Below are positions 1-64,000 of a DNA stretch of 64,000 bases, piece after piece (the stretch's first letter is position 1; each line of letters begins with the position of its first letter). The notes under the pieces are model-generated. The model did not search any database and was not told where the DNA came from. It worked only from the letters and a program-made list of their open reading frames with translations. This stretch comes from an uncultured Nitrososphaerota archaeon (GTDB lineage: Archaea > Thermoproteota > Nitrososphaeria > Nitrososphaerales > Gagatemarchaeaceae), in NCBI GenBank assembly GCA_963838925.1, contig CAWISW010000003.1, forward strand, positions 672,001 through 736,000, written 5' to 3'. The position numbers were made by a program, and so were the translations under genes.

Positions 1-587
1 CCGTTTCGGGGGGCAAGGTGGTGCTCCGTCCTGTGGTACCTCACGGAAACCGCGAGGGGCTTGTTGATGAGGGGCGAGGTCCCGGTCTGGCCGTAGATCA
101 CGCGGTGGCGGACATAGTCGGGGAAGTAGCCGAGGGTGACGTCCCAGTCGTCGAACGACCTCGTGAAGACGATGTCGTGGCTGCCCCAGTCCTCGGTCTT
201 CTTTGCGGGGTGGAGCCTCACCTCGTCGGCGGTCTCGTTGACGAGCCTCTCCAGCCTGTCGGTGAGTATCTTCCTCCTCATCAGCCTCTCCGCCTCGGCC
301 GGAGTGGTGTCGAGGACGCCGAGCATGAGGTTGGTGAACTCGTCAGACGTGACGGGCTTGGGCGCCCTCATGTTGGTGACGATCATGTCGATGACCTTGG
401 TGGCTATCGCGTCGCGCCCCGTCGCAGCGCCGTTCCCCTTGGAGCGGACTATCATCGCGAGCGCCCTCTTCCTCCCCTCGTCGGTCTCCTCCGCCGCGGT
501 CGGGTCGAAGAACGCGTCGAAGCCGTCCATGATGCCGAGTAGCGTCTCGACGACTTCCATGATGGTTTCGGCTTTCGCTACGTGCAA
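1..587 (-). CDS. Hypothetical protein, runs off the left edge of the window
   Basis: Manually translated open minus-strand frame (TTG at 587 or ATG at 560: MEVVETLLGIMDGFDAFFDP...), GC3-rich codon usage, no stop before position 1. Confidence 0.7.
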   Translation of the reverse strand, partial: MHVAKAETIMEVVETLLGIMDGFDAFFDPTAAEETDEGRKRALAMIVRSKGNGAATGRDAIATKVIDMIVTNMRAPKPVTSDEFTNLMLGVLDTTPAEAERLMRRKILTDRLERLVNETADEVRLHPAKKTEDWGSHDIVFTRSFDDWDVTLGYFPDYVRHRVIYGQTGTSPLINKPLAVSVRYHRTEHHLAPRN

Positions 588-706
588 TTTATCCTTTAGG
601 AGTGATTCTTCCATGAGAGGAGCGTCGCTTGGGGCGCGCCGCTATCGATTACGCGAAATATGGCGCGCGTGTTTATTAGCTCCGCAGGGAAAACGAGGTC
701 TCGTCG

Positions 707-1708
707 ATGGTCTACTGGTACGTCTACCTCAGCCTGGCCGTAGCGGTCACGGTCTCGTTCTGGGCCTCGCTCCTCGAGGCGACGTTCCTGACCGTCCGGC
801 CGCTCTCCTTGACCGCCTCGAGCGAGGGCGGGAACGTCAAGGCGAAGAAGGCCCTCAAGATCGTCGAGGAGAAGACCAAGCTCGTCAGCACAACCACCCT
901 GCTGTCGACGTTCGCGGACGTCATCCTCACCAGCACGACGGGTCTCATCCTCTCGAGCGCCCTCGGTCCCGGCGGGTGGGTGGTCGCGGTGATCGTCGTC
1001 TCGCTCGTGATAATGGTCTTCCTCAACCTCCTCCCGAAGGCGATAGGCATCGAGAACTCGGTGCGGATGGCCCTCTTCCTCTCCCCGGGCACCGGGGCGC
1101 TCCTGACCATCCTCTCGCCCGCAGCCGTCCCCCTCACAAGGCTGTCCAAGACGCTCTCGCAGGCGGTCGTGGGCAAGCCGGCCTACGAGAAGGAGGCGCT
1201 GGTCGACGAGTTCGAGAGCCTCCTGATAATGCTGGAGAAGGCCGGGGAGATCGAGCCCGACTCCGGCAGGATACTCAGGTCTGCGCTCGCGTCGTCCAAG
1301 ACGACCGCCGGCAACCTCCTGACGCCGATCACCGAGATAGTCGCCGTGAACGCCGGTTCGGACGTCAGAGAGGCCCTGAGGCTCATGGGCAAGTCCAACC
1401 ATCCCCACCTCCCAGTCTACGACTCCAAGACCAAGTCCTACCTCGGCGCCGTGACGTTCCGCTCGCTCTTCAGGGCCTTCAACTCCGAGGGCATTAGCGA
1501 CGGCGTCAGCCGCTACATGGTCCAGCCGGCCAAGGTGGACGCGTACGAGACCGCGGCCTCGGTCATGGACAAGATGCAAAAGGCCGGCGTGACGATGGCG
1601 TTCGTCTCCGAAGGAGGGACGCTGATCGGGATGGTGACCGTCACCGACATCCTCGAGGTCATACTCGGGACGAAGATAAGAAGGGAAGCGCACTCAGAGA
1701 CAGCCTAG
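707..1708 (+). CDS. CNNM/DUF21 + CBS-pair membrane protein (CorB/HlyC-like)
   Basis: N-terminal TM helices with SLLEATF and LLPKAIG motifs, followed by two CBS domains. Confidence 0.85.
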   Translation: MVYWYVYLSLAVAVTVSFWASLLEATFLTVRPLSLTASSEGGNVKAKKALKIVEEKTKLVSTTTLLSTFADVILTSTTGLILSSALGPGGWVVAVIVVSLVIMVFLNLLPKAIGIENSVRMALFLSPGTGALLTILSPAAVPLTRLSKTLSQAVVGKPAYEKEALVDEFESLLIMLEKAGEIEPDSGRILRSALASSKTTAGNLLTPITEIVAVNAGSDVREALRLMGKSNHPHLPVYDSKTKSYLGAVTFRSLFRAFNSEGISDGVSRYMVQPAKVDAYETAASVMDKMQKAGVTMAFVSEGGTLIGMVTVTDILEVILGTKIRREAHSETA

Positions 1709-1728
1709 GGACGGCGCGCGTCCCGAAG

Positions 1729-2433
1729 TCAGATGAGGGAGGCTATGAGGACGGCGACGATGCCGGTGAGGAATATCCCGTCGAACTTCCCCGCGCCGCC
1801 GATGCTCGCGACGTGGGTCCCTCCCCTCGCGATCTTCCCGAGGTTCGAGAGGTCGGCCCCTATCAGCGTGCCAAGAGTCCCCGCGATGTAGGCGGTGACC
1901 ACGAGGTTGCTCCCCGCGAACGGGAGCGAGAAGAGGACGGCGGCGATTGGCGGGAGCAGGGTCGGCGCGACTATCCCCACCCCCTCGACGTACTTCGCGA
2001 CCATGTGGACCGCTAGCGCGGTCAGGAGCGTAGCCGCGAGGGCGCCGAGCCAGATCCCCGGGTGAGCGTTCACGAGGAGCGCCGAGACCACGAGCGGGAC
2101 CAGGCCTCCCCCGACGTTGAGGGCGATGGTGGTCGAGACCTCAGTCAGCGCGTACTCCGGGATCCTGTAGGTCACCCAGAACGCCCTGACCTCCCGCACC
2201 ACGACGGTCGGGCGCACGTCCTTGAGCCGCCAGATCGGGATGTCGACGTAGCTGCCGATCAGCGTTATGCCGAGGATGACGAGGAACTGGAGGCGCGTGA
2301 ACCCGGTCTTCTCGAACGCCACTTCCGTCACGAAGAAGAAGATGAACGCGGCGACGACGAGGAAGGCAAGCGCAAGGATGTAGTCTACAGGCGTATACTG
2401 CCTTCTGTAGACCGCGCGTCTACTGCTCGACGT
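1729..2433 (-). CDS. DUF1614 family membrane protein (start uncertain: GTG 2331 or ACG 2433)
   Basis: IALNVGGGLVP, GTLGTLIGADL and SIGGAGKFDGIFLTG motifs; coding-like TM segment continues upstream of 2331. Confidence 0.8.
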   Translation of the reverse strand, partial: TSSSRRAVYRRQYTPVDYILALAFLVVAAFIFFFVTEVAFEKTGFTRLQFLVILGITLIGSYVDIPIWRLKDVRPTVVVREVRAFWVTYRIPEYALTEVSTTIALNVGGGLVPLVVSALLVNAHPGIWLGALAATLLTALAVHMVAKYVEGVGIVAPTLLPPIAAVLFSLPFAGSNLVVTAYIAGTLGTLIGADLSNLGKIARGGTHVASIGGAGKFDGIFLTGIVAVLIASLI

Positions 2434-2454
2434 ACCTCGCCCCTCGCCCGGGAG

Positions 2455-3078
2455 CTAGATGTGCGCCTTCAGCTCTTCGACGTCCCCGCGAGGCGATTGC
2501 TCCGCGAAGATCTCGGCCTGGAACCTCTGCACCTTGACGTCTGGGGTGAGCCAGGCGTCGGTGAGAAGGCCAGCCTTCTCGCACGTCAGCGACAGGAAGT
2601 CGTCCGGGGTGAGCGCCATGTCCGTCGCGACCTGTGGAAGCAGTAGACCGCTGCGTCCCAGCCCGGTGACGATGAGCCCGTCCGTTCCTATCCTCACGTG
2701 GTCGGGCAGGTCGATGGCGTTGCACTCGAGGAGCTCAGGCTCCGTAAGGGCGCTCACCTCCACCTTCAGGGAAGCGAGCTCCGCCGGGGTGACGCTCGCG
2801 AACCTCGGGTCTCGGGTCGCCGCCCCGACCGCCGCGTGGACCACCGCACCCAGGAGCGGCTTCACGGGGTAGGGCAGCCCGATGCAGCCCCTGAGCTCCC
2901 CCGCCGAGTCCGTGAGGGTGACGAAGACGCCCCTGTGGCTCCTCAGGAAGCCGTCCTCGCCCGCCGGCCACGATGCGAGCTCGTCGTCCCTCGGTGGCCT
3001 GCCATCGGTCACGGCCGTCTCCACCGTCTTCCTCGCGATGGAGACTAGGTGAGCGCCCTGCTCTAACGAAAGCGTCAT
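2455..3078 (-). CDS. AMMECR1 family protein (AmmeMemoRadiSam protein A)
   Basis: GVFVTL, LRGCIG, DPRF, EVSALT and GLLLPQVA motifs. Confidence 0.93.
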   Translation of the reverse strand: MTLSLEQGAHLVSIARKTVETAVTDGRPPRDDELASWPAGEDGFLRSHRGVFVTLTDSAGELRGCIGLPYPVKPLLGAVVHAAVGAATRDPRFASVTPAELASLKVEVSALTEPELLECNAIDLPDHVRIGTDGLIVTGLGRSGLLLPQVATDMALTPDDFLSLTCEKAGLLTDAWLTPDVKVQRFQAEIFAEQSPRGDVEELKAHI

Positions 3079-3193
3079 TCTTCTTGCCCTAGGAGGCTTC
3101 TCTAGGACCCATCCGATAAACCCTTTTGCTGTGGAAGGGCGCCTTCGAGCGTTTCATTCTCCTTAAATCTCGTGCCCGCTTCTCAGCCAAGCG

Positions 3194-4057
3194 ATGACAC
3201 TGAGGAAGCCCGCGGTGGCCGGAACCTTCTACCCGGCGGGGGAGGCCGAGCTCCGCGCCGCAATCGAGAGCTCCTACCTCCACAAGCTCGGCCCAGGGAA
3301 GCTCCCCTCCACCGGGATCGTCGAGGAGGGTCTGAAGGCGTGCGTCTGCCCCCACGCGGGCTACGCCTACTCCGGCCCAGTCGCCGCGCACAGCTACCTC
3401 GACATCTCACAGCTGAGCAAGCCCGAGCTCGTGGTCATCGTCGGGCCCAACCACTACGGCCTGGGGAGCGGCGCGGCCACCTACGGCGAGGGCGAGTGGG
3501 AGACCCCCCTGGGGAAGGCCAAGGTCGACAAGGAAGCCTCGGATAGGATCGTGAGGCTGACCGGCTTCGTGGACATAGACCCCGAGGCCCACAGGAAGGA
3601 GCACTCCATCGAGGTCCAGCTCCCGTTCCTCCAGCACCTCTACGGGGGCTCGTTCAGCTTCCTGCCCATCTCGCTAGCCTACCAGGAGAAGGCCATCGCC
3701 CGAGACCTCGGGAAGGCGCTGGCGGAGCTCCTCAAGGAGGCGGGCGAGGCGGAGGTGAGCGCGGTCCTCATCGCCTCCTCCGACCTGACCCACTACGAGC
3801 CCGCGGCGCAGGCGAGGGAGAAGGACACGATGCTACTGAAGCACGTCCAGTCGCTCGACCTGGACGCGTTCTACACGGCCCTCGAGAGGAGGAACATCAC
3901 CGCCTGCGGGTACGGCGCCATAGCCTCGGTGATGGAGGCCTGCAGGATCCTCGGGTTCGCCAAGGGGCGGGTCAACGCCTATGCGACGAGCGGCGACGTC
4001 ACCGGCGACAACGACGCCGTGGTGGGTTACTCGTCTGTCTCGTTCCAGGAGCGCTGA
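3194..4057 (+). CDS. MEMO1 family protein (AmmeMemoRadiSam protein B)
   Basis: RKPAVAGTFYP, PHAGYAYSG, GPNH, EHSIEVQLPFLQ, SSDLTHY and CGYG motifs. Confidence 0.95.
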   Translation: MTLRKPAVAGTFYPAGEAELRAAIESSYLHKLGPGKLPSTGIVEEGLKACVCPHAGYAYSGPVAAHSYLDISQLSKPELVVIVGPNHYGLGSGAATYGEGEWETPLGKAKVDKEASDRIVRLTGFVDIDPEAHRKEHSIEVQLPFLQHLYGGSFSFLPISLAYQEKAIARDLGKALAELLKEAGEAEVSAVLIASSDLTHYEPAAQAREKDTMLLKHVQSLDLDAFYTALERRNITACGYGAIASVMEACRILGFAKGRVNAYATSGDVTGDNDAVVGYSSVSFQER

Positions 4058-4121
4058 GCCGGTGCGCGGCAGGAACCGCGCGACTCCGAAGAGATTGAAA
4101 CATCCAGCTGTGGATTCTGAC

Positions 4122-4595
4122 ATGAGAAAGTCGGTCGCAGAGATTCTCGACAAGCCTGTTTCGGAGCTCGCAGACAAGGCCAACCAGAAGACACTGGCAC
4201 TCTGGGCCGCAGACTGCGCAGAGCATGTCCTCACATACTTTGAGGATAAGTATCCTAAGGACGACCGACCTCGAAAAGCCGTCGAAGCATTACGGACGTG
4301 GGCAGCCACAGGCGTGTTCAAGATGGCTGACGTGCGTAGGGCTTCGCTCGCGGCTCATGCTGCTGCTCGTGAAGCGAAGGAGGATGATGCGGTTGCTGCT
4401 GCCCGCGCCGCAGGCCAGGCGATGGCGACCGCGCATGTTCCCACTCACGCTATCGGCGCCGCTGCTTACGCCATCAAGGCCGCCGCTGCCCATTCCAACA
4501 ACCTGGGTGACGGCATCATCAAGGAACGCAATTGGCAATTGCGACGCTTGCGTCGCATAGCGAATGCGGAGTGCGGGCAGGGACATCCCTTATAG
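4122..4595 (+). CDS. Imm-5-like putative immunity protein
   Basis: LALWAADCAEHVL..FE...P.DDRPR and AARAAGQA.ATAHV..HA motifs; lower-GC codon usage than flanks. Confidence 0.75.
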   Translation: MRKSVAEILDKPVSELADKANQKTLALWAADCAEHVLTYFEDKYPKDDRPRKAVEALRTWAATGVFKMADVRRASLAAHAAAREAKEDDAVAAARAAGQAMATAHVPTHAIGAAAYAIKAAAAHSNNLGDGIIKERNWQLRRLRRIANAECGQGHPL

Positions 4596-4619
4596 GGATG
4601 GGCACCCCCTCGAAGCCGA

Positions 4620-5699
4620 ACGGACACGGTAGAGAAGGAAGGTATCCTCTGGCATCCTGTCGGGGACGGCAGGATAGTGTGCGACGCGTGCAACCGGAGG
4701 TGCTCAATCCCCGAGGGCTCCCACGGGTTCTGCTACGTGAGGAAGAACGTCGGGGGCAAGCTCTACCTCTCGGTCTACGGCAAGCTCGCCGCGATGCAGA
4801 TCGACCCCATCGAAAAGAAGCCCTTCAACCACTTCCATCCCGGGACGCACGTCTTCACAGTGGGGACAATTTCCTGTTCGTGGCATTGCACTTTTTGCCA
4901 GAACCACGCGATCAGCAAGGAGACGGATGTCTACGGAGAAGATGTCCCACCAGAACAAGTCCCCCTGCTTGCAGAGGAGAAAGATTGTGAAGGAGTTGGC
5001 TTCAGCTACAACGAGCCGACGATTTTCGTGGAGTATGTTATCGACGCCGCAAGGGAGGCCCACAGGATGGGCAAATACACGGTCTTCGTCACCAACGGCT
5101 ACGGAACGGCTGAGATGGTCAGGGCCATCAAGGGATATGTCGACGCGGTAGTGGTCGACTACAAGGGGAACGGCGAGGAGCTCTTCCAGAAGCGGCAGAC
5201 GATGACCGTCAGCGCCGAGCCAATCAAGCAAACACTGTTGGAGCTAAAGGCGCAGAAGATCCACACGGAGCTCACAGACCTAATCATCCCGCAGTTCGGC
5301 GAGGACCTCGACGAGGCCAAGAGGCTCTGCGACTGGCTCTACGACAACCTCGGCCCAGACGTCCCGATCCAGTTCACGAGGTTCCATCCTGACTACAAGA
5401 TGCTCGACGTCCCTTCCACCCCCAACGAGCTCCTGCTGAAGCACCACGAGATCGCCACCAAGGCAGGCTTGAACTACGCCTACGTCGGTAACGTGCCCGG
5501 GAGCCCTCAGGAGCACACCTACTGCCCGGGCTGCCACGAGGTGGCCATCGAGAGGTACGGATTCATGATAACCGGCTGGAACCTCGACGACGACTACCAC
5601 TGCAAGACGTGCGGCTACAAGATCCCCATCGTAGGAAAGAGGGCCGAGAGGTTCCGCTACCGGGGGATCGAGTCGTTCTACATCCCCAACCCGCGGTGA
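4620..5699 (+). CDS. AmmeMemoRadiSam system radical SAM enzyme (start uncertain: ACG 4620 or GTG 4677)
   Basis: CDACNRRC, DPIEKKPFNHFHPG, CSWHCTFCQN (CxxxCxxC), YNEPT and FHPDYKM motifs; C-terminal CPGC/CKTC. Confidence 0.92.
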   Translation, partial: TDTVEKEGILWHPVGDGRIVCDACNRRCSIPEGSHGFCYVRKNVGGKLYLSVYGKLAAMQIDPIEKKPFNHFHPGTHVFTVGTISCSWHCTFCQNHAISKETDVYGEDVPPEQVPLLAEEKDCEGVGFSYNEPTIFVEYVIDAAREAHRMGKYTVFVTNGYGTAEMVRAIKGYVDAVVVDYKGNGEELFQKRQTMTVSAEPIKQTLLELKAQKIHTELTDLIIPQFGEDLDEAKRLCDWLYDNLGPDVPIQFTRFHPDYKMLDVPSTPNELLLKHHEIATKAGLNYAYVGNVPGSPQEHTYCPGCHEVAIERYGFMITGWNLDDDYHCKTCGYKIPIVGKRAERFRYRGIESFYIPNPR

Positions 5700-5721
5700 G
5701 CGGGACTAGGGAACGGTGGCT

Positions 5722-5925
5722 CTAGCTGATGAGGACGATGTACTTGCCGCGCTCTAGCGTCTTGGACTGGCTTATGCACGATTCCTCGGAGAAGCATATC
5801 TCGAGCTTGGGGTTCTTGTCCTTCGCAATCTCCTTGATCTCTTCCTCGCTCAGGCCAGACTCGAGCAGAAACCTCAGGTAGTTCACGTCGTGCCTGAGGG
5901 TCTGGTCCTCCTCTTCGGGGTTCAT
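5722..5925 (-). CDS. Small hypothetical protein (67 aa)
   Basis: Compact ORF with typical codon usage and an AT-rich promoter-like region upstream. Confidence 0.55.
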   Translation of the reverse strand: MNPEEEDQTLRHDVNYLRFLLESGLSEEEIKEIAKDKNPKLEICFSEESCISQSKTLERGKYIVLIS

Positions 5926-6245
5926 ATTCCGCCCTTTTCGTTAACAAACGAACTATTTCCATATAAGTCTTTCCACAATCTGTTCTGGTATCGACATCTG
6001 CGAATGCCATTCACTCACGCCTTGCCGCCTGCGAGGCTCGTTCGTTCATCTCCCTCTGCTGGACGAGTTGCGCATCGAGGGAGACTCGGGTCCATCTTCG
6101 ACTTCCAGTCGAGCCTCGACGGAGACGAGCGACGCAAGAGCATCTAGCTAGTCGCGGACTTGGCCGGAATTCCGGTCTCGCTCCCATCTAGACTTAAGAA
6201 CCAGCCAAGAGGCCCGAGGCCCAACGCGAGGACTGACGCCACAAA

Positions 6246-8745
6246 CTGTCTACCGACAAGTCTCCCAGCAGGGCGAAGAGCAGAAAGTCTGGGGCCACCG
6301 CCTTTTCGAGGCTGGGCGAGCTCGTCGTCAAGAGGCACAGGCTCGTCGTGGTCTTCTGGATAATCGCCCTGGTCGTCCTGATCCCCGCGGTCCTCAACGA
6401 GGGGAACGCGCTCTCCCTCTCGCAGGGCACCACGTCGGGCAACAACCTGGAGTCGGTGCAGGCCTCGAACATCATCTCGGCGCAGTTCGCCAGCTCCGTG
6501 CCCACCAACAGCCTGATCATAGTGGTGACGGCCAAGAACGTCACGACGCCAGCCGTCCAGGACACGATCAACAGCCTCGTGTCCCAGATAGGGGCGGACA
6601 AGAGCCTGGTCGGGGTCCAGAGCGTTACCAGCGTCTACTCGGTCCTGTATCCCGTCTTGAACGGCACGGGAGGACCTGCGCACATGGTCCTGAACCAGAC
6701 GCAGCTCGAGTCCCTCGCCGGGGGCGTCGCGTGGAAGCCCTCGCGCTACTCCCTGGGTCCCCGCCTCGAGTCCGTGGTCTCCTCCTTCGTCTCCCCGAAC
6801 GCCAACACCACGCTGATCTCGGTGAGCGAGAACGAGACCTCCACGGACAACGTCCTCGCGATCCGCTCGATCATCTCCGGGATGGGGCTCTCCAACGGGC
6901 TGACGAGCGCGCCCCCCTCCTCCTCGGGGATCTCAGCGGTCCAGGTGACGGGCGGAGACGCGATCTCGCACGACTTTGGGGGCTCGACGACGAGCGACCT
7001 CGGCATCATCCTCCCCGTCACCATCGCCCTCCTGATAATCGCGACCGGGCTCTTCTTCAGGTCGGTCGTCACGCCCTTCGTGGCGCTCACCAGCATCGGG
7101 GTGGCGCTCGGCATCTCCCAGGTCTTCGTAGTCCTGGCTGGCACGTTCATCGCGAAGGTCGACTTCACCATCCCGACCATCCTCCTCACCATCGTGATAG
7201 GGGTGGGGACCGACTATAGCGTCTTCATCATCTCGAGATATCGGGAGGAGCGGGTGAAGGGCCTCCCGGCGAAGGACGCCATCGTCACGTCGGTGACGTG
7301 GGCGGGGGAGAGCATCACCACGAGCGGGGCCACGGTCATCATCTCGTTCCTCTCGCTCACGTTCACCTCCGTCACCTTCCTCAAGACCATGGGAGTCGTC
7401 GTGGGCCTCGGGGTCCTGCGTGGCCCTCCTGGTCGCCCTCACCCTGGTCCCCGCAGTCGCCACCATGCTCTCCGAGTCCCTCTTCTGGCCCACCTCAGGC
7501 AAGCGGTTCGCAGCCCACTCGAAGGGGGTCCTCTCGAGGCTCCAGAGGCGGTCGGGCTACTTCTCGAAGAGCGGCGCCTTCTCGGTGAAGCACGCAAAGG
7601 CGCTCATGGTGGTCGCGCTGCTGGTCTCGCTCCCCGCCCTCTACGTGTACCTCGGCACAACTCCGACCTACGACTTCCTGGCGGGCGCCCCCAGCAACCT
7701 AGAGTCGGTCAGCGCCTCGAACCACCTCACGTCGGGCTTCGGAGGAGGCAGGCTGAACCCCTCCTACGTCGTGGTCTCCTTCGCCCAGCCGCTCAGGAAC
7801 GGCACCGGGTTCGACGCGTCCGAGATGGGGGTCTTGCAGGACATGTCCAGCTACATCGCCTCGATCCCGGACATCGCCAACGTCACCGGGCCGACCATGC
7901 CCTACGGCCACGCCGTCGACTACTCCTCGGCCTCGATACTGACGGGCACCGACCCCCAGGACGCGCAGACGAGGGCCGCCATGCTGCAGGCAATAGGGAA
8001 GGACAACACCACAGCGCTCATCACGATAAGCTTCAGGATCGACCCCTCGTCCACGAAGGCGCTCGACGACGCCCAGGCTCTCCGCAACTACCTCCACGCC
8101 AACTATGACGGCAAGCCAGGCGTCGTCCAGGTGCTCCTGGGAGGCGCCTCCGGGTCGATAGTGGACACCAGGCAGGTCTCCACCGACCAGTTCAACCTCG
8201 TCGTCCCGCTGGTGGCGGTCGGCGTCGCCCTGATCCTCTTCATCGTGCTCGACTCCCTCGTGCTACCGATCTTCGCGCTCATCTCCGTCCTGATGAGCAT
8301 CATCTGGACGCTGGCGCTGACCGAGGTCGTCTTCAAGGGGCTCTACAACTACGACCTCCTCTTCATCACGCCCCTGTTCCTTTTCGTGACCCTTCTCGGG
8401 CTGGGGATGGACTACAACATCTTCATTCTCACGAGGGTCCGCGAGGAGAGCCGCAAGGACAGGAACAGGAACGAGGCCGTCATCCGGGCCATCGAGAACA
8501 CGGGGGGCGTGATCTCCGCGGCCGCGGTCATACTCGCCGGCTCCCTCGGAGCCCTGATGCTCTCGGGCGACCTCCTCCTCAAGCAGATAGGGTTCGCGTT
8601 CTCGTTCTCCATCCTGGTGGACGCGCTCTTCGTCCGCACCTACCTCGTCCCCGCCGTGATGTCCTTCCTCGGGAAGTGGAACTGGTACAACCCCGTGCCG
8701 GTGCTCAAGAGGTCCCGGGAGCTGTACAAGGACACCGACGCCTGA
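6246..8745 (+). pseudogene. MMPL/RND family transporter with a +1 frameshift near 7418-7419 (pseudogene or assembly error); probable CTG start at 6246
   Basis: Two MMPL halves (GVGTDYSVFIISRYREE; GLGMDYNIFILTRVREE) in ORFs 6348.. and 7420..8745, joined by GTC CTG C GTG GCC. Confidence 0.85.
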
Positions 8746-8763
8746 ACGGCCAACGATGCAGAA

Positions 8764-9543
8764 TCAGGTCTGGGGGATCGGCTTCGCCGGCTGGACTTCG
8801 CTCGGGCGGAACTCCTTCATGAGCCTCTCGCAGACCGTGCAGACCGAGACCTCCCTGGGGAAGTCCTTGAACTTCACCGACCTCAGCTTCCAGATCGGCC
8901 TCCGCTTGCTCGCGGACATCCTCGCCTTCTCGCGCGCCTCGAGCTGGAGGTCGTAGTAGAACACGCCCGCGTCCCTGAGGTAGTCGATGCCGTCGACGAG
9001 CTTCAGGCCGCTGAGCCTCGCGATGTAGCCTAGCCTCTGGTACTCCACGTCGTGGAGGTCCTGCTCCCTCTTCAGCTTCCGGTTCGTCACCTTCTCGAAC
9101 TCGTTCAGCCTGGCTGCTATCGAGGCGCGCTGCGACTCGTCAGCGGTGATCCCGCTTATGCGGATGGGGGCGCCCTTCCTCACCGCGTAAGAGACCTCGT
9201 CCAGCTCCCGGATGGTGTTGCGCCCCTCCTCGAGGAGGTTCGAGAGGAACTGCATGGACTTGAACTGGTCGGCGTTCTGGAGGACGAACGCCAGGTCGAA
9301 CTCCTTGAAGGCGTCCTGTATCCCCTCCTTCCACTTGGCCGAGTTCGCGACGAGGGCGTCCCTCGCTGCCTTGGTGGCGGCTATCTCCTGGGAGATCTTC
9401 ACCTCGTCCTCGGTGTCGCCGCTGAGCGCCGAGCCGATCTCGCTCGACGTCCTCCGGCATATCCAGCACGTAGCGTCAGGTGAGGCCGTCTCGACGGCTG
9501 TTGCTTCCTTCGGCATTTTGGGCTCGCCTTGGCCGTAGGACAT
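8764..9543 (-). CDS. Hypothetical protein with N-terminal CWIC and C-terminal CTVC (possible split Zn site) around a helical core
   Basis: 259-aa ORF with host-like codon usage. Confidence 0.7.
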   Translation of the reverse strand: MSYGQGEPKMPKEATAVETASPDATCWICRRTSSEIGSALSGDTEDEVKISQEIAATKAARDALVANSAKWKEGIQDAFKEFDLAFVLQNADQFKSMQFLSNLLEEGRNTIRELDEVSYAVRKGAPIRISGITADESQRASIAARLNEFEKVTNRKLKREQDLHDVEYQRLGYIARLSGLKLVDGIDYLRDAGVFYYDLQLEAREKARMSASKRRPIWKLRSVKFKDFPREVSVCTVCERLMKEFRPSEVQPAKPIPQT

Positions 9544-9637
9544 GGTGAGATAAGCGTTGTATCTCCCCCAAGCCAGCGGGGAGGCGACAGAAAGCGCTAC
9601 TAATCACCGGCCCTGCGCCGGTGGGGCTGCGAGCCAG

Positions 9638-9949
9638 TTGACAATCACGGTACACGTCGCCGGTCACCTGAGGGACCTCACAGGCAAGTCCGTGGACCTC
9701 GAGCTGGAAAGCGCGAGGGATGTCCTCGACGTTATCGAGCAGCTCGACGTCAGGATACCCAGCATCAAGGACAGGGTCCTCGACGAGCACGACAAGACGA
9801 GGCGCTTCATCAACATCTACGTCAACGACGAGGACGTCAGGGGGCTCGAGGGGGAGGCGACGAAGACCAAGGATGGAGACGTTATCTACATCCTCCCCTC
9901 GGTAGCTGGTGGGAAGGACAGGTTGTCACCCGGGGAAAAGGAAGCATGA
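9638..9949 (+). CDS. MoaD/ThiS/SAMP ubiquitin-like protein with a C-terminal extension
   Basis: RRFINIYVNDEDVR...DGDVIYILPSVAGG followed by 11 extra residues; TTG start. Confidence 0.88.
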   Translation: MTITVHVAGHLRDLTGKSVDLELESARDVLDVIEQLDVRIPSIKDRVLDEHDKTRRFINIYVNDEDVRGLEGEATKTKDGDVIYILPSVAGGKDRLSPGEKEA

Positions 9950-11025
9950 AGCCGCGGAGCCTGGTCATGGTCGGGACGAAGAAGGGGGCGTTCGTCTTCG
10001 AGTCGCTCGACGGCAGGAGGACCTGGAAGTCGACGGGCCCCCACTTCAAGGGCGTCCCGATCTACCACGTCACCCTCGACCCCCGGACCAAGGTCATGTT
10101 CGCGACCGTCAACAGCGACTTCCAGGGCCCGAGGCTCGCAAGGAGCCGGGACAACGGCCGCACTTGGAAGGAGATGAAGAAGCCGCCAAGGTTCGCGAAG
10201 GCCTCGGACTGGACCGTCAAGCAGCTCTGGCACGTCGAGCCGGGTGTCGAGGAGGAGCCCGACGTCCTCTACTGCGGCGTCAACCCCGCGGCCCTCTTCA
10301 AGAGCGACGACGGAGGCGAGACCTGGGCGCTGAACCAGGGGCTCTACGGGCAAGAGACCAGGCCGAAGTGGAACCCGGGCGCGGGAGGGCTCTGCCTCCA
10401 CACCATCCTGGTGGACCCGAGGGACCCGGACACCTTGCTGATCGCCATCTCCGCGGTGGGGATACTCAAGAGCACCGACGGCGGGGAGTCGTGGTCGTTC
10501 AAGAACAACAACCTCCGCGCGGACTTTTCGCCCAACAAGTACCCGGAATACGGGCAGTGCCCGCACCACCTCGTCCGCCACCCCTCGCGGCCCGACGTGA
10601 TCTACCAGCAGAACCACTGCGGCCAGTACAGGAGCCAAGACAACGGCGAGACCTGGAAGGAGATGGTCGGCAACCTGCCTTCGCGCTTCGGCTTCCCGGT
10701 CGCGGTCGACTACAACGACCCCAAGAGGGTCTACGTCGCCCCCGAGGAGTCGGGCGATGCCCGCCTGCCCCCTGACGGAAGGTTCCTCGTCTGGGCCTCC
10801 GACGACGAGGGCAGGAGTTGGACCTCGCAGGGAAATGGCCTCCCAAGGCGCTCGTACTTCACCATCTTCAGGGAGGGCATGGACACCGACGAGGAGGACC
10901 CCTCCGGCGTCTACGCTGGGACGGGTAACGGGCAGCTCTTCTTCAGCAGGAACGCGGGGAAGAGGTGGACCCTCATCGCCGACGGCCTTCCGCCGATCCT
11001 CTCAGTCAACGCGGCTAGCGCCTGA
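9946..11025 (+). CDS. BNR/Asp-box repeat beta-propeller protein (sialidase-like fold)
   Basis: Repeated SxDxGxTW Asp-boxes; VGTKKGAF N-terminus; overlaps the MoaD-like gene stop. Confidence 0.88.
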   Translation: MKPRSLVMVGTKKGAFVFESLDGRRTWKSTGPHFKGVPIYHVTLDPRTKVMFATVNSDFQGPRLARSRDNGRTWKEMKKPPRFAKASDWTVKQLWHVEPGVEEEPDVLYCGVNPAALFKSDDGGETWALNQGLYGQETRPKWNPGAGGLCLHTILVDPRDPDTLLIAISAVGILKSTDGGESWSFKNNNLRADFSPNKYPEYGQCPHHLVRHPSRPDVIYQQNHCGQYRSQDNGETWKEMVGNLPSRFGFPVAVDYNDPKRVYVAPEESGDARLPPDGRFLVWASDDEGRSWTSQGNGLPRRSYFTIFREGMDTDEEDPSGVYAGTGNGQLFFSRNAGKRWTLIADGLPPILSVNAASA

Positions 11026-11068
11026 GGGCTTGCACCACCGGCAACGTTTATCCGTAGAAAGCGCCCTG

Positions 11069-12238
11069 GTGAGAAAGTTGGCGAAGAAGGCGCACGCCAG
11101 GCACATCCTCCCTGCCCTCATGCTCTCGCTCTTCTTGCTCTCCATGATCGTCGGGCCTGCGTTCGCAGACGCCTCCTCGACCAAGGCCGGGCCGTCGGCT
11201 GCCGCCGACCCTCCGAGGCAGGTCGCGGTGGGGGTCTACGTCAACGACATCGGCACCTTCGACCTGACCACCGGGTCTTTCGACGCGGACTTTTACCTGT
11301 GGTTCCGATGGCAGGGGAACTGGACGGTCGGGAACGACAACGCCACAGTGACGTCGATGATCGCCACCGCCCAGGCCGCAACGACGGGCAGCCTGTCAGG
11401 GCTGGCCCCGCTCTCCTTCCCCTACCACTTTGAGTTCATGAACAGCGAAGGCCCGACCCGGACCCTCATCTCCGCGCAGCCAAGGTACAACGGGACGTCA
11501 TACAACTTCCTGCAGTACAGGATCAGGGGGACGTTCCACGTTCCGGTCGAGCTCAGCGAGTACCCGCTCGACGAGCAGACGCTCTCCATCCAGATGGAGG
11601 ACAGCTTCTACGCGAACACCACGCTGGTCTACGTCCCGGACTCCGGGAGCGTGCTCGACCCGAGCGTCACGACGAGGGGGTCGATACCCGGCCTGAACTT
11701 TGTCACAGGGTCGTTCCAGACAGCCGTGGTAAGCCATGAGTATGACACGGCCTTCGGCTATCAGGTCGTCCCAGGCGGCAACACGACGAGCGACTACTCA
11801 AGGTACATCGCCCAGTTCACCCTCAGCAGGCCCTTTGCTGCCTCGGTCACATCGCTCCTCCTGCCCGTAGGGATAATCATCGCGCTGGCGGTCGTGTGCT
11901 TCTTCATCGACGCCGAGAAGTTCGAGGAGAGGCTGGCCCTCCTGGTGACGGCCGTCCTGACGGCCGTCCTGCTCCAGGTCAACTTCGCCTCCACCGTGCC
12001 TTCCGAAGGGCAGTTCACGCTCGCAGACAGGGTCATGCTCGTCGTCTACGCGGTCCTCGCAGTGGGCGTGCTTGTCGCGGTCCTCGAGAAGAGGATAAAG
12101 AGAGAGCAGCACCCGGAGACGATCCTGTGGCTCGACAGGTTCACCCTCGTCATCATACCGGTGGCGACGGTCGTGGCTCTGGTGTTCCTGATCTCGCCGG
12201 CGTGCGCGCACAGGACGTGCCAGCTGCTGACCGGCTGA
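11069..12238 (+). CDS. Pentameric ligand-gated ion channel (Cys-loop/Pro-loop receptor family)
   Basis: Signal peptide, VAVGVYVNDI...FDADFYLWFRW, Pro-loop YPLDEQTLSI, four C-terminal TM helices. Confidence 0.85.
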   Translation: MRKLAKKAHARHILPALMLSLFLLSMIVGPAFADASSTKAGPSAAADPPRQVAVGVYVNDIGTFDLTTGSFDADFYLWFRWQGNWTVGNDNATVTSMIATAQAATTGSLSGLAPLSFPYHFEFMNSEGPTRTLISAQPRYNGTSYNFLQYRIRGTFHVPVELSEYPLDEQTLSIQMEDSFYANTTLVYVPDSGSVLDPSVTTRGSIPGLNFVTGSFQTAVVSHEYDTAFGYQVVPGGNTTSDYSRYIAQFTLSRPFAASVTSLLLPVGIIIALAVVCFFIDAEKFEERLALLVTAVLTAVLLQVNFASTVPSEGQFTLADRVMLVVYAVLAVGVLVAVLEKRIKREQHPETILWLDRFTLVIIPVATVVALVFLISPACAHRTCQLLTG

Positions 12239-12298
12239 AGCGGCGGGGCCTCGGAGAGCTTTAACGCCGCCCGTCGCTAGGAGGGGCGGGCACCAGCG

Positions 12299-12511
12299 TT
12301 GGCCAACGTCAAGATTCGGCACAGCAGGCTCTCTCGCAACTCGAGCCTAGGCATGATCGGGCTCGGGGTGATCACGTTCCTGTTCGTCAGCGCAGGCGTC
12401 GGAATAATCCTGATGATCGTGGGGCTCGTCATGTTCTGGTTCTACCGCCGCCAGACGAGGGCCGCGGTCTCGGAGAGCGGGCCCAAGGTCGAGAAGGGCG
12501 CAGCCCTCTAG
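12299..12511 (+). CDS. Small two-TM membrane protein
   Basis: 70-aa ORF with a hydrophobic hairpin; TTTAA box upstream. Confidence 0.6.
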   Translation: MANVKIRHSRLSRNSSLGMIGLGVITFLFVSAGVGIILMIVGLVMFWFYRRQTRAAVSESGPKVEKGAAL

Positions 12512-12512
12512 C

Positions 12513-13547
12513 TTAGATGTTCTTTCCTGACCTTTCGTGGAGCCGCCAGATCTCGTCGTTGGGCGGCCCCTTCACCACTTCCGCCTTTCCGCCCCTGGTC
12601 AGGACGACCTTCCCCTTCCTGAAGCGCCCGATGGTCGCGATGCTCGAGCCGACGGAGGCGGTCGCCTCTGAGACCCGCTCCTCTTTCCCCCTCTCTACGG
12701 CTACGATGAGCGTCCCCGAGCTGATGAGCTTCAATGGGTCTACCCCGAGCACTGAGCGTACCTTGCGCGTCTCCCTCGCGACAGGGATGTCCTCCTCGTC
12801 GACCTCGAGCCCGAGCCCTGACGCCGTCGCCATCTCGTAGAGGGCCCCGAGGACTCCTCCCTCGGTGCAGTCGTGCATCGCGTGGACCGCGCCCGTCCCG
12901 TACGCGCTCACGGCCTCGTCCACAACGCTGAGCTTCTCGAAGAACTTCCTCGCCGCCGCCACCGTCCCCGCGTCGAGCCTCTTGTTGAAGCGGCCGTCGG
13001 CCCCGATTATCGCGGTCCCCTCCACCCCCGCGGTCTTCGTCATCATCAGGGAGTCGCCCTCTCGCGCGCCCGCCGCGGTCACGTACGCGTCAACCACCGC
13101 GAACGCGGTCGTCACCACTATGGGCCTGTCGAGGCCGGGCGTGAGCTCCGTGTGGCCCCCGACGATGGTGATGCCGAGCCCCTTGGCCGTCCTGTGCATG
13201 TCGGTCGCGATGCGCTCGACGTCCCCCTCCGTCGCGCCCTCGGGCAGCAGGATTATCGACTGCATGAACTCGGGCCTGTTCCCGCTCGTCGCGACGTCGT
13301 TGGCGCTAACGTTCACGGCGTACCACCCCGCCCTCTCGCGCACGCCGGTGATCGGGTCTGACGAGACGATGAGGTACCTGCCCCTGGACTTGGGCCCGCC
13401 CAGCCTCACCACCCCGAAGTCCAGGCCCAGCGAGGGCTCAACGACGACCCTCTTGGAAGACGCGCCAGTCATCCCGAAGAGGTACCTCGCCATCACGTCG
13501 GGCGGGAGCTTCCCCAGCGAGAGCCTCCCCTGCTTTTCCTTCTTCAA
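12513..13547 (-). CDS. AIR synthase/HypE-like family protein
   Basis: GKLPP, SSDPITG, NDVATSG, VGGHTE and MHDCTEGG motifs. Confidence 0.9.
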   Translation of the reverse strand: MKKEKQGRLSLGKLPPDVMARYLFGMTGASSKRVVVEPSLGLDFGVVRLGGPKSRGRYLIVSSDPITGVRERAGWYAVNVSANDVATSGNRPEFMQSIILLPEGATEGDVERIATDMHRTAKGLGITIVGGHTELTPGLDRPIVVTTAFAVVDAYVTAAGAREGDSLMMTKTAGVEGTAIIGADGRFNKRLDAGTVAAARKFFEKLSVVDEAVSAYGTGAVHAMHDCTEGGVLGALYEMATASGLGLEVDEEDIPVARETRKVRSVLGVDPLKLISSGTLIVAVERGKEERVSEATASVGSSIATIGRFRKGKVVLTRGGKAEVVKGPPNDEIWRLHERSGKNI

Positions 13548-13568
13548 GTCTAAAGACGACGAAGGGGC

Positions 13569-13934
13569 TTACTGCCCCTTCTGCTGCTCCTTCAGCCACT
13601 TCGCCGCGGCGCTGTAGACCGGGTTGTTGCTCAGGTCTATGACGGGGATGATCACGCTCGTCTCCTTGTAGGTGAGGCTCGGCTTGTACTCTAGCATCTC
13701 CGAGTACCCCACCCATAGCCAGTGGACGCGCCCGTCGAGGTTCTCCTTCGTTATCATCTCGTTCTGGGGGAAGGTCTCCCTCCACATCACCAGCCCCTCA
13801 GCCCACTGGAAGTTGGGCGCGATGCTCCCGACCTGCATCCCGGTGCACCTGAGCCTGATCATGTCGTCGAGCGCGAAGCGCTGGTGCTCGTGGACGATGA
13901 GGTCCTCGTAGGGCTTGAACGTGATCTTGACCAA
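13569..13934 (-). CDS. Hypothetical protein
   Basis: 121-aa ORF (MVKITFKPYEDLIVHE...IPVIDLSNNP) with a TTAAAA box upstream. Confidence 0.7.
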   Translation of the reverse strand: MVKITFKPYEDLIVHEHQRFALDDMIRLRCTGMQVGSIAPNFQWAEGLVMWRETFPQNEMITKENLDGRVHWLWVGYSEMLEYKPSLTYKETSVIIPVIDLSNNPVYSAAAKWLKEQQKGQ

Positions 13935-13975
13935 TACGGACGGGACGCTCCGGGCGCCCGGCGCTTTTAACCTTC

Positions 13976-14386
13976 TCAGCCTTCGAGAAGGGAGCGGTGC
14001 AGAAGTATGGGCGCATCGTAGAAGAGCGCTATCGCGATCGCGTCCGAGGCCCTGTAGCCGCGGAGCAGCATCTCCTTGCCCCTCCCGACGAACTGGAGGT
14101 CAGACCTCAGGACGCTCCCCGACGGGTACACCTCGATCCCGGCGAGGTGGAGCCCCTCCTTCTCGGCGAACTCCTCGATCATGTTGTAGACCGAGGGTAT
14201 CGAAGAGCGGTCTCCCTTGTCGAACCGCGACATGTGCATGGCGGTCTCCCCGGAGAACGCTCGCATAGTGAAGCTCTCGTCGGTCTGGGCCTTTAGCAGC
14301 ACCAGCCCCTCGAGCCCGTCCTCGTCGGCGAACCCCACCTCGGCGACCTTGACGACGACGAAATCGGTGACCTTCGTCTCTGCCAT
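13976..14386 (-). CDS. Bifunctional nuclease (DUF151)-like protein
   Basis: RASDAIAIALFYDAPI motif. Confidence 0.75.
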   Translation of the reverse strand: MAETKVTDFVVVKVAEVGFADEDGLEGLVLLKAQTDESFTMRAFSGETAMHMSRFDKGDRSSIPSVYNMIEEFAEKEGLHLAGIEVYPSGSVLRSDLQFVGRGKEMLLRGYRASDAIAIALFYDAPILLHRSLLEG

Positions 14387-14422
14387 GCCGGGCTAAATGT
14401 GCGAGGCCTTCTAGATAAATCC

Positions 14423-14755
14423 TTACGGCGAAGGCGGTATCTCTTTCTTCAGCGCCTTGATCGTCTCCTCCGTCATCGAAAGGCCCTCGCGCACTCCCGC
14501 CGTCCCGCCGTACTTGATCCCAACCGTGATCATGTTGACGTACGCCTGGAGCTCCTTCATCTTTGGCATCGTCTCGGGCCTCTCGCGCGCCAGCCTGCCC
14601 ACCTCGTTGTTGAGCGCGAATATGTCCTCGAAGGACTGGTCCTTCGCAGCCTCGTCGCCGGCGATGGCCATCTCTGCCGACGACCTGACCTTGGAGAACG
14701 CGGCCTCTATCCCGTCGACGCTACTTCTCATGCGATACGCCCGATGACGGACCAC
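14423..14755 (-). CDS. Hypothetical helical protein
   Basis: 110-aa ORF with host-like codon usage. Confidence 0.55.
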   Translation of the reverse strand: MVRHRAYRMRSSVDGIEAAFSKVRSSAEMAIAGDEAAKDQSFEDIFALNNEVGRLARERPETMPKMKELQAYVNMITVGIKYGGTAGVREGLSMTEETIKALKKEIPPSP

Positions 14756-14791
14756 CCAGGGGAGCGCGAACGCCCCGACCTCCTCGCTTCC

Positions 14792-15133
14792 TCACTTTGC
14801 TTGCTGAGGCTGCTGGGGCTGCGGCTGGGCCTGGGGCTTGTTGACCTGCTTGTTGACGGCGTCGGCAAGGTAGTGTCCCTTGACGGTGACCTTGACGTCC
14901 TTGACGCCCTTGACCTGCTGGGCGTAGTTCTTCATGTCCTGCGATATCTTGAGGGCGAATATGGGCGGGCAGTAGGGAGTGGTCGCGTGGTACTCGATGT
15001 TGACGTTCCCGTCCTGGACCTCCAGCTTGTCGATGAGGTTCATCTCGACGATGGGCATCCCGATCTCCGGGTCCACGACCTTCGCGAGCTGGCGCTGCAC
15101 CTCCTTCAGGTCTACCTCTTCGACTGCTGACAT
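14792..15133 (-). CDS. DUF59/SufT-like Fe-S cluster assembly protein
   Basis: VVDPEIGMPIVEMNLI and TTPYCP motifs. Confidence 0.88.
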   Translation of the reverse strand: MSAVEEVDLKEVQRQLAKVVDPEIGMPIVEMNLIDKLEVQDGNVNIEYHATTPYCPPIFALKISQDMKNYAQQVKGVKDVKVTVKGHYLADAVNKQVNKPQAQPQPQQPQQAK

Positions 15134-15184
15134 AACAGGAAAGAAGCCCTTTCGGAGTTATTTAGAGCTTTGCGGAGGTCGGGC

Positions 15185-15934
15185 CTACCCGTAGATGCCG
15201 CCGCGCTCGCGCCTCACCTCAGGGAGGCCCTCCTGCGGCCCCTCGCGCTCCATCTCCTTCGCGCGTGCCACGAGCTCCTTCAGGTCGAGGTGCAGGCCGA
15301 GCATCTCCGAGAGGACGCCGATGATGGTGATCAGCGACTTTGGGTGCGGGCTGGGCTCGCCGTGGTCCACGCCTAGCTTGAACCCCCTCATCCCGTACTC
15401 CTCTGCCATCCCGACGAGCAGGTTCGGGAAGAACGGGCCCGGCTCGCTCTTCGTTATCGTCACTCCGAGCCCCTGAAGCTCGGTGATGCCTGCCGCGTCG
15501 GAGGCGAAGCCCACCGCCTTCAGGAGCGAGCCGGCGGGGACCGGCGACTCCGACCACCTCGCGCCGATGGAGACCATCTCCTTCGCCCCCAGCTGGCGCG
15601 CGAAGGAGAGTATGCTGTTGGCGTACTCCTGCTGGTAGTCGAAGGGGGACCCGTCGCCCGCGACCATGATTATCCGCTTCCTCCCGGCGAACGAGTAGAA
15701 TGAGTTCGAGTTGAGGCGCGCGACGCCGTCGGGCTCTATCGCGACCGCGGGAGGGAGCGCAGACGAGTAGAGCGTCGCGAACTTCTTGAACCCGACCTTC
15801 TGCATGAGGAACTTCGAGAGCTCCCTAGCGTGAGAATAGAGGGGCATGTACTGGGGAGCCATCGTGGACAGCGAGACGAGGAGGACGGACTCCTCCGCGG
15901 CGGGCATCTCGTCTACCTCTAGCCTTTCCCACAT
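15185..15934 (-). CDS. PAC2 proteasome assembly chaperone family protein
   Basis: FATLYSSALPP, LSFARQLGAKEMVSIG and LDLKELVARAKEME...IYG (HbYX-like C-terminus). Confidence 0.75.
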   Translation of the reverse strand: MWERLEVDEMPAAEESVLLVSLSTMAPQYMPLYSHARELSKFLMQKVGFKKFATLYSSALPPAVAIEPDGVARLNSNSFYSFAGRKRIIMVAGDGSPFDYQQEYANSILSFARQLGAKEMVSIGARWSESPVPAGSLLKAVGFASDAAGITELQGLGVTITKSEPGPFFPNLLVGMAEEYGMRGFKLGVDHGEPSPHPKSLITIIGVLSEMLGLHLDLKELVARAKEMEREGPQEGLPEVRRERGGIYG

Positions 15935-15995
15935 CTGGAGAACTACGGACGGACGAGCGCCGCGTCGGATAAAAGAGCATCGTTGCGAGACGGCT

Positions 15996-16790
15996 TCAGC
16001 GCTTCGCGGCGACCATGTAATAGCGCCCTCCCCAAGTCTTCAGCTCGACCCTTGTTCCTAGGCAGCGGGAGAGCTTCGCGCTCGTGAGCGTTGAGCCTAT
16101 CTTCCCGGACGCGACCACCCGCCCCTCCCTGAGGAGGAGCGCGTGCGTGAACCCCGGTGGCACGTCCTCCGTCCTGTGCGTCACCTCGATGAACGTGGGG
16201 CCTCCCCTCTCCGACAGCAGGGGCGCGAGGCCATCCAGGAAGCTCTCCCTCGACGCGATGTCGAGCCCCTCGCATGGCTCGTCCAGCACGAGGAGCCTCG
16301 GCCTCGGCATCAGCGCCCGCGCGATCGCGACCTTCTGCCTCTCGCCCTGCGAGAGCTCCGCCATGACCTTCCCACGCTGAGCCAGGCACCCCATCGCCTC
16401 GAGCAGGGACGCCGCCCTCGCCACGTCCCCCGCCCCGACCTTGCGCCAGACCCTGGTGGAGCCGAACTTCCCGCTCACGACGAGGTCCATCACCTTCTCG
16501 TCGCCGCCTATCATCCAGTCGAGGTAGGAGCTGACCAGCCCCGTCTCCTCCCTCAGCTCGCGGAGGTCCGCCTCTCCGAACCTCCTCCCCAGGACCGAGA
16601 CCTCGCCGCTCGAGGGCCACCTGTACCCGTTGATGATGCTGAGGAGGCTAGTCTTCCCCGCCCCGTTGGGGCCCACCACTACCCAGTTCTCGCCCGGCAT
16701 CACCCTCCAGTCCACGTGGCTGAGCACCCGCTTGCCGTCGAGGAATAGACTCACGTCTTCGAACGAGAGGACGGGCGCGCGGCTTGGCAT
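15996..16790 (-). CDS. ABC transporter ATP-binding protein (YlmA/ModF-like)
   Basis: GPNGAGKT, LSQGERQK, LLVLDEPCEGLD and VTH motifs. Confidence 0.9.
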   Translation of the reverse strand: MPSRAPVLSFEDVSLFLDGKRVLSHVDWRVMPGENWVVVGPNGAGKTSLLSIINGYRWPSSGEVSVLGRRFGEADLRELREETGLVSSYLDWMIGGDEKVMDLVVSGKFGSTRVWRKVGAGDVARAASLLEAMGCLAQRGKVMAELSQGERQKVAIARALMPRPRLLVLDEPCEGLDIASRESFLDGLAPLLSERGGPTFIEVTHRTEDVPPGFTHALLLREGRVVASGKIGSTLTSAKLSRCLGTRVELKTWGGRYYMVAAKR

Positions 16791-16889
16791 CCTTAGGAAC
16801 GCCTCCGGCCGCCGCGGCCGCTTTAACCTTAGTCTCGCCATCGCCCAAGAAAGCAATAACAACGCCGCCGGGGAGGACGGAAGGGCACG

Positions 16890-18020
16890 TTGGATCTCAT
16901 CGAGCTAGCGAAGTCCCTCGTCGCGTTCAGGACGGAGATCCCGCCCGGGAACGAGGAGGGGTGCGCCCGGTACATCTACGACTTCCTGGCCGACCTTCGC
17001 ATCGACGGGGCGGAGCTCAGTCTCGACAGGTTCGAGGCGGGGAGGGCGAACGTCGTCGCAAGGTTCGGGCCGAGCGAGCCTGGCCTCCTGCTCGGAGGGC
17101 ACATCGACGTCGTCCCCGCGGGCGACGAGTCCGCCTGGTCGCATCCGCCTTTCGAGGGTGTCGTGAAGGGAGGGCGCCTCTACGGCAGGGGCTCAGCGGA
17201 CATGAAGACGGGGCTCGCGGCGATCCTCAAGGCGGTCGAGGCGGCCTCGAAGAAGAAGATGCGCCGCGGGCTGACGTTCGTCGCCACATCGGGGGAGGAG
17301 GTGGGGTTCGAAGGCCTCAAGGCGCTCTATGCGCGCAAGCTGATCCCCGAGGGCGCGGCGAGGTTCGGCGTCATGGGGGAGCCCACGAGCCTGCGCCCGA
17401 TCAGGGGCCACAAGGGGCTGGCCGACTTTAGAATAACCGTCAAGGGGAGGAGCGGCCACGCGAGCAGGCCTGACCTTGGGGTCAACGCGATAGAGAAGTG
17501 CGCGAGCATCATCGGCGCCCTCTCGACCTGGAGCCGCGGCCTGGGAAAGAGCCCCGACCGAGACCTCGGAAGCACGATCGCGACGGCCACCATTGTCAAG
17601 GGCGGGACCAAGAGCAACGTGATACCGGACTCCTGCGAGCTGATCGTTGACTCGCGGTGGATCCCCAAGCACGGGACGGCCTTCGTCGAGAGGGGCCTGA
17701 ACTCGGTGATCGCCTCCCTCAGGAGAAATGACCCAGCCCTCGACGCCGAGGTCGAGCTGATGTACGACAGCCCGGCGCTGAAGCTCCCCCGGGGCCACCC
17801 CGCAGTGAGGCTCGCGGAGTCGATAAGCGGGCTCAAGTCCGAGGTCGCGCCCTACGGCACCGAGGCCGCGCTGTACGCGATCCACGGCGTCCCCTCCATC
17901 GTCCTTGGCCCCGGGAACCTGAAGCAGGCCCACATAGTCGACGAGTTCGTGCAGGTCTCCGAGGCCAAGAAGGCCCTCTCCATCTACTCGAAGTTGATCC
18001 AGTCGGTCTGCCTGGCCTAG
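16890..18020 (+). CDS. M20 family metallopeptidase (ArgE/DapE-like deacylase)
   Basis: GHIDVVP, GRGSADMKTG, GEEVG, GEPT and AHIVDEF motifs. Confidence 0.92.
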   Translation: MDLIELAKSLVAFRTEIPPGNEEGCARYIYDFLADLRIDGAELSLDRFEAGRANVVARFGPSEPGLLLGGHIDVVPAGDESAWSHPPFEGVVKGGRLYGRGSADMKTGLAAILKAVEAASKKKMRRGLTFVATSGEEVGFEGLKALYARKLIPEGAARFGVMGEPTSLRPIRGHKGLADFRITVKGRSGHASRPDLGVNAIEKCASIIGALSTWSRGLGKSPDRDLGSTIATATIVKGGTKSNVIPDSCELIVDSRWIPKHGTAFVERGLNSVIASLRRNDPALDAEVELMYDSPALKLPRGHPAVRLAESISGLKSEVAPYGTEAALYAIHGVPSIVLGPGNLKQAHIVDEFVQVSEAKKALSIYSKLIQSVCLA

Positions 18021-18024
18021 CGCG

Positions 18025-18807
18025 TCAGACGAAGACGAACGCGCTGCCTATCGCGTACAGAATCGCGGCCGCGGCCGCCCCGATGAGCAGCGTCTCGAGC
18101 CCGCTCCTCAGCGCCTTGCGCTTCACTATGCGCCCCTTCCATTCTCCCGCCCCGAACAAGAAGATCAGGGAAACGACGGCCGAGACGGTCACGGCGAGCG
18201 ACCTTCCCGAGACCAGGTAGTACGGGACCAGAGGGACGAGCGCCCCTAGCAGGAACGAGAGCCCTATCACAGCCCCGAGCTTGTAGGGGTTCTGCAGGCT
18301 ATGCTCGTGCACGTGGAGCTCGTTCGTGAGCATGTCCTCGAGGAACTTCTCCTTGTTGGTGAGCAGCCTCGCCACCACCATGTCAGCCTCCTGCTCCGTC
18401 AGGCCCTTGTCCATGTAGATCCACTTCAGCTCAAGCTTCTCCTCGTCCGTCTCGTTCTCCATCTCGTAGGCCTCCCTCGCCGAGTCCGCCTTGAAGAGGT
18501 CGTGCTCGGACCGCGCGCTCAGGATCCCGCCGAAGAACATCGAGACCGTCCCGGCGAGCATCGCGGCGAGCCCGGCGAAACGGATGAGCGAGTCGCTCGA
18601 GACGGCGCCGCTGAACCCCGTGAGGAACGCGAGGTTCGTTATCAGGCCGTCTGCCAGGCCCAGGGCGGAGGCGGATATCAGCCCCCTCCCCGCTATGTGC
18701 GGGTGCCTCTCCACGTACGCGTCGTGCACCGTGGTCTGCGACTGGCCCGAGCCGCTGGGCTGGGCGGGGGACTGGGCCACCGAGACCGGGTCGTGCTCAT
18801 CTGGCAT
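18025..18807 (-). CDS. VIT1/CCC1 iron transporter family protein
   Basis: LGLADGLITN, AGTVSMFFG and SFLLGALVPLVPY motifs. Confidence 0.9.
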   Translation of the reverse strand: MPDEHDPVSVAQSPAQPSGSGQSQTTVHDAYVERHPHIAGRGLISASALGLADGLITNLAFLTGFSGAVSSDSLIRFAGLAAMLAGTVSMFFGGILSARSEHDLFKADSAREAYEMENETDEEKLELKWIYMDKGLTEQEADMVVARLLTNKEKFLEDMLTNELHVHEHSLQNPYKLGAVIGLSFLLGALVPLVPYYLVSGRSLAVTVSAVVSLIFLFGAGEWKGRIVKRKALRSGLETLLIGAAAAAILYAIGSAFVFV

Positions 18808-18898
18808 CCGGAAAACGGGGCCTCCGAGCCCCTCTGACCTTATAGGCGTTTGCCGGGCGTTCGGCTTATAACGCTCCGCCCGGGGGACCTGCTCCTGC

Positions 18899-19447
18899 AT
18901 GTCGCTCATGGACAGACGGGGCGAGTACAAGTGGCCGAAGACCGCGCTCGCCGACGTCAGCATAATCCTGGACAAGGGCGTCGTCCCGTTGGACGAGAGC
19001 GTCGGGATCACCGTGGGCTTCCGCGTCGTCGGTGGGCTCAGGGAGTCGTTCGCCCCCAGCGTGTGGACGATGGCGTGGGAGGACAACGACAAGCTCGTCA
19101 GGCTCATGATGGACAGCACCGTCTCGGCGGGGAAGAGGCTGGCCACCACCGGGAAGGAGGTCAGGAGGGCGAGGTTCTACTGGAGCAGGGACCCCGACCT
19201 TCCCTACAGGATCTGGGCGGCCGTGGTGCACGAGGACGGAGGGGCGCCCATCATCCCCGTCAGCGTGGAGGACGCGCGCATGAAGTTCCTCGACGTGGTG
19301 AAGAGGTTCGAAGTCCCGGCCAAGTCCCTCGGAAGGGGGACGCACAGGCTCGTCGCCAGCGTCAACGTGGCCTGGGGGCGCAGGACGTACCTCGAGAAGG
19401 GGAAGACCTCGGGCAAGTCCAAGCCTGTAGAGGTAAAGATAGAGTGA
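18899..19447 (+). CDS. Hypothetical protein
   Basis: 182-aa ORF with a TTATAA box ~30 nt upstream. Confidence 0.7.
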   Translation: MSLMDRRGEYKWPKTALADVSIILDKGVVPLDESVGITVGFRVVGGLRESFAPSVWTMAWEDNDKLVRLMMDSTVSAGKRLATTGKEVRRARFYWSRDPDLPYRIWAAVVHEDGGAPIIPVSVEDARMKFLDVVKRFEVPAKSLGRGTHRLVASVNVAWGRRTYLEKGKTSGKSKPVEVKIE

Positions 19448-19905
19448 GCTCCGACCCCGCCACCACGACCTCCAAGGTCGACGTGGAGTGGGTAGAGGAC
19501 AACCTCTTCCTCGGCAGCGACGAGGAGGGGCACGCCGTCGTCTTCGACTCGTCCCTCTCGGCCTCGCCCTCGAAGAAGGGGGCGCGCACGAGGGGCATCG
19601 GGCCCATGAAAGCGCTCCTGACGTCCCTCGGCGCCTGCTCGGGGATGGACGTCACCGCGATCCTTCACAAGCGGAGACAGAAGCTGGACTCCCTCAGGGT
19701 GGAGGTCACGGGGAAGCGCCCTCAGTACGGCCATCCGAAGCCCTACACAGAGATCCACCTGAAGTTCCTCGTCAGCGGACCCGCGCTCGAGGAGAGGTAC
19801 GTGAAGGAGGCCGTGACCGACAGCGTCACGAAGTTCTGCAGCGTCGCGGCCACAATCGACGGGAAGGCGAACGTGACCTTCTCCTACGAGATAGCCCGGC
19901 CCTAG
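19444..19905 (+). CDS. OsmC family protein
   Basis: PMKALLTSLGACSGMD and KFCSVAATI motifs. Confidence 0.9.
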   Translation: MSSDPATTTSKVDVEWVEDNLFLGSDEEGHAVVFDSSLSASPSKKGARTRGIGPMKALLTSLGACSGMDVTAILHKRRQKLDSLRVEVTGKRPQYGHPKPYTEIHLKFLVSGPALEERYVKEAVTDSVTKFCSVAATIDGKANVTFSYEIARP

Positions 19906-20933
19906 GTCGTCAGCACGATCTTCCCAAAGTGCTCGCTCTTCTCCATCCGGACCTGCGCGTCCTTCGCCCTGCTCAGTGGCATCGCGATGTCCACGACGGG
20001 CCTGAGCCTCCTCTGCTTGAACAGCTCGAGCACCCGGAGCAGCTCTCCGCTGCCTCCCATGTAGCTCCCGAAAATCGTGATCTCCTTGGAGAAGACGTAC
20101 CTGAGGTCCGTGACCGCGTCGAACCCCGTCGTGGCGCCGCACGTGACTATCCTCCCGCCCCTCGCGACAGACTTTACGCTCTCCTCCCACGTCGCCTTCC
20201 CCGGGTGCTCCACCACGACGTCCACGCCCCTCCCCTCGGTGTACTTCCTCGCCTCCTCTGAGACCTTCTTGGTGCTGTGGTTCACCGTGTAGTCGGCTCC
20301 CAGCTCCACCGCCTTCCGCAGCTTGGGCTCGCTCCCCGCGGTCGCCACGACGTTGGCGTTGAACGCCTTCGCTATCTGGATGGCCGCTATCCCGACCCCC
20401 GACCCCGCGCCCAGCACCAGCACCGTCTCCCCGGGCTGGACCCTCGCCTTGGTCGCGAGCATGTGGTATGCGGTCAGGAAGGACAGCGGTACGGATGCGG
20501 CCTGGACGAAGTCCATCCTCTCGGGCTTTGGGAGGACGTTCCTCGCGGGGACCGCCACGAGCTCCGCGTACCCCCCGTCGGCCTCGTTCCCGATGATGGA
20601 GTAGCGGCGGCACTGGTTGTCCATCCCGCTCAGGCACTTCTCGCACCTCCCGCACCCGACCCCCGGGCTGACGATGACCTCCATCCCCTTCCTAAGCTCC
20701 TTCTCATTCGGCGAGACCTCCTCGACCACGCCCGCGATGTCGCACCCCGGGATGTGGGGGAGCCGGGGCTTGGAGTAGGGCGGCCCTATCCTCCCCCAGA
20801 TGTCGAGGTGGTTCAGCGCGCAGGCCTTCACCCTGATCAGGGCCTGGTCGGGGCCGAACAGCACCGGGTCGGGCGCGTCCTCGTATTGCAGGACCTCAGG
20901 CCCCCCGTGCTGGTGGAATCTCACTGCCTTCAT
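19902..20933 (-). CDS. Zinc-binding MDR family alcohol dehydrogenase / quinone oxidoreductase
   Basis: HGGPEVL, CGRCEKC...C structural Zn site, GAGSGVG, HFGKIVL. Confidence 0.92.
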   Translation of the reverse strand: MKAVRFHQHGGPEVLQYEDAPDPVLFGPDQALIRVKACALNHLDIWGRIGPPYSKPRLPHIPGCDIAGVVEEVSPNEKELRKGMEVIVSPGVGCGRCEKCLSGMDNQCRRYSIIGNEADGGYAELVAVPARNVLPKPERMDFVQAASVPLSFLTAYHMLATKARVQPGETVLVLGAGSGVGIAAIQIAKAFNANVVATAGSEPKLRKAVELGADYTVNHSTKKVSEEARKYTEGRGVDVVVEHPGKATWEESVKSVARGGRIVTCGATTGFDAVTDLRYVFSKEITIFGSYMGGSGELLRVLELFKQRRLRPVVDIAMPLSRAKDAQVRMEKSEHFGKIVLTT

Positions 20934-20981
20934 GCGTCATTCCCGCCGGACCGCTCCCTTATACGAGATATCGTCCCGCGC

Positions 20982-21590
20982 TCACTCTGGCGGGCGGATG
21001 CGCGTGAAGAGCAGGCCCAGCCCGAACCCGCCAGCGACGCCGAAGACGTGCGCGTAGTCGTTGACGCCCGGCCCCGAGCTCGCGATCAGGATGAAGACCG
21101 CGTAGACGAGCGCCAGCGCTATGTTGGCGAGGTTGTGGTTCCTCGCCGCGTATGAGCCCACGAGCCCGAAGATCGCCCCCGATGCCCCTCCTGTCTGGAC
21201 GTCGAGCGGGATCAGGAAGAGGGAGACAGCGTTGCCCAGCAGGCCCGCCCCGAAGTAGATCGAGAGGTACTCTGCCCTCGAGTATGAGATCTCGTTCAGC
21301 CTCCCGAAGTAGTAGAGCGCGATCATGTTGAACCCGATGTGGAAGATGTCGAAGTGCACGAACATCGACGTGAATATCTGCCAGTAGTCTCCTCCGAAGA
21401 ACGTGCTCCCCGTCTGGGTCAGCGCCGCGTAGAACGGCTCTCCCCCTATCTGCATCACGACGTAGACGACGACGTTCGCCGCCATCAGCGAGTAGGTGAC
21501 CGCCATCGAGTACTTCTGCCCGTACTGCATCGGGGAAGGGAACATCAACGCTCTTTTCAGCCTCGGATTACTTTCACTCTGCTCCCCCAA
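20982..21590 (-). CDS. Rhomboid intramembrane serine protease
   Basis: FVHFDIFHIGFNM, GASGAIFG and AHVFG motifs. Confidence 0.92.
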   Translation of the reverse strand: MGEQSESNPRLKRALMFPSPMQYGQKYSMAVTYSLMAANVVVYVVMQIGGEPFYAALTQTGSTFFGGDYWQIFTSMFVHFDIFHIGFNMIALYYFGRLNEISYSRAEYLSIYFGAGLLGNAVSLFLIPLDVQTGGASGAIFGLVGSYAARNHNLANIALALVYAVFILIASSGPGVNDYAHVFGVAGGFGLGLLFTRIRPPE

Positions 21591-21630
21591 TCACGGTTAT
21601 ATAGAATCGGGGACAAGATTTTCTTCTGCG

Positions 21631-22788
21631 ATGAGCTTCCATCACTCTCTTTTCAAGAACGAGAGCGTGCTCGTCCCAGAGTACGTCCCCGCGACGATAC
21701 CGCACCGCGGGGTCCAGATGAGGGAGCTGGAGGCCTACTTCCAGGGAGTGGCCGAGCGCCCCGAGAGCTTCAGCCAGAACGTCCTGCTGTACGGGCCTGT
21801 CGGGTCGGGGAAGACTCTACTCGCGAAGAAGCTCGGCCTGGCGCTCGAGAAGAAGGCCGCCACGTACGGCAACCGCGTCAAGTTCCTGCACGTCAACTGC
21901 CGGATCGACAGGTCGCTGGTCGCGATATTCAACAAGGCGCTCCGGAGCCTCGGGCACGTCTACCCGTCGAGGGGGCTCAGCTTCGAGGAGCTGACGCAGG
22001 CGCTCTTCGAGGAGCTGAGGAGGGACAGGGTGCACATGGTGGTGGCCTTCGACGAGGTCGACGCCCTGGTCGAGTCCGACCCTTCCTCGCTCTACACGAT
22101 AACCAGGATCAGGGAGCTGGCGCAGGACGCCCAGGCGTTCTCCTCCCTGCTGATCTCGAAGACGCTGGACTACGTGAAGATGGTCGACCTGAGCACGCTC
22201 AGCTCGCTGCAGTGGAACGCGATATCGCTCGACCCGTACTCCGCAGAGCAGCTCTACGACATCCTCCTCTCCAGAAGCCAGCAGGCCTTCCGCGAAGGGT
22301 GCGTGGATGACGAGCTGCTCCAGATGGTCGCCGAGCTGGCGAGCATCTACGGCGACGCGAGGTACGCCCTCGACCTGCTCCACAGGGCGGGCACGCTGGC
22401 GGAGATGTCCGACTCTGACAAGGTGATGCCGGAGCACGTGAGGCGCGCGAAGGCCTCCCTCCCCCCGCAGTTCAGGAAGGAGGAGCTCGTCTACCTCGAC
22501 AAGCACCAGCGCGTCATGCTAATGGCGATTTCGGGCATGCTCCAGAAGAGCGAGGCCCCGTTCACCACCATCGGCGAGGTGGAGAAGAACTACAACGCCC
22601 TGTGCGAGTCGATGGGGATAGCCCCGAACCACCACACGCAGGTCTGGAACGACGTGAACGAGCTCGCGAGGAAGGGGATCATCGAGACGCAGCTCTCGGG
22701 CAAGGGGTTCAGGGGGAGGACCACGATGATAGGCCTCTCGATGGTCTCGGCCGAGCAGCTGATCGAAGAGCTGCACAAAGAGGCGTGA
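21631..22788 (+). CDS. cdc6: Orc1/Cdc6 replication initiator
   Basis: FKNESVLVPEYVP..IPHR, GPVGSGKT, VNC, FDEVD, GDARYALDLL, C-terminal wHTH with GRTT. Confidence 0.93.
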   Translation: MSFHHSLFKNESVLVPEYVPATIPHRGVQMRELEAYFQGVAERPESFSQNVLLYGPVGSGKTLLAKKLGLALEKKAATYGNRVKFLHVNCRIDRSLVAIFNKALRSLGHVYPSRGLSFEELTQALFEELRRDRVHMVVAFDEVDALVESDPSSLYTITRIRELAQDAQAFSSLLISKTLDYVKMVDLSTLSSLQWNAISLDPYSAEQLYDILLSRSQQAFREGCVDDELLQMVAELASIYGDARYALDLLHRAGTLAEMSDSDKVMPEHVRRAKASLPPQFRKEELVYLDKHQRVMLMAISGMLQKSEAPFTTIGEVEKNYNALCESMGIAPNHHTQVWNDVNELARKGIIETQLSGKGFRGRTTMIGLSMVSAEQLIEELHKEA

Positions 22789-22854
22789 GAGGGACGGGGC
22801 GCGACAACGACAGCGAGAAAGACAGCGCCGCGCCAGCCTAGGCAGGCCCCTCAG

Positions 22855-23154
22855 GTGGAGGAGCTCTTCTCCTCGTACGGGCGGGTGAAGATAATGGGCA
22901 TAATGATGGAGAGCAACGAGCTCAACATCTCGGAGATCACGCGCAGGTCGGGGATATCCCACTCGTCGGTGGAGGTCCACCTGGAGCTCCTCGTGGAGTC
23001 GGGCCTCCTGACTGAGAAGAGGTTCAACAGGATAAGGATCTTCAGGGTCAACCACTCCAACCCGTACACGAACGCGGTGGGGCGCTTCCTATCGGAGTGG
23101 AGGTCGATCTCGTCGGAGTCGTCCAGCCAGGCCGTGGCGAGGGCCTTCAGCTAG
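22855..23154 (+). CDS. Winged-HTH (ArsR-like) protein downstream of cdc6
   Basis: ELNISEITRRSGISHSSVEVHLELLVESGLLTEKRF. Confidence 0.8.
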   Translation: MEELFSSYGRVKIMGIMMESNELNISEITRRSGISHSSVEVHLELLVESGLLTEKRFNRIRIFRVNHSNPYTNAVGRFLSEWRSISSESSSQAVARAFS

Positions 23155-23507
23155 TCCTTCAGGTTCGCGTCGAACGTCTTGGAGTAGAGGCCGAAGACCG
23201 ACTTCTCCGGCGCGTGGTCTGCGCAGAGGCAGTAGGTCGAGACGCTTGTCCTGTCGCAAGACGAGAGATAGGGGCACCCCTCGCAGGCGGGCTTTCCGCA
23301 CACAAAGCACCTGAGGGTGAGCTCGACGTCAATCCCTGCCGAGCGCAGGGTCATGACCGCCCCGGGGATGTCGGTGCTCGCGTCGAACTTGAAGCCCGTC
23401 GACTTTTCGTACACGACTCCCTGCTTCCTGACGAGAGTCGACCAGACCTCGGTCCCAAGGCGAGGGAGGTCGAACCACCCTCCCACGAGAACCTTCTTCT
23501 CCGCCAC
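23151..23507 (-). CDS. Small Cys-rich Zn-finger protein
   Basis: CFVC..C..C...C...CLC..H cluster. Confidence 0.7.
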   Translation of the reverse strand: MAEKKVLVGGWFDLPRLGTEVWSTLVRKQGVVYEKSTGFKFDASTDIPGAVMTLRSAGIDVELTLRCFVCGKPACEGCPYLSSCDRTSVSTYCLCADHAPEKSVFGLYSKTFDANLKD

Positions 23508-24718
23508 TACCTCCCCGCCTCCTTGACGAGGAACCTGTCGTAGGACTCTAGGAGGTCGGGATCGGCGTCCAGGCCCATCGCGTGTTCAAAGTCCTCCCTG
23601 AACTTCTTCCTCGCGCAGAGGGCGAAGACGTAGGGCATGTCCTGGGAGCGCGCGCTCATCCCGCTCGTCCCACCCTTCGAGGCGTACCTAAGCGAGAGCT
23701 CTGTGATCTTCTTCGAGTCGTTCCATATGCGCGAGAGGACGGGGAAGGGGAGGTCGTCCTGCGGCGAGTGCTTCACCGCTCTCCCCTTGACAATCGGGTA
23801 GAGCTCGTCGACGAAGAGCTTGTCCATGTACCGGAGCAGCCTCCACTCGCCGGCCTTCATCATCTTCCCAATGAGGATGTCTGCGCTCGAGACCACCTCG
23901 AGCGCCCTCGCGAGCTCGGGCGCCGGGAGGCCCGACCTGACGATGCTCCTGTGGAACTCCCTCACCTTCTCGAACGGGGACATGGAGATGGCCCTCAGGG
24001 CCGCTGCGGCCTCGTCCTTGTCCGCCGCCCCGAAGAACCCGTTGAATGCCTCGCTCACCGTCCGGTCCTGGTCCTTGTAGTACCCCTTCGTCCCCTCCTT
24101 CATTGTCAGCAGCGGCCTGCTCTGGAGGAGGTTCACGGCGTTCCTCACGTCCCCCGCCGAGTCGGTCACGTACCTGCGGAGCTCCTCGTCGCCGAGCTCC
24201 ACGCCCTCCTTCGCGGCTATCTCCCTGAGGTACATCTCCACCTCCCTGGGCGGAGGGGGCCTGAACCTCACCGCGAGGCACGAGCTCGCGAGCTTCTTGA
24301 TCTCACTAGAGTCGGGGTCGTTCGCGGCCATCACTATCGGGTTCTGGCTTTCCTTGACGGACTCTTTGATGAACTCCACCGCCCCTATGTCGGCCCTCCC
24401 CGCGAGTCCGTCCACCTCGTCGAGGAAGATCAGCGACCTCTCGCCGAACAGACTGACCGTGCTCATCGCCTCCCCCATCTTCTTTTGGAGCTTGTCCTTC
24501 GTCCTGACGTCGCTCGCGTTGAGGTCGATCAGGTTCATGCCGCTCGCCTTTGCGAGCAAGGTGACGAACGTGGTCTTGCCTGTCCCCGGGGGTCCCACAA
24601 GGAGCGCCGCCTTGGTCCCGGGCTTCCACTTCTTGAGCCACAGCGCGAGCGCGAGCCTCGCCTCCTCGTTCCCGATGAGGCGGTCAGGCTTGTCCGGCCG
24701 GTACTTCTCGGACCACAT
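23507..24718 (-). CDS. rfcL: Replication factor C large subunit
   Basis: WSEKYRP, GPPGTGKT, LNASDVRT and LDEVDGL motifs. Confidence 0.92.
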   Translation of the reverse strand: MWSEKYRPDKPDRLIGNEEARLALALWLKKWKPGTKAALLVGPPGTGKTTFVTLLAKASGMNLIDLNASDVRTKDKLQKKMGEAMSTVSLFGERSLIFLDEVDGLAGRADIGAVEFIKESVKESQNPIVMAANDPDSSEIKKLASSCLAVRFRPPPPREVEMYLREIAAKEGVELGDEELRRYVTDSAGDVRNAVNLLQSRPLLTMKEGTKGYYKDQDRTVSEAFNGFFGAADKDEAAAALRAISMSPFEKVREFHRSIVRSGLPAPELARALEVVSSADILIGKMMKAGEWRLLRYMDKLFVDELYPIVKGRAVKHSPQDDLPFPVLSRIWNDSKKITELSLRYASKGGTSGMSARSQDMPYVFALCARKKFREDFEHAMGLDADPDLLESYDRFLVKEAGR

Positions 24719-24722
24719 CCTC

Positions 24723-25568
24723 CTAGAACGCGCCTCCGATGAAGACAACCAGGCCCAAGAGCATCCCCATCAGAGCGGTCTTCTTGACGGACAGCGCCCC
24801 CTTCACGTCCGCGTGGGTCACTATCCTGTAGGCGAGGTAGACGAACGCCGCGTCCGGGAGGACGACCCCGACCTTGTAGAAGACGCTAACTGAGATCAAG
24901 AGAAGCGGGAGTACGCTCGTGACCACCGCAAGCAGGAAGAAGACCGCCCCGAGCGCGGCGGCTGACCTCAGCCCGTGGACGCTGGCGTACGACCTCACGC
25001 CCCTCTTCTGGTCTCCAGGGACGTCCGCCATCGCCTTTACCACCTCCCTCCCGACGCCAGCCAGGAACGAGGTGGAGGCCATGAAGAGGAGGAGCGAGTC
25101 GAGCACCTGCCCGCCCGAGATGACCCCTCCGTAGATGAACGGGATCGCGAGGGACGAAGCGACGACCAGGTTGCCCGCGAGGCCGTACTTCTTGGCCCGG
25201 AAGTCGTAGAGCCATGCGAGGAGGGAGTAGAGGGCCACGATCAGGACGGCGCCGACGTTTACGAGCACGGCGGTCGCGGCGAACCCCACGACCAGCATCA
25301 CGACCGCGATGCCCACCGCCCCGCCCTTCGAGACCTGCCCGCTCGGGAGGGGCCTTGTGGGCTGGTTCACCCTGTCCACCTCGATGTCGTAGTAGTCGTT
25401 GACCACCATGGAGAAGGCGCAGATCGCGAAGCCAGTCACGAACCCCATCGCTATCCCGAGCGGCGAGAGAGACGAGGGCTTCGACACGAAGTAGCCCACG
25501 ATGACCGCGAATCCTATCATCGCGCAGTTGACCGGTCTGATTATCGAGATTGAAGCCTTGAGGTTCAA
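24723..25568 (-). CDS. Digeranylgeranylglyceryl phosphate synthase (UbiA family)
   Basis: IRPVN, NDYYDIEVDRVNQPTRPLPSG and REVVKAMADVPGD motifs. Confidence 0.92.
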   Translation of the reverse strand: MNLKASISIIRPVNCAMIGFAVIVGYFVSKPSSLSPLGIAMGFVTGFAICAFSMVVNDYYDIEVDRVNQPTRPLPSGQVSKGGAVGIAVVMLVVGFAATAVLVNVGAVLIVALYSLLAWLYDFRAKKYGLAGNLVVASSLAIPFIYGGVISGGQVLDSLLLFMASTSFLAGVGREVVKAMADVPGDQKRGVRSYASVHGLRSAAALGAVFFLLAVVTSVLPLLLISVSVFYKVGVVLPDAAFVYLAYRIVTHADVKGALSVKKTALMGMLLGLVVFIGGAF

Positions 25569-25589
25569 GGTCGCTGCGCCAGAGAACCC

Positions 25590-26150
25590 CTACTTGCGGA
25601 ATGTCGCCTTGGTCACCCTGTAGTAGATGACCTCTCCCCTGCGCTCGATGACCGCGACTATCGCCTCCTTCCCCATCCTCACTATCTGCTTGACCGAGTC
25701 CCTGAGGTCCCCCAGGCTCTTCTCGGTCCCCTCGTCGAGCGCGAATATCACGAACTTCGCCGCCTTGGCCGGGAAGTCACCCCTCTCGTAGACCCTGAGG
25801 TCGGTCCCGAAGCCGAACCCGTCCTTGACCACGTACCCCCTGCTCCTGAGGTCCCTATAGATGATGAACTTGGTCCAAGAGTCCTTGACCCTCGCCTGGT
25901 TCGCCTTTGCCAGCTCCTCGAAGGAGACGCCCTTCCCCTTGGCGTCCTTGAGGGCCATCTTCCCAGAGTACAACAGGTAGAGCGCCTCGAAGTCCTTGAG
26001 CCTGATCCCCTTTCCCTGCCGCTCGCCGTACCCGCCCTCCTCCAGCTCGCCGAACCTGTCGCTCTGGTCCACGACGACTGACCCGCTCTTGTCGATGGTG
26101 CCCGCTAAGGGGTTGTTCGGCTGCTGTGAAGGCTGCTCCTGGACCTCCAT
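25590..26150 (-). CDS. endA: tRNA splicing endonuclease subunit (probably the structural subunit of an alpha2beta2 enzyme)
   Basis: FEALYL and YRDLRSRGYVVKDGFGFGTDLRVYERG motifs; catalytic His not evident. Confidence 0.88.
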   Translation of the reverse strand: MEVQEQPSQQPNNPLAGTIDKSGSVVVDQSDRFGELEEGGYGERQGKGIRLKDFEALYLLYSGKMALKDAKGKGVSFEELAKANQARVKDSWTKFIIYRDLRSRGYVVKDGFGFGTDLRVYERGDFPAKAAKFVIFALDEGTEKSLGDLRDSVKQIVRMGKEAIVAVIERRGEVIYYRVTKATFRK

Positions 26151-26194
26151 CTGTGGCCCGCGAACCCGCCGAGTCATAATAAGGGTTTCAAGAG

Positions 26195-26596
26195 TCAGAC
26201 GCGGGCCGACCTAAGTTCCAACACCGATTTGAAGCCCAAGAGCGCGACGAGGCTTCCAAGCACGATGTACAGGACGCTCACGGCTATCGGAAGGCCCCCG
26301 CCCACCTCGAGGTTGGGCTGGGTGCTGATGGCGACCCTGAGCGCGACGCCGAAGATCCCGAGCATCGACGCGCCTGCGTAGCTCCAGGCCTTCCCCATTC
26401 TGCAATATCGGATCAAGACTAGGCTGGCCACGATTATCGGTACGACCAATCCGACCGACAGAATCTGCATCTCGAGGGTGCCCGTTGACACCGTGATCAG
26501 GAGCGCCAGGACAATTGCTGCGACGAAGATCTCCAGCAGAGTCGTAGCCGCCTTCATGCTGACGGTCAGCGCGTTGTCTGCAGCCAACCTGGTCAA
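26195..26596 (-). CDS. Hypothetical four-TM membrane protein
   Basis: Four hydrophobic segments. Confidence 0.65.
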   Translation of the reverse strand: MTRLAADNALTVSMKAATTLLEIFVAAIVLALLITVSTGTLEMQILSVGLVVPIIVASLVLIRYCRMGKAWSYAGASMLGIFGVALRVAISTQPNLEVGGGLPIAVSVLYIVLGSLVALLGFKSVLELRSARV

Positions 26597-26681
26597 CTCC
26601 TTCGTTCAGTTACTTAAGGCGGAGCAGGCAGGTCATCAGCGGACAAAGGCTTTAGAACTCGTCGGGCCTTCACGGCCCTTC

Positions 26682-27725
26682 TTGAAGGAGAGCTTCTTCA
26701 CGCTCCGAACGGTAATGTGGGACGAGGGGAGGGTCAAGATGATCGATCAGACTCTGCTCCCCGGCCGCCTGACCTACCGCTCCTACGACGACTGGGAGGG
26801 AGTGGCCGACGCCATCAGGACGCTCGTGGTGCGGGGCGCTCCAGCGATAGGAGTGGCCGCCGCGATGGGGGTCGCTGTCGCGGCCGTCAACTCCAAGGCC
26901 AAGGACGTCGAACAGCTCAGACTAGAGCTCGCGAAAGCCGCCTCGGGGCTCCGCGCGACCAGGCCCACGGCCGTGAACCTCTTCTGGGGGATAGACAGGG
27001 TGATGGGCGTCGCGGCCCGCTCGAGCAGTGTCGGAGCCGCCAAGCAGGCGCTGGTGAAGGAGGTCATCATGATGGCCGAGGAGGACGTAGAGGCCTGCAA
27101 GAGGCTCGGCAGGTTCGGGGCCGACCTGATCGACGACGGAGACACGGTCATCACCCAGTGCAACGCGGGAGCCCTCGCGACCGTGGGCTACGGGACTGCG
27201 CTCGGCGTCCTGCGCGCCGCGAGCGAGCAGGGCAAGTGCGTCAAGGTGATCGTCCCTGAGACCAGGCCGGCCCTACAGGGGTCGAGGCTGACGGCGTTCG
27301 AGCTCTCCAGGGACGGGTTCAGCTGCACGGTGATCTCGGACACGGCTGTGGGCTCCATGATGCAGTCTGGCAAGGTGGACAAGGCCGTCGTAGGGGCGGA
27401 CAGGATCACGAAGGACGGGTTCGTCTTCAACAAGATAGGGACGTACCAGGTGGCAGTCCTCGCGAAGCGCCACGGGGTACCCTTCTACCCAGCTGCGCCC
27501 ACCTCGAGCTTCGACCTCAAGCGGACGCACGACGAGGTCACCATAGAGGAGCGCCCCGCTCGGGAAGTCTTCGAGATCCGAGGCAGGCGGATTGCACCCA
27601 AGGGAGTCCCCATAGCGAACCCCGCGTTCGACATGACCCCGCCCGAGCTGGTGACCGCCATAGTCTCAGACCAGGGTATCATCGACAGCCCAGTACAGGA
27701 CAACATAAGGGCCGTAATTCGTTAA
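26682..27725 (+). CDS. mtnA: Methylthioribose-1-phosphate isomerase
   Basis: IDQTLLP, VRGAPAIG, RPTAVNL, TQCNAGALATVGYGTALG, ETRPALQGSRLT, NKIGTY and NPAFD motifs. Confidence 0.95.
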   Translation: MKESFFTLRTVMWDEGRVKMIDQTLLPGRLTYRSYDDWEGVADAIRTLVVRGAPAIGVAAAMGVAVAAVNSKAKDVEQLRLELAKAASGLRATRPTAVNLFWGIDRVMGVAARSSSVGAAKQALVKEVIMMAEEDVEACKRLGRFGADLIDDGDTVITQCNAGALATVGYGTALGVLRAASEQGKCVKVIVPETRPALQGSRLTAFELSRDGFSCTVISDTAVGSMMQSGKVDKAVVGADRITKDGFVFNKIGTYQVAVLAKRHGVPFYPAAPTSSFDLKRTHDEVTIEERPAREVFEIRGRRIAPKGVPIANPAFDMTPPELVTAIVSDQGIIDSPVQDNIRAVIR

Positions 27726-27750
27726 TAACCATAGGAACCAACCTCTCATC

Positions 27751-27825
27751 GGGCCCGTCGCCTAGCTCGGACAGGGCACGGGGCTTCGGACCCCGGTGTC
27801 GCGGGTTCAAATCCTGCCGGGCCCG
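27751..27825 (+). tRNA. tRNA-Arg(TCG), intronless, CCA not encoded
   Basis: Acceptor stem GGGCCCG/CGGGCCC, anticodon arm CGGGG-CT TCG GA-CCCCG, T-loop GTTCAAATC. Confidence 0.95.
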
Positions 27826-27935
27826 CTAATTATAAGTCAGTTCTGAGCTTATTCTGTCGGAAAGAGGCAGAATTGCGCCTTTTTTCGAATCAATTGGCGT
27901 TTGCAATGAGACAACCATACTTGGTGACGCGGCTC

Positions 27936-28817
27936 TCAGCCAACCGAACGCAGCAGGATATGGCGGACTGTGTACTCGTTGGTCTTTGAAGGAGAGCCTT
28001 GAGTACTCGTCTCTTGCACCATGTGCTCGTCAAGGGTGGCTTTTCTGAGCCAACGAGTGGCCAAGTCGACATACATGTCTCCCTTGTATTGGTCAACACC
28101 CTCCGTTACGGTGTCTTGATTTCTGGAATCCGGGATGACCATCTTGACCTTGCTATCTCCAGCATCGTATGCGACGAGTGCGCAGGGAACTCCATCGACA
28201 ACACTGACTCCCTTCAATTCAAGGCTTACCTCGCCATTCTGAAAAGTAGATCCGGGTTTGATCTCGGTACCGAATTTGACCGAAGCCTGGATGAAAGACG
28301 CGGGATGGATTATCCTTTGACCTATCTCCTTGAGATCCTGGATTCCTTTGCCAAACTTCATCGGTCGTAAGTATACGTCGTTGAAGCTATGGAAGTCGAT
28401 GAAATTGACATATGAGGCATAGCGGGTGCCGAAGGGTAACGCCTTCTCCTGATCGTCTGTTAGATTGATGAATTTCTCTTGCGAGATGCCCCAGAGTGGC
28501 CCGCGTTCGTCTCCGGACAATGTCGGATTGAATGTGTAGGTCCAGTTTCTGAGTTGAGGGATGGTAACGGACGGACCGTCATTGGTCTGTAGCTGAAGTT
28601 CCGAAACCGTATACTGGTCAACGTTTCCCGCCGGCGATGTCTTCGGGTCGTAATGGAGGTTTAGGACATAGGATTCTGTGCCGACTCTCCTTCCGTTCAG
28701 CTGGAAATGGATGTACTTTGTCTCCATGCGGAAATTCTGGACTCCCCTCTTTCTGTCGGAGGATAGGTCAAAGGAACCCTTGAGGTCTACTGTCGCCCAA
28801 GTCTCTGTGGTAGTCAT
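27936..28817 (-). CDS. Hypothetical protein (293 aa, beta-rich), island cargo
   Basis: Long ORF in lower-GC DNA. Confidence 0.75.
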   Translation of the reverse strand: MTTTETWATVDLKGSFDLSSDRKRGVQNFRMETKYIHFQLNGRRVGTESYVLNLHYDPKTSPAGNVDQYTVSELQLQTNDGPSVTIPQLRNWTYTFNPTLSGDERGPLWGISQEKFINLTDDQEKALPFGTRYASYVNFIDFHSFNDVYLRPMKFGKGIQDLKEIGQRIIHPASFIQASVKFGTEIKPGSTFQNGEVSLELKGVSVVDGVPCALVAYDAGDSKVKMVIPDSRNQDTVTEGVDQYKGDMYVDLATRWLRKATLDEHMVQETSTQGSPSKTNEYTVRHILLRSVG

Positions 28818-28995
28818 TGTGTCGATGATACTATTTTACACCGATACCTGATAATAAGAACTGAAGACGATTCTCAGTCTTGAGAACCGTTGACTTGGGA
28901 AGGCGTCAATAATCGACGGCGCTCGTGGCACATTAGAACGGGGTGCTACTTGTCCGACCGCCTCGTTCCAATTCGGGTGAGCTATCCTTCCTGCC

Positions 28996-29050
28996 GGAAT
29001 CCACTTTCAGAACCCGTTCAGGGGCGGGCTCTACCGGGCCCGCAACCAAT
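28996..29050 (+). repeat. 55-bp att-like repeat, copy 1
   Basis: ggaatccactttcagaacccgttcaggggcgggctctaccgggcccgcaaccaat; 47/55 identical to copy 2. Confidence 0.85.
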
Positions 29051-29415
29051 GCCTCTCCCGTGTCGAATTCGAACTTCTTGAGCATGGTAGCGGAAATTGA
29101 ACATGATTCATATTCATGTCCTATCGGGCGTTTGTGAGTTGGAACCCGAGAAGCCCGCCGAAGAAATCCATTACGGAGACCGACTGATTGGCGCTATCAA
29201 ATCCATTGAGTGCGATCGGATTGGAGTCATCCTCAGACACTCCGTCAGGGATCAAGGTCGAATAGGCGAGATTGCCAATCCGAATATGGTCGCAGGGCTG
29301 ACCACTCACGGGCACGACGAATCGAAAAGGTTCGGCCGGTCGCTCCCCAGAAGGTTTCAACCTCGTTGTAAGCTATAGTCCGGTCCCTCGCTGCGTAGAG
29401 ACTGCAACAGGCATC

Positions 29416-29847
29416 ATGAAGGGCTACTCGCATGTGAATTCCGGTAGCATATCAGACGTTGGAATAGACGATTCCTTAGCCGTGACCCACTTTTTCTCCA
29501 AGGACACAAGTGCAATGGAGTCACATAGGGAAAAGGTGGGAGGACTGGGTTTCCTTAGAGAATGGCTGGACGGGAGCCTTCCTGTCGGGATGATGAAATC
29601 CCCTTCCGAGGTGAAGCAGTTCGTGGTGAGCAGCGTTAGCAAGGACCTGAGGGCCCGTCAAGCCCCGCTCCTGCGGTTGTGGGTGGGGCACGATTACGGG
29701 CTGATAGTCCTGATAGAGACCATCTTTGGCGGACGATTCAAGGAAATCAAGTGGGTACCATATCTGGACGGCATAGTGTTTTGCTTGAGCAAGGAGGGAT
29801 CTCTCACCGCAACTTGGGACGGCGAAACTGTAAAACTAAACGCTTGA
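29416..29847 (+). CDS. Hypothetical protein, island cargo (start uncertain)
   Basis: 143-aa ORF between repeat copies 1 and 2; may be a gene fragment. Confidence 0.45.
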   Translation: MKGYSHVNSGSISDVGIDDSLAVTHFFSKDTSAMESHREKVGGLGFLREWLDGSLPVGMMKSPSEVKQFVVSSVSKDLRARQAPLLRLWVGHDYGLIVLIETIFGGRFKEIKWVPYLDGIVFCLSKEGSLTATWDGETVKLNA

Positions 29848-29905
29848 ATGCGACTCGGATTGGCCGTGCACCAGTCTCAAATTCTGCGTGCGATGACACG
29901 GTCTC

Positions 29906-29960
29906 GGAATCCATTTTGAGAACCCGTCCAGGCGCGGGTCCAGCCGGGCCCGCAACCAAT
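29906..29960 (+). repeat. 55-bp att-like repeat, copy 2
   Basis: ggaatccattttgagaacccgtccaggcgcgggtccagccgggcccgcaaccaat. Confidence 0.85.
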
Positions 29961-30106
29961 CTAGTGAGTCCTTGGTTTCATCTAGCCGGATTCTCTGAGA
30001 CTCTTGCAGCGTAATGCGATTCTAAGACCTATGGCACGATGTGAAAGAAAGGGAATAGGCAAGCAACCTTCTTATCTGCTGCAGCCGTCCGATTTGCTGA
30101 TCCGAA

Positions 30107-31477
30107 GTGTCGGGGAGTTCGGCCGCAGAAACACCTGAGGCGGGGACGGTCGTTCTTGCAAGGCTCGACAGAATCCCGGTTTGGTCCTTGCCGCCGTCGT
30201 TTCTGGTGATCATCGGAATGGGCTACTTCTTCACCTTCTACGACATCACGGACATCGGGTTTGCGATGCCCGCAATCGCTCCGGCTTTCAATCTCACCGG
30301 CTCCGAGACTCTCTTCGTCGCTCTCTCTATCGGTCTCATCGGCTACATCTTCGGCTCGTACCTGATCGGGTCGCTTGCTGACCGGTACGGAAGATTTGAC
30401 ACGATGATTCTGACGATGATTCTAACGGCAGTGGGCTCATTTGGGGACGCCGCGGCCACTGGGATTGTCACGCTCTCAATCTGGAGGTTCGTCACGGGGA
30501 TGGGAGTTGGTGCGGATCTGAACCTGGTCTCGACATACATCGGAGAGCTCGCACCCTCGAAGATACGAGGCAGGATTTCCGTGCTCACCTTCCTGGTGGG
30601 AATCATGGGGCAGGCCGTCACCCCCTTTGCGGCGTTAGCGCTCGTCCCCAACTTCTCATTTGGATGGAGGGCTCTCTTCGTGATTGGCGGGGTAATCGCG
30701 GTCATTGCGCTCATCTTTCGGTTCAAACTTCCTGAATCTCCCAGATGGCTGGTGACTCATGGCAAACTCGACGAAGCAGAGAAAGTAGTAGGTCAGATGG
30801 AGCGGTTCGCCTCGGCAAAAGGGGTTCAGCTCCTAGAACCCGAAGCGGTGCGCATCTCCTCCGAGGAGGGCAAGTTCCCTACGTCCTACCTGTTCCGCCG
30901 TCCTTACTCGGGCAGATTGGTCCTCTTCGTCGGCATTTGGTTTCTTTGGTATATCGGAAACTATGGTTTCCTCGGCGATGCTGCCACGCTGCTTGCAAAT
31001 CAGAACATATCTATTGGCAATTCGATCCTCTATCTTGCCGTCGGGGCGGTGGGATACCCTGTCGGCGCAGCCATCATGCTTGTGCTTGCAGACAGGATTG
31101 AAAGGAAGCTGCTTGTTCTAGGTGCAGCGGTCGTCTGGATGATCGGAATGGTTTCCCTTGGCACTCTTGCCAATGACTTTGTCATCTCCGTTTCTGCCTT
31201 TCTTGCCGCTCTTGCCTTGGGGATGTATTTGCAGGTGGCCTACACGTTCACCGCAGAGAGCTTCCCGACAAGGGCAAGAAGCTCTGGTTTCGCGCTGAGC
31301 GATGGACTGGGGCACATCGGAGGCGCGATAGGCGCGCTCGCCCTTCCGATAGTGGTCGCACAGTTTTCATTCTTCGTTGGCTTTAGCGTGATTGGCCTCA
31401 CGGGCCTCCTCGCGGGACTCCTCGCCCTCTTAGGACCTTCGACCACAGGACGTAAGCTTGAACAGGTCTCAGGCTAG
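30107..31477 (+). CDS. MFS transporter (aromatic acid / sugar porter-like)
   Basis: ARLDRIP, GSLADRYGR, ELAPSKIRGR, PESPRWL and ESFPTRARSSG motifs; 12 TM. Confidence 0.92.
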   Translation: MSGSSAAETPEAGTVVLARLDRIPVWSLPPSFLVIIGMGYFFTFYDITDIGFAMPAIAPAFNLTGSETLFVALSIGLIGYIFGSYLIGSLADRYGRFDTMILTMILTAVGSFGDAAATGIVTLSIWRFVTGMGVGADLNLVSTYIGELAPSKIRGRISVLTFLVGIMGQAVTPFAALALVPNFSFGWRALFVIGGVIAVIALIFRFKLPESPRWLVTHGKLDEAEKVVGQMERFASAKGVQLLEPEAVRISSEEGKFPTSYLFRRPYSGRLVLFVGIWFLWYIGNYGFLGDAATLLANQNISIGNSILYLAVGAVGYPVGAAIMLVLADRIERKLLVLGAAVVWMIGMVSLGTLANDFVISVSAFLAALALGMYLQVAYTFTAESFPTRARSSGFALSDGLGHIGGAIGALALPIVVAQFSFFVGFSVIGLTGLLAGLLALLGPSTTGRKLEQVSG

Positions 31478-31582
31478 ACGAACTTGCAAAAAAGTACGAT
31501 GGTGCGCGTTCTCGTCGCGCGGGAACGCCTCGTCCCGACCGACGGTCCTGCTTAGGGCGGGGCCTGGTGGCGAGCTCGGTCC

Positions 31583-32047
31583 TTAGCTCACCGCTCTCTT
31601 CACGAGCGCGGCGATCCTTGCCTCTTCGGCGGCGGTCAACCTCTTCAGCGCGAACGCGTTCGGCCACATGGAGCCCTCGTCGAGGTTCGCCTTGTCGCTA
31701 AAGCCGATAGTCGAGTACCGCGTCTTGAACTTCTGCGCTGGTTGGAAGTGGCAGACGACCTTGTCGTCCTTGGCATAGGCGGGCATCCCGTACCAGAGCC
31801 TCGGCGAGAGGGCTGGGGCGTTGGCTTTGATGATAGCATGTAGCCGCTCGCCGATGGCGCGATCCGGTCCCGGCATCGCGGCGATCTTCGCAAGCACGGC
31901 ACTCTCCCCGTCCGTCTTGTCCGCGTTCAGCTCTTGGACGCGCTCCCTCATTGCGGCTCGTTCCTCGTCCGTGAATCCCGTGGGCTTCCTGCTGGTAGCG
32001 TTGGCGCTCTTGGCGGACATCTTCGTGCCCTTGTGCGGGGGTTTCAT
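31583..32047 (-). CDS. DUF1801 (YdhG-like) protein
   Basis: [26 protein letters not shown]. Confidence 0.85.
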
Positions 32048-32171
32048 GGAATTCTGTTCGTCTTCAGAGCTAGATAAATTTCACGAGTTCGTTCCTTGCG
32101 TCTCAACCGGCTTCGTTCGCAACCACAGATTCGATTTCGTTCGTTGGCGGCTCCTCGACTAATGTCTCGTT

Positions 32172-32220
32172 AGAATCCGCTTGAGAACCCGTTCAGGTGC
32201 GGGTCCTGCCGGGGCACCTG
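32172..32220 (+). repeat. att-like repeat, copy 3 (diverged 3' end)
   Basis: agaatccgcttgagaacccgttcaggtgcgggtcctgccggggcacctg; shares tcctgccggg with the tRNA 3' end. Confidence 0.75.
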
Positions 32221-32288
32221 CTTCACGCCTCCAGCCTCCTGATTACAGCCACACGCATCTTATATCGAGTCCAGAGCTAGCAGGACCC

Positions 32289-33236
32289 GTGACCGCCAAA
32301 CCAGGAACTGAATCGGTGGTCACGATTCAACATCTCGTGAAGAGGTATGGTAGCTTCCTTGCTGTCAACGATGTTTCCCTTTCGATAAACGAGGGAGAGA
32401 TTTTTGGAATCATTGGACCCAATGGCGCTGGCAAGACTACCGCGGTGGAGTGCATATCCGGGCTTCGTGTTCCTGACTCAGGGACTATCAGTGTTTATGG
32501 GCTTTCTCCCAAGAAGGACAGGAACAGGATAAGGGAGTTCCTAGGCGTTCAGCTTCAGGAAAGTCAGCTGCCTCCGCGCCTCAAAGTCGGAGAGGCGGTG
32601 AGGCTCTTTGCCTCCTTCTATCCGAACCCTCTTGACCCGAACGAGCTTCTCGAGACGCTGGGGATCAGGAGCGTTGAGAATTCCATATTCAAGAGATTGT
32701 CTGGCGGCCAGAAGCAGAGGCTGTCGATAGCGCTCGCTCTAGTGGGGAACCCGAAGATTGCCATACTTGATGAGCTGACCACGGGGCTCGACCCGGAGGC
32801 CAGGCGCGAGACGTGGGCCCTCATAGAGAGCATCAGAAACCGCGGCGTCACCGTGATACTCGTGACCCACTTCATGGACGAGGCAGAGAGATTGTGCGAC
32901 CGTCTCGCCCTGATAAACCATGGTAAGCTCGCGGTGCTGGATACACCTGAAGCGATTGCCGCGCTGGCGGGAGGGAACAGGGTGCGATTTGTTCCTTCGC
33001 AACCTGTTGACGACAAGACTCTGCTTGCCATATCAGGTGTCGTTGGGGTTGAAAGGAAGGAAAGGTACATCACCGTCACTGGCACCGGCGATCTAGCAGC
33101 ATCCGTCATCAACTCGCTCGCGAGAATCGGAGTGCACGTCTCCGAAATAGAAGCAAGAGGAGGGAACCTTGACGATGCGTTCGTGAAGTTGACAAGGGAC
33201 GACGCGTCTGGCGTTTCACGAGGGGCCCAACCTTGA
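32289..33236 (+). CDS. ABC-2 type exporter ATP-binding protein
   Basis: GPNGAGKTT, LSGGQKQR and LDELTTGLD motifs. Confidence 0.92.
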   Translation: MTAKPGTESVVTIQHLVKRYGSFLAVNDVSLSINEGEIFGIIGPNGAGKTTAVECISGLRVPDSGTISVYGLSPKKDRNRIREFLGVQLQESQLPPRLKVGEAVRLFASFYPNPLDPNELLETLGIRSVENSIFKRLSGGQKQRLSIALALVGNPKIAILDELTTGLDPEARRETWALIESIRNRGVTVILVTHFMDEAERLCDRLALINHGKLAVLDTPEAIAALAGGNRVRFVPSQPVDDKTLLAISGVVGVERKERYITVTGTGDLAASVINSLARIGVHVSEIEARGGNLDDAFVKLTRDDASGVSRGAQP

Positions 33237-34012
33237 CCTCGACGCCGGCTGAATCGAGAGAGAAAGGAACCAGGGGCCACTTTTCCGAACTCCTCAAGGT
33301 GGAGGGAAAGCTCGCCCTGCGAGAACCGACATCATTGGTCATGGGAATCGGGGTTCCGACCATCTTGCTCGTAGTATTCGGCCTCATTGGAATGTTTTCG
33401 CCGGGGAACGTCTCCGGTACAAGCTACACAGTCATTGAGCTATACGTTCCAACCATCATGGTCATCGGATTCATTTTCGTCGGAGTCTCTGTCCTGCCTA
33501 ACACCATGGTCAGGTATCGGGAGATCGGGTGGCTGCGAAGAGTCTCAGTGACTCCAGAGGCTCCCTCGAGGCTGCTCGCAGCCCAACTGATCGTCAACCT
33601 TGTGCTTGCCTTGGCGGGAATCTTGATCGTCATCCTTGGAAGCGAATTGTTCTTCGGGGCGTCGCTTGACGTAAGCCTTCCGTACTTTGCTCTCTCAGTC
33701 GTTCTCTCGATTGCGGTGATATTCTCCCTTGGCTTGCTCGTCGCGGCCCTGGTTCCATCCCAGTCGGTCGCAAACGGGGTGGGTGGGGGGTTGGTCTTTC
33801 TACTGATGTTCCTTGCGGGCCTCTGGGTTCCGCCTGCCGCGGTGGGCGGGCCATTGGCGACGATCATGTACTACTCGCCGTCTGGCGCAGCGGCGCAGGC
33901 CATGCTTTACTCGGTCTTCAACACCGCCCCGCCATACACCGCAATAGTTACCATGGTCGTTTACGCGCTAGCCTTCTCATTCATTGCGACCCGTTACTTC
34001 CGATGGGAATAG
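33233..34012 (+). CDS. ABC-2 type exporter permease
   Basis: Six TM helices, YREIGWLRR, C-terminal RYFRWE. Confidence 0.9.
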   Translation: MTSTPAESREKGTRGHFSELLKVEGKLALREPTSLVMGIGVPTILLVVFGLIGMFSPGNVSGTSYTVIELYVPTIMVIGFIFVGVSVLPNTMVRYREIGWLRRVSVTPEAPSRLLAAQLIVNLVLALAGILIVILGSELFFGASLDVSLPYFALSVVLSIAVIFSLGLLVAALVPSQSVANGVGGGLVFLLMFLAGLWVPPAAVGGPLATIMYYSPSGAAAQAMLYSVFNTAPPYTAIVTMVVYALAFSFIATRYFRWE

Positions 34013-34128
34013 CGATCACAACGGGTGCTGAATTGGCCTGCCGTCCGCGAGCACTCATCGCGCGCTCCTGTTCGCGCTTCGACAACGAGCCCATGCACGC
34101 AAAAATAGATGGCTTCCCAGGAACCTTC

Positions 34129-34629
34129 GTGCCGCGAATCGTTGAGGCGACAACGGAGCGTCAGATTGCCTCTGCGGCCGCACTGATCAGGGAGTACGTC
34201 GCCTCGCTAGGGGTGGACCTCAGCTTCGAGAAATTCGAGGAGGAGATGGCGGAGTTCCCCAGCGCCTACTCGAGGCCTGACGGCCGGATCCTCATCGCGA
34301 TGGAGGGGAAGGCGGCTGTCGGAGTCGTCGGAGTCAGAAGGCTCTCCGGCGACGCCTGTGAGCTGAAGAGGATGTACGTCCAGCCAGGCTTCAGGGGGAG
34401 AGGGATTGGCAGGATGCTGGCGACGAGAGCCATAGATGAGGCGCGAGGGATAGGCTACAGCCGCATGCGCCTCGACTCGCTTTCCAGGTTGAAGGAGGCG
34501 ATTGCCCTCTACGAATCTCTGGGATTCAGGACGATAGAGCAGTACAGGGTCAACCCGCACAAGGACGCGGTCTTCATGGAGCTGGACCTTGGCAAGCCCA
34601 GACAGCCCGCCTCCAAAACAAGTAAATAA
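34129..34629 (+). CDS. GNAT family N-acetyltransferase
   Basis: CELKRMYVQPGFRGRGIG and ALYESLGF motifs. Confidence 0.9.
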   Translation: MPRIVEATTERQIASAAALIREYVASLGVDLSFEKFEEEMAEFPSAYSRPDGRILIAMEGKAAVGVVGVRRLSGDACELKRMYVQPGFRGRGIGRMLATRAIDEARGIGYSRMRLDSLSRLKEAIALYESLGFRTIEQYRVNPHKDAVFMELDLGKPRQPASKTSK

Positions 34630-34655
34630 CGACCCGAGCCTCTGTCGCTCCGCTC

Positions 34656-35078
34656 ATGGTAGTGAAGACCAAAGGCCAGGTCGCGTCAACGCCCGTCGAC
34701 AGGGCCTACAGGACGGAGATCGCATGGCTCATCGACAGGAACGACGGCGCGCCCAACTTCGAGCTAAGGAAGTTCACTATCAAGCCCGGAGGGAGCATCC
34801 CAAAGCACTACCACACGGATATCGAGCACGAGCAATACGTCCTCTCCGGAAGATACAAGGTCGGGATAGGGGAGAAGCTCCACTCTGTGAAGGAGGGGGA
34901 CTCGCTCTTCATCCCCGCGGGGACCGTCCACTGGTACGAGAACGACGGGAAGAGCGACGCGGAGTTCCTGTGCATCGTGCCTAAGGTGGAGCAGTACGGC
35001 GCTGTCTACCTAGACGAGTCCTCGCCCGCCTCCCAGAAGCGCGGTGCGCCCAGCTCAGGCTTCCGAAAGAAGAAGTAG
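34656..35078 (+). CDS. Cupin domain protein
   Basis: PKHYH..EHEQYVLSG and GDSLFIPAGTVHWYEN motifs. Confidence 0.9.
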   Translation: MVVKTKGQVASTPVDRAYRTEIAWLIDRNDGAPNFELRKFTIKPGGSIPKHYHTDIEHEQYVLSGRYKVGIGEKLHSVKEGDSLFIPAGTVHWYENDGKSDAEFLCIVPKVEQYGAVYLDESSPASQKRGAPSSGFRKKK

Positions 35079-35149
35079 GCCTGCAGAAACCTGAACGTGG
35101 ACGCCCCAGAAAGGCATTTTAGGCAGAGTCGGGGCACTCTTCCATACAG

Positions 35150-35659
35150 TTGCGCTGGGTAAACCGGAGGCCGGCGAGGAGCGCCGGGAAGGTAGACGAC
35201 CAAATTGCGGACGTCAGTTTCTTTGAGCTGCACAAGGCTGCAATCATAGGACTGGTGATTCTTGCGGTAATAGTCGTTGCAGCCGTTGGCTACTCGGTGC
35301 TACCCGACTTCAGCGGAGGCGTCGCCTCGACCACTCAGACCACAGGCAAGGTGACCGCCGTCCAAGCCTCCTCGGCGATCGTCAGCTCTGGTAACCAGGT
35401 CGTCCCGCCGGCGACGCGCGTGACGCTCCTAGTCGGGACCACGTCATTCGACACCGTCCTGTCGTGCAGCAACGCTCCCTACAAGGTCGGCCAGACCGTC
35501 AAGGTCGCCGACCAGCTCATGCACGACGGTTCGCACAACTACGTGCCAGACCTCGCGTGCGCGGGACAGACCTCGCCTTACAGGGCCCTCTTCCCTGCGT
35601 CATCGACGACATCGAGCTCCGCCTCCACCACCACAAGCACTACGTCAACGACCGCCTAG
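35150..35659 (+). CDS. Membrane-anchored extracellular protein with a Ser/Thr-rich tail (start uncertain)
   Basis: N-terminal TM anchor, small beta domain with two Cys, S/T-rich tail. Confidence 0.6.
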   Translation: MRWVNRRPARSAGKVDDQIADVSFFELHKAAIIGLVILAVIVVAAVGYSVLPDFSGGVASTTQTTGKVTAVQASSAIVSSGNQVVPPATRVTLLVGTTSFDTVLSCSNAPYKVGQTVKVADQLMHDGSHNYVPDLACAGQTSPYRALFPASSTTSSSASTTTSTTSTTA

Positions 35660-35692
35660 GTAATCGCCTAGCCGTCGCCAGTCGCAAGAACC

Positions 35693-36559
35693 TCAGAGCT
35701 TGATGTGACTCTCGACCGCGTCGCGCTCGGCTCGCGCAGGCATCTCCGGGGCGCTCGCGCAGTGCTGGCACACGGTGAAGGAGATGTCCTTTGAGCTCAC
35801 GAAGCTCGTCGCCCTGCTTGAGCAGACGGGGCAGTCGATGTTGGTGACCTTCCATCCTCTCTCGAGCCCTCCCTTCCCCATCCAGGTCATCAGCGAGATT
35901 AGCGTGTCGTCGCCAAGGCCGTCTAGCTTGATGTGCTTCCCGTACTTGACGACGGGCTCAAGCCGCTCGAACAGCTGCTGCGAGATCTCCCCCTCGAGGA
36001 CTAGCTTGGTGAGCTCGCCGAGGAAGTCTCCCTTCGTCTCGTCGTCCTTCATCTTGATCTCGTACTTGCCGAGGTAGTACAGGCTGATCATTCCGATCAG
36101 CGCGACGAGGCCCTCGGGCGACTCGAAGAAGAGGACTAGGATACCGGCCTGCGGGACGGTATAGAACGGAACGCCCAGGACGTGGCTCGCCTCGATCAGC
36201 TGCGGGTCGACGTATTGGTTGTTGTCCCCCTTAGTCCTATAGTAGACCGTGCCATCTGCCTGGATGACCGTGCCGACGACCCTGTGTATCACCACCGGCC
36301 TGATCAGCGAGTCGAGGGCGGAGACGCCCGTGTCGCCCTGCACGAAGACTATGATCGTCCCGTTCTTGATCATTCCTTGCGGGGGCTTGGCGAAGACCTC
36401 TAAGTCTCCGCTGTGCAGCGTGGGGTACATGCTATTGCCTTGGACTATGGCTAGCGGATAGTTGCTCGTCTGCGTGTAGAGCGGGAGGCCGATGATCACG
36501 GCTGCCGCTATGGCGACCACCGCGATTTCCAGCTTAGTCCCGCGCGAGAGCTTGTTCAT
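35693..36559 (-). CDS. Signal peptidase I (S26B/SipW-like) with a C-terminal Zn-ribbon extension
   Basis: GNSMYPTL..GDL, VIHRV and TKGDNN...D motifs; C-terminal CPVC...CQHC. Confidence 0.9.
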   Translation of the reverse strand: MNKLSRGTKLEIAVVAIAAAVIIGLPLYTQTSNYPLAIVQGNSMYPTLHSGDLEVFAKPPQGMIKNGTIIVFVQGDTGVSALDSLIRPVVIHRVVGTVIQADGTVYYRTKGDNNQYVDPQLIEASHVLGVPFYTVPQAGILVLFFESPEGLVALIGMISLYYLGKYEIKMKDDETKGDFLGELTKLVLEGEISQQLFERLEPVVKYGKHIKLDGLGDDTLISLMTWMGKGGLERGWKVTNIDCPVCSSRATSFVSSKDISFTVCQHCASAPEMPARAERDAVESHIKL

Positions 36560-36565
36560 CCATTA

Positions 36566-37135
36566 TCACGACGATACTATGCTCATCGGCACCTGGAAGT
36601 CCGTCCCCTGCGCCTTGCCCCAATAGAGGGTGGACGTGTCGCCCGTGGGTGGCTGAATGGCGACCCTGATGTAGCCGTTGGCAGGGATGCTGACGGCCGA
36701 CCCCGCCACTCGCAGAATCACTTGCGCCTTTGAAGTGGTCACCGTGGGGGTCGTGCCGCTCCCGACAGTCGTCTGCACCGTCCCTGTTGAGGTGACCACG
36801 GTTATCGTGATTGTCATCTTGCCGCTCGCCGAAGCCAGCGCCCACTCGTCGAAGACCCAAGACCCGGCGGGAACGTTCCTTGCGCTCGTGAATTGCGACG
36901 AGTAAAGGTAGACCGTGCCGCTCTTCGCGATTGCAGTCGAGCCTGTGGTCGCGGGCTGGGTCGTCGCCGTCACAACCGACGGAGTGGTGCTCGTCGGTGC
37001 GGTTGCGCTCTCAAAGTAGACGTTGGTAAGCACCCCAGAGTCCGCCGCGTAGGCCTTGGACGTGACCGTGACCGAGGTCGCGTATGACCCGACGCTCAGA
37101 GCGCAGATCAGCACAAACGCGATTAAGAGTTTCAT
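36566..37135 (-). CDS. Secreted beta-rich protein, putative minor filament subunit
   Basis: Signal peptide ending VGSYA|TSVTVTS; paralogous N-terminus to 37222..37710. Confidence 0.7.
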   Translation of the reverse strand: MKLLIAFVLICALSVGSYATSVTVTSKAYAADSGVLTNVYFESATAPTSTTPSVVTATTQPATTGSTAIAKSGTVYLYSSQFTSARNVPAGSWVFDEWALASASGKMTITITVVTSTGTVQTTVGSGTTPTVTTSKAQVILRVAGSAVSIPANGYIRVAIQPPTGDTSTLYWGKAQGTDFQVPMSIVSS

Positions 37136-37159
37136 TCGAATGTCACCAGAGCATCCCGC

Positions 37160-37203
37160 AAAAAGAAAAAAGGTGTGGAGGGGCGAGCTTGAGCTCGCGC
37201 CCT
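37160..37203 (-). terminator. Hairpin + T-tract terminator between the two secreted-protein genes
   Basis: Minus strand GGGCGCGAGCT-CA-AGCTCGCCC followed by TTTTTTCTTTTT. Confidence 0.65.
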
Positions 37204-37221
37204 ACGGCTTGCTTCATCTTC

Positions 37222-37710
37222 CTACGCCACTGTTACGGTAATTCCCGCTGGTGCGCTGAACGACGTCAGGGCCGTGTCGATGTTGAACGTCATCGTCTGC
37301 CCTGCGGTGATGGTGGCTCCGGTGGTCAGAGTCAGCGACCCGAGGGTCACGTATCCGCTCCCGGTGTTCCACTCGACTGTCGTGGTGTATGTGTGCGAGG
37401 TCTGCGCAGATGCCGCTATCGTCAGGGTGACTGAATAGTACCAGTCGCCCGCAGTCAGGGCTGTCGCGCACGTCCCGGCGTTAGCCCACGTGCATGGCTG
37501 GGCCGATGCGGTCGCCGTCGATTGCACTACTTGGAATCCGTTGCTGGCGGCCGAGAAGCCTCCGGTGACGGTATAGTTGACTCCCGCCTGGCCCGCGAAC
37601 GATTGCGTCGTGACTCCGACAGAGGTCGCGAACGAACCGACGGCGAACAGCGAGATCACCAGTATCGGCACCATTACCTTCAGCGGCAGCTTGTTCCTCA
37701 GTGTAGACAT
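37222..37710 (-). CDS. Secreted beta-rich protein, putative major filament subunit
   Basis: Signal peptide ending VGSFA|TSVGVTT; T/A/G/S-rich; one Cys pair. Confidence 0.75.
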   Translation of the reverse strand: MSTLRNKLPLKVMVPILVISLFAVGSFATSVGVTTQSFAGQAGVNYTVTGGFSAASNGFQVVQSTATASAQPCTWANAGTCATALTAGDWYYSVTLTIAASAQTSHTYTTTVEWNTGSGYVTLGSLTLTTGATITAGQTMTFNIDTALTSFSAPAGITVTVA

Positions 37711-37884
37711 GTGTTGTCGGAATTGCAGTCATCTCTAGAGTATATGGAGCGGACGTATTTTCAGCAATGGAACCGAATGATTTGCGCTCGCCGTTTTCTC
37801 CTCTATCCCGAACATTGGGCGGCCGTTTTCCCTAGAAAGTCATAACCTTTAACAGAGGTCGTCCTCGACTTTTGTGGAGACAAA

Positions 37885-38400
37885 ATGGCCACCAAGACAG
37901 TGACCGCGACCTTCAGGATAGAGGAGGACGCGTTCAGGGACCTCCAGGAGGACGCGAAGAGGCAGAACGTCAGCGTCAACACCCTCGTCAACCAGCTCTT
38001 CCTGAGCTACTCTCACTACGACCGACTCATGAAACGGTTCCAGGTCATCAAGATCCCTGCCTCGACCTTCAGGACGATCTTGGACGGCTCGACCGACGAG
38101 GCTGTGACAGCAGCGGCCAAGACCGCGGGGGAGAGCATCGCAAAGACCTTCATAATCGCCAAGATGGGCGCCTTCACGATAGAGAACGTCCTTGAGGGGT
38201 TCAGGACCTCGGCCAGCTACATCAACGCCTTCGAGTACAGCGAGTTCCTCGCTCCGGGGAAGATAACGATCACCCTCACGCACAACTTGGGCAAGAAAGG
38301 GACGCTGTTTATCGAGGAGTGGGTGCGATGCCAGTTTGCGCTGCTCCACAAGACCCCCAAGTTCATGGTGGACGACCACTCGGTGATATTCGACCTCTAG
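37885..38400 (+). CDS. Ribbon-helix-helix DNA-binding protein with a C-terminal domain
   Basis: TVTATFRIEEDAFRDLQEDAKRQNVSVNTLVNQL. Confidence 0.75.
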   Translation: MATKTVTATFRIEEDAFRDLQEDAKRQNVSVNTLVNQLFLSYSHYDRLMKRFQVIKIPASTFRTILDGSTDEAVTAAAKTAGESIAKTFIIAKMGAFTIENVLEGFRTSASYINAFEYSEFLAPGKITITLTHNLGKKGTLFIEEWVRCQFALLHKTPKFMVDDHSVIFDL

Positions 38401-38500
38401 GCCTTATATAGAAAACACGCCAAACGCCAAAACGAGCGATTGCAATAGAGTGCAATAGAAACTCGTCCCCTTAAATCGGGCAGGCACCCGACATCGGTCT

Positions 38501-38707
38501 ATGAAAGACCAGGCGGACTTCTTGGCCACGAGCATCTTCGCGATAGAGGGAGCGGACCAGCCCGGACAGACCGAGAGGCTGGTGAAGACCATCAAGCGCC
38601 TGCCCGGGGTCCACGGCATCGAGATCAACTACCTCCTAGACACGGCCAAGGTCAGATACGACCCCTCAAAGCAGAGCCTGGCTGGCATCAAGGCCGCCCT
38701 GAAGTAG
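38501..38707 (+). CDS. HMA-fold protein lacking CxxC
   Basis: FAIEG...IKRLPGVHGIEINYLLDTAKVRYDP pattern. Confidence 0.6.
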   Translation: MKDQADFLATSIFAIEGADQPGQTERLVKTIKRLPGVHGIEINYLLDTAKVRYDPSKQSLAGIKAALK

Positions 38708-38774
38708 CGGAGCCGTTACCTAGTCACCGTTTTCTGCGCATATGTTTATCAGCCCCTTGGGGCCAATTATCGAC

Positions 38775-39716
38775 ATGGAATCGCTGGAGAAGCTGGTCAT
38801 CATCGGCTCAGGCCCCGCCGGGTTGACAGCAGCGATCTACGGGTCGAGGGCCAACCTGAGCCCGGTCATGTACATGGGGAGCGTCCCCCTCGGGCAGCTC
38901 ATGCTCACCAGCGAAGTCGAGAACTTTCCAGGCTTCCCAGACCCCGTCCTGGGCCCTGAGCTCATGGAGAGGATGAAGGGCCAGGCGCAGCGCCTCGGGG
39001 CGAGGATGATCCAGGAGGACATCGTCAACGTCGACTTTGGGAGCTACCCGTTCGAGCTGGAGACGTCCGGAGGCGCGAACGTGCGCGCCCTCTCGGTGAT
39101 AGTGGCGACGGGCGCGACCCCAAGACGCCTCAACATCCCGTCCGAGGCAAGGCTCCAGGGCAAGGGCGTCTCCAACTGCGCCGTCTGCGACGGCTTCTTC
39201 TTCAAGGGCAAGAACGTCGCCGTGGTCGGGGGAGGGGACACCGCGATGGAGGAGGCCACGTTCCTGACGAACCTCGTCTCCTCAGTCCAGGTCGTGCACA
39301 GGAAAGGGGAGCTCAGGGCCAGCGCGGCGCTCAGCGACGAGGCGTTCAAGAATCCCAAGATCAAGTTCAACTGGAACAGCGTGGTCACCGACATCATAGG
39401 GAACGGGAAGGTGGAGGGGCTGGCGGTCAAGGACCTCAAGACGGGCCAGGAGACCAAGCTCGCTGTCGACGGCGTCTTCGTAGCGATCGGCTACGAGCCC
39501 AACACCAAGCTCTTCGAGGGGAAGCTCGAGCTCGAGCCCAACGGCTACATCAAGGTCAGGAACGAGACAGAGACCAGCGTCCCGGGGGTCTTCGCCGCCG
39601 GGGACGTCAGGGACTTCAAGTACAGGCAGGCCGTCACGGCAGCTGCCGACGGCTGCAAGGCCGTCCTCGACGCAGAGAAGTTCGTCCGAGAGCACGCGAA
39701 AGAACTGACAGTCTGA
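38775..39716 (+). CDS. trxB: Thioredoxin-disulfide reductase
   Basis: IIGSGPAGLTAA, CAVCDG, GGGDTAMEEA and GVFAAGDV...YRQA motifs. Confidence 0.96.
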   Translation: MESLEKLVIIGSGPAGLTAAIYGSRANLSPVMYMGSVPLGQLMLTSEVENFPGFPDPVLGPELMERMKGQAQRLGARMIQEDIVNVDFGSYPFELETSGGANVRALSVIVATGATPRRLNIPSEARLQGKGVSNCAVCDGFFFKGKNVAVVGGGDTAMEEATFLTNLVSSVQVVHRKGELRASAALSDEAFKNPKIKFNWNSVVTDIIGNGKVEGLAVKDLKTGQETKLAVDGVFVAIGYEPNTKLFEGKLELEPNGYIKVRNETETSVPGVFAAGDVRDFKYRQAVTAAADGCKAVLDAEKFVREHAKELTV

Positions 39717-39792
39717 GCCGTTCTCTCCGCTCAGAATCACCTACAGGCTTTATATCATGGTGGAGGCGCCGAAGCCCAACTGGTGCATTTCG

Positions 39793-40341
39793 TTGTCACA
39801 AGACAGTCCTGATATCAGAAACCAAGTGAACGCGAGCAGGGGTCCGCAGAAGAACCTAGAGCTCCTCATCCCGGGACTGAGGAACTACAGGAAGCTCGAC
39901 GACCTCCGCGTGGCGGACGACATGCTCCGCAACCAGGTCGCCGACAAGCTCATCCTCGCCAAGTCGAACCTCGAGGGCGTCAGGAAGCAGATGGCCTCCT
40001 CGGGCGACTTCACAAACCTGACGAACGTCGGCTCCCTCATCGCCCAGATCCAGCAGATAGCGGGGGAGGTCAGGCACGCCGAGCAGGGATACTCGGGCTG
40101 GGTGGCGAGCATCACCATCGACCAGAACAGGCTCAACCAGCTCTACGACAACGACTATGACTTTGTGAGCTCCGCATTCGCGCTGGTCGCCGCCACCTCC
40201 TCTCCAAACCTCGTGTACGACCCCGCCAACCAGGCCTCGATAATGGCGCCCCTCGCCAGAGTCGGTGGGGCCGTCTCGGACTTCAAGCAGAAGTGGGGCG
40301 TGAGGATGGAAGCGGTAAAGGGTATATTGGTCAAGCAGTGA
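39793..40341 (+). CDS. Hypothetical helical protein, first gene of the SPFH operon
   Basis: IPGLRNYR...R.AD..LR and GYSGW....I....L..LY..D pattern; co-oriented with the SPFH gene. Confidence 0.7.
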   Translation: MSQDSPDIRNQVNASRGPQKNLELLIPGLRNYRKLDDLRVADDMLRNQVADKLILAKSNLEGVRKQMASSGDFTNLTNVGSLIAQIQQIAGEVRHAEQGYSGWVASITIDQNRLNQLYDNDYDFVSSAFALVAATSSPNLVYDPANQASIMAPLARVGGAVSDFKQKWGVRMEAVKGILVKQ

Positions 40342-40362
40342 GCCAAAAGGAGAGATTAGACT

Positions 40363-41505
40363 ATGGTCAGCTTGTTCGGAAAGAAGCCTGCGGCGGGCCC
40401 TGACGCCCCCATCCCTGCGACTGGAGGGAGCGTCTTCGGTTCGACCGAGATAAACTGGGAGACCCAGTACAAGCAGGACAACGTGATGTGGAAGGTCCCC
40501 CGAAACATAGTGCTGAACGACAACATCGTCGTGAGGGAGGACGAGATCGCGGTGTTCTACAGGGACGGGAAGGTCCTGACGTACTTCGACCAGCCCAACA
40601 GGTACGCGCTCACTGACTTCAACGCACCAGTCGTGAAGAACCTCCTGAAGTTCTTCACCGGTGTGGTCCAGCAGGCCGAGGTCTACTACCTCCAGAAGAG
40701 GTTCATGGACGGCAAGTTCGGGAGCACACAGCCCTACCAGTTCACGGACCCGACCTTCGGGATCGTGAACCTCAGGGTCTTCGGGGAGTACAGGTGGCGC
40801 GTCTCCTCGCCTGAGAACTTCATCAACCAGTTCGTGGGCACATTCAACGCCGAGACCTCCGCGGACGTCGAGGACAGGCTGAAGGAGCAGATGGTCATAC
40901 TCCTCTACAACGCCCTCGGGAAGATGAAGGCCCAGGGCCTAAAGGTCACAGACCTGGCGGGCAACCTGACGAACGTCGAGCAGATGATACTCGCGTCCGC
41001 GCCCGACAACATCGGCCAGTACGGCGTCGAGATCAACAAGATATCCGGCCTCACCATCAGCCTGCCTGACGAGGTCCAGAAGGCCATCGACACGAGGTCG
41101 CAGATGCAGGTCCTCGGCGTCAACTACCTCCAGTACCAGGCGGGCCAGGCGATGACCGACGCGGCGAAGAACCCCTCCGGGGTGGCCGGCGTGGGCGCTG
41201 GCCTAGGCGTGGGACTGGGCGCGGGAGTGGGAGTCGGCGGGGCGTTCGGCTCCGCGATGATGGGTGGCATGGGAGGCATAAACCAAGGCCCGACCAGGTC
41301 ATGCTCCAACTGCGGCTCGATAATCCCCCTCAACACTGCGTTCTGCCCGAACTGCGGAGCCGCTCAGGCAGCCCCGGTGCAGCAGCAACAGCAGCCCCCG
41401 GCACAGCAGCAAGCGACAGCGGGGAAGTCGAAGTTCTGTCCCAACTGCGGCACGGCGCTCACCGGTCAGGTAAAGTTCTGCCCCAACTGCGGGTCGAAGG
41501 TGTAG
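40363..41505 (+). CDS. SPFH/Band-7 domain protein with zinc ribbons (YdjI-like)
   Basis: IVVREDEIAVFYRDGK, SLPDEVQKAID, Gly-rich linker, repeated FCPNCG. Confidence 0.88.
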   Translation: MVSLFGKKPAAGPDAPIPATGGSVFGSTEINWETQYKQDNVMWKVPRNIVLNDNIVVREDEIAVFYRDGKVLTYFDQPNRYALTDFNAPVVKNLLKFFTGVVQQAEVYYLQKRFMDGKFGSTQPYQFTDPTFGIVNLRVFGEYRWRVSSPENFINQFVGTFNAETSADVEDRLKEQMVILLYNALGKMKAQGLKVTDLAGNLTNVEQMILASAPDNIGQYGVEINKISGLTISLPDEVQKAIDTRSQMQVLGVNYLQYQAGQAMTDAAKNPSGVAGVGAGLGVGLGAGVGVGGAFGSAMMGGMGGINQGPTRSCSNCGSIIPLNTAFCPNCGAAQAAPVQQQQQPPAQQQATAGKSKFCPNCGTALTGQVKFCPNCGSKV

Positions 41506-41511
41506 CGAAGG

Positions 41512-42621
41512 ATGAACTGCCCGAACTGCGGCACCCAGCTCCCTGACGGTGCGATGTTCTGCTACAAGTGCGGCTCCAGCGTCGCCCCCAGAGGAGGCGC
41601 GCAGCCCGCCCAGCAGGGCGCCGGAGGAGCGTCGGTTCAGCAAAGGAGCGGGCCAGTTGTGGCCCCCGCTGACGCCACCGCGCTCAAGTGCCCTAGCTGC
41701 GGCGCCCCCATATCGCCGAAGTTCGGCGAGATGGTGATCACCTGCGAGTACTGCGGGACGAGCATCACGCTGGGCAACCAGGGGTGGAAGGACATCCAGA
41801 AGCACACCATGCTGCCGCTTAACGTCACAAAAGACCAGGTCGAGGCCAAGGTCCAGGCGATGATGGACAAGGGCATCTTCAGGCACCACCTGCACGAGGA
41901 GTCGACCCTCGAGGAGATGACCGCCACCTTCATCCCCTACTGGATCATCCCCGTCTCTGCTCGCACGCAGATCGTAGCGGTAGACGAGATGCAGCAGGTG
42001 GGCCAGATTGCCACGACCGCAGCGCTGATAGGGGTGATGGGTGGATTCGGCGGTGGCAGGGGCGGAGGCTTCGGCGGCGGAGGAAGGAGAAGGTCGTTCG
42101 ACATGGCAAGCATGCTCGGCTCGACGAGGTCGTCGTTGTTCGGAGGCTTCAGGGGCGGGATGCTTTCCGGCGGACTGCCCGGGACGATGTTCTACGGTAT
42201 GGGCATGGGGATGGGCGGAGGAGGCGGGAGGAAGACCTTCCAGCTCGACATGAACTACAACTTCCCCGTGGTCGCGATGAAGGACCTCACCGAGTACCAG
42301 CCCAAGGACTACACCTTCGACCTGAGCCAGAGGGTGATATTCGACGTCTCGAAGATAGACAAGAGCATCAAGGTCCTCAACGGCGACATCAGCGAGGACG
42401 TCGCCCAGGGACAGGCCAAGACCCTCGTCGACCAGCTCCAGTCGCAGAAGGCGCACGAGGCGCACCACATGATCCAGCAGATTCACACCGACATGGACGT
42501 CGCGGAGGGGGAGCTGCTCCACGTCCCGGTCTGGTTCGTCCGCTACGACCACAAGGGCAACAAGATAGTGTTCGTCCTCGACGGGAACTCCGGGGCCGCC
42601 ATCAACAGCCTCGGCCTCTAG
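41512..42621 (+). CDS. Zinc-ribbon protein (YdjG-like)
   Basis: CPNCG/CYKCG and CPSCG/CEYCG ribbons; FIPYW; VPVWFVRY...LDGNSG. Confidence 0.8.
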   Translation: MNCPNCGTQLPDGAMFCYKCGSSVAPRGGAQPAQQGAGGASVQQRSGPVVAPADATALKCPSCGAPISPKFGEMVITCEYCGTSITLGNQGWKDIQKHTMLPLNVTKDQVEAKVQAMMDKGIFRHHLHEESTLEEMTATFIPYWIIPVSARTQIVAVDEMQQVGQIATTAALIGVMGGFGGGRGGGFGGGGRRRSFDMASMLGSTRSSLFGGFRGGMLSGGLPGTMFYGMGMGMGGGGGRKTFQLDMNYNFPVVAMKDLTEYQPKDYTFDLSQRVIFDVSKIDKSIKVLNGDISEDVAQGQAKTLVDQLQSQKAHEAHHMIQQIHTDMDVAEGELLHVPVWFVRYDHKGNKIVFVLDGNSGAAINSLGL

Positions 42622-42624
42622 CGC

Positions 42625-43773
42625 TCAGTCGCCCTTCTTCTTCGTCAGCCGGCTCGCGCCCGCCACCACGAAGAGCGCCAGCGCGAGGGTGACCGGTATC
42701 GCTGCCGCGACCGGGAACTCTGGGGTCGTCGACGTCTGCGTCACCGCACCCGAGATCTGGGCGTAGTACGTCGAAGCTATGGGGGCCAGCAGCGTCTGGC
42801 TGTTCTGGTTGACCGAATTCCCACCCACGCAGTACAAGTAGCCAGACGCGGCGACGCACGAGCTCGTGTCGATGGGCGTCGGGTACTGGGTCGCGCCGTT
42901 CCAGGAGCTCACCCCCAGGGGAGACGACTGCCCGAAGTAAGCGTCGGTGCTGCTGAGCAGGTTGCTGTCGTACCCTCCCACGCAGTAGACGTAGCCGGAG
43001 TACGGGGCGCACGACATCGACGCGAGGGACGTGGGGTACGAGAGCGCGGCCGTCCACTGGCCGATACCGGAAGAGGTCAGAGGGGCGTAGTACGCGCTCG
43101 ATATCGGGCTGTTCTGGTTCGAGCCGGTCTCGGTCTCGCCCCCCACGCAGTAGATGTCGCTCGCATAGACCACGCACGAGGCCCTGTCGACGGCCAAGGG
43201 GTACTGGGTCGTGCCCGACCAAGAGCTCAGGCCCGAGGAGATCGAAGCGTAGTAGGTCGAGCTGACCTCGTCGCCGTTCCCGTTGAACCCTCCCACGCAG
43301 TAGATGTACCCCGAATACACGACGCAGGAGATCCCGGCCAGGGCGCTGGGATACGAGGCGACGCTGGACCACGACCCGAGGCCTGATGATGACGCCTGAG
43401 CGAAGTAGACGTTGCTCACGTTGTTGGGGTAGTCCTCTCCGCCGACGCAGTAGACGCTCGAGGTGGCGTTGACGCACGCCGCGCTGTCGACCGCCGTCGG
43501 GTATGCAGGGCCCGCCGACCAGCTGCCTATCCCGGACGAGCCGAGCGTGGCGTAGTATACCTGGTTGTGGCTGTTGCCGCCTCCGCCAAAGCCTCCGACG
43601 CAGTAGACCCGGGCCGACACCGCCACGCACGAGTCTCCCGCGAGCGCGAGGGGGTAGCTGGTGGTCTTCGTCCACTGGCCCAGGGTCTCGGCGTGCGCGA
43701 TGCCCATGGGCGCCGCGAGCAGCACGAGGACGAGGCCGGCGAGGACGAGCTCCCGGGGCTTGACTGATGCCAA
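42625..43773 (-). CDS. Secreted Kelch-type six-blade beta-propeller with a PEF-CTERM-like sorting signal
   Basis: Signal peptide; six W....YP......SC......YCVGG repeats; TPEFP + TM + basic tail. Confidence 0.85.
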   Translation of the reverse strand: MASVKPRELVLAGLVLVLLAAPMGIAHAETLGQWTKTTSYPLALAGDSCVAVSARVYCVGGFGGGGNSHNQVYYATLGSSGIGSWSAGPAYPTAVDSAACVNATSSVYCVGGEDYPNNVSNVYFAQASSSGLGSWSSVASYPSALAGISCVVYSGYIYCVGGFNGNGDEVSSTYYASISSGLSSWSGTTQYPLAVDRASCVVYASDIYCVGGETETGSNQNSPISSAYYAPLTSSGIGQWTAALSYPTSLASMSCAPYSGYVYCVGGYDSNLLSSTDAYFGQSSPLGVSSWNGATQYPTPIDTSSCVAASGYLYCVGGNSVNQNSQTLLAPIASTYYAQISGAVTQTSTTPEFPVAAAIPVTLALALFVVAGASRLTKKKGD

Positions 43774-43801
43774 CGCAGAGACTCCCGCAGGAGGAAGCGT
43801 A

Positions 43802-44368
43802 TTAGCTTTGGCGGCTGCGGCGGCCGGCCTTCCCCTTCCTTATCGTGAAGACCGACAGGGTCTCGAAGAAGACCCTCTTCTCCGCCACGGACTCGACCTC
43901 GAGGCCGAGGTTGTCGCAGTGGGTGAGGAAGGCTCCCACGTCGCCCTCGTCCGAGAGGAGTGCGACGACCGTCCCCTGGTCTTTGAGCACCCTCAGGGCC
44001 TCCTCGAGGAAGGCGACCGCGACCTCCGTCCCGGTGGGGCCCCCGTCGACTGCCAGGTCCTCTATCCGGACCGAGGGCAGGTAGGGCGGGTTGAAGAAGA
44101 CCAGGTCGAAGACCCGGTCACGGAAGCACTTCGCCCTGTCTGCGAGCACCAGCTCCCATCCCGAACCCAGGGCCAGCCTCGCCTCCTCGCGGCCCATCAC
44201 GTCGGTCCCGACCGCCAGCCTGAACCTCTTCGCCGCCCCCTCCAGCACCGCGCCGCTCCCGAAGCCTATCTCGAGGCACGTCTCGCCGCGGAAGGGCTCG
44301 AGGGAGTCCCGCAGGAGGTAAGTGTCCTCCGCTGGCAGGTACCTGCCCCTTCCTGCTTTGGACGGCAA
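43802..44368 (-). CDS. HemK2/PrmC-like methyltransferase
   Basis: YLPAEDTYLL, LEIGFGSG and FNPPYLP motifs. Confidence 0.9.
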   Translation of the reverse strand: MPSKAGRGRYLPAEDTYLLRDSLEPFRGETCLEIGFGSGAVLEGAAKRFRLAVGTDVMGREEARLALGSGWELVLADRAKCFRDRVFDLVFFNPPYLPSVRIEDLAVDGGPTGTEVAVAFLEEALRVLKDQGTVVALLSDEGDVGAFLTHCDNLGLEVESVAEKRVFFETLSVFTIRKGKAGRRSRQS

Positions 44369-44388
44369 GGGGAAGGGAGCCCTCGGAT

Positions 44389-44655
44389 CTATTCCTGGAG
44401 GTCGCGGTTCGACATTACCTTGTACTCCTCAGGCGTCAGGACCTGGGTGACGTTCTGCGTCTGATAGAAGTACGCGGGGGCTCCGTCAGGGCCGTTGCCC
44501 GGGCGCCCGTCGGGGCCGAGCAGCCTGAACACCTTGACCATTACGGGTTTGACTCCCAGGACGGTGCCGTCGTCCAGCGAGTAGTAGCAGTATCTCTCCT
44601 GCAAGGGCTTGAATCCTACCAGCTTCCCCTTGGGTGCTTGTCCTTCTGGTGTCAT
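44389..44655 (-). CDS. Small hypothetical protein
   Basis: 88-aa ORF (E.Y..YSLDDGT.L..K) with a TTTAT box upstream. Confidence 0.65.
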   Translation of the reverse strand: MTPEGQAPKGKLVGFKPLQERYCYYSLDDGTVLGVKPVMVKVFRLLGPDGRPGNGPDGAPAYFYQTQNVTQVLTPEEYKVMSNRDLQE

Positions 44656-44697
44656 AGGCCCGGGGGATGATTGCCTGCGATAAAAGGAATGGCGGCC

Positions 44698-45909
44698 CTA
44701 CCGTCTCTTCAGCAGCTTCGCCGCTCCCGAGCTGAACTGCGCCGCCTTCTTGGGAGCCGCAGCGAGCTCCCCGGGGAGCCCCAGCTCGAGCGCCGCGGCC
44801 CGGAGGACGGCCTTGCGCTCGCCCTCCCTGATCTTGTAGCCGAGCGGGAGCCCAGCGGCAAACGAGGCGACCCTCGAGTCCGCGTACGGGAACCTCGCCT
44901 CGCACGACGCGGAGCATGCGGCCTCGTCCCTCAAGAAGCCCCTCTCCGCGCACGCCCTGACGTCCTCCGCCATCATCCTCTCAGCGACCCCAGCGCCCTG
45001 CGCCGCGGCCTTTGCGTACTTCATGTAGCCGCCGAAGAGCTCGTCCGCCAGCTGGCCGAGGATCATCATCCTCGCCTCGTTCTTCCTCGCGAGCTCGCTG
45101 GTCGTCGTGTAGATGCACCAGAGCGCCCTGTCCATGAGGGTCGCCTCCCCCGGGGGCAGCTCGGCCCCATCCAAAATCCTCGCCACCGCCCTCTCGTCGA
45201 GGACCGCCGTCTTCAGCCGCAGCCCCAGGAGCGAGGCGGCCCTCTCCGACTGCCCCTCGTCCCTCGAGCCGGGGGCGTACGCGGAGCAGAGCACAACGTC
45301 AGTGTGCCTCGAGGCGAGCAGCGCCAGCAGCGAGCTGTCGAGCCCGCCGGAGAACGATATTGCGACCCGCTCCTCCCCGCGCACCCGCTCCTCCACCGAC
45401 CCCTCGAGGATGGCCGCGAGCTCCTTCGCGGCATCACCGAATGTGAGGGCGCGCCTCGCGTCTTCGAGCTTGGCCGCCCTCCTCACCCTCACCCTCTCGC
45501 AGGTCGTCCCGGGAGGGATCAGCTCTCCCCTGCCCCCGAGCAGCCGGTAGTCGCTGGACATGGAGCCCGCGCCCCGCCCCCGGCGTACCACCCAGAGCCC
45601 CCTCGTCCCCAGCGCGTCCCTCGCCCCGTAGTAACCGGCCTCTCCCTTTCCCAGAAGCGCGTACTCGCCCCCCGGGAGCTCGCCACCCTCGCGTGCGTAG
45701 CCGTGCACCAGCGGGAGGCTCCCTGCTTCCAGCGAGAACGCGAGCGCCACCTCCTTCTTCCCGGAGAGCCTGGAGGCGCCAATCTCCTCGAACTCTCCGC
45801 CCGCGCTGACCAGGACCCTCTCCGCGTATCTCCTCACCCGCCGCTCGGCCCCCCGGGCGAGAGCGGGGGCGCCCTCGCCCCTGAAGAGCGCGAACCCGTT
45901 GGTCCTCAA
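44698..45909 (-). CDS. Asparagine synthase-related protein with a degenerate N-terminal domain
   Basis: ARDALGTRGL, SFSGGLDSSLLA, GQLADELFGGY and KKAAQFSSG motifs; TTG start overlapping the hel308 stop. Confidence 0.85.
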   Translation of the reverse strand: MRTNGFALFRGEGAPALARGAERRVRRYAERVLVSAGGEFEEIGASRLSGKKEVALAFSLEAGSLPLVHGYAREGGELPGGEYALLGKGEAGYYGARDALGTRGLWVVRRGRGAGSMSSDYRLLGGRGELIPPGTTCERVRVRRAAKLEDARRALTFGDAAKELAAILEGSVEERVRGEERVAISFSGGLDSSLLALLASRHTDVVLCSAYAPGSRDEGQSERAASLLGLRLKTAVLDERAVARILDGAELPPGEATLMDRALWCIYTTTSELARKNEARMMILGQLADELFGGYMKYAKAAAQGAGVAERMMAEDVRACAERGFLRDEAACSASCEARFPYADSRVASFAAGLPLGYKIREGERKAVLRAAALELGLPGELAAAPKKAAQFSSGAAKLLKRR

Positions 45910-48059
45910 CGGGCTGCCTCTTCCTTGATCTTCCTCGCCGTGACCGGGCCTATCTTCTCGACGAGCCCGAGCTTCTCCGCGGGCGCGTCCCGTATCGACT
46001 TTATCGTCTTGAACCCCGAGTTGTAGAGCGACCTCGCCCTCGCCCTCCCTACGCCGCGGATCTTCGTGAGCTCGACGAGCTCCGCCTTGACGCCCTTCTC
46101 CACCCTCTTCCTCAGGAACCCCGCCTCCTTTACGACCTCGTACTTGCCGAAGAGCTTCCCCAGCTCGCTCAGGCAGTAGAGGAGCCAGTCCGCGCTGTCG
46201 ACCGCCCTGTGGAGGTCCCCGGGCTCCGCGCCGAGCCTCTCGAGGATCGTGTCCTCCTTCTGCTCGTCTATCCACGAGTCGAGCACCATTATCGTCCTCA
46301 CCTCCTGCAGGATGTCCTCGTACTCCATGAACGACGAGCTCCTCCGCTCGTCGCCCAGCGAGAAAGAGAACCTGTTCGACTCGAGGAAGTCGTACGCCTG
46401 CTGGTAGTGCTTCTCCCTCATGGGGAACTTCGGCTCAAAGTCAGGAGCCCTCGCGATCAGGTGGAGCAGCCTCACGGTGTGGTCGGGGCCTGGCTCGAAG
46501 CCGCCCATGTTCTTCTTGAACAGGACACCGGTCAGCGGGTCGATGTAGAGCGTCGAGATCCTCTTCCCGAAGCCGGTCGCGTGGAACGCCCTGCTCTTCT
46601 CGACTATCAGCTGCTCAGCGAAGAGGTATCCCATCGCCGCGTCGACGTGCCTGGCGACCCCCTCCTTCCCCGTCTGGGCCGCGAGCAGCGTCTTCGAGAA
46701 GATGGAGTCTATCTCCTCCCTCGTGATCCCCATCCGGCTGGCTATCACGGCAAGAAGGTGGACGCGCATCCCCCTCTCACCCCCGAGCCTCGACTCTATC
46801 GGCTCGGGGCTCGACTCGACGTAGCGCCGCATCGCGTCCTCGGGGCTGTAGCTCGGGGGCGGGATAATCACCGTCTCGCCGTACTCGTCGTACTGAGGCC
46901 TCCCGGCCCTCCCGGCCATCTGCCTGTACTCCAGGACCGAGATGGGGGCGTTCATCCCCGCCTCGCCGTCGTACCTCGAGAGGTCAGCTATCACCACCCT
47001 CCTCGCCGGGAGGTTCACGCCGGCGGCTAGCGTGGGCGTGCTCGCGAGGACCTTCACTGCCCTCTCCCGGTACGCGTCCTCGACTATCTTCCTGTGCTCG
47101 TGCGGCAGCCCCGCGTGGTGGAAGGCCGCCCCGTTCGTCACGATGTCGGCCAGCAGCCTGCTGAGCCCCGTCTCCTCCCCGGACTCGCGGATCTTCCTCG
47201 CCGCCTCGCCGCACGCCAGCCTCTCCGCCTCCCCCAGGTACCTCGACGTGAGCTCTGAGGCCTTCGTGGCGAGGCTCACCGCCCTTCTCCTAGTGGAGGC
47301 AAAGATCAGCGACTGCCCGCCGGTCGAGACGGACTCTATGGCGACGTCTATCGCCGCGCCGTAGGTGGACCTGACGGTCTCGATCTCCCCCTGGAGGTCG
47401 CCGAACCACACGCGCCCGTGGTCGTACACCCCCTCGCGGAGGCGCACCGGCCTCCACGTCAGCTCGACGAGGTCCGACCTCAGCCACTTCGCGATCTCCT
47501 CCGCGTTGCTCACCGTGGCCGAGAGCGAGAGGAGCTGCGCCCTCACCCCGCTGTGGATCACCTTGGTGAGTATCATCTCGAGCGTCGGCCCCCTGTCGCC
47601 GCTCCCGGCGAGGTGCACCTCGTCGGAGATGAAGAGCCCCACGTCGGGGAGCCACGCTATCCCGTGCCTCAGGAGGGAGTCGAACTTCTCGTTGGTGAGG
47701 ACCAGGAGGTCGTAGTTCCTGAGCGCCTCCCCCGCCGAGTCGAAGTCGCCCGTCGAGATCACGCACTTCACCCCGAACCTCTCGAGGAGGTTCCGGAACT
47801 CCGCGTACTTCTCGGACGCGAGCGCCCTCAGCGGGCTGAGGTAGACGACCTTGCGCTTCTCCTCGACGATCCTCTTGTAGGCTGCCAGCGCGGCTATCAG
47901 GGTCTTGCCTGACGCCGTCGGGCTCGCAATCAGGAGGCTCCTCCCGTCGAGCAGCCCGGCATCGACTGCGGCGGCCTGCGGGGGATAGAGCTCGACGAAC
48001 CCCTGCGAGTTCAGGAAGGTCGTGAAGTCCTCAGGGAGCGGAAGGTCCTTCACCTTCAC
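45906..48059 (-). CDS. hel308: Hel308 (Hjm) ATP-dependent DNA helicase
   Basis: LYPPQ, PTASGKT, DEVH, LSAT, TPTLAAGVNLPA, QMAGRAGRP and GRARARSLY motifs. Confidence 0.95.
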   Translation of the reverse strand: MKVKDLPLPEDFTTFLNSQGFVELYPPQAAAVDAGLLDGRSLLIASPTASGKTLIAALAAYKRIVEEKRKVVYLSPLRALASEKYAEFRNLLERFGVKCVISTGDFDSAGEALRNYDLLVLTNEKFDSLLRHGIAWLPDVGLFISDEVHLAGSGDRGPTLEMILTKVIHSGVRAQLLSLSATVSNAEEIAKWLRSDLVELTWRPVRLREGVYDHGRVWFGDLQGEIETVRSTYGAAIDVAIESVSTGGQSLIFASTRRRAVSLATKASELTSRYLGEAERLACGEAARKIRESGEETGLSRLLADIVTNGAAFHHAGLPHEHRKIVEDAYRERAVKVLASTPTLAAGVNLPARRVVIADLSRYDGEAGMNAPISVLEYRQMAGRAGRPQYDEYGETVIIPPPSYSPEDAMRRYVESSPEPIESRLGGERGMRVHLLAVIASRMGITREEIDSIFSKTLLAAQTGKEGVARHVDAAMGYLFAEQLIVEKSRAFHATGFGKRISTLYIDPLTGVLFKKNMGGFEPGPDHTVRLLHLIARAPDFEPKFPMREKHYQQAYDFLESNRFSFSLGDERRSSSFMEYEDILQEVRTIMVLDSWIDEQKEDTILERLGAEPGDLHRAVDSADWLLYCLSELGKLFGKYEVVKEAGFLRKRVEKGVKAELVELTKIRGVGRARARSLYNSGFKTIKSIRDAPAEKLGLVEKIGPVTARKIKEEAAR

Positions 48060-48120
48060 GGCCGGGCACCCTCCCTCGCCTCGGCAGAGCTCCGCACGAG
48101 GATGTCAGGCCGCCTCCCTT

Positions 48121-51100
48121 CTAGCCCTGGACTCTTCTGAAGAACCCGGGCTTCGACTCGAAGATTATCCCTTCCTTGGTTATCTTCTTGATCAGGTTGT
48201 CCACCTCGTCCTCGTTCGCGAACTTGTTGGTCCTCATCAGCTCCTGCTTGAAGACCTTCGCCTCGATAGGCTTCCTGTCCGGGCCCTCCAGCGCCCTCAG
48301 GGTGTCCATCACCGTCGCGAGCTTCCCCCTCTCGCCCGCGGGCTGCCCGAGGAGGATGCCGAAGTCTCCCTTCGTCTTGGTCTCCGTGTCGGTGAGGACG
48401 TCCTCCACCATCTTGTTCATCAGGGAGATTGCGGTGAGCGCGTCGTCCTCGGTGACCTCTTCTCTAAGCATCAGCCTGGCCTTCGCGCTCGCGAGGCGTA
48501 TCAGGGACTCCAGCGTCCTTGGGGTCGCCCCTATCTGCCCCTCGGCGACGCTCCTCCTCAGCTGGAGGTAGTACTCCTTGATTCTGTTCTCCGCCTCCAT
48601 CGTGAGCACCGGCGAGTAGTTCTTCGCGAAGGCGATGTACTTCTTGAGAAGCTCGAACTGTATGGGGGGCGAGTCGACGTACGCCCTCTTCCTGTGGACG
48701 TCGAGGATGTGCGTCGCCAGCTTCTCGTCCTGCCCTGGGATTGGCGTGTCCCTAAGGACGAATATCAGGTCGAACCTCGTCAGCAGCGGGATTGGGAGCG
48801 TGATGTTGTCGATTAAGTTCTGGTAGGGGTTGTATTTGCCTAGGATGGGGTTTGTCGCCGCGAGAATCGCGGTCCTCGCGTTCAGCGTAGCGTATATGCC
48901 TCCCTTGGCGATAGTTACGGTGTTGTGCAGCACGACGCCCGCCGAGGCGAAGTTGTGTCGGGGCTCCACGGTAACGTCATAGACCCATGCGGTCTTCTTC
49001 TCGCCCGCATTGGGGACAATCTCGACGTCGGTCACCCTAAGGAAACGCAACCCCATCATGCCTCTGATGAACTGAACAGTTCCTGTGAGCGATGCGAACC
49101 TTTCAGTAATCGCACGGCGGGTCTTCTCGAGCAGCTCTCGAACTTGCCCTTCACCATATCCTCCGCGCTCGGTGTACTCAATGGTCGACCTCCGCAGGCC
49201 GCACTCGTCAGCGAGCCTCTGCTGCGACCAGCCTGTCAAAGCGCGAAGCCCTTTGACAGTGTCCTCCTCGGGGAGGAGCATGAGAACCTTGTCGCGCCTC
49301 GCTTCTATCTTACCAAGCAGTCGTTCTACGGTGGGTTTGGTGATTCCATCGCCTGACTTTAGGTGGCGCCAGAAGGATCCGTCATAGGTCAGTCCGGCGT
49401 CCTCAAGGAGTTGTATGAGCGTCTTCGCAACGCTTGTCGGGAGCACGTCATGGCTCCTGTTGTTTCTCCGGCTCCTTGCGACTAGCCTCTGGACCTTGGC
49501 GCGTCTAGGGTCCCGCGGGTCCACTACTTTCTGAAGGAAATCTCCCAGACAATCGCCGGTGATGTATACCTTGAAAGAGTCGTTGGACCTGTCGACGTCT
49601 ATTCTGGACGCGATCGCCAATTTGAGGAGAAGGTCCTGATAGTCCTCCGCAAGGCCGCGGGACGCAGTGCGATAGCACACAGCGTCCGTCTCGACACCAC
49701 CATCGCCGAGAAATGCAGTCTTGAGGAATTCGTTGACGAGTGCGACTGATGCCCCGAGAATCTTGGCGGGCGCCCTCTTGCTTCTCGCCTTGCACATCAT
49801 CTCAGGGAAGTTCTCGCCTAACCAAGAATGGAGAGTTGTCGAGACGTACCTAAGTCCGGCCCATCTTCCCTCGGAGATCCTGATTGTTGGCTCGAGGCCA
49901 AACTCCTCGAGCATCAGCTCTCTCATCTCAATCAGTAGCCTCTCGTCCAAGTTCGTGAAGTCGACCTCGACAGACGATCCGACGTAGAAGTTGCCCTCCG
50001 TGACGAGGTACCCGAGTATCCTTGCCGTCTTGAGCGTCAGTACCTCGGGCTGGATGACATCCTTAGACCGCTTAGAACCGGCGACAGCGGTCAATGGGAC
50101 AGCCATCGCGGAGTTAGGAATAATTGTCGGGCCAGGGACGAACGCTCGCACCTTCAGGTTCTCGGCCGAGACCGTCGACATCCCCACCCCATCGAAGGAG
50201 AAGACGGGGTGCTCCGGAGTCACAACAACGGACCTGCCATTGGAGAAACTCACCTTGACGAAGCGGTCTGGCGCCCGGTGGCGACTGAGGTTTGCTATCG
50301 CGGTCTTCTCGACCTTGCCATCAAACAGGTCGACAGAGAATATCTTGTCGGAAGACTTCACTCGGACGATCTCGCAGTCCTTTCCCTCCTCGACCGTGTC
50401 CGGATGCGACCGGATCGCTTCTTCGACGTAGTCTCCTATCTTGACCTTTCCACTTGAAAGCAGAATCTCCGTCGAGGGATGGTAGGACTGCTGCTCCATC
50501 TGCTCGTGCAGGGCGCTCCTGTCCTCGGGCTTCATCTTATCGAACTCGTCGATGCAGGCAATCCCCTGGTCTGCGAGTACCACCACGCCCGCCTCTAGCA
50601 TCAGCGTGTTCTTCTCTCGAATCACGGCCGCGGAGAGGCCGGCCGCCGTCGAGCCCCTTCCAGAGGCGAACATGCCTCTCGGCGCGACCTGCGCGGCGAA
50701 CTTCAGCATCTCGGACTTGGCCACGCCGGGGTCGCCTACCAGGAAGACGTTGATGTCTCCCCTGAGCTTCGTCCCGTCCGGCAGCACCGTCTGCGGCCCG
50801 CCCACCAGCAGGAGGAGGATGGCCTCCTTCACCGCCTCGTGCCCTAGTATCCCGGGCGCCATCGACTTGATGAGCTTGGGGTAGGCGTCCGCGCCGGCTG
50901 CGATGCTCTTGATTATCGCCTCGTCCTCCTTTGTGATGTGTACCTGGCTGGGCTCCTTCCCGACCACCTCGATGTAGTTCGCGTCGATCTTCGAGCGGAA
51001 CGACCTGCTCCTGGGCGTCCCGAACGCGAAGTCCTGCTCCGCCCTTACTATCCCGGTCATGATTGCTCTGTCCCCGGGCCTAGCGGTGTTCACGATGTCG

Positions 51101-51735
51101 CCCTCCACGTCGATGTCGAAGAACCGCGGGAGCTGCCCGGGCGGGAGCTCCTCCGGCAGCTCTTGGACCCTGAGGATCTGGCTGTCGATGAAGCTGCTGT
51201 CCTTTTGGTCGAGCTCGAGGTTCCTAGTCTCGTTGCACGCCTCGCACTTCGCCGGCTTCTTGATGCTCGGGCCCTCCTGCAGGACCCGCGTCGTGTGCCC
51301 GTCCGGGCAGACGAAGGCCGCATCGACGAGGAGCGGCCGGAGCTCGGACGTGCGCACGAGCATCCCCGCGAACGCGATCATCTTGTCGAGATGGGACGTG
51401 TCTACCTTGCGGAGGGGGACCCTGTCCGTCACGCCGCGGAGCCTCACCGTCAGGCTCTTCTTGACCTCGCCCGCGTAGCTGGGGTTCTCCGTGCTGAGCA
51501 CCTCGAAGGCGGCCGACTTGCACTCCTTGAGCGCCCTGTCCGGGTCCTTCAGCATGCTCTCCGCGAGGTCGGTGTTGTAGTGGATCAGGTCCTCGTAGTC
51601 GACGATGACCGACTTCCTGCCGGACGCGGCGAGCTGGGCCAGGATCACCTGGTACTTCCGCTCGCCGTCCTTGTCCTCGAAGCCTCTGAGGAACTCCTCG
51701 AAGAGCTCCGACAACCCCCTCGATATTACTGCCAT
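48121..51735 (-). CDS. mcm: MCM replicative helicase containing one intein
   Basis: GDPGVAKS, IDEFDKM, HEQMEQQ|intein|TVTIAKGG and LLTRFDL motifs; extein ~682 aa. Confidence 0.96.
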   Translation of the reverse strand: MAVISRGLSELFEEFLRGFEDKDGERKYQVILAQLAASGRKSVIVDYEDLIHYNTDLAESMLKDPDRALKECKSAAFEVLSTENPSYAGEVKKSLTVRLRGVTDRVPLRKVDTSHLDKMIAFAGMLVRTSELRPLLVDAAFVCPDGHTTRVLQEGPSIKKPAKCEACNETRNLELDQKDSSFIDSQILRVQELPEELPPGQLPRFFDIDVEGDIVNTARPGDRAIMTGIVRAEQDFAFGTPRSRSFRSKIDANYIEVVGKEPSQVHITKEDEAIIKSIAAGADAYPKLIKSMAPGILGHEAVKEAILLLLVGGPQTVLPDGTKLRGDINVFLVGDPGVAKSEMLKFAAQVAPRGMFASGRGSTAAGLSAAVIREKNTLMLEAGVVVLADQGIACIDEFDKMKPEDRSALHEQMEQQSYHPSTEILLSSGKVKIGDYVEEAIRSHPDTVEEGKDCEIVRVKSSDKIFSVDLFDGKVEKTAIANLSRHRAPDRFVKVSFSNGRSVVVTPEHPVFSFDGVGMSTVSAENLKVRAFVPGPTIIPNSAMAVPLTAVAGSKRSKDVIQPEVLTLKTARILGYLVTEGNFYVGSSVEVDFTNLDERLLIEMRELMLEEFGLEPTIRISEGRWAGLRYVSTTLHSWLGENFPEMMCKARSKRAPAKILGASVALVNEFLKTAFLGDGGVETDAVCYRTASRGLAEDYQDLLLKLAIASRIDVDRSNDSFKVYITGDCLGDFLQKVVDPRDPRRAKVQRLVARSRRNNRSHDVLPTSVAKTLIQLLEDAGLTYDGSFWRHLKSGDGITKPTVERLLGKIEARRDKVLMLLPEEDTVKGLRALTGWSQQRLADECGLRRSTIEYTERGGYGEGQVRELLEKTRRAITERFASLTGTVQFIRGMMGLRFLRVTDVEIVPNAGEKKTAWVYDVTVEPRHNFASAGVVLHNTVTIAKGGIYATLNARTAILAATNPILGKYNPYQNLIDNITLPIPLLTRFDLIFVLRDTPIPGQDEKLATHILDVHRKRAYVDSPPIQFELLKKYIAFAKNYSPVLTMEAENRIKEYYLQLRRSVAEGQIGATPRTLESLIRLASAKARLMLREEVTEDDALTAISLMNKMVEDVLTDTETKTKGDFGILLGQPAGERGKLATVMDTLRALEGPDRKPIEAKVFKQELMRTNKFANEDEVDNLIKKITKEGIIFESKPGFFRRVQG
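48922..50487 (-). mobile_element. Intein (522 aa) with LAGLIDADG homing endonuclease and XRE-HTH insert
   Basis: Starts SYHPSTE, block B VTPEHP, LGYLVTEG / FLKTAFLGDG, ends VYDVTV...VLHN|T; lower GC than flanks. Confidence 0.93.
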
Positions 51736-51739
51736 GGTG

Positions 51740-52297
51740 CTATTGGTCTCCCAGAAGCGCTTTCTTCCAAGCTGCGGATATGGAACTAGACATGGTGAAG
51801 AACGCCTTCTCCTCTGGCGTGATCCTGTCGGCGATGGTCTGGACGCTGGCCGAGGAGCTCATCGAGAGGAGCTTGCTCAGCCTCCTGCCTATCAGGTCGT
51901 AGCTCGTCGTCTTCAGCTTCTCATAGTCCTCGCGCTTGTACTTCCCCCTCTCCACTCCCACGCGGACCGCCGCTAGCCGTCTGCGCATCCGGATGTAGAA
52001 GTTGGCCTCTAGGGGCGAGAGCTGGGGAGACGTGAGAATCTTTTCCCTCGTGAGCGCCTTGAATATCTCGACGTCGAACGACTCCTCCTGCATCTCGGCG
52101 AGCTCGAGCGCCACGAGCTCCTCGGCGACCCATCGGGGCATCTCGATCCGCTCCCCCTCCTTCGCCTTGTTCAGGACGAGGTCCCCGACCTCCATCTGCT
52201 CGGTCGAGGTCTTCATGGTAACCCTCACGGGCGCGAGAAGGAACTCCCTCTCCCTTTGCTCGAATATCTTCGCTACCTCTGTTCCGGGGTCCTCCAA
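51740..52297 (-). CDS. GINS complex subunit (Gins23/Psf2-like)
   Basis: MPRWVAEEL, LEANFY and ITPEEK motifs; directly upstream of mcm. Confidence 0.9.
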   Translation of the reverse strand: MEDPGTEVAKIFEQREREFLLAPVRVTMKTSTEQMEVGDLVLNKAKEGERIEMPRWVAEELVALELAEMQEESFDVEIFKALTREKILTSPQLSPLEANFYIRMRRRLAAVRVGVERGKYKREDYEKLKTTSYDLIGRRLSKLLSMSSSASVQTIADRITPEEKAFFTMSSSISAAWKKALLGDQ

Positions 52298-52376
52298 TAG
52301 AAAATCAACAACTCCTTTCTGTGTTATGGGGACTGCCGAACAAACAATCCCGCATAATTAAGTCTATGCGCGACTT

Positions 52377-53357
52377 TTAGAGTTCCGACCACTTTCCGAT
52401 GCCCATTCTCAGCGCTCGGCGATAGGCTAGCCATCCAGCGGCGTTGTCTTCGAAAGCCAGGCCCACGCACTTGAAGAACGTGACCTCTGTCCTGGATGTC
52501 CGCCCGCGCCTCTTCCCGCCCACGAGCTCGGACAGCTCGGCCTTGATCGCTCTCTTGGACACCCTCCCCTCCTTGATCGGTATCAGCAGGTCGCCCGCCT
52601 CCTCGAGGACCGCCTCCTTCGAGTCGACGAAGATAGACGCCCGAGACACAAAGTCAGAGTCCACCTCGCGGGCCTCCGGCCTGTACGAGCCCATCGCGAT
52701 GACATGGGTCCCGTCATCGACGGCCGACCCTTTGAAGACCGGGGTCTTCGAGGTCGTGGCGGTTACCAGCACGTCGCTCCCGCGGACGCACGTCTCGACC
52801 TTCTCGACGACCTGGGCCTCCACTCTGAGCGAATCAGAGCACCTCCTCGCCAGAGCCTTGCTACCGGCGGGGTCCATGGAGAATATCCTGACCTTGCTTA
52901 TCGAGCGGAGCTCGGACACGACGCCGTTGACCTGCTGAAAAGCCATGCCCCCGGCGCCGACTATCCCGAGCGTCTTGGCATCCTTCCTCGCGAGGTACCT
53001 GCAGGAGAGCCCGGAGACCGCGCCCGTCCTTATCGCCGTAAGGACGCCACCCGAGAGCATGCCCTTAGGTTCGCCAGTCTCTCCGTCGATCAGGATGGTG
53101 ACCGCGTTGATCGATGGCACGCCTCCCTTGTTGTGCGGGAAGACGCTCACAACCTTCACGCTCCCCTCGGACTCTTTCCTCATCGCCATTGAGGGCATCA
53201 CCAGCACGTCGCCTGAAGGGGCGGAGAGCCTAGACCTCAGCGGGCTCTGAAACCCTCCTTTCGCTTGAAGCGAAAACGCGCGCGACATCTCATCGATGCA
53301 CTCTCTCATAGGGCACGCTGAAGCGACTTCGTCTGCGTCGAGAAGGAGTATCTTCAA
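52377..53357 (-). CDS. Ornithine cyclodeaminase / mu-crystallin family protein
   Basis: LTAIRTGA, GAGGMA, TATTS and FKCVGLAFED motifs. Confidence 0.9.
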   Translation of the reverse strand: MKILLLDADEVASACPMRECIDEMSRAFSLQAKGGFQSPLRSRLSAPSGDVLVMPSMAMRKESEGSVKVVSVFPHNKGGVPSINAVTILIDGETGEPKGMLSGGVLTAIRTGAVSGLSCRYLARKDAKTLGIVGAGGMAFQQVNGVVSELRSISKVRIFSMDPAGSKALARRCSDSLRVEAQVVEKVETCVRGSDVLVTATTSKTPVFKGSAVDDGTHVIAMGSYRPEAREVDSDFVSRASIFVDSKEAVLEEAGDLLIPIKEGRVSKRAIKAELSELVGGKRRGRTSRTEVTFFKCVGLAFEDNAAGWLAYRRALRMGIGKWSEL

Positions 53358-53450
53358 AGGCTACTGTCGCCCCTCCCGCCCCGCCCCCTTTCTTTTCCTT
53401 TCTCTAGTGAGGCTCGAGGGTTCGGGGGGCCAGGTCTATCGGCGTGCGCG

Positions 53451-54122
53451 TCATTTGGGCGCAGGAGCCGCGACCGGAGCAGCACGCGCAGCGGGCTTCC
53501 TGCGACCTCTGGACCTCAGGAGGAACCCCATGAGCGCCACGACCACCACCACCGCCACGACTATCGGAAGCACGCTCCCCAAGCTCACGCCGCTGTTAGC
53601 GCCGGTGTTGGGTTGGCTGGATGACGTCGAGACGGTCGGCGTGCTCGTGGTGCTGGTGGTGGCTACCGCGGTGTACTCGAAGGTGGAGCTGAAGGTCGTG
53701 GGGGCCGCCGTGCTGTCGGCCACCGCCGCGGTGACGAGGACGCTGTACGTACCGGTGACGTTCCACGCCGGCCCTCCAGCTGGGAACGACGTCGTGAAGC
53801 TAGAGTTCTGCGCTGGACCAACGCTGTTCGCCGCCACGACCGCGCCCTTCGGCTGGAGTATCTGGACAAGGATGCCCGAGGCGAAGGAAGGCGCGACCCC
53901 GCTCACGAACACCGTCGTGTTCCCGGTATAGCTCGACTGGCTAGTCGTGACAAAGTATCCCGCGCTCGACGTCGTCGAAGTTGTCGTCGCACCGTAGGCG
54001 ACGGTCCCGTGACTGACGAGGGCGAGCGAGACTCCAGCAAACAGCGCGAGCACTAGCACGACCCGCAGCCTCGTCGTGGTGGGTCCGCGACCTGTGGCAC
54101 TCAATGTAATCGCTCTCAACAC
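53451..54122 (-). CDS. Cell-surface protein with signal peptide, Ig-like domain, S/T linker and C-terminal TM
   Basis: Hydrophobic N- and C-termini, Thr-rich linker; start uncertain. Confidence 0.7.
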   Translation of the reverse strand: MLRAITLSATGRGPTTTRLRVVLVLALFAGVSLALVSHGTVAYGATTTSTTSSAGYFVTTSQSSYTGNTTVFVSGVAPSFASGILVQILQPKGAVVAANSVGPAQNSSFTTSFPAGGPAWNVTGTYSVLVTAAVADSTAAPTTFSSTFEYTAVATTSTTSTPTVSTSSSQPNTGANSGVSLGSVLPIVVAVVVVVALMGFLLRSRGRRKPAARAAPVAAPAPK

Positions 54123-54241
54123 TACTCGCTCCGTAGGTGTCCCCTCAGAGCCCGTCTCTCGTTATAAAAGTTGCCGAGGAGCGGCGCGACCGAACTCCAC
54201 GGATATATAGTCTGGAAGCGCCCGCGGGGTCAGCCAGTCTC

Positions 54242-55216
54242 ATGTCTCTCGAGTCTCTTATGTGGGTTGAGAAGTACAGGCCCCACAAGATCGACGACCT
54301 GGTGAACCAGGAAGAGGTGAAGGAGCGCCTCAAGCCGCTCCTCCTGAACAAGAGCGAGCTCCCGCACCTCCTCTTCGCCGGCCCCCCGGGCTCTGGGAAG
54401 ACGACCACGGCGCTCGTCCTTGCGCGGGAGCTCCTCGGGGAACTCGCCCGCGACTACACCCTCTCAATGAACGCGAGCGACGAGAGGGGGATCGACGCGG
54501 TCAGGGACAGGATCAAGAACTTCGCGAGCTACTCCGACAGGAGGGAGGGCGTGCCCTTCAGGCTCGTCATACTCGACGAGGCCGACGAGATGACCAAGGA
54601 CGCCCAGACCGCTCTAAGGCGCATCATGGAAGAGACGTCGCGGAACGCCCGATTCATCCTGATCTGCAACTACTCTTCGAACCTCATCGAGCCCATCCAG
54701 AGCCGCTGCGCGATCTTCCGGTTCAAGAGGATAGGGCCGGAAGAGGTCACCGCCCGCCTCAAGAGGATCGCAAAGGCCGAGGAAGTGAAAGTTGGGGAGA
54801 AGGTGCTCGACGCGATCAGCGCGACCGTCGACGGGGACCTGAGGCAGGCCATCAACCTCCTCCAGGCCGCTTCTGCGGGAGGGACGGAGGTCACGCTCGA
54901 GAAGGTGAACGCTGTCACCGGGACCAGCGTGAAGGTGAGGGCCGCCGAGATCATAAAGACCGCGCTGGGCGGGGACTTTTCCGGGGCCAGGCTGAAGCTC
55001 ATCGAGCTGACCCGTGTCTACGGCATCCCCGAATCCGACTTCCTGCGCTTCGCGAACGAGGAGATAGCGAAGGGCGAAGGAGAGAACACGGCCGAGGCGA
55101 TAAAGATACTCGCAGAGTACGACTACCGGCTCGCCATGGGGGCGAACCCCGAGGTCCAGATCACCGCGCTGCTGGCCGAGCTAGCGGCGCTCCATGCTGG
55201 CGGAAGGAAGGGCTAG
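54242..55216 (+). CDS. rfcS: Replication factor C small subunit
   Basis: WVEKYRP, GPPGSGKT, NASDERGID, LDEAD and IQSRC motifs. Confidence 0.95.
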   Translation: MSLESLMWVEKYRPHKIDDLVNQEEVKERLKPLLLNKSELPHLLFAGPPGSGKTTTALVLARELLGELARDYTLSMNASDERGIDAVRDRIKNFASYSDRREGVPFRLVILDEADEMTKDAQTALRRIMEETSRNARFILICNYSSNLIEPIQSRCAIFRFKRIGPEEVTARLKRIAKAEEVKVGEKVLDAISATVDGDLRQAINLLQAASAGGTEVTLEKVNAVTGTSVKVRAAEIIKTALGGDFSGARLKLIELTRVYGIPESDFLRFANEEIAKGEGENTAEAIKILAEYDYRLAMGANPEVQITALLAELAALHAGGRKG

Positions 55217-56500
55217 ATGGACCTCTCCCAGCCCCGCGGGATCCGGGACATCGAGCCGGACGAGTTCGACCAGCACCTCAAGATCCGTCGCGCGTTCGAG
55301 GAGGTCTCCCACGCCTACAACTTCAGGCTGATGGAGCCCGGCCCCCTCGAGAGCCTGACCGTACTCAGGGCGAAGAGCGGTACCCAGGTGGACGACCAGA
55401 TCTACGCCTTCAAGGACAAGGCCGACCGCGACCTCGGCCTCAGGTTCGACCTGACCGTGGGCATGACGCGAAACGTCTCGTCGAAGAAGGGGCTGAAGCC
55501 CCCCATCAAGCTCGCCTCCTACGGAGGCGTCTGGCGCTACGACGAGCCGCAGCACGCGAGGTACAGGTGGTTCTACCAGTGGGACGTGGAAATCTTCGGG
55601 GACCCGAGCGTCGAGGCCGACGCCGAGGTAATGGACCTGTGCTACAACCTCTTCAAGAAGGTCGGGCTCCAGGACTTCTCCCTCGAGGTGGGGGACCGCC
55701 GCGTCGTGGAGGAGTACATCAGGCAGTCCATGGGCGTCTCCTCGGACGAGAAGATGATCGAGATGATGAGGGCCCTCGACAAGGTCCAGAAGAAGACCGA
55801 GGCGGAGCTTGCCGAGGAGTACGCGCGTAAGGGCGTGAGCAGGGAGGCGATGGCCGAGCTCCTGAAGTTCGGGAGGACGAGGGGCGCCCCGGACGAGGTC
55901 TGCGGGCGTCTCGAGGAGCTGAACCTCGCCTCCACGGCTGGAGGGGGGCTTGTCGCACTTCGCGACTCGCTAAAGTCGAGGGGCGTCAAGGATGTGGAGT
56001 ACAACCTGAGCATCGTGAGGGGCCTCGACTACTACACGGGGATCGTCTTCGAGGTGGTGGACCGGATGCACCCCGACCTCGGCTCCCTTTGCGGCGGGGG
56101 CAGGTACGACGTCCTCCCGAAGCTCTTCGGCAGGCCCGACCTCCCGGCGACCGGGGCGGCGGGCGGAGTCGAGCGCATCGCCCTCTCAATGGGGAAGGCG
56201 GGCGCAGCATCCGAGCGCGACCCATCGGTCTACGTGGCCTACACCGAGCCCGCCCTCGCGGAGAGGGCGCTGACCACCGTCTCCTCGCTGAGGGGCGGGG
56301 GGATGCGCAGCGAGCTGGGGACCAGGGGGAAGAGCCTGGGCAAGCAGCTCGAAGACGCGAGCTCGAGGGGCTTCGCCTGGGTCGTGATAATCGGGAAGAG
56401 GGAGCTGGAGTCAGGGGAGCTGACGCTGAGGAACATGAGCACCCGCGCCGAAGAGAGGGTCCCGATAGACGGACTCCTCGCCCGCCTCAGCAGGGCCTGA
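55217..56500 (+). CDS. hisS: Histidine--tRNA ligase
   Basis: PRGIRD, LRFDLT, RGLDYYTG and GGGRYD motifs. Confidence 0.95.
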   Translation: MDLSQPRGIRDIEPDEFDQHLKIRRAFEEVSHAYNFRLMEPGPLESLTVLRAKSGTQVDDQIYAFKDKADRDLGLRFDLTVGMTRNVSSKKGLKPPIKLASYGGVWRYDEPQHARYRWFYQWDVEIFGDPSVEADAEVMDLCYNLFKKVGLQDFSLEVGDRRVVEEYIRQSMGVSSDEKMIEMMRALDKVQKKTEAELAEEYARKGVSREAMAELLKFGRTRGAPDEVCGRLEELNLASTAGGGLVALRDSLKSRGVKDVEYNLSIVRGLDYYTGIVFEVVDRMHPDLGSLCGGGRYDVLPKLFGRPDLPATGAAGGVERIALSMGKAGAASERDPSVYVAYTEPALAERALTTVSSLRGGGMRSELGTRGKSLGKQLEDASSRGFAWVVIIGKRELESGELTLRNMSTRAEERVPIDGLLARLSRA

Positions 56501-56502
56501 AC

Positions 56503-59500
56503 TCAGCTCAGCGCCTTGAGGGGCGACTTTACGCAGAGCAGGACCGCCCTTCCCTCCTCCACCGTCGTGAGGAACGGCACCTGGAGCTCCACCGCCTTGC
56601 GCCTGACCTTGTAGAGGTCCTTCCTCATCTTGTTGAGGTTGGTGTTGAGCGAGAGTATCAAGGCGACCTTGCCCTTGCCGATCATGTCGAGCATCGAGTC
56701 GAGCGACTCCACCTTCGTCCCTTCCCCGAGGAACGGGGCGAGCGAGTCGATGGTCACGAAGGCAATCCCCGCCTTCTTGAACCCCTCGACGAGGGCTTTC
56801 GCCTCGCCTAGCTCCGAGTTCTCGTCCGCGAGGATTATCCCCGTATCCCCCTTCGAGGGGATCTTGAGGCCAGACGCGATGAGGGCCCTGCTCATGGCCT
56901 CCGCTAGGGTGTCGCCGAAGCACGCCACCTCTCCGGTGGAGCGCATCTCCACCCCGACCGTCGGCTCCGCCCCCTCCATCTGCATGAACGAGAACTGGGG
57001 CGCCTTCACAGCGAACTGCTTGGGCTCAGGGACGTCCCCCATCCCCTCGAGCGTCCCGCCAAGGATGACTGAGGCGGCGAGCTTGACGAGGTTCGTCCCC
57101 GTCGACTTGGACACGAAGGGCAGGGACCTCGAGGCCCTGAGGTTGCACTCGATCACCTCCACGTCGTCCTTCACGCACAGGTACTGGATGTTGAAAGGGC
57201 CCTTGACGCCCAGCTCCTTGGCGATGGCCCGGGTGTAGTCGCGTATCTTCGCCTTCGCGGCCTTGCTGACCGAGACGGTTGGTATCGTCATTATCGCGTC
57301 CCCCGAGTGGACCCCCGCCTTCTGCACGTGCTCCATTATCGCGCCGATGACCGTCGTCTCTCCGTCCGAGACCCCGTCCACCTCGACCTCCTTCGCGTCC
57401 TCCATGAACTTGCTTATGGTGACGGGGTAGTTCGGGTTGACCTCGGCGGCCCTCACCAGGAAGCTCTCCAGCTCCCTGCTCCCCCAGATCACCCTCATCG
57501 CCGACCCGCTGAGCACGTGCGACGGCCTCACTATCACCGGGTAGCCCACCCTGTCGCAGAACTCCCGCGCCTGCTTCATCGACCTGAAGCTCCCCCACGC
57601 GGGCTGTGGGATCCCTATCTTGTCGAGCAGGAACGCGAACCTCTCCCTGTCCTCAGCCCTCTCTATCGAGTCGGCGGTCGTGCCCATCACGTTCACGCCC
57701 TCCTTGTCGAGCTCTAGCGCGAGGTCGTTCGGGGTCTGCCCCCCGACGCAGAGGACCGCGCCCATGGGCTTCTCCCTCTCGTAGATGGAGAGCACCCGCT
57801 CCGCGGTCAGCTCCTCGAAGTAGAGCCTGTCGCTCATGTCGAAGTCCGTGGAGACCGTCTCCGGGTTGCAGTTGACGACTATGACCTCGTCGACCTTCCC
57901 GCTCTCCTTGAGCGCCCACGCCATGTTCATGGTCCCCCAGTCGAACTCGACGGAGCTCCCTATCCTGTAGGGCCCCGCCCCGAGCACCATCACCTTCCTC
58001 TTGTCGCTCGGCTTGGCGTCGTCTGTGGAGCCGTTGTAGGTCACGTAGAGGTAGTTCGTCCGGGCGGGCCACTCGGCCGCAAGCGTGTCTATTGCCTTCA
58101 CCTTGGGGGTTATCCCCATCCTCTCCCTCATCGCGCGGACGTCGTCCTCGTCGATCTCTACAGCGTTGGCGACCTGCTTGTCTGAGAAGCCGAGCCGCTT
58201 GGCCTCCCGGAGGACCTCCGGGTCGCGGTCCACGCCCTCCCTCCCGCTGAGCTCTACCCTGCGGTAGGCGTCCACGATGTTCTTGAGCTTGCTGACGAAC
58301 CAGGGGTCGATGACGCTGAGCCTCGCGACCTCCTCCTCGGGGATCCCGACCATCAGGGCCTCGACCACGTCGAAGATTATCTGGTCGGTGGGGTTCCTCA
58401 GCCTGGACTTTAGCACCTCCAGGTCGTCCTCCTCGAGGAGGCGCCGTATCACCCCGTCGTACCTTATGTTGAGCATCCTCGCCGCCTTCTGGATGGTCTC
58501 TTCGAAGCCGCGGCCGATCGCCATGACCTCGCCTATCGACTTCATCGCCGTCCCTATCCCCCTCGACGCCCCCTCGAACTTCTTCGTGTCCCACCTCGGC
58601 ATCTTCAGGACGACGTAGTCGAGCGATGGCTCGAACATGGCGGTCGTCACGCCCGTGACCTTGTTCTTCAACTCCGTGAGGGAGTACCCGAGGCATATCT
58701 TGGCCGCGATGTACGCGATCGGGTAACCCGTCGCCTTCGACGCGAGGGCAGACGACCTCGAGAGCCTCGCGTTGATCTCGATCGCGCGGTACGTCTCCGA
58801 CTTGGGGTCGAGGGCGAACTGCATGTTGCACTCCCCTACTATCTCGCACCTCCTTGCGGCCTTGAGCGAGAGCGACCTGAGCATGTGGTACTCCCGGTTT
58901 GTTATCGTCTGCGAGGGCGCGACGACGATGTTGTCCCCAGTGTGGACCCTCATGCCGAGGACGTTCTCCATGTTGCAGACTATCTGCCCGTTGTCGTCCG
59001 CATCGCGCATCACCTCGTACTCTATCTGCTTCCAGTGGCCGATGTACTCCTCGATGAGGACCTGGTGAGCCATGCTGAGGTTGAGCCCCCTCTGGACGAT
59101 GTCGTCGAGCTCCCTCTCGTTCCGCGCGACCCCCCCTCCCCTTCCGCCGAGGGTGTACGCGACCCTCATTATCACGGGGAACCCTATCTCCTTCACCACG
59201 GCGCGCGCCTCCTCCACCGAGTAGGCCGGCTTGCTCTTCGGGCAGGCGATCCCTATCCCGAGCATGGCCTCCTTGAAGAGTTCGCGGTCCTCCGTCACCT
59301 CTATGCCCTTGATCTGGGTGCCGAGCACCCTCACCCCGTACTTCGAGAGGGCGCCGAGCCGAGAGAGCCCCACCCCGCAGTTGAGGGCGGTCTGCCCACC
59401 GAACCCGAGCATGATCGCGTCGGGCCTCTCCTTCTCGATCACGTCGGTGACGAACTCGGGGTTGACCGGCAGGAAGTGGATCTTGTCCGCCATCTTGTCG

Positions 59501-59676
59501 TCCGTCTGGATTGTGGCGATGTTCGGGTTGACAAGGATGGAGCGTATCCCCTCCTCCCTGAGGGCCTTGAGGCATTGGCTACCGGAGTAGTCGAAATGGC
59601 GGCCGTCTATTCAACGGCTTTCGCCTGCTTCTCCGATCTTTATTGCCCCGCTGCCCAGGACTAGCGCGCTCTTCAC
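56503..59676 (-). CDS. carB: Carbamoyl-phosphate synthase large subunit; exon 1 = 59620-59676, exon 2 = 56503-59595 (1049 aa if spliced)
   Basis: Spliced N-terminus MKSALVLGSGAIKIGEAGE|FDYSGSQCLKAL...NPNIATIQTD, two ATP-grasp domains; GTG start overlaps the carA TGA. Confidence 0.95.
59596..59619 (-). other. Predicted 24-nt BHB-type (tRNA-like) intron in carB pre-mRNA
   Basis: GGCG-AA^A-GCCGU-UGAAUAG-ACGGC-CGCC-AU^U: 4-bp central helix, two 3-nt bulges, 5-bp intron stem, in-frame UGA. Confidence 0.88.
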
Positions 59677-60848
59677 GCTTTCATGCTTCGAACTCTCTCA
59701 CCTACCGTGCTCTTCCTCTGGGACAGGATCATCTCTGCGAACCTGTCGAAGACGAACTCAGTGTCATAAGGCCCCGGCGCGGCCTCCGGGTGGAACTGGA
59801 CCGCGATCGCGGGCCTGCTCCCGTGGACGAGCCCCTCGACGCTCTTGTCGTCCGCGTTGACGAACCAGGGCTTGAGGTCGGTCTTTGAGAGGCTCTTGGG
59901 GTCCACCGCGTAGCCGTGGTTCTGGCTGGTGACGTACCCCCTCCCCGAGACGAGGTCCACCACGGGCTTGTTCTGCCCCCTGTGACCGTACTTCAGCTTG
60001 TACGTCTCCCCTCCCTGCGACATCCCGAGGACCTGCTCGCCCAAGCATATCCCGAGCACCGGCACCTCCGAGTCGACGAGCCTCGCGGTCGTCTTGACCG
60101 TGTCGGCGCACAGGCGCGGGTCGCCCGGGCCGTTGCTGACTATGACCCCCACCGGGTCGTGCTTCATGACGTCGGCGTACGAGGCGTCGAACGGCATCCT
60201 CACCACAGCGTAGCCCCTCCCGAGCATGTTCCGGATGATGCTCTCCTTGACCCCGCAGTCTATCACGACTATCTTGCTCTCGGCCTCGCCGTAGGTCTCG
60301 GCCTTGCGCACCGAGACGCGCTTCACGTAGTCGACCGAGTCGTACTTCGCGGCCTTTTCGAGGAGCCTCCTCAGCTCCCTCCTGTTCGCCACGTCAGGGC
60401 CGGTGGCCAGGACGCACATCATCACTCCCCTCTCCCTGATCGTCGTGACCAGGGCGCGCGTGTCGACGCCCTCGATCCCCGGGACCCCCTGCCCCTCCAT
60501 CCACTGAGAAAGCGTCTGCACCGACGCCCAGTGGCTGGGCCTCTGGCAATACTCCTGGACAACTATCCCGGTCACCTTGATCCCTCCCGACTCGAAGTAT
60601 CTGGGGAGGTCGAAGACGTCCTTGTCCTGCGGGCTGGGGACTCCGTAGTTGCCGATGAGCGGGTAGGTGAACGTGAGCACCTGCCCCGAGTACGATGGGT
60701 CTGTCATCGACTCGGGATAGCCGACCATCCCCGTGTTGAAGACCAGCTCGCCGACCACGGTCGCCTCGGCTCCGAAACCCTTCCCGGGGAAGAGTGTCCC
60801 GTCCTCTAGAAGCAGAACCGCGGGCCTGCTCCCCTCAGGTTTTTCCAT
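59673..60848 (-). CDS. carA: Carbamoyl-phosphate synthase small subunit
   Basis: LEDGT, FNTGMVGY, TDPSY, SNGPGDP, GICLG and QFHPEA motifs. Confidence 0.96.
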   Translation of the reverse strand: MEKPEGSRPAVLLLEDGTLFPGKGFGAEATVVGELVFNTGMVGYPESMTDPSYSGQVLTFTYPLIGNYGVPSPQDKDVFDLPRYFESGGIKVTGIVVQEYCQRPSHWASVQTLSQWMEGQGVPGIEGVDTRALVTTIRERGVMMCVLATGPDVANRRELRRLLEKAAKYDSVDYVKRVSVRKAETYGEAESKIVVIDCGVKESIIRNMLGRGYAVVRMPFDASYADVMKHDPVGVIVSNGPGDPRLCADTVKTTARLVDSEVPVLGICLGEQVLGMSQGGETYKLKYGHRGQNKPVVDLVSGRGYVTSQNHGYAVDPKSLSKTDLKPWFVNADDKSVEGLVHGSRPAIAVQFHPEAAPGPYDTEFVFDRFAEMILSQRKSTVGERVRSMKA

Positions 60849-60944
60849 AACGCCTCTTAAAGAAGAAAAGTTCCGCTTGTTCCTTTTTTAAAGCCTTTGA
60901 CCAAATTCAGGGCATCCTCTCAAAATCATGGCCAAGAAGCAAAA

Positions 60945-61673
60945 TCACGCTCGCGCGTTCTCCTCGATCCTCTTCCTCTCCTCAGAGATCAGGTCTGTGA
61001 GCGCCGTGAAGGCCTTCCCGACCTCCTTCATCTTCACGACGATGATCGTGTCCGTGTGGCAGCTCACGGTGTCCTCGATGTTGACGTGCCGCCTCGCTAT
61101 CTGGTTGTAGAAGTTGATGAGGCACCCGGGCGTGTTGGTTATCTCCAGTGGGCTCTGGACGATGATCGCGGCGTAGTCGTCCCCCTCCTCGAGTATCGCC
61201 GAGTCGGAGAGCTTGGCCCTGACCTTCTTGTGCAGCTTCTGGTCGAAGATGAGCGTGATGTTGGACAGGCTCTCTGATACGTGAAGGAAGTCCTGCTGGT
61301 GGCTCGCGATTAAGGAGCTCACCACCTCGAGCGTCTTCCGCGTCTTCTCGACCGAGATCTTGGAGACGTTTGTCCTCACGTTGACCACGCTGTCCGCTAT
61401 TATCGCCCTTATCTCGCCGGAGGCCGGGGAGTACGTCCCCTTCAGCCTCTTGAGGGAGGTGATTATGCTCTCCACGTTGACGTCCTTCCCTAGCCGCTCC
61501 TTGATCCTGGGCTGGAGCATCCTCGATATCGCGCTGACGTTGGCGTAGTCCCTCGCCAGTGCGTCCTGGATGGAGAGGTCGTAGCTGATCTCGTCCCTGA
61601 CCGCCGCGATTATAGCGCCCGGAGTGACCGATTTCGTGTCAAGAGCACCCTGAATTGGGACGTTGCTGGCCAA
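60945..61673 (-). CDS. ACT domain-containing putative regulator
   Basis: ALARDYANVSAISR N-terminus; C-terminal ACT (TPGCL...INIEDTVSCHTDTI). Confidence 0.8.
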   Translation of the reverse strand: MASNVPIQGALDTKSVTPGAIIAAVRDEISYDLSIQDALARDYANVSAISRMLQPRIKERLGKDVNVESIITSLKRLKGTYSPASGEIRAIIADSVVNVRTNVSKISVEKTRKTLEVVSSLIASHQQDFLHVSESLSNITLIFDQKLHKKVRAKLSDSAILEEGDDYAAIIVQSPLEITNTPGCLINFYNQIARRHVNIEDTVSCHTDTIIVVKMKEVGKAFTALTDLISEERKRIEENARA

Positions 61674-61709
61674 AATCTATAAAAGGATTTCAGAGCCGGT
61701 CCAAAAATC

Positions 61710-62966
61710 TTGAAGCAAAAGATAGTGCTGGCCTACTCTGGAGGGCTGGACACTTCCGTCTCGATAAAGTGGCTCCAGGAGAAGTTCGGCGCAGACGTCA
61801 TCACGCTCACGCTCAACCTTGGCCAGCTCGAGGACTTTCGCGAGATCGAGGAGAGGGCCTACTCGACGGGGGCGGTCAAGCACTTCCAGATGGACGTCCG
61901 GGAGGAGTTCGTCGCAGGCTACGTCAACCCCTCGATAAAGGCCAACGGCATGTACCAGGGGAAGTATCCCCTCGCGACCGCGCTCGGGCGTCCCCTCATC
62001 GCCACCAAGCTCGTGGAGGTGGCTGAGAGCGAGGGGGCGTACGCAGTCGCCCACGGCTGCACCGGAAAGGGCAACGACCAGGTGAGGATGGACGTAACCG
62101 TGCGCTCGCTCAACCCCAGCATCAAGGTGATCGCCCCGGTACGAGAGTGGAACATGAGCCGGGACAACGAGATCATCTACGCGAAGAAGCACGGGATCAA
62201 CATAAAGCCGAAGAAGTCGATCTTCAGCACCGACCAGAACCTGTGGGGGCGGTCGATAGAGAGCGGGCCCCTGGAGGACCCGGAGACCGAGCCGCCCGCC
62301 AGCGCCTTCGAGTGGGTCTCGCCCGTCGACGCGGCGCCGGCCGCCGCCGGCCACCTCGAGATAGGCTTCGAGAGGGGCGTGCCCGTCTCGCTCAACGGGC
62401 GGAAGCTCGATGGAGTGGAACTCATCCGGCAGGTCAACGAGTTCGCGGGAAAGCACGCCTACGGGATTGTGGACCACATCGAGGACCGGCTCGTTGGGAT
62501 AAAGTCCCGCGAGGTCTACGAGTGCCCTGGGGCCCTCTCTATCATAGAGGCGCACAGGGACCTGGAGCAGCTCGTGCTCACCCGGAACGAGCTCGCGTTC
62601 AAGGCCTCCGTCGAGCGGGAGTGGTCATGGCTCGTCTACTCGGGCCTCTGGATGGAGCCCCTTCGCTTCGACCTCGACAGCTTCATCGAGAAGACCCAGC
62701 GGAGGGTGACGGGGCGGGTCAAGCTCAAGTTCCACAAGGGCAGCATGAGGGTCGTCGGCAGGTCGTCGCCGAACTCCCTCTACCGCCTGAAGCTATCGAC
62801 CTACTCCAAGGAGTCGACCTTCGACCAGAACTCGGCGGTCGGCTTCATCGAGCTCTGGGGCCTTCAGTCTCGCACGGCGGCCAACGCGATCGCGCCACGG
62901 AAGGGCGCGGACGGGGGAACAACACGTGGACAACATACTAAGAGGAAGCAGAGTCAAGCGCTCTAG
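61710..62966 (+). CDS. argG: Argininosuccinate synthase
   Basis: LAYSGGLDTS, AHGCTGKGNDQVR, DQNLWGRS and GIKSREVYE motifs. Confidence 0.97.
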   Translation: MKQKIVLAYSGGLDTSVSIKWLQEKFGADVITLTLNLGQLEDFREIEERAYSTGAVKHFQMDVREEFVAGYVNPSIKANGMYQGKYPLATALGRPLIATKLVEVAESEGAYAVAHGCTGKGNDQVRMDVTVRSLNPSIKVIAPVREWNMSRDNEIIYAKKHGINIKPKKSIFSTDQNLWGRSIESGPLEDPETEPPASAFEWVSPVDAAPAAAGHLEIGFERGVPVSLNGRKLDGVELIRQVNEFAGKHAYGIVDHIEDRLVGIKSREVYECPGALSIIEAHRDLEQLVLTRNELAFKASVEREWSWLVYSGLWMEPLRFDLDSFIEKTQRRVTGRVKLKFHKGSMRVVGRSSPNSLYRLKLSTYSKESTFDQNSAVGFIELWGLQSRTAANAIAPRKGADGGTTRGQHTKRKQSQAL

Positions 62967-64000
62967 CAGGAAGGCAAGCGACTTCACGTCATCGGTCAGC
63001 TTCGACGGCCCGCTGAGCCGACACGTGGTGGCCATCAACAAGGCCCACATGCTCTCGCTGATGCGCTCGCGCGAGGTGGGGAAGAAGGAGGGGGTGGCCT
63101 GCCTCCAATTCCTCGACAAGCTCCCCGAGCGCATGAAGGTCGACCCCTCCACCGAGGACGTCCACCACTGGCTCGAGCAGAAGGCCGTCGCAACTATCGG
63201 GATGGACGCCGCCGGCTACCTGAACCTAGGGAAGAGCAGGAACGACCAGGTCGCGACCGCCCTCCGGATGGAGACCCGAGGCCGGGTGCTCCAGCTCCTC
63301 GAGGAGGGAAAGTCCCTCGAGACGTCGCTGGTGCGCGTCATGGCCCGCTACGGCCAGCTCCCGCTCCCAGGCTACACCCACCTCCAGCGCGCGCAGCCGA
63401 CCACCGTCGGCCACCACATGCAGTCGCACTTCGAGGCCACAGCAGAGGACACCGAGCGCCTGACGCAGCTCTACGGGCGCGTTAACCTCTCCCCCATGGG
63501 GGCGGCGGCGTTCGCGGGCACCTCCGTGAAGGTGGACCGGGCCTTGGTCGCAGGCTTGCTAGGGTTCGACGGCCTCGTCAACAACTCCATGTTCGCGGTC
63601 TCCTCGCGGAGCTTCGTCCTCGAGACCCTCGCAGACCTGGAGATCCTCATGGTCGACCTCAGCAAGATCGCGGAGGAGCTCATCCTGTGGAGCTCGAGCG
63701 AGTTCGGCTTCGTCGAGCTAGGCGACGAGTACTCCGCCACGAGCAGCATCATGCCCCAGAAGAAGAACCCGGTCGTGGCCGAGACCATCCGCGCGAAGTG
63801 CGGCTCGGTGATAGGGGAGGCCACGGCGGCCTTCACGATAGCCAAGGCGCTGCCCAACGCGTACAACCTCGACCTCCAGGAGATCACGCCGCACCTCTGG
63901 CGGGCCCTCGACGACGCCACCTCGTCCGTCTCGCTCATGGCGGGGATGCTCGCCACCGCCGAGTTCCAGGGAGGGAAGCTCAAGGACGCGGTCGCCGGGG
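62926..64000 (+). CDS. argH: Argininosuccinate lyase (partial, runs off the right edge of the window)
   Basis: Manually translated from GTG 62926: EDVH, GKSRNDQVAT, PGYTHLQRAQP and SSIMPQKKNP motifs. Confidence 0.93.
   Translation, partial: MDNILRGSRVKRSSRKASDFTSSVSFDGPLSRHVVAINKAHMLSLMRSREVGKKEGVACLQFLDKLPERMKVDPSTEDVHHWLEQKAVATIGMDAAGYLNLGKSRNDQVATALRMETRGRVLQLLEEGKSLETSLVRVMARYGQLPLPGYTHLQRAQPTTVGHHMQSHFEATAEDTERLTQLYGRVNLSPMGAAAFAGTSVKVDRALVAGLLGFDGLVNNSMFAVSSRSFVLETLADLEILMVDLSKIAEELILWSSSEFGFVELGDEYSATSSIMPQKKNPVVAETIRAKCGSVIGEATAAFTIAKALPNAYNLDLQEITPHLWRALDDATSSVSLMAGMLATAEFQGGKLKDAVAG

Follow-up and report, generated by a model that had tools for sequence, protein, structure and literature searches.

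In the genome of an uncultured soil-type archaeon of the class Nitrososphaeria, the gene encoding the large chain of carbamoyl-phosphate synthase (carB) is interrupted, shortly after its start, by 24 nucleotides containing an in-frame stop codon, which raises the question of how a complete CarB protein may be produced from this locus. The DNA analyzed in this work, hereafter called the window, is a 64,000-nt stretch of that genome. As argued below, we are highly confident that these 24 nt (positions 59596-59619, minus strand) represent an archaeal intron in the carB pre-mRNA, of the bulge-helix-bulge (BHB) kind and the relaxed HBh' type.

Organization of the carB Locus

The carB gene lies on the minus strand. 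Its exon 1 (59620..59676) consists of the GTG start codon (59676-59674) and 18 further codons, the last of which encode GEAGE and end with GGC GAA at position 59620. Exon 2 (56503..59595), opened from 59595 by TTC GAC TAC TCC GGT (FDYSG), comprises 1030 codons and a stop codon. The insert is placed between the GEAGE and FDYSG codons, i.e., after codon 19, and carries an in-frame TGA at 59613-59611. The minus-strand translation reads VKSALVLGSGAIKIGEAGE-SR*IDGRH-FDYSGSQCLK and continues into an open frame of 1030 residues. This is the reading that the original prediction, made from the letters alone, had given for positions 59570-59676 (with the insert at 59596-59619 and the TGA within it), and it proved exact as transcribed.

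In Pfam searches, the downstream frame matched the large chain of carbamoyl-phosphate synthase, and the gene upstream of it matched the small chain. The latter, carA (59673..60848, minus strand), directly precedes carB, and its stop codon overlaps the carB start as GTGA (59673-59676), which suggests translational coupling of both genes. Ribosomes terminating on carA in an unspliced RNA would produce nothing more than a 21-residue peptide. The remaining genes flanking carB encode HisRS, an RFC small subunit, an ACT-domain protein, and one ORF without a Pfam match; no homing-endonuclease gene was found among the carB flanking genes in the window.

Within the source genome (1.84 Mb in three contigs, 87% complete) carB is a single-copy gene, and the sole other match to it is the internal duplication within carB itself. 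The paralogous motif in the second half of CarB, SSVEFDWG, reads uninterrupted and has no insert, as had been noticed at the outset. Exon 2 contains no stop codons and shows 80-92% identity to homologues of the same genus, while the closest named record is that of a 'Thaumarchaeota archaeon' MAG (83% identity).

It was also foreseen that gene callers would annotate this gene as an N-truncated CarB, and this is indeed what is found in public collections. The callers begin exon 2 at the ATG at 59493, the first one after the intron, which gives a protein of 996 aa; exactly this ORF is deposited and belongs to a cluster of 31 members, in which cluster-mates are named Nitrososphaerales. Among the 15 cluster members listed, nine further proteins also have 996 aa and bear the name carbamoyl-phosphate synthase large subunit. 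Anyone using such truncated records for metabolic reconstruction, structure prediction, or proteomic searches would be misled.

Structure of the Insert

The minimum free energy (MFE) fold of the region (-23.5 kcal/mol, z = -3.27; one of 200 shuffled sequences folded equally well) contains the elements of a BHB motif, the individual positions of which are supported by the fold and by the covariation described below. Its central helix is formed by GGCG of exon 1 (59622..59625) and CGCC of the intron (59598..59601). It is flanked by the 5' bulge AAA (59621-59619), with the predicted cut between 59620 and 59619, and by the 3' bulge AUU (59597-59595), with the predicted cut between 59596 and 59595. 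On the intron side there is a 6-bp stem (59618-59613 with 59607-59602) closed by a 5-nt loop (59612-59608), and farther out AUCGGAG (59631..59637) and CUCCGGU (59581..59587) form a distal exon-exon helix. All these elements are located on the minus strand.

The archaeal splicing endonuclease EndA has a recognizable signature: two 3-nt bulges lie 4 bp apart, and in each of them the cut follows the second nucleotide. Applied to the carB transcript, this rule takes out exactly 24 nt and rejoins GAA-TTC (GEAGE-FDYSG). The motif had been described as a canonical BHB, a label that claims too much. The core (two 3-nt bulges on opposite strands with a 4-bp helix between them) and the intron-side helix are present, but the contiguous exon-side helix of the strict hBHBh' form is absent from the MFE fold, in which 5 nt next to the 3' bulge are unpaired, followed by weak pairs and only then by the 7-bp helix. 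Since no exon-side helix directly adjoins the central one, the carB motif is classified as a relaxed HBh' BHB, with a 3-4-3 core, an intron-side helix, and a remote exon-exon helix.

It should be stressed that a loose definition of the BHB matches 54,498 places in the source genome; the shape alone does not exceed chance expectation and is weak evidence. The significance of the carB insert comes from the exact restoration of the frame taken together with comparative and RNA data. Rfam searches of the region 59300-59900 gave no matches at E-values up to 1.

Homologous Inserts, Covariation, and Codon Constraint

The original prediction had pointed to relatives as the place to look for inserts at the same site with covarying helices. 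The regions surrounding the CarB N-terminus were parsed at 110 loci, 30 of them from relatives and 80 from named genome records; in five cases the contig ended before one of the flanks, which left 105 usable loci. An insert at exactly the same codon boundary was present in 59 of them, and the remaining 46 had an uninterrupted junction. Once a duplicate and a further locus, whose flank was short, had been set aside, 57 distinct inserts of 17-52 nt were available for comparison.

All 57 can be parsed in the same way, with a helix of 4 bp, a pair of 3-nt bulges, and a stem of 3-9 bp. The bulges are A[A/G]A (once AAU) on one side and A[A/G/U]U on the other. Moreover, every insert breaks the reading frame: 26 have lengths that are not a multiple of three, and each of the 31 in-frame ones contains a stop codon. 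An intein was therefore rejected, as none of the 57 inserts is both in-frame and stop-free.

For the covariation analysis, the 57 insert sequences were aligned with MAFFT and evaluated against the structure named above. Paired bases were found in 94.1% of the cells, compared with 23.5-50.8% when the partners were slid along the alignment and 87.3% in shuffled alignments, none of 500 of which reached the observed value. The covariation score was 0.281 versus 0.153 in shuffles (again 0 of 500 reached it), and double changes occurred in 78 cells versus 23.3. Changes on both sides were seen in four of the five intron-stem pairs. The central helix was paired in 95.2% of cells, including G-U variants, and its single double change is GGUG/CACC of locus L031; in 11 of the 57 sequences only three of its four pairs are formed. 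It is the structure rather than the sequence that is conserved, and this applies to the helix and the bulges, not to the loop. The expected same-site inserts with covarying BHB helices were thus present in relatives.

The helix strands contributed by the exons are also codons, and their synonymous sites are nearly fixed in the intron-bearing alleles only. The glycine codon GGC was used in 55 of the 57 intron-bearing alleles and in 4 of 15 intron-less alleles of Nitrososphaeria, the tyrosine codon TAC in 57 of 57 and 6 of 15, and the first glycine codon GGA in 54 of 57 and 2 of 15, respectively. Similarly, 6.5 of the seven pairs of the distal helix can form in intron-bearing alleles, compared with 5.1 in intron-less ones. 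The intron-less alleles join the exons precisely at the same codon boundary.

RNA Evidence from a Cultured Relative

Since the lineage represented in the window is uncultured, RNA data were sought for the homologous locus (L121) of a relative belonging to another family of the same order, for which a complete genome (a contig of 2,527,938 bp) is available. The intron predicted in this locus comprises 33 nt (1248-1280). At least 96% of the sampled words of the locus were contained in 20 RNA-seq runs from five studies. Altogether, 24 runs, including three with raw reads, were listed for the locus, and four of them were examined.

In three of these four runs, each from a different study, contigs were found that pass from 1247 directly to 1281, skipping 33 nt. 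The joint has the ends AG..AA and no positional ambiguity, and it falls on exactly the predicted bases, i.e., after the second bulge nucleotide on both sides. Its depths were 1869, 1331, and 274.8, and in one run it is embedded in a contig of 3222 nt. The unspliced contigs were shallower (155.2 and 252.5). If word depth is used as a yardstick, and it is a poor one, the spliced form makes up a majority of about 83-92% and the unspliced form about 8-17%. The contigs bearing the joint originate from RNA libraries and are by themselves no proof that DNA lacks the joined form; a search of the L121 genome with the uninterrupted-junction pattern found no intron-less junction. The fourth run (X22, raw reads) had no reads at all over L121:1094-1453 (360 nt) and normal depth on both sides of this gap, which is probably an effect of filtering out reads resembling human or conserved genes rather than of biology.

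An RNA junction check had been suggested for carB, and its outcome at the locus of the relative, the 1247-1281 joint in contigs of three studies, agrees with the postulated cleavage. The central claim of the original prediction, namely a BHB intron cut by the second-bulge-nucleotide rule so that GAA-TTC is restored, is upheld by these joints, by the covariation, by the broken frame in all 57 inserts, and by the precise intron-less alleles. The feature at 59596..59619 (24 nt, minus strand) is accordingly annotated here as a BHB-type intron on the basis of its sequence, fold, and covariation, and of the splicing of its homologue in RNA; the window's own 24-nt copy would be spliced in the same manner, as its positional and structural homology with a locus from another family indicates.

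Distribution and History in Nitrososphaeria

To survey the class, two DNA patterns, describing either the interrupted or the precise uninterrupted junction, were searched for in an even sample of 401 genomes. The interrupted pattern was found in 231 of the 401 genomes (220 of 350 high-quality ones) and the uninterrupted junction in 107, and the reversed-pattern control gave no matches in any of the 401 genomes. Five unpublished genomes (G267, G169, G361, G319, and G399) are among those matched, and the conclusions do not depend on them. Four genomes (G035, G410, G260, and G275) matched both patterns at different loci, as may happen if the genome has another carB-like gene or the bin holds two strains.

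The insert was present in 150 of 223 genomes of one large family and in 70 of 78 genomes of the other; at a completeness of at least 95%, it was found in 68 of 74 genomes of one family. Both states occur within a single genus, in which 22 of 83 genomes have the interrupted and 61 the uninterrupted junction. This genus may be considered a natural experiment, where intron loss and the constraint that an RNA structure places on synonymous codons can be followed. A same-site insert was also observed in a genome of another order (G090; one of nine genomes in its family), and the intron would be either older than the order Nitrososphaerales or transferred. In the locus sample, the intron-less representatives included Bathyarchaeia, Thermoplasmata, Nitrosocaldus, and DPANN archaea (Woesearchaeota and Nanoarchaeia among them).

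The intron state was then mapped on a quick maximum-likelihood tree of CarB with 100 rows, from which identical proteins and rows with fewer than 400 open residues had been dropped. It requires eight changes, compared with 32.8 for shuffled labels (none of 500 shuffles was as low), a count that cannot formally separate gain from loss and comes from a tree with flagged long branches. Intron-less clades are placed inside intron-bearing ones. This pattern fits an old intron of Nitrososphaeria that would have been inherited vertically and precisely lost several times.

Splicing Machinery and the Proposed Mechanism

Two EndA paralogues are encoded in the source genome. The first one, a beta-like protein of 195 aa (25590..26177, minus strand), shows weak matches to 'subunit beta' models, while the second, of 190 aa, is alpha-like and encoded on another contig. 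They are 29% identical, and both have the N- and the C-terminal EndA domain. The alpha-like protein has a histidine at a position where the beta-like one lacks it, and this is a position that we take to be catalytic. These features suggest that the pair is probably of the (alpha-beta)2 type, i.e., an alpha-beta heterotetramer. According to the passage of PMC5829648 that concerns this subject, no types of EndA other than (alpha-beta)2 and epsilon2 cut non-canonical introns. The gene for the beta-like protein is located about 33 kb from the carB intron, within the same window. The genome also encodes RtcB.

With regard to tRNA genes, ARAGORN in its intron mode flagged 20 of 39 as interrupted. 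Ten of these have short introns of 10-71 nt, which are plausible; in the other ten the indicated introns exceed 200 nt and are likely to be artefacts caused by the permissive mode. With standard settings, a single, uninterrupted tRNA-Arg gene was found in the window.

On this basis, the following pathway may be proposed. The carA-carB transcript would fold so that GGCG of exon 1 pairs with CGCC of the intron, leaving the AAA and AUU bulges at the sides, and the fold would be stabilized by the intron hairpin and the distal exon-exon helix. In each bulge, EndA, probably as an alpha-beta heterotetramer, would cut behind the second nucleotide, and RtcB would then join the carB exons, so that GAA-TTC is restored and CarB can be made at its full length of about 1049 residues. 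From RNA left unspliced, only the 21-residue peptide could be translated. Judging from the gene content, EndA and RtcB would be the enzymes responsible. Full-length CarB depends on the removal of the intron.

Other Explanations of the Interrupted Frame

Of the explanations competing with EndA-dependent splicing, removal of the insert from RNA by a different route, i.e., by self-splicing or by another nuclease-ligase pair, survives best, and even this we regard as very unlikely. The relaxed, not canonical, form of the motif leaves some room for it. However, inserts of 17-52 nt without any Rfam match fall far short of the size of a ribozyme core (a group I or group II self-splicing intron was rejected, as the carB insert has 24 nt and such a core hundreds), the cuts after the second nucleotide of 3-nt bulges 4 bp apart bear the signature of EndA, conservation is concentrated in the helix and bulges and not in the loop sequence, and both the EndA paralogues and RtcB are encoded in the genome.

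It is harder still to maintain that carB is a pseudogene created by a stop-bearing insertion, or that its sole product is an N-truncated protein translated from the ATG at 59493. The in-frame TGA would be expected of such a gene, and gene callers do report the 996-aa ORF, but that ORF is devoid of the conserved glycine-rich N-terminus encoded by exon 1. Degeneration is likewise at odds with the facts that this is the only copy of carB in the genome, that its frame of 1030 codons is undamaged and shows 80-92% identity within the genus, that the insert is retained at the same site, with compensatory changes, in 231 of 401 genomes, and that its homologue is removed from RNA in the relative.

Equally little credence can be given to translation of the unspliced message, either by ribosomal read-through of the stop codon or by bypassing. 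The gap of T4 gene 60 is short, holds a stop codon, and forms a hairpin, and the carB insert resembles it in all three respects. Read-through, however, is impossible in the 26 of 57 homologues whose inserts are not a multiple of three in length, and, unlike in T4 gene 60, the carB insert does not end in a landing codon that matches the take-off codon GAA, while in the relative the insert is physically missing from the RNA contigs that account for most of the depth. An assembly or sequencing artefact has a negligible probability, given that same-site inserts recur in independent assemblies numbering in the hundreds, some of which are complete genomes in a single contig.

Possible Role of the carB Intron

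If the insert is taken to be an EndA-type intron, one may ask what maintains it. It is most likely a tolerated, vertically inherited passenger, in which selection acting on the exon and intron helices preserves splicing competence; as the cell cannot do without the host gene, the signals needed for splicing are kept. Losses of the intron have occurred several times, and in one genus 61 of 83 genomes no longer have it, which makes an indispensable or essential regulatory role unlikely.

The unspliced RNA observed in the relative is compatible with a regulatory checkpoint. It is conceivable, though improbable, that carB splicing is incomplete and tunable, and that the capacity of EndA and RtcB, shared with the many tRNA introns, gates the supply of carbamoyl phosphate for arginine and pyrimidines. 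Such tuning, if it took place, would be a prokaryotic counterpart of IRE1-XBP1 switching, and this in the archaea that are the most abundant on Earth. Irrespective of regulation, the intron-bearing lineage includes ammonia oxidizers, and most ammonia-oxidizing archaea have the intron; in these organisms the synthesis of arginine and pyrimidines would depend on the tRNA-splicing machinery; ammonia-oxidizing archaea dominate nitrification in soils and oceans.

Relation to Known Protein-Spliced Introns

A BHB intron in the pre-mRNA of crenarchaeal cbf5 was reportedly described by Watanabe in 2002 and Yoshinari in 2006. The relevant passage of Yokobori 2009 (PMC2738675) states that archaeal pre-mRNA splicing had been confirmed for no gene besides cbf5, and the table in the same source gives no cbf5 introns in Cenarchaeum and Nitrosopumilus. 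The archaeal protein-spliced mRNA introns have hitherto been limited to this one published gene (PMC2738675, 2009), and no later one was found. The original prediction had been cautious about the novelty of an intron in carB and had called for a literature check; none was found in our full-text searches, and a mention in the Cenarchaeum genome paper (PMC1643844) or in supplements is possible. The carB gene would be the second gene of this kind, with comparative proof in hundreds of genomes and RNA evidence in a cultured relative.

The crenarchaeal cbf5 intron (PMC2738675) has much in common with that of carB: it is a short, protein-spliced mRNA intron with a relaxed BHB, it occurs in hosts with hetero-oligomeric EndA, it shows a patchy distribution of gain and loss, and it misleads gene callers. 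In contrast, cbf5 encodes an RNA-modification enzyme (pseudouridine synthase), whereas CarB is an enzyme of central metabolism; furthermore, the cbf5 intron is crenarchaeal, and the one in carB is found in Nitrososphaeria after codon 19, close to the start. In the source genome itself cbf5 is uninterrupted, and an intron in the RNase HII gene is absent.

The relaxed-BHB tRNA introns of Thaumarchaeota and Thermoproteales are similar in their predicted machinery and 3-4-3 core, and short tRNA introns are present in the source genome as well. The carB substrate differs from them in being an mRNA, where the exon strands of the helices also serve as codons and their synonymous sites have become fixed.

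A more distant parallel is provided by eukaryotic HAC1/XBP1 mRNA, which is cleaved in the cytoplasm by IRE1 and rejoined by an RNA ligase, of the RtcB type in animals. In both cases a protein endonuclease excises a small, frame-changing mRNA intron at structured sites (cf. PMC13149111). HAC1/XBP1 nevertheless relies on another endonuclease and another recognition motif and acts as a regulated stress switch, and the carB intron is not a member of that class.

Other Candidate mRNA Introns in the Source Genome

A genome-wide BHB screen was performed, in which the 54,498 structural places were reduced to 216 compact candidates by open-frame and codon-usage filters. The carB intron was placed at rank 9. 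Chance matches dominate in this GC-rich genome, and the eS30 insert described below was missed. One carB-like candidate (contig C2, 382805-382823) was rejected, the actual gene being located on the opposite strand.

Finally, outside the window, the gene encoding ribosomal protein eS30 (L124:1471-1501, contig C2 of the source genome) was found to contain a frame-breaking insert of 31 nt after its sixth codon. In its fold, GGAG pairs with CUCC, the bulges are UCA and AAU, and a hairpin is enclosed; its removal according to the BHB rule rebuilds a split leucine codon and joins MPTHGS to TKAGKVRSQTPK. It looks like a second mRNA intron of the source genome and may be regarded as a candidate of this type.
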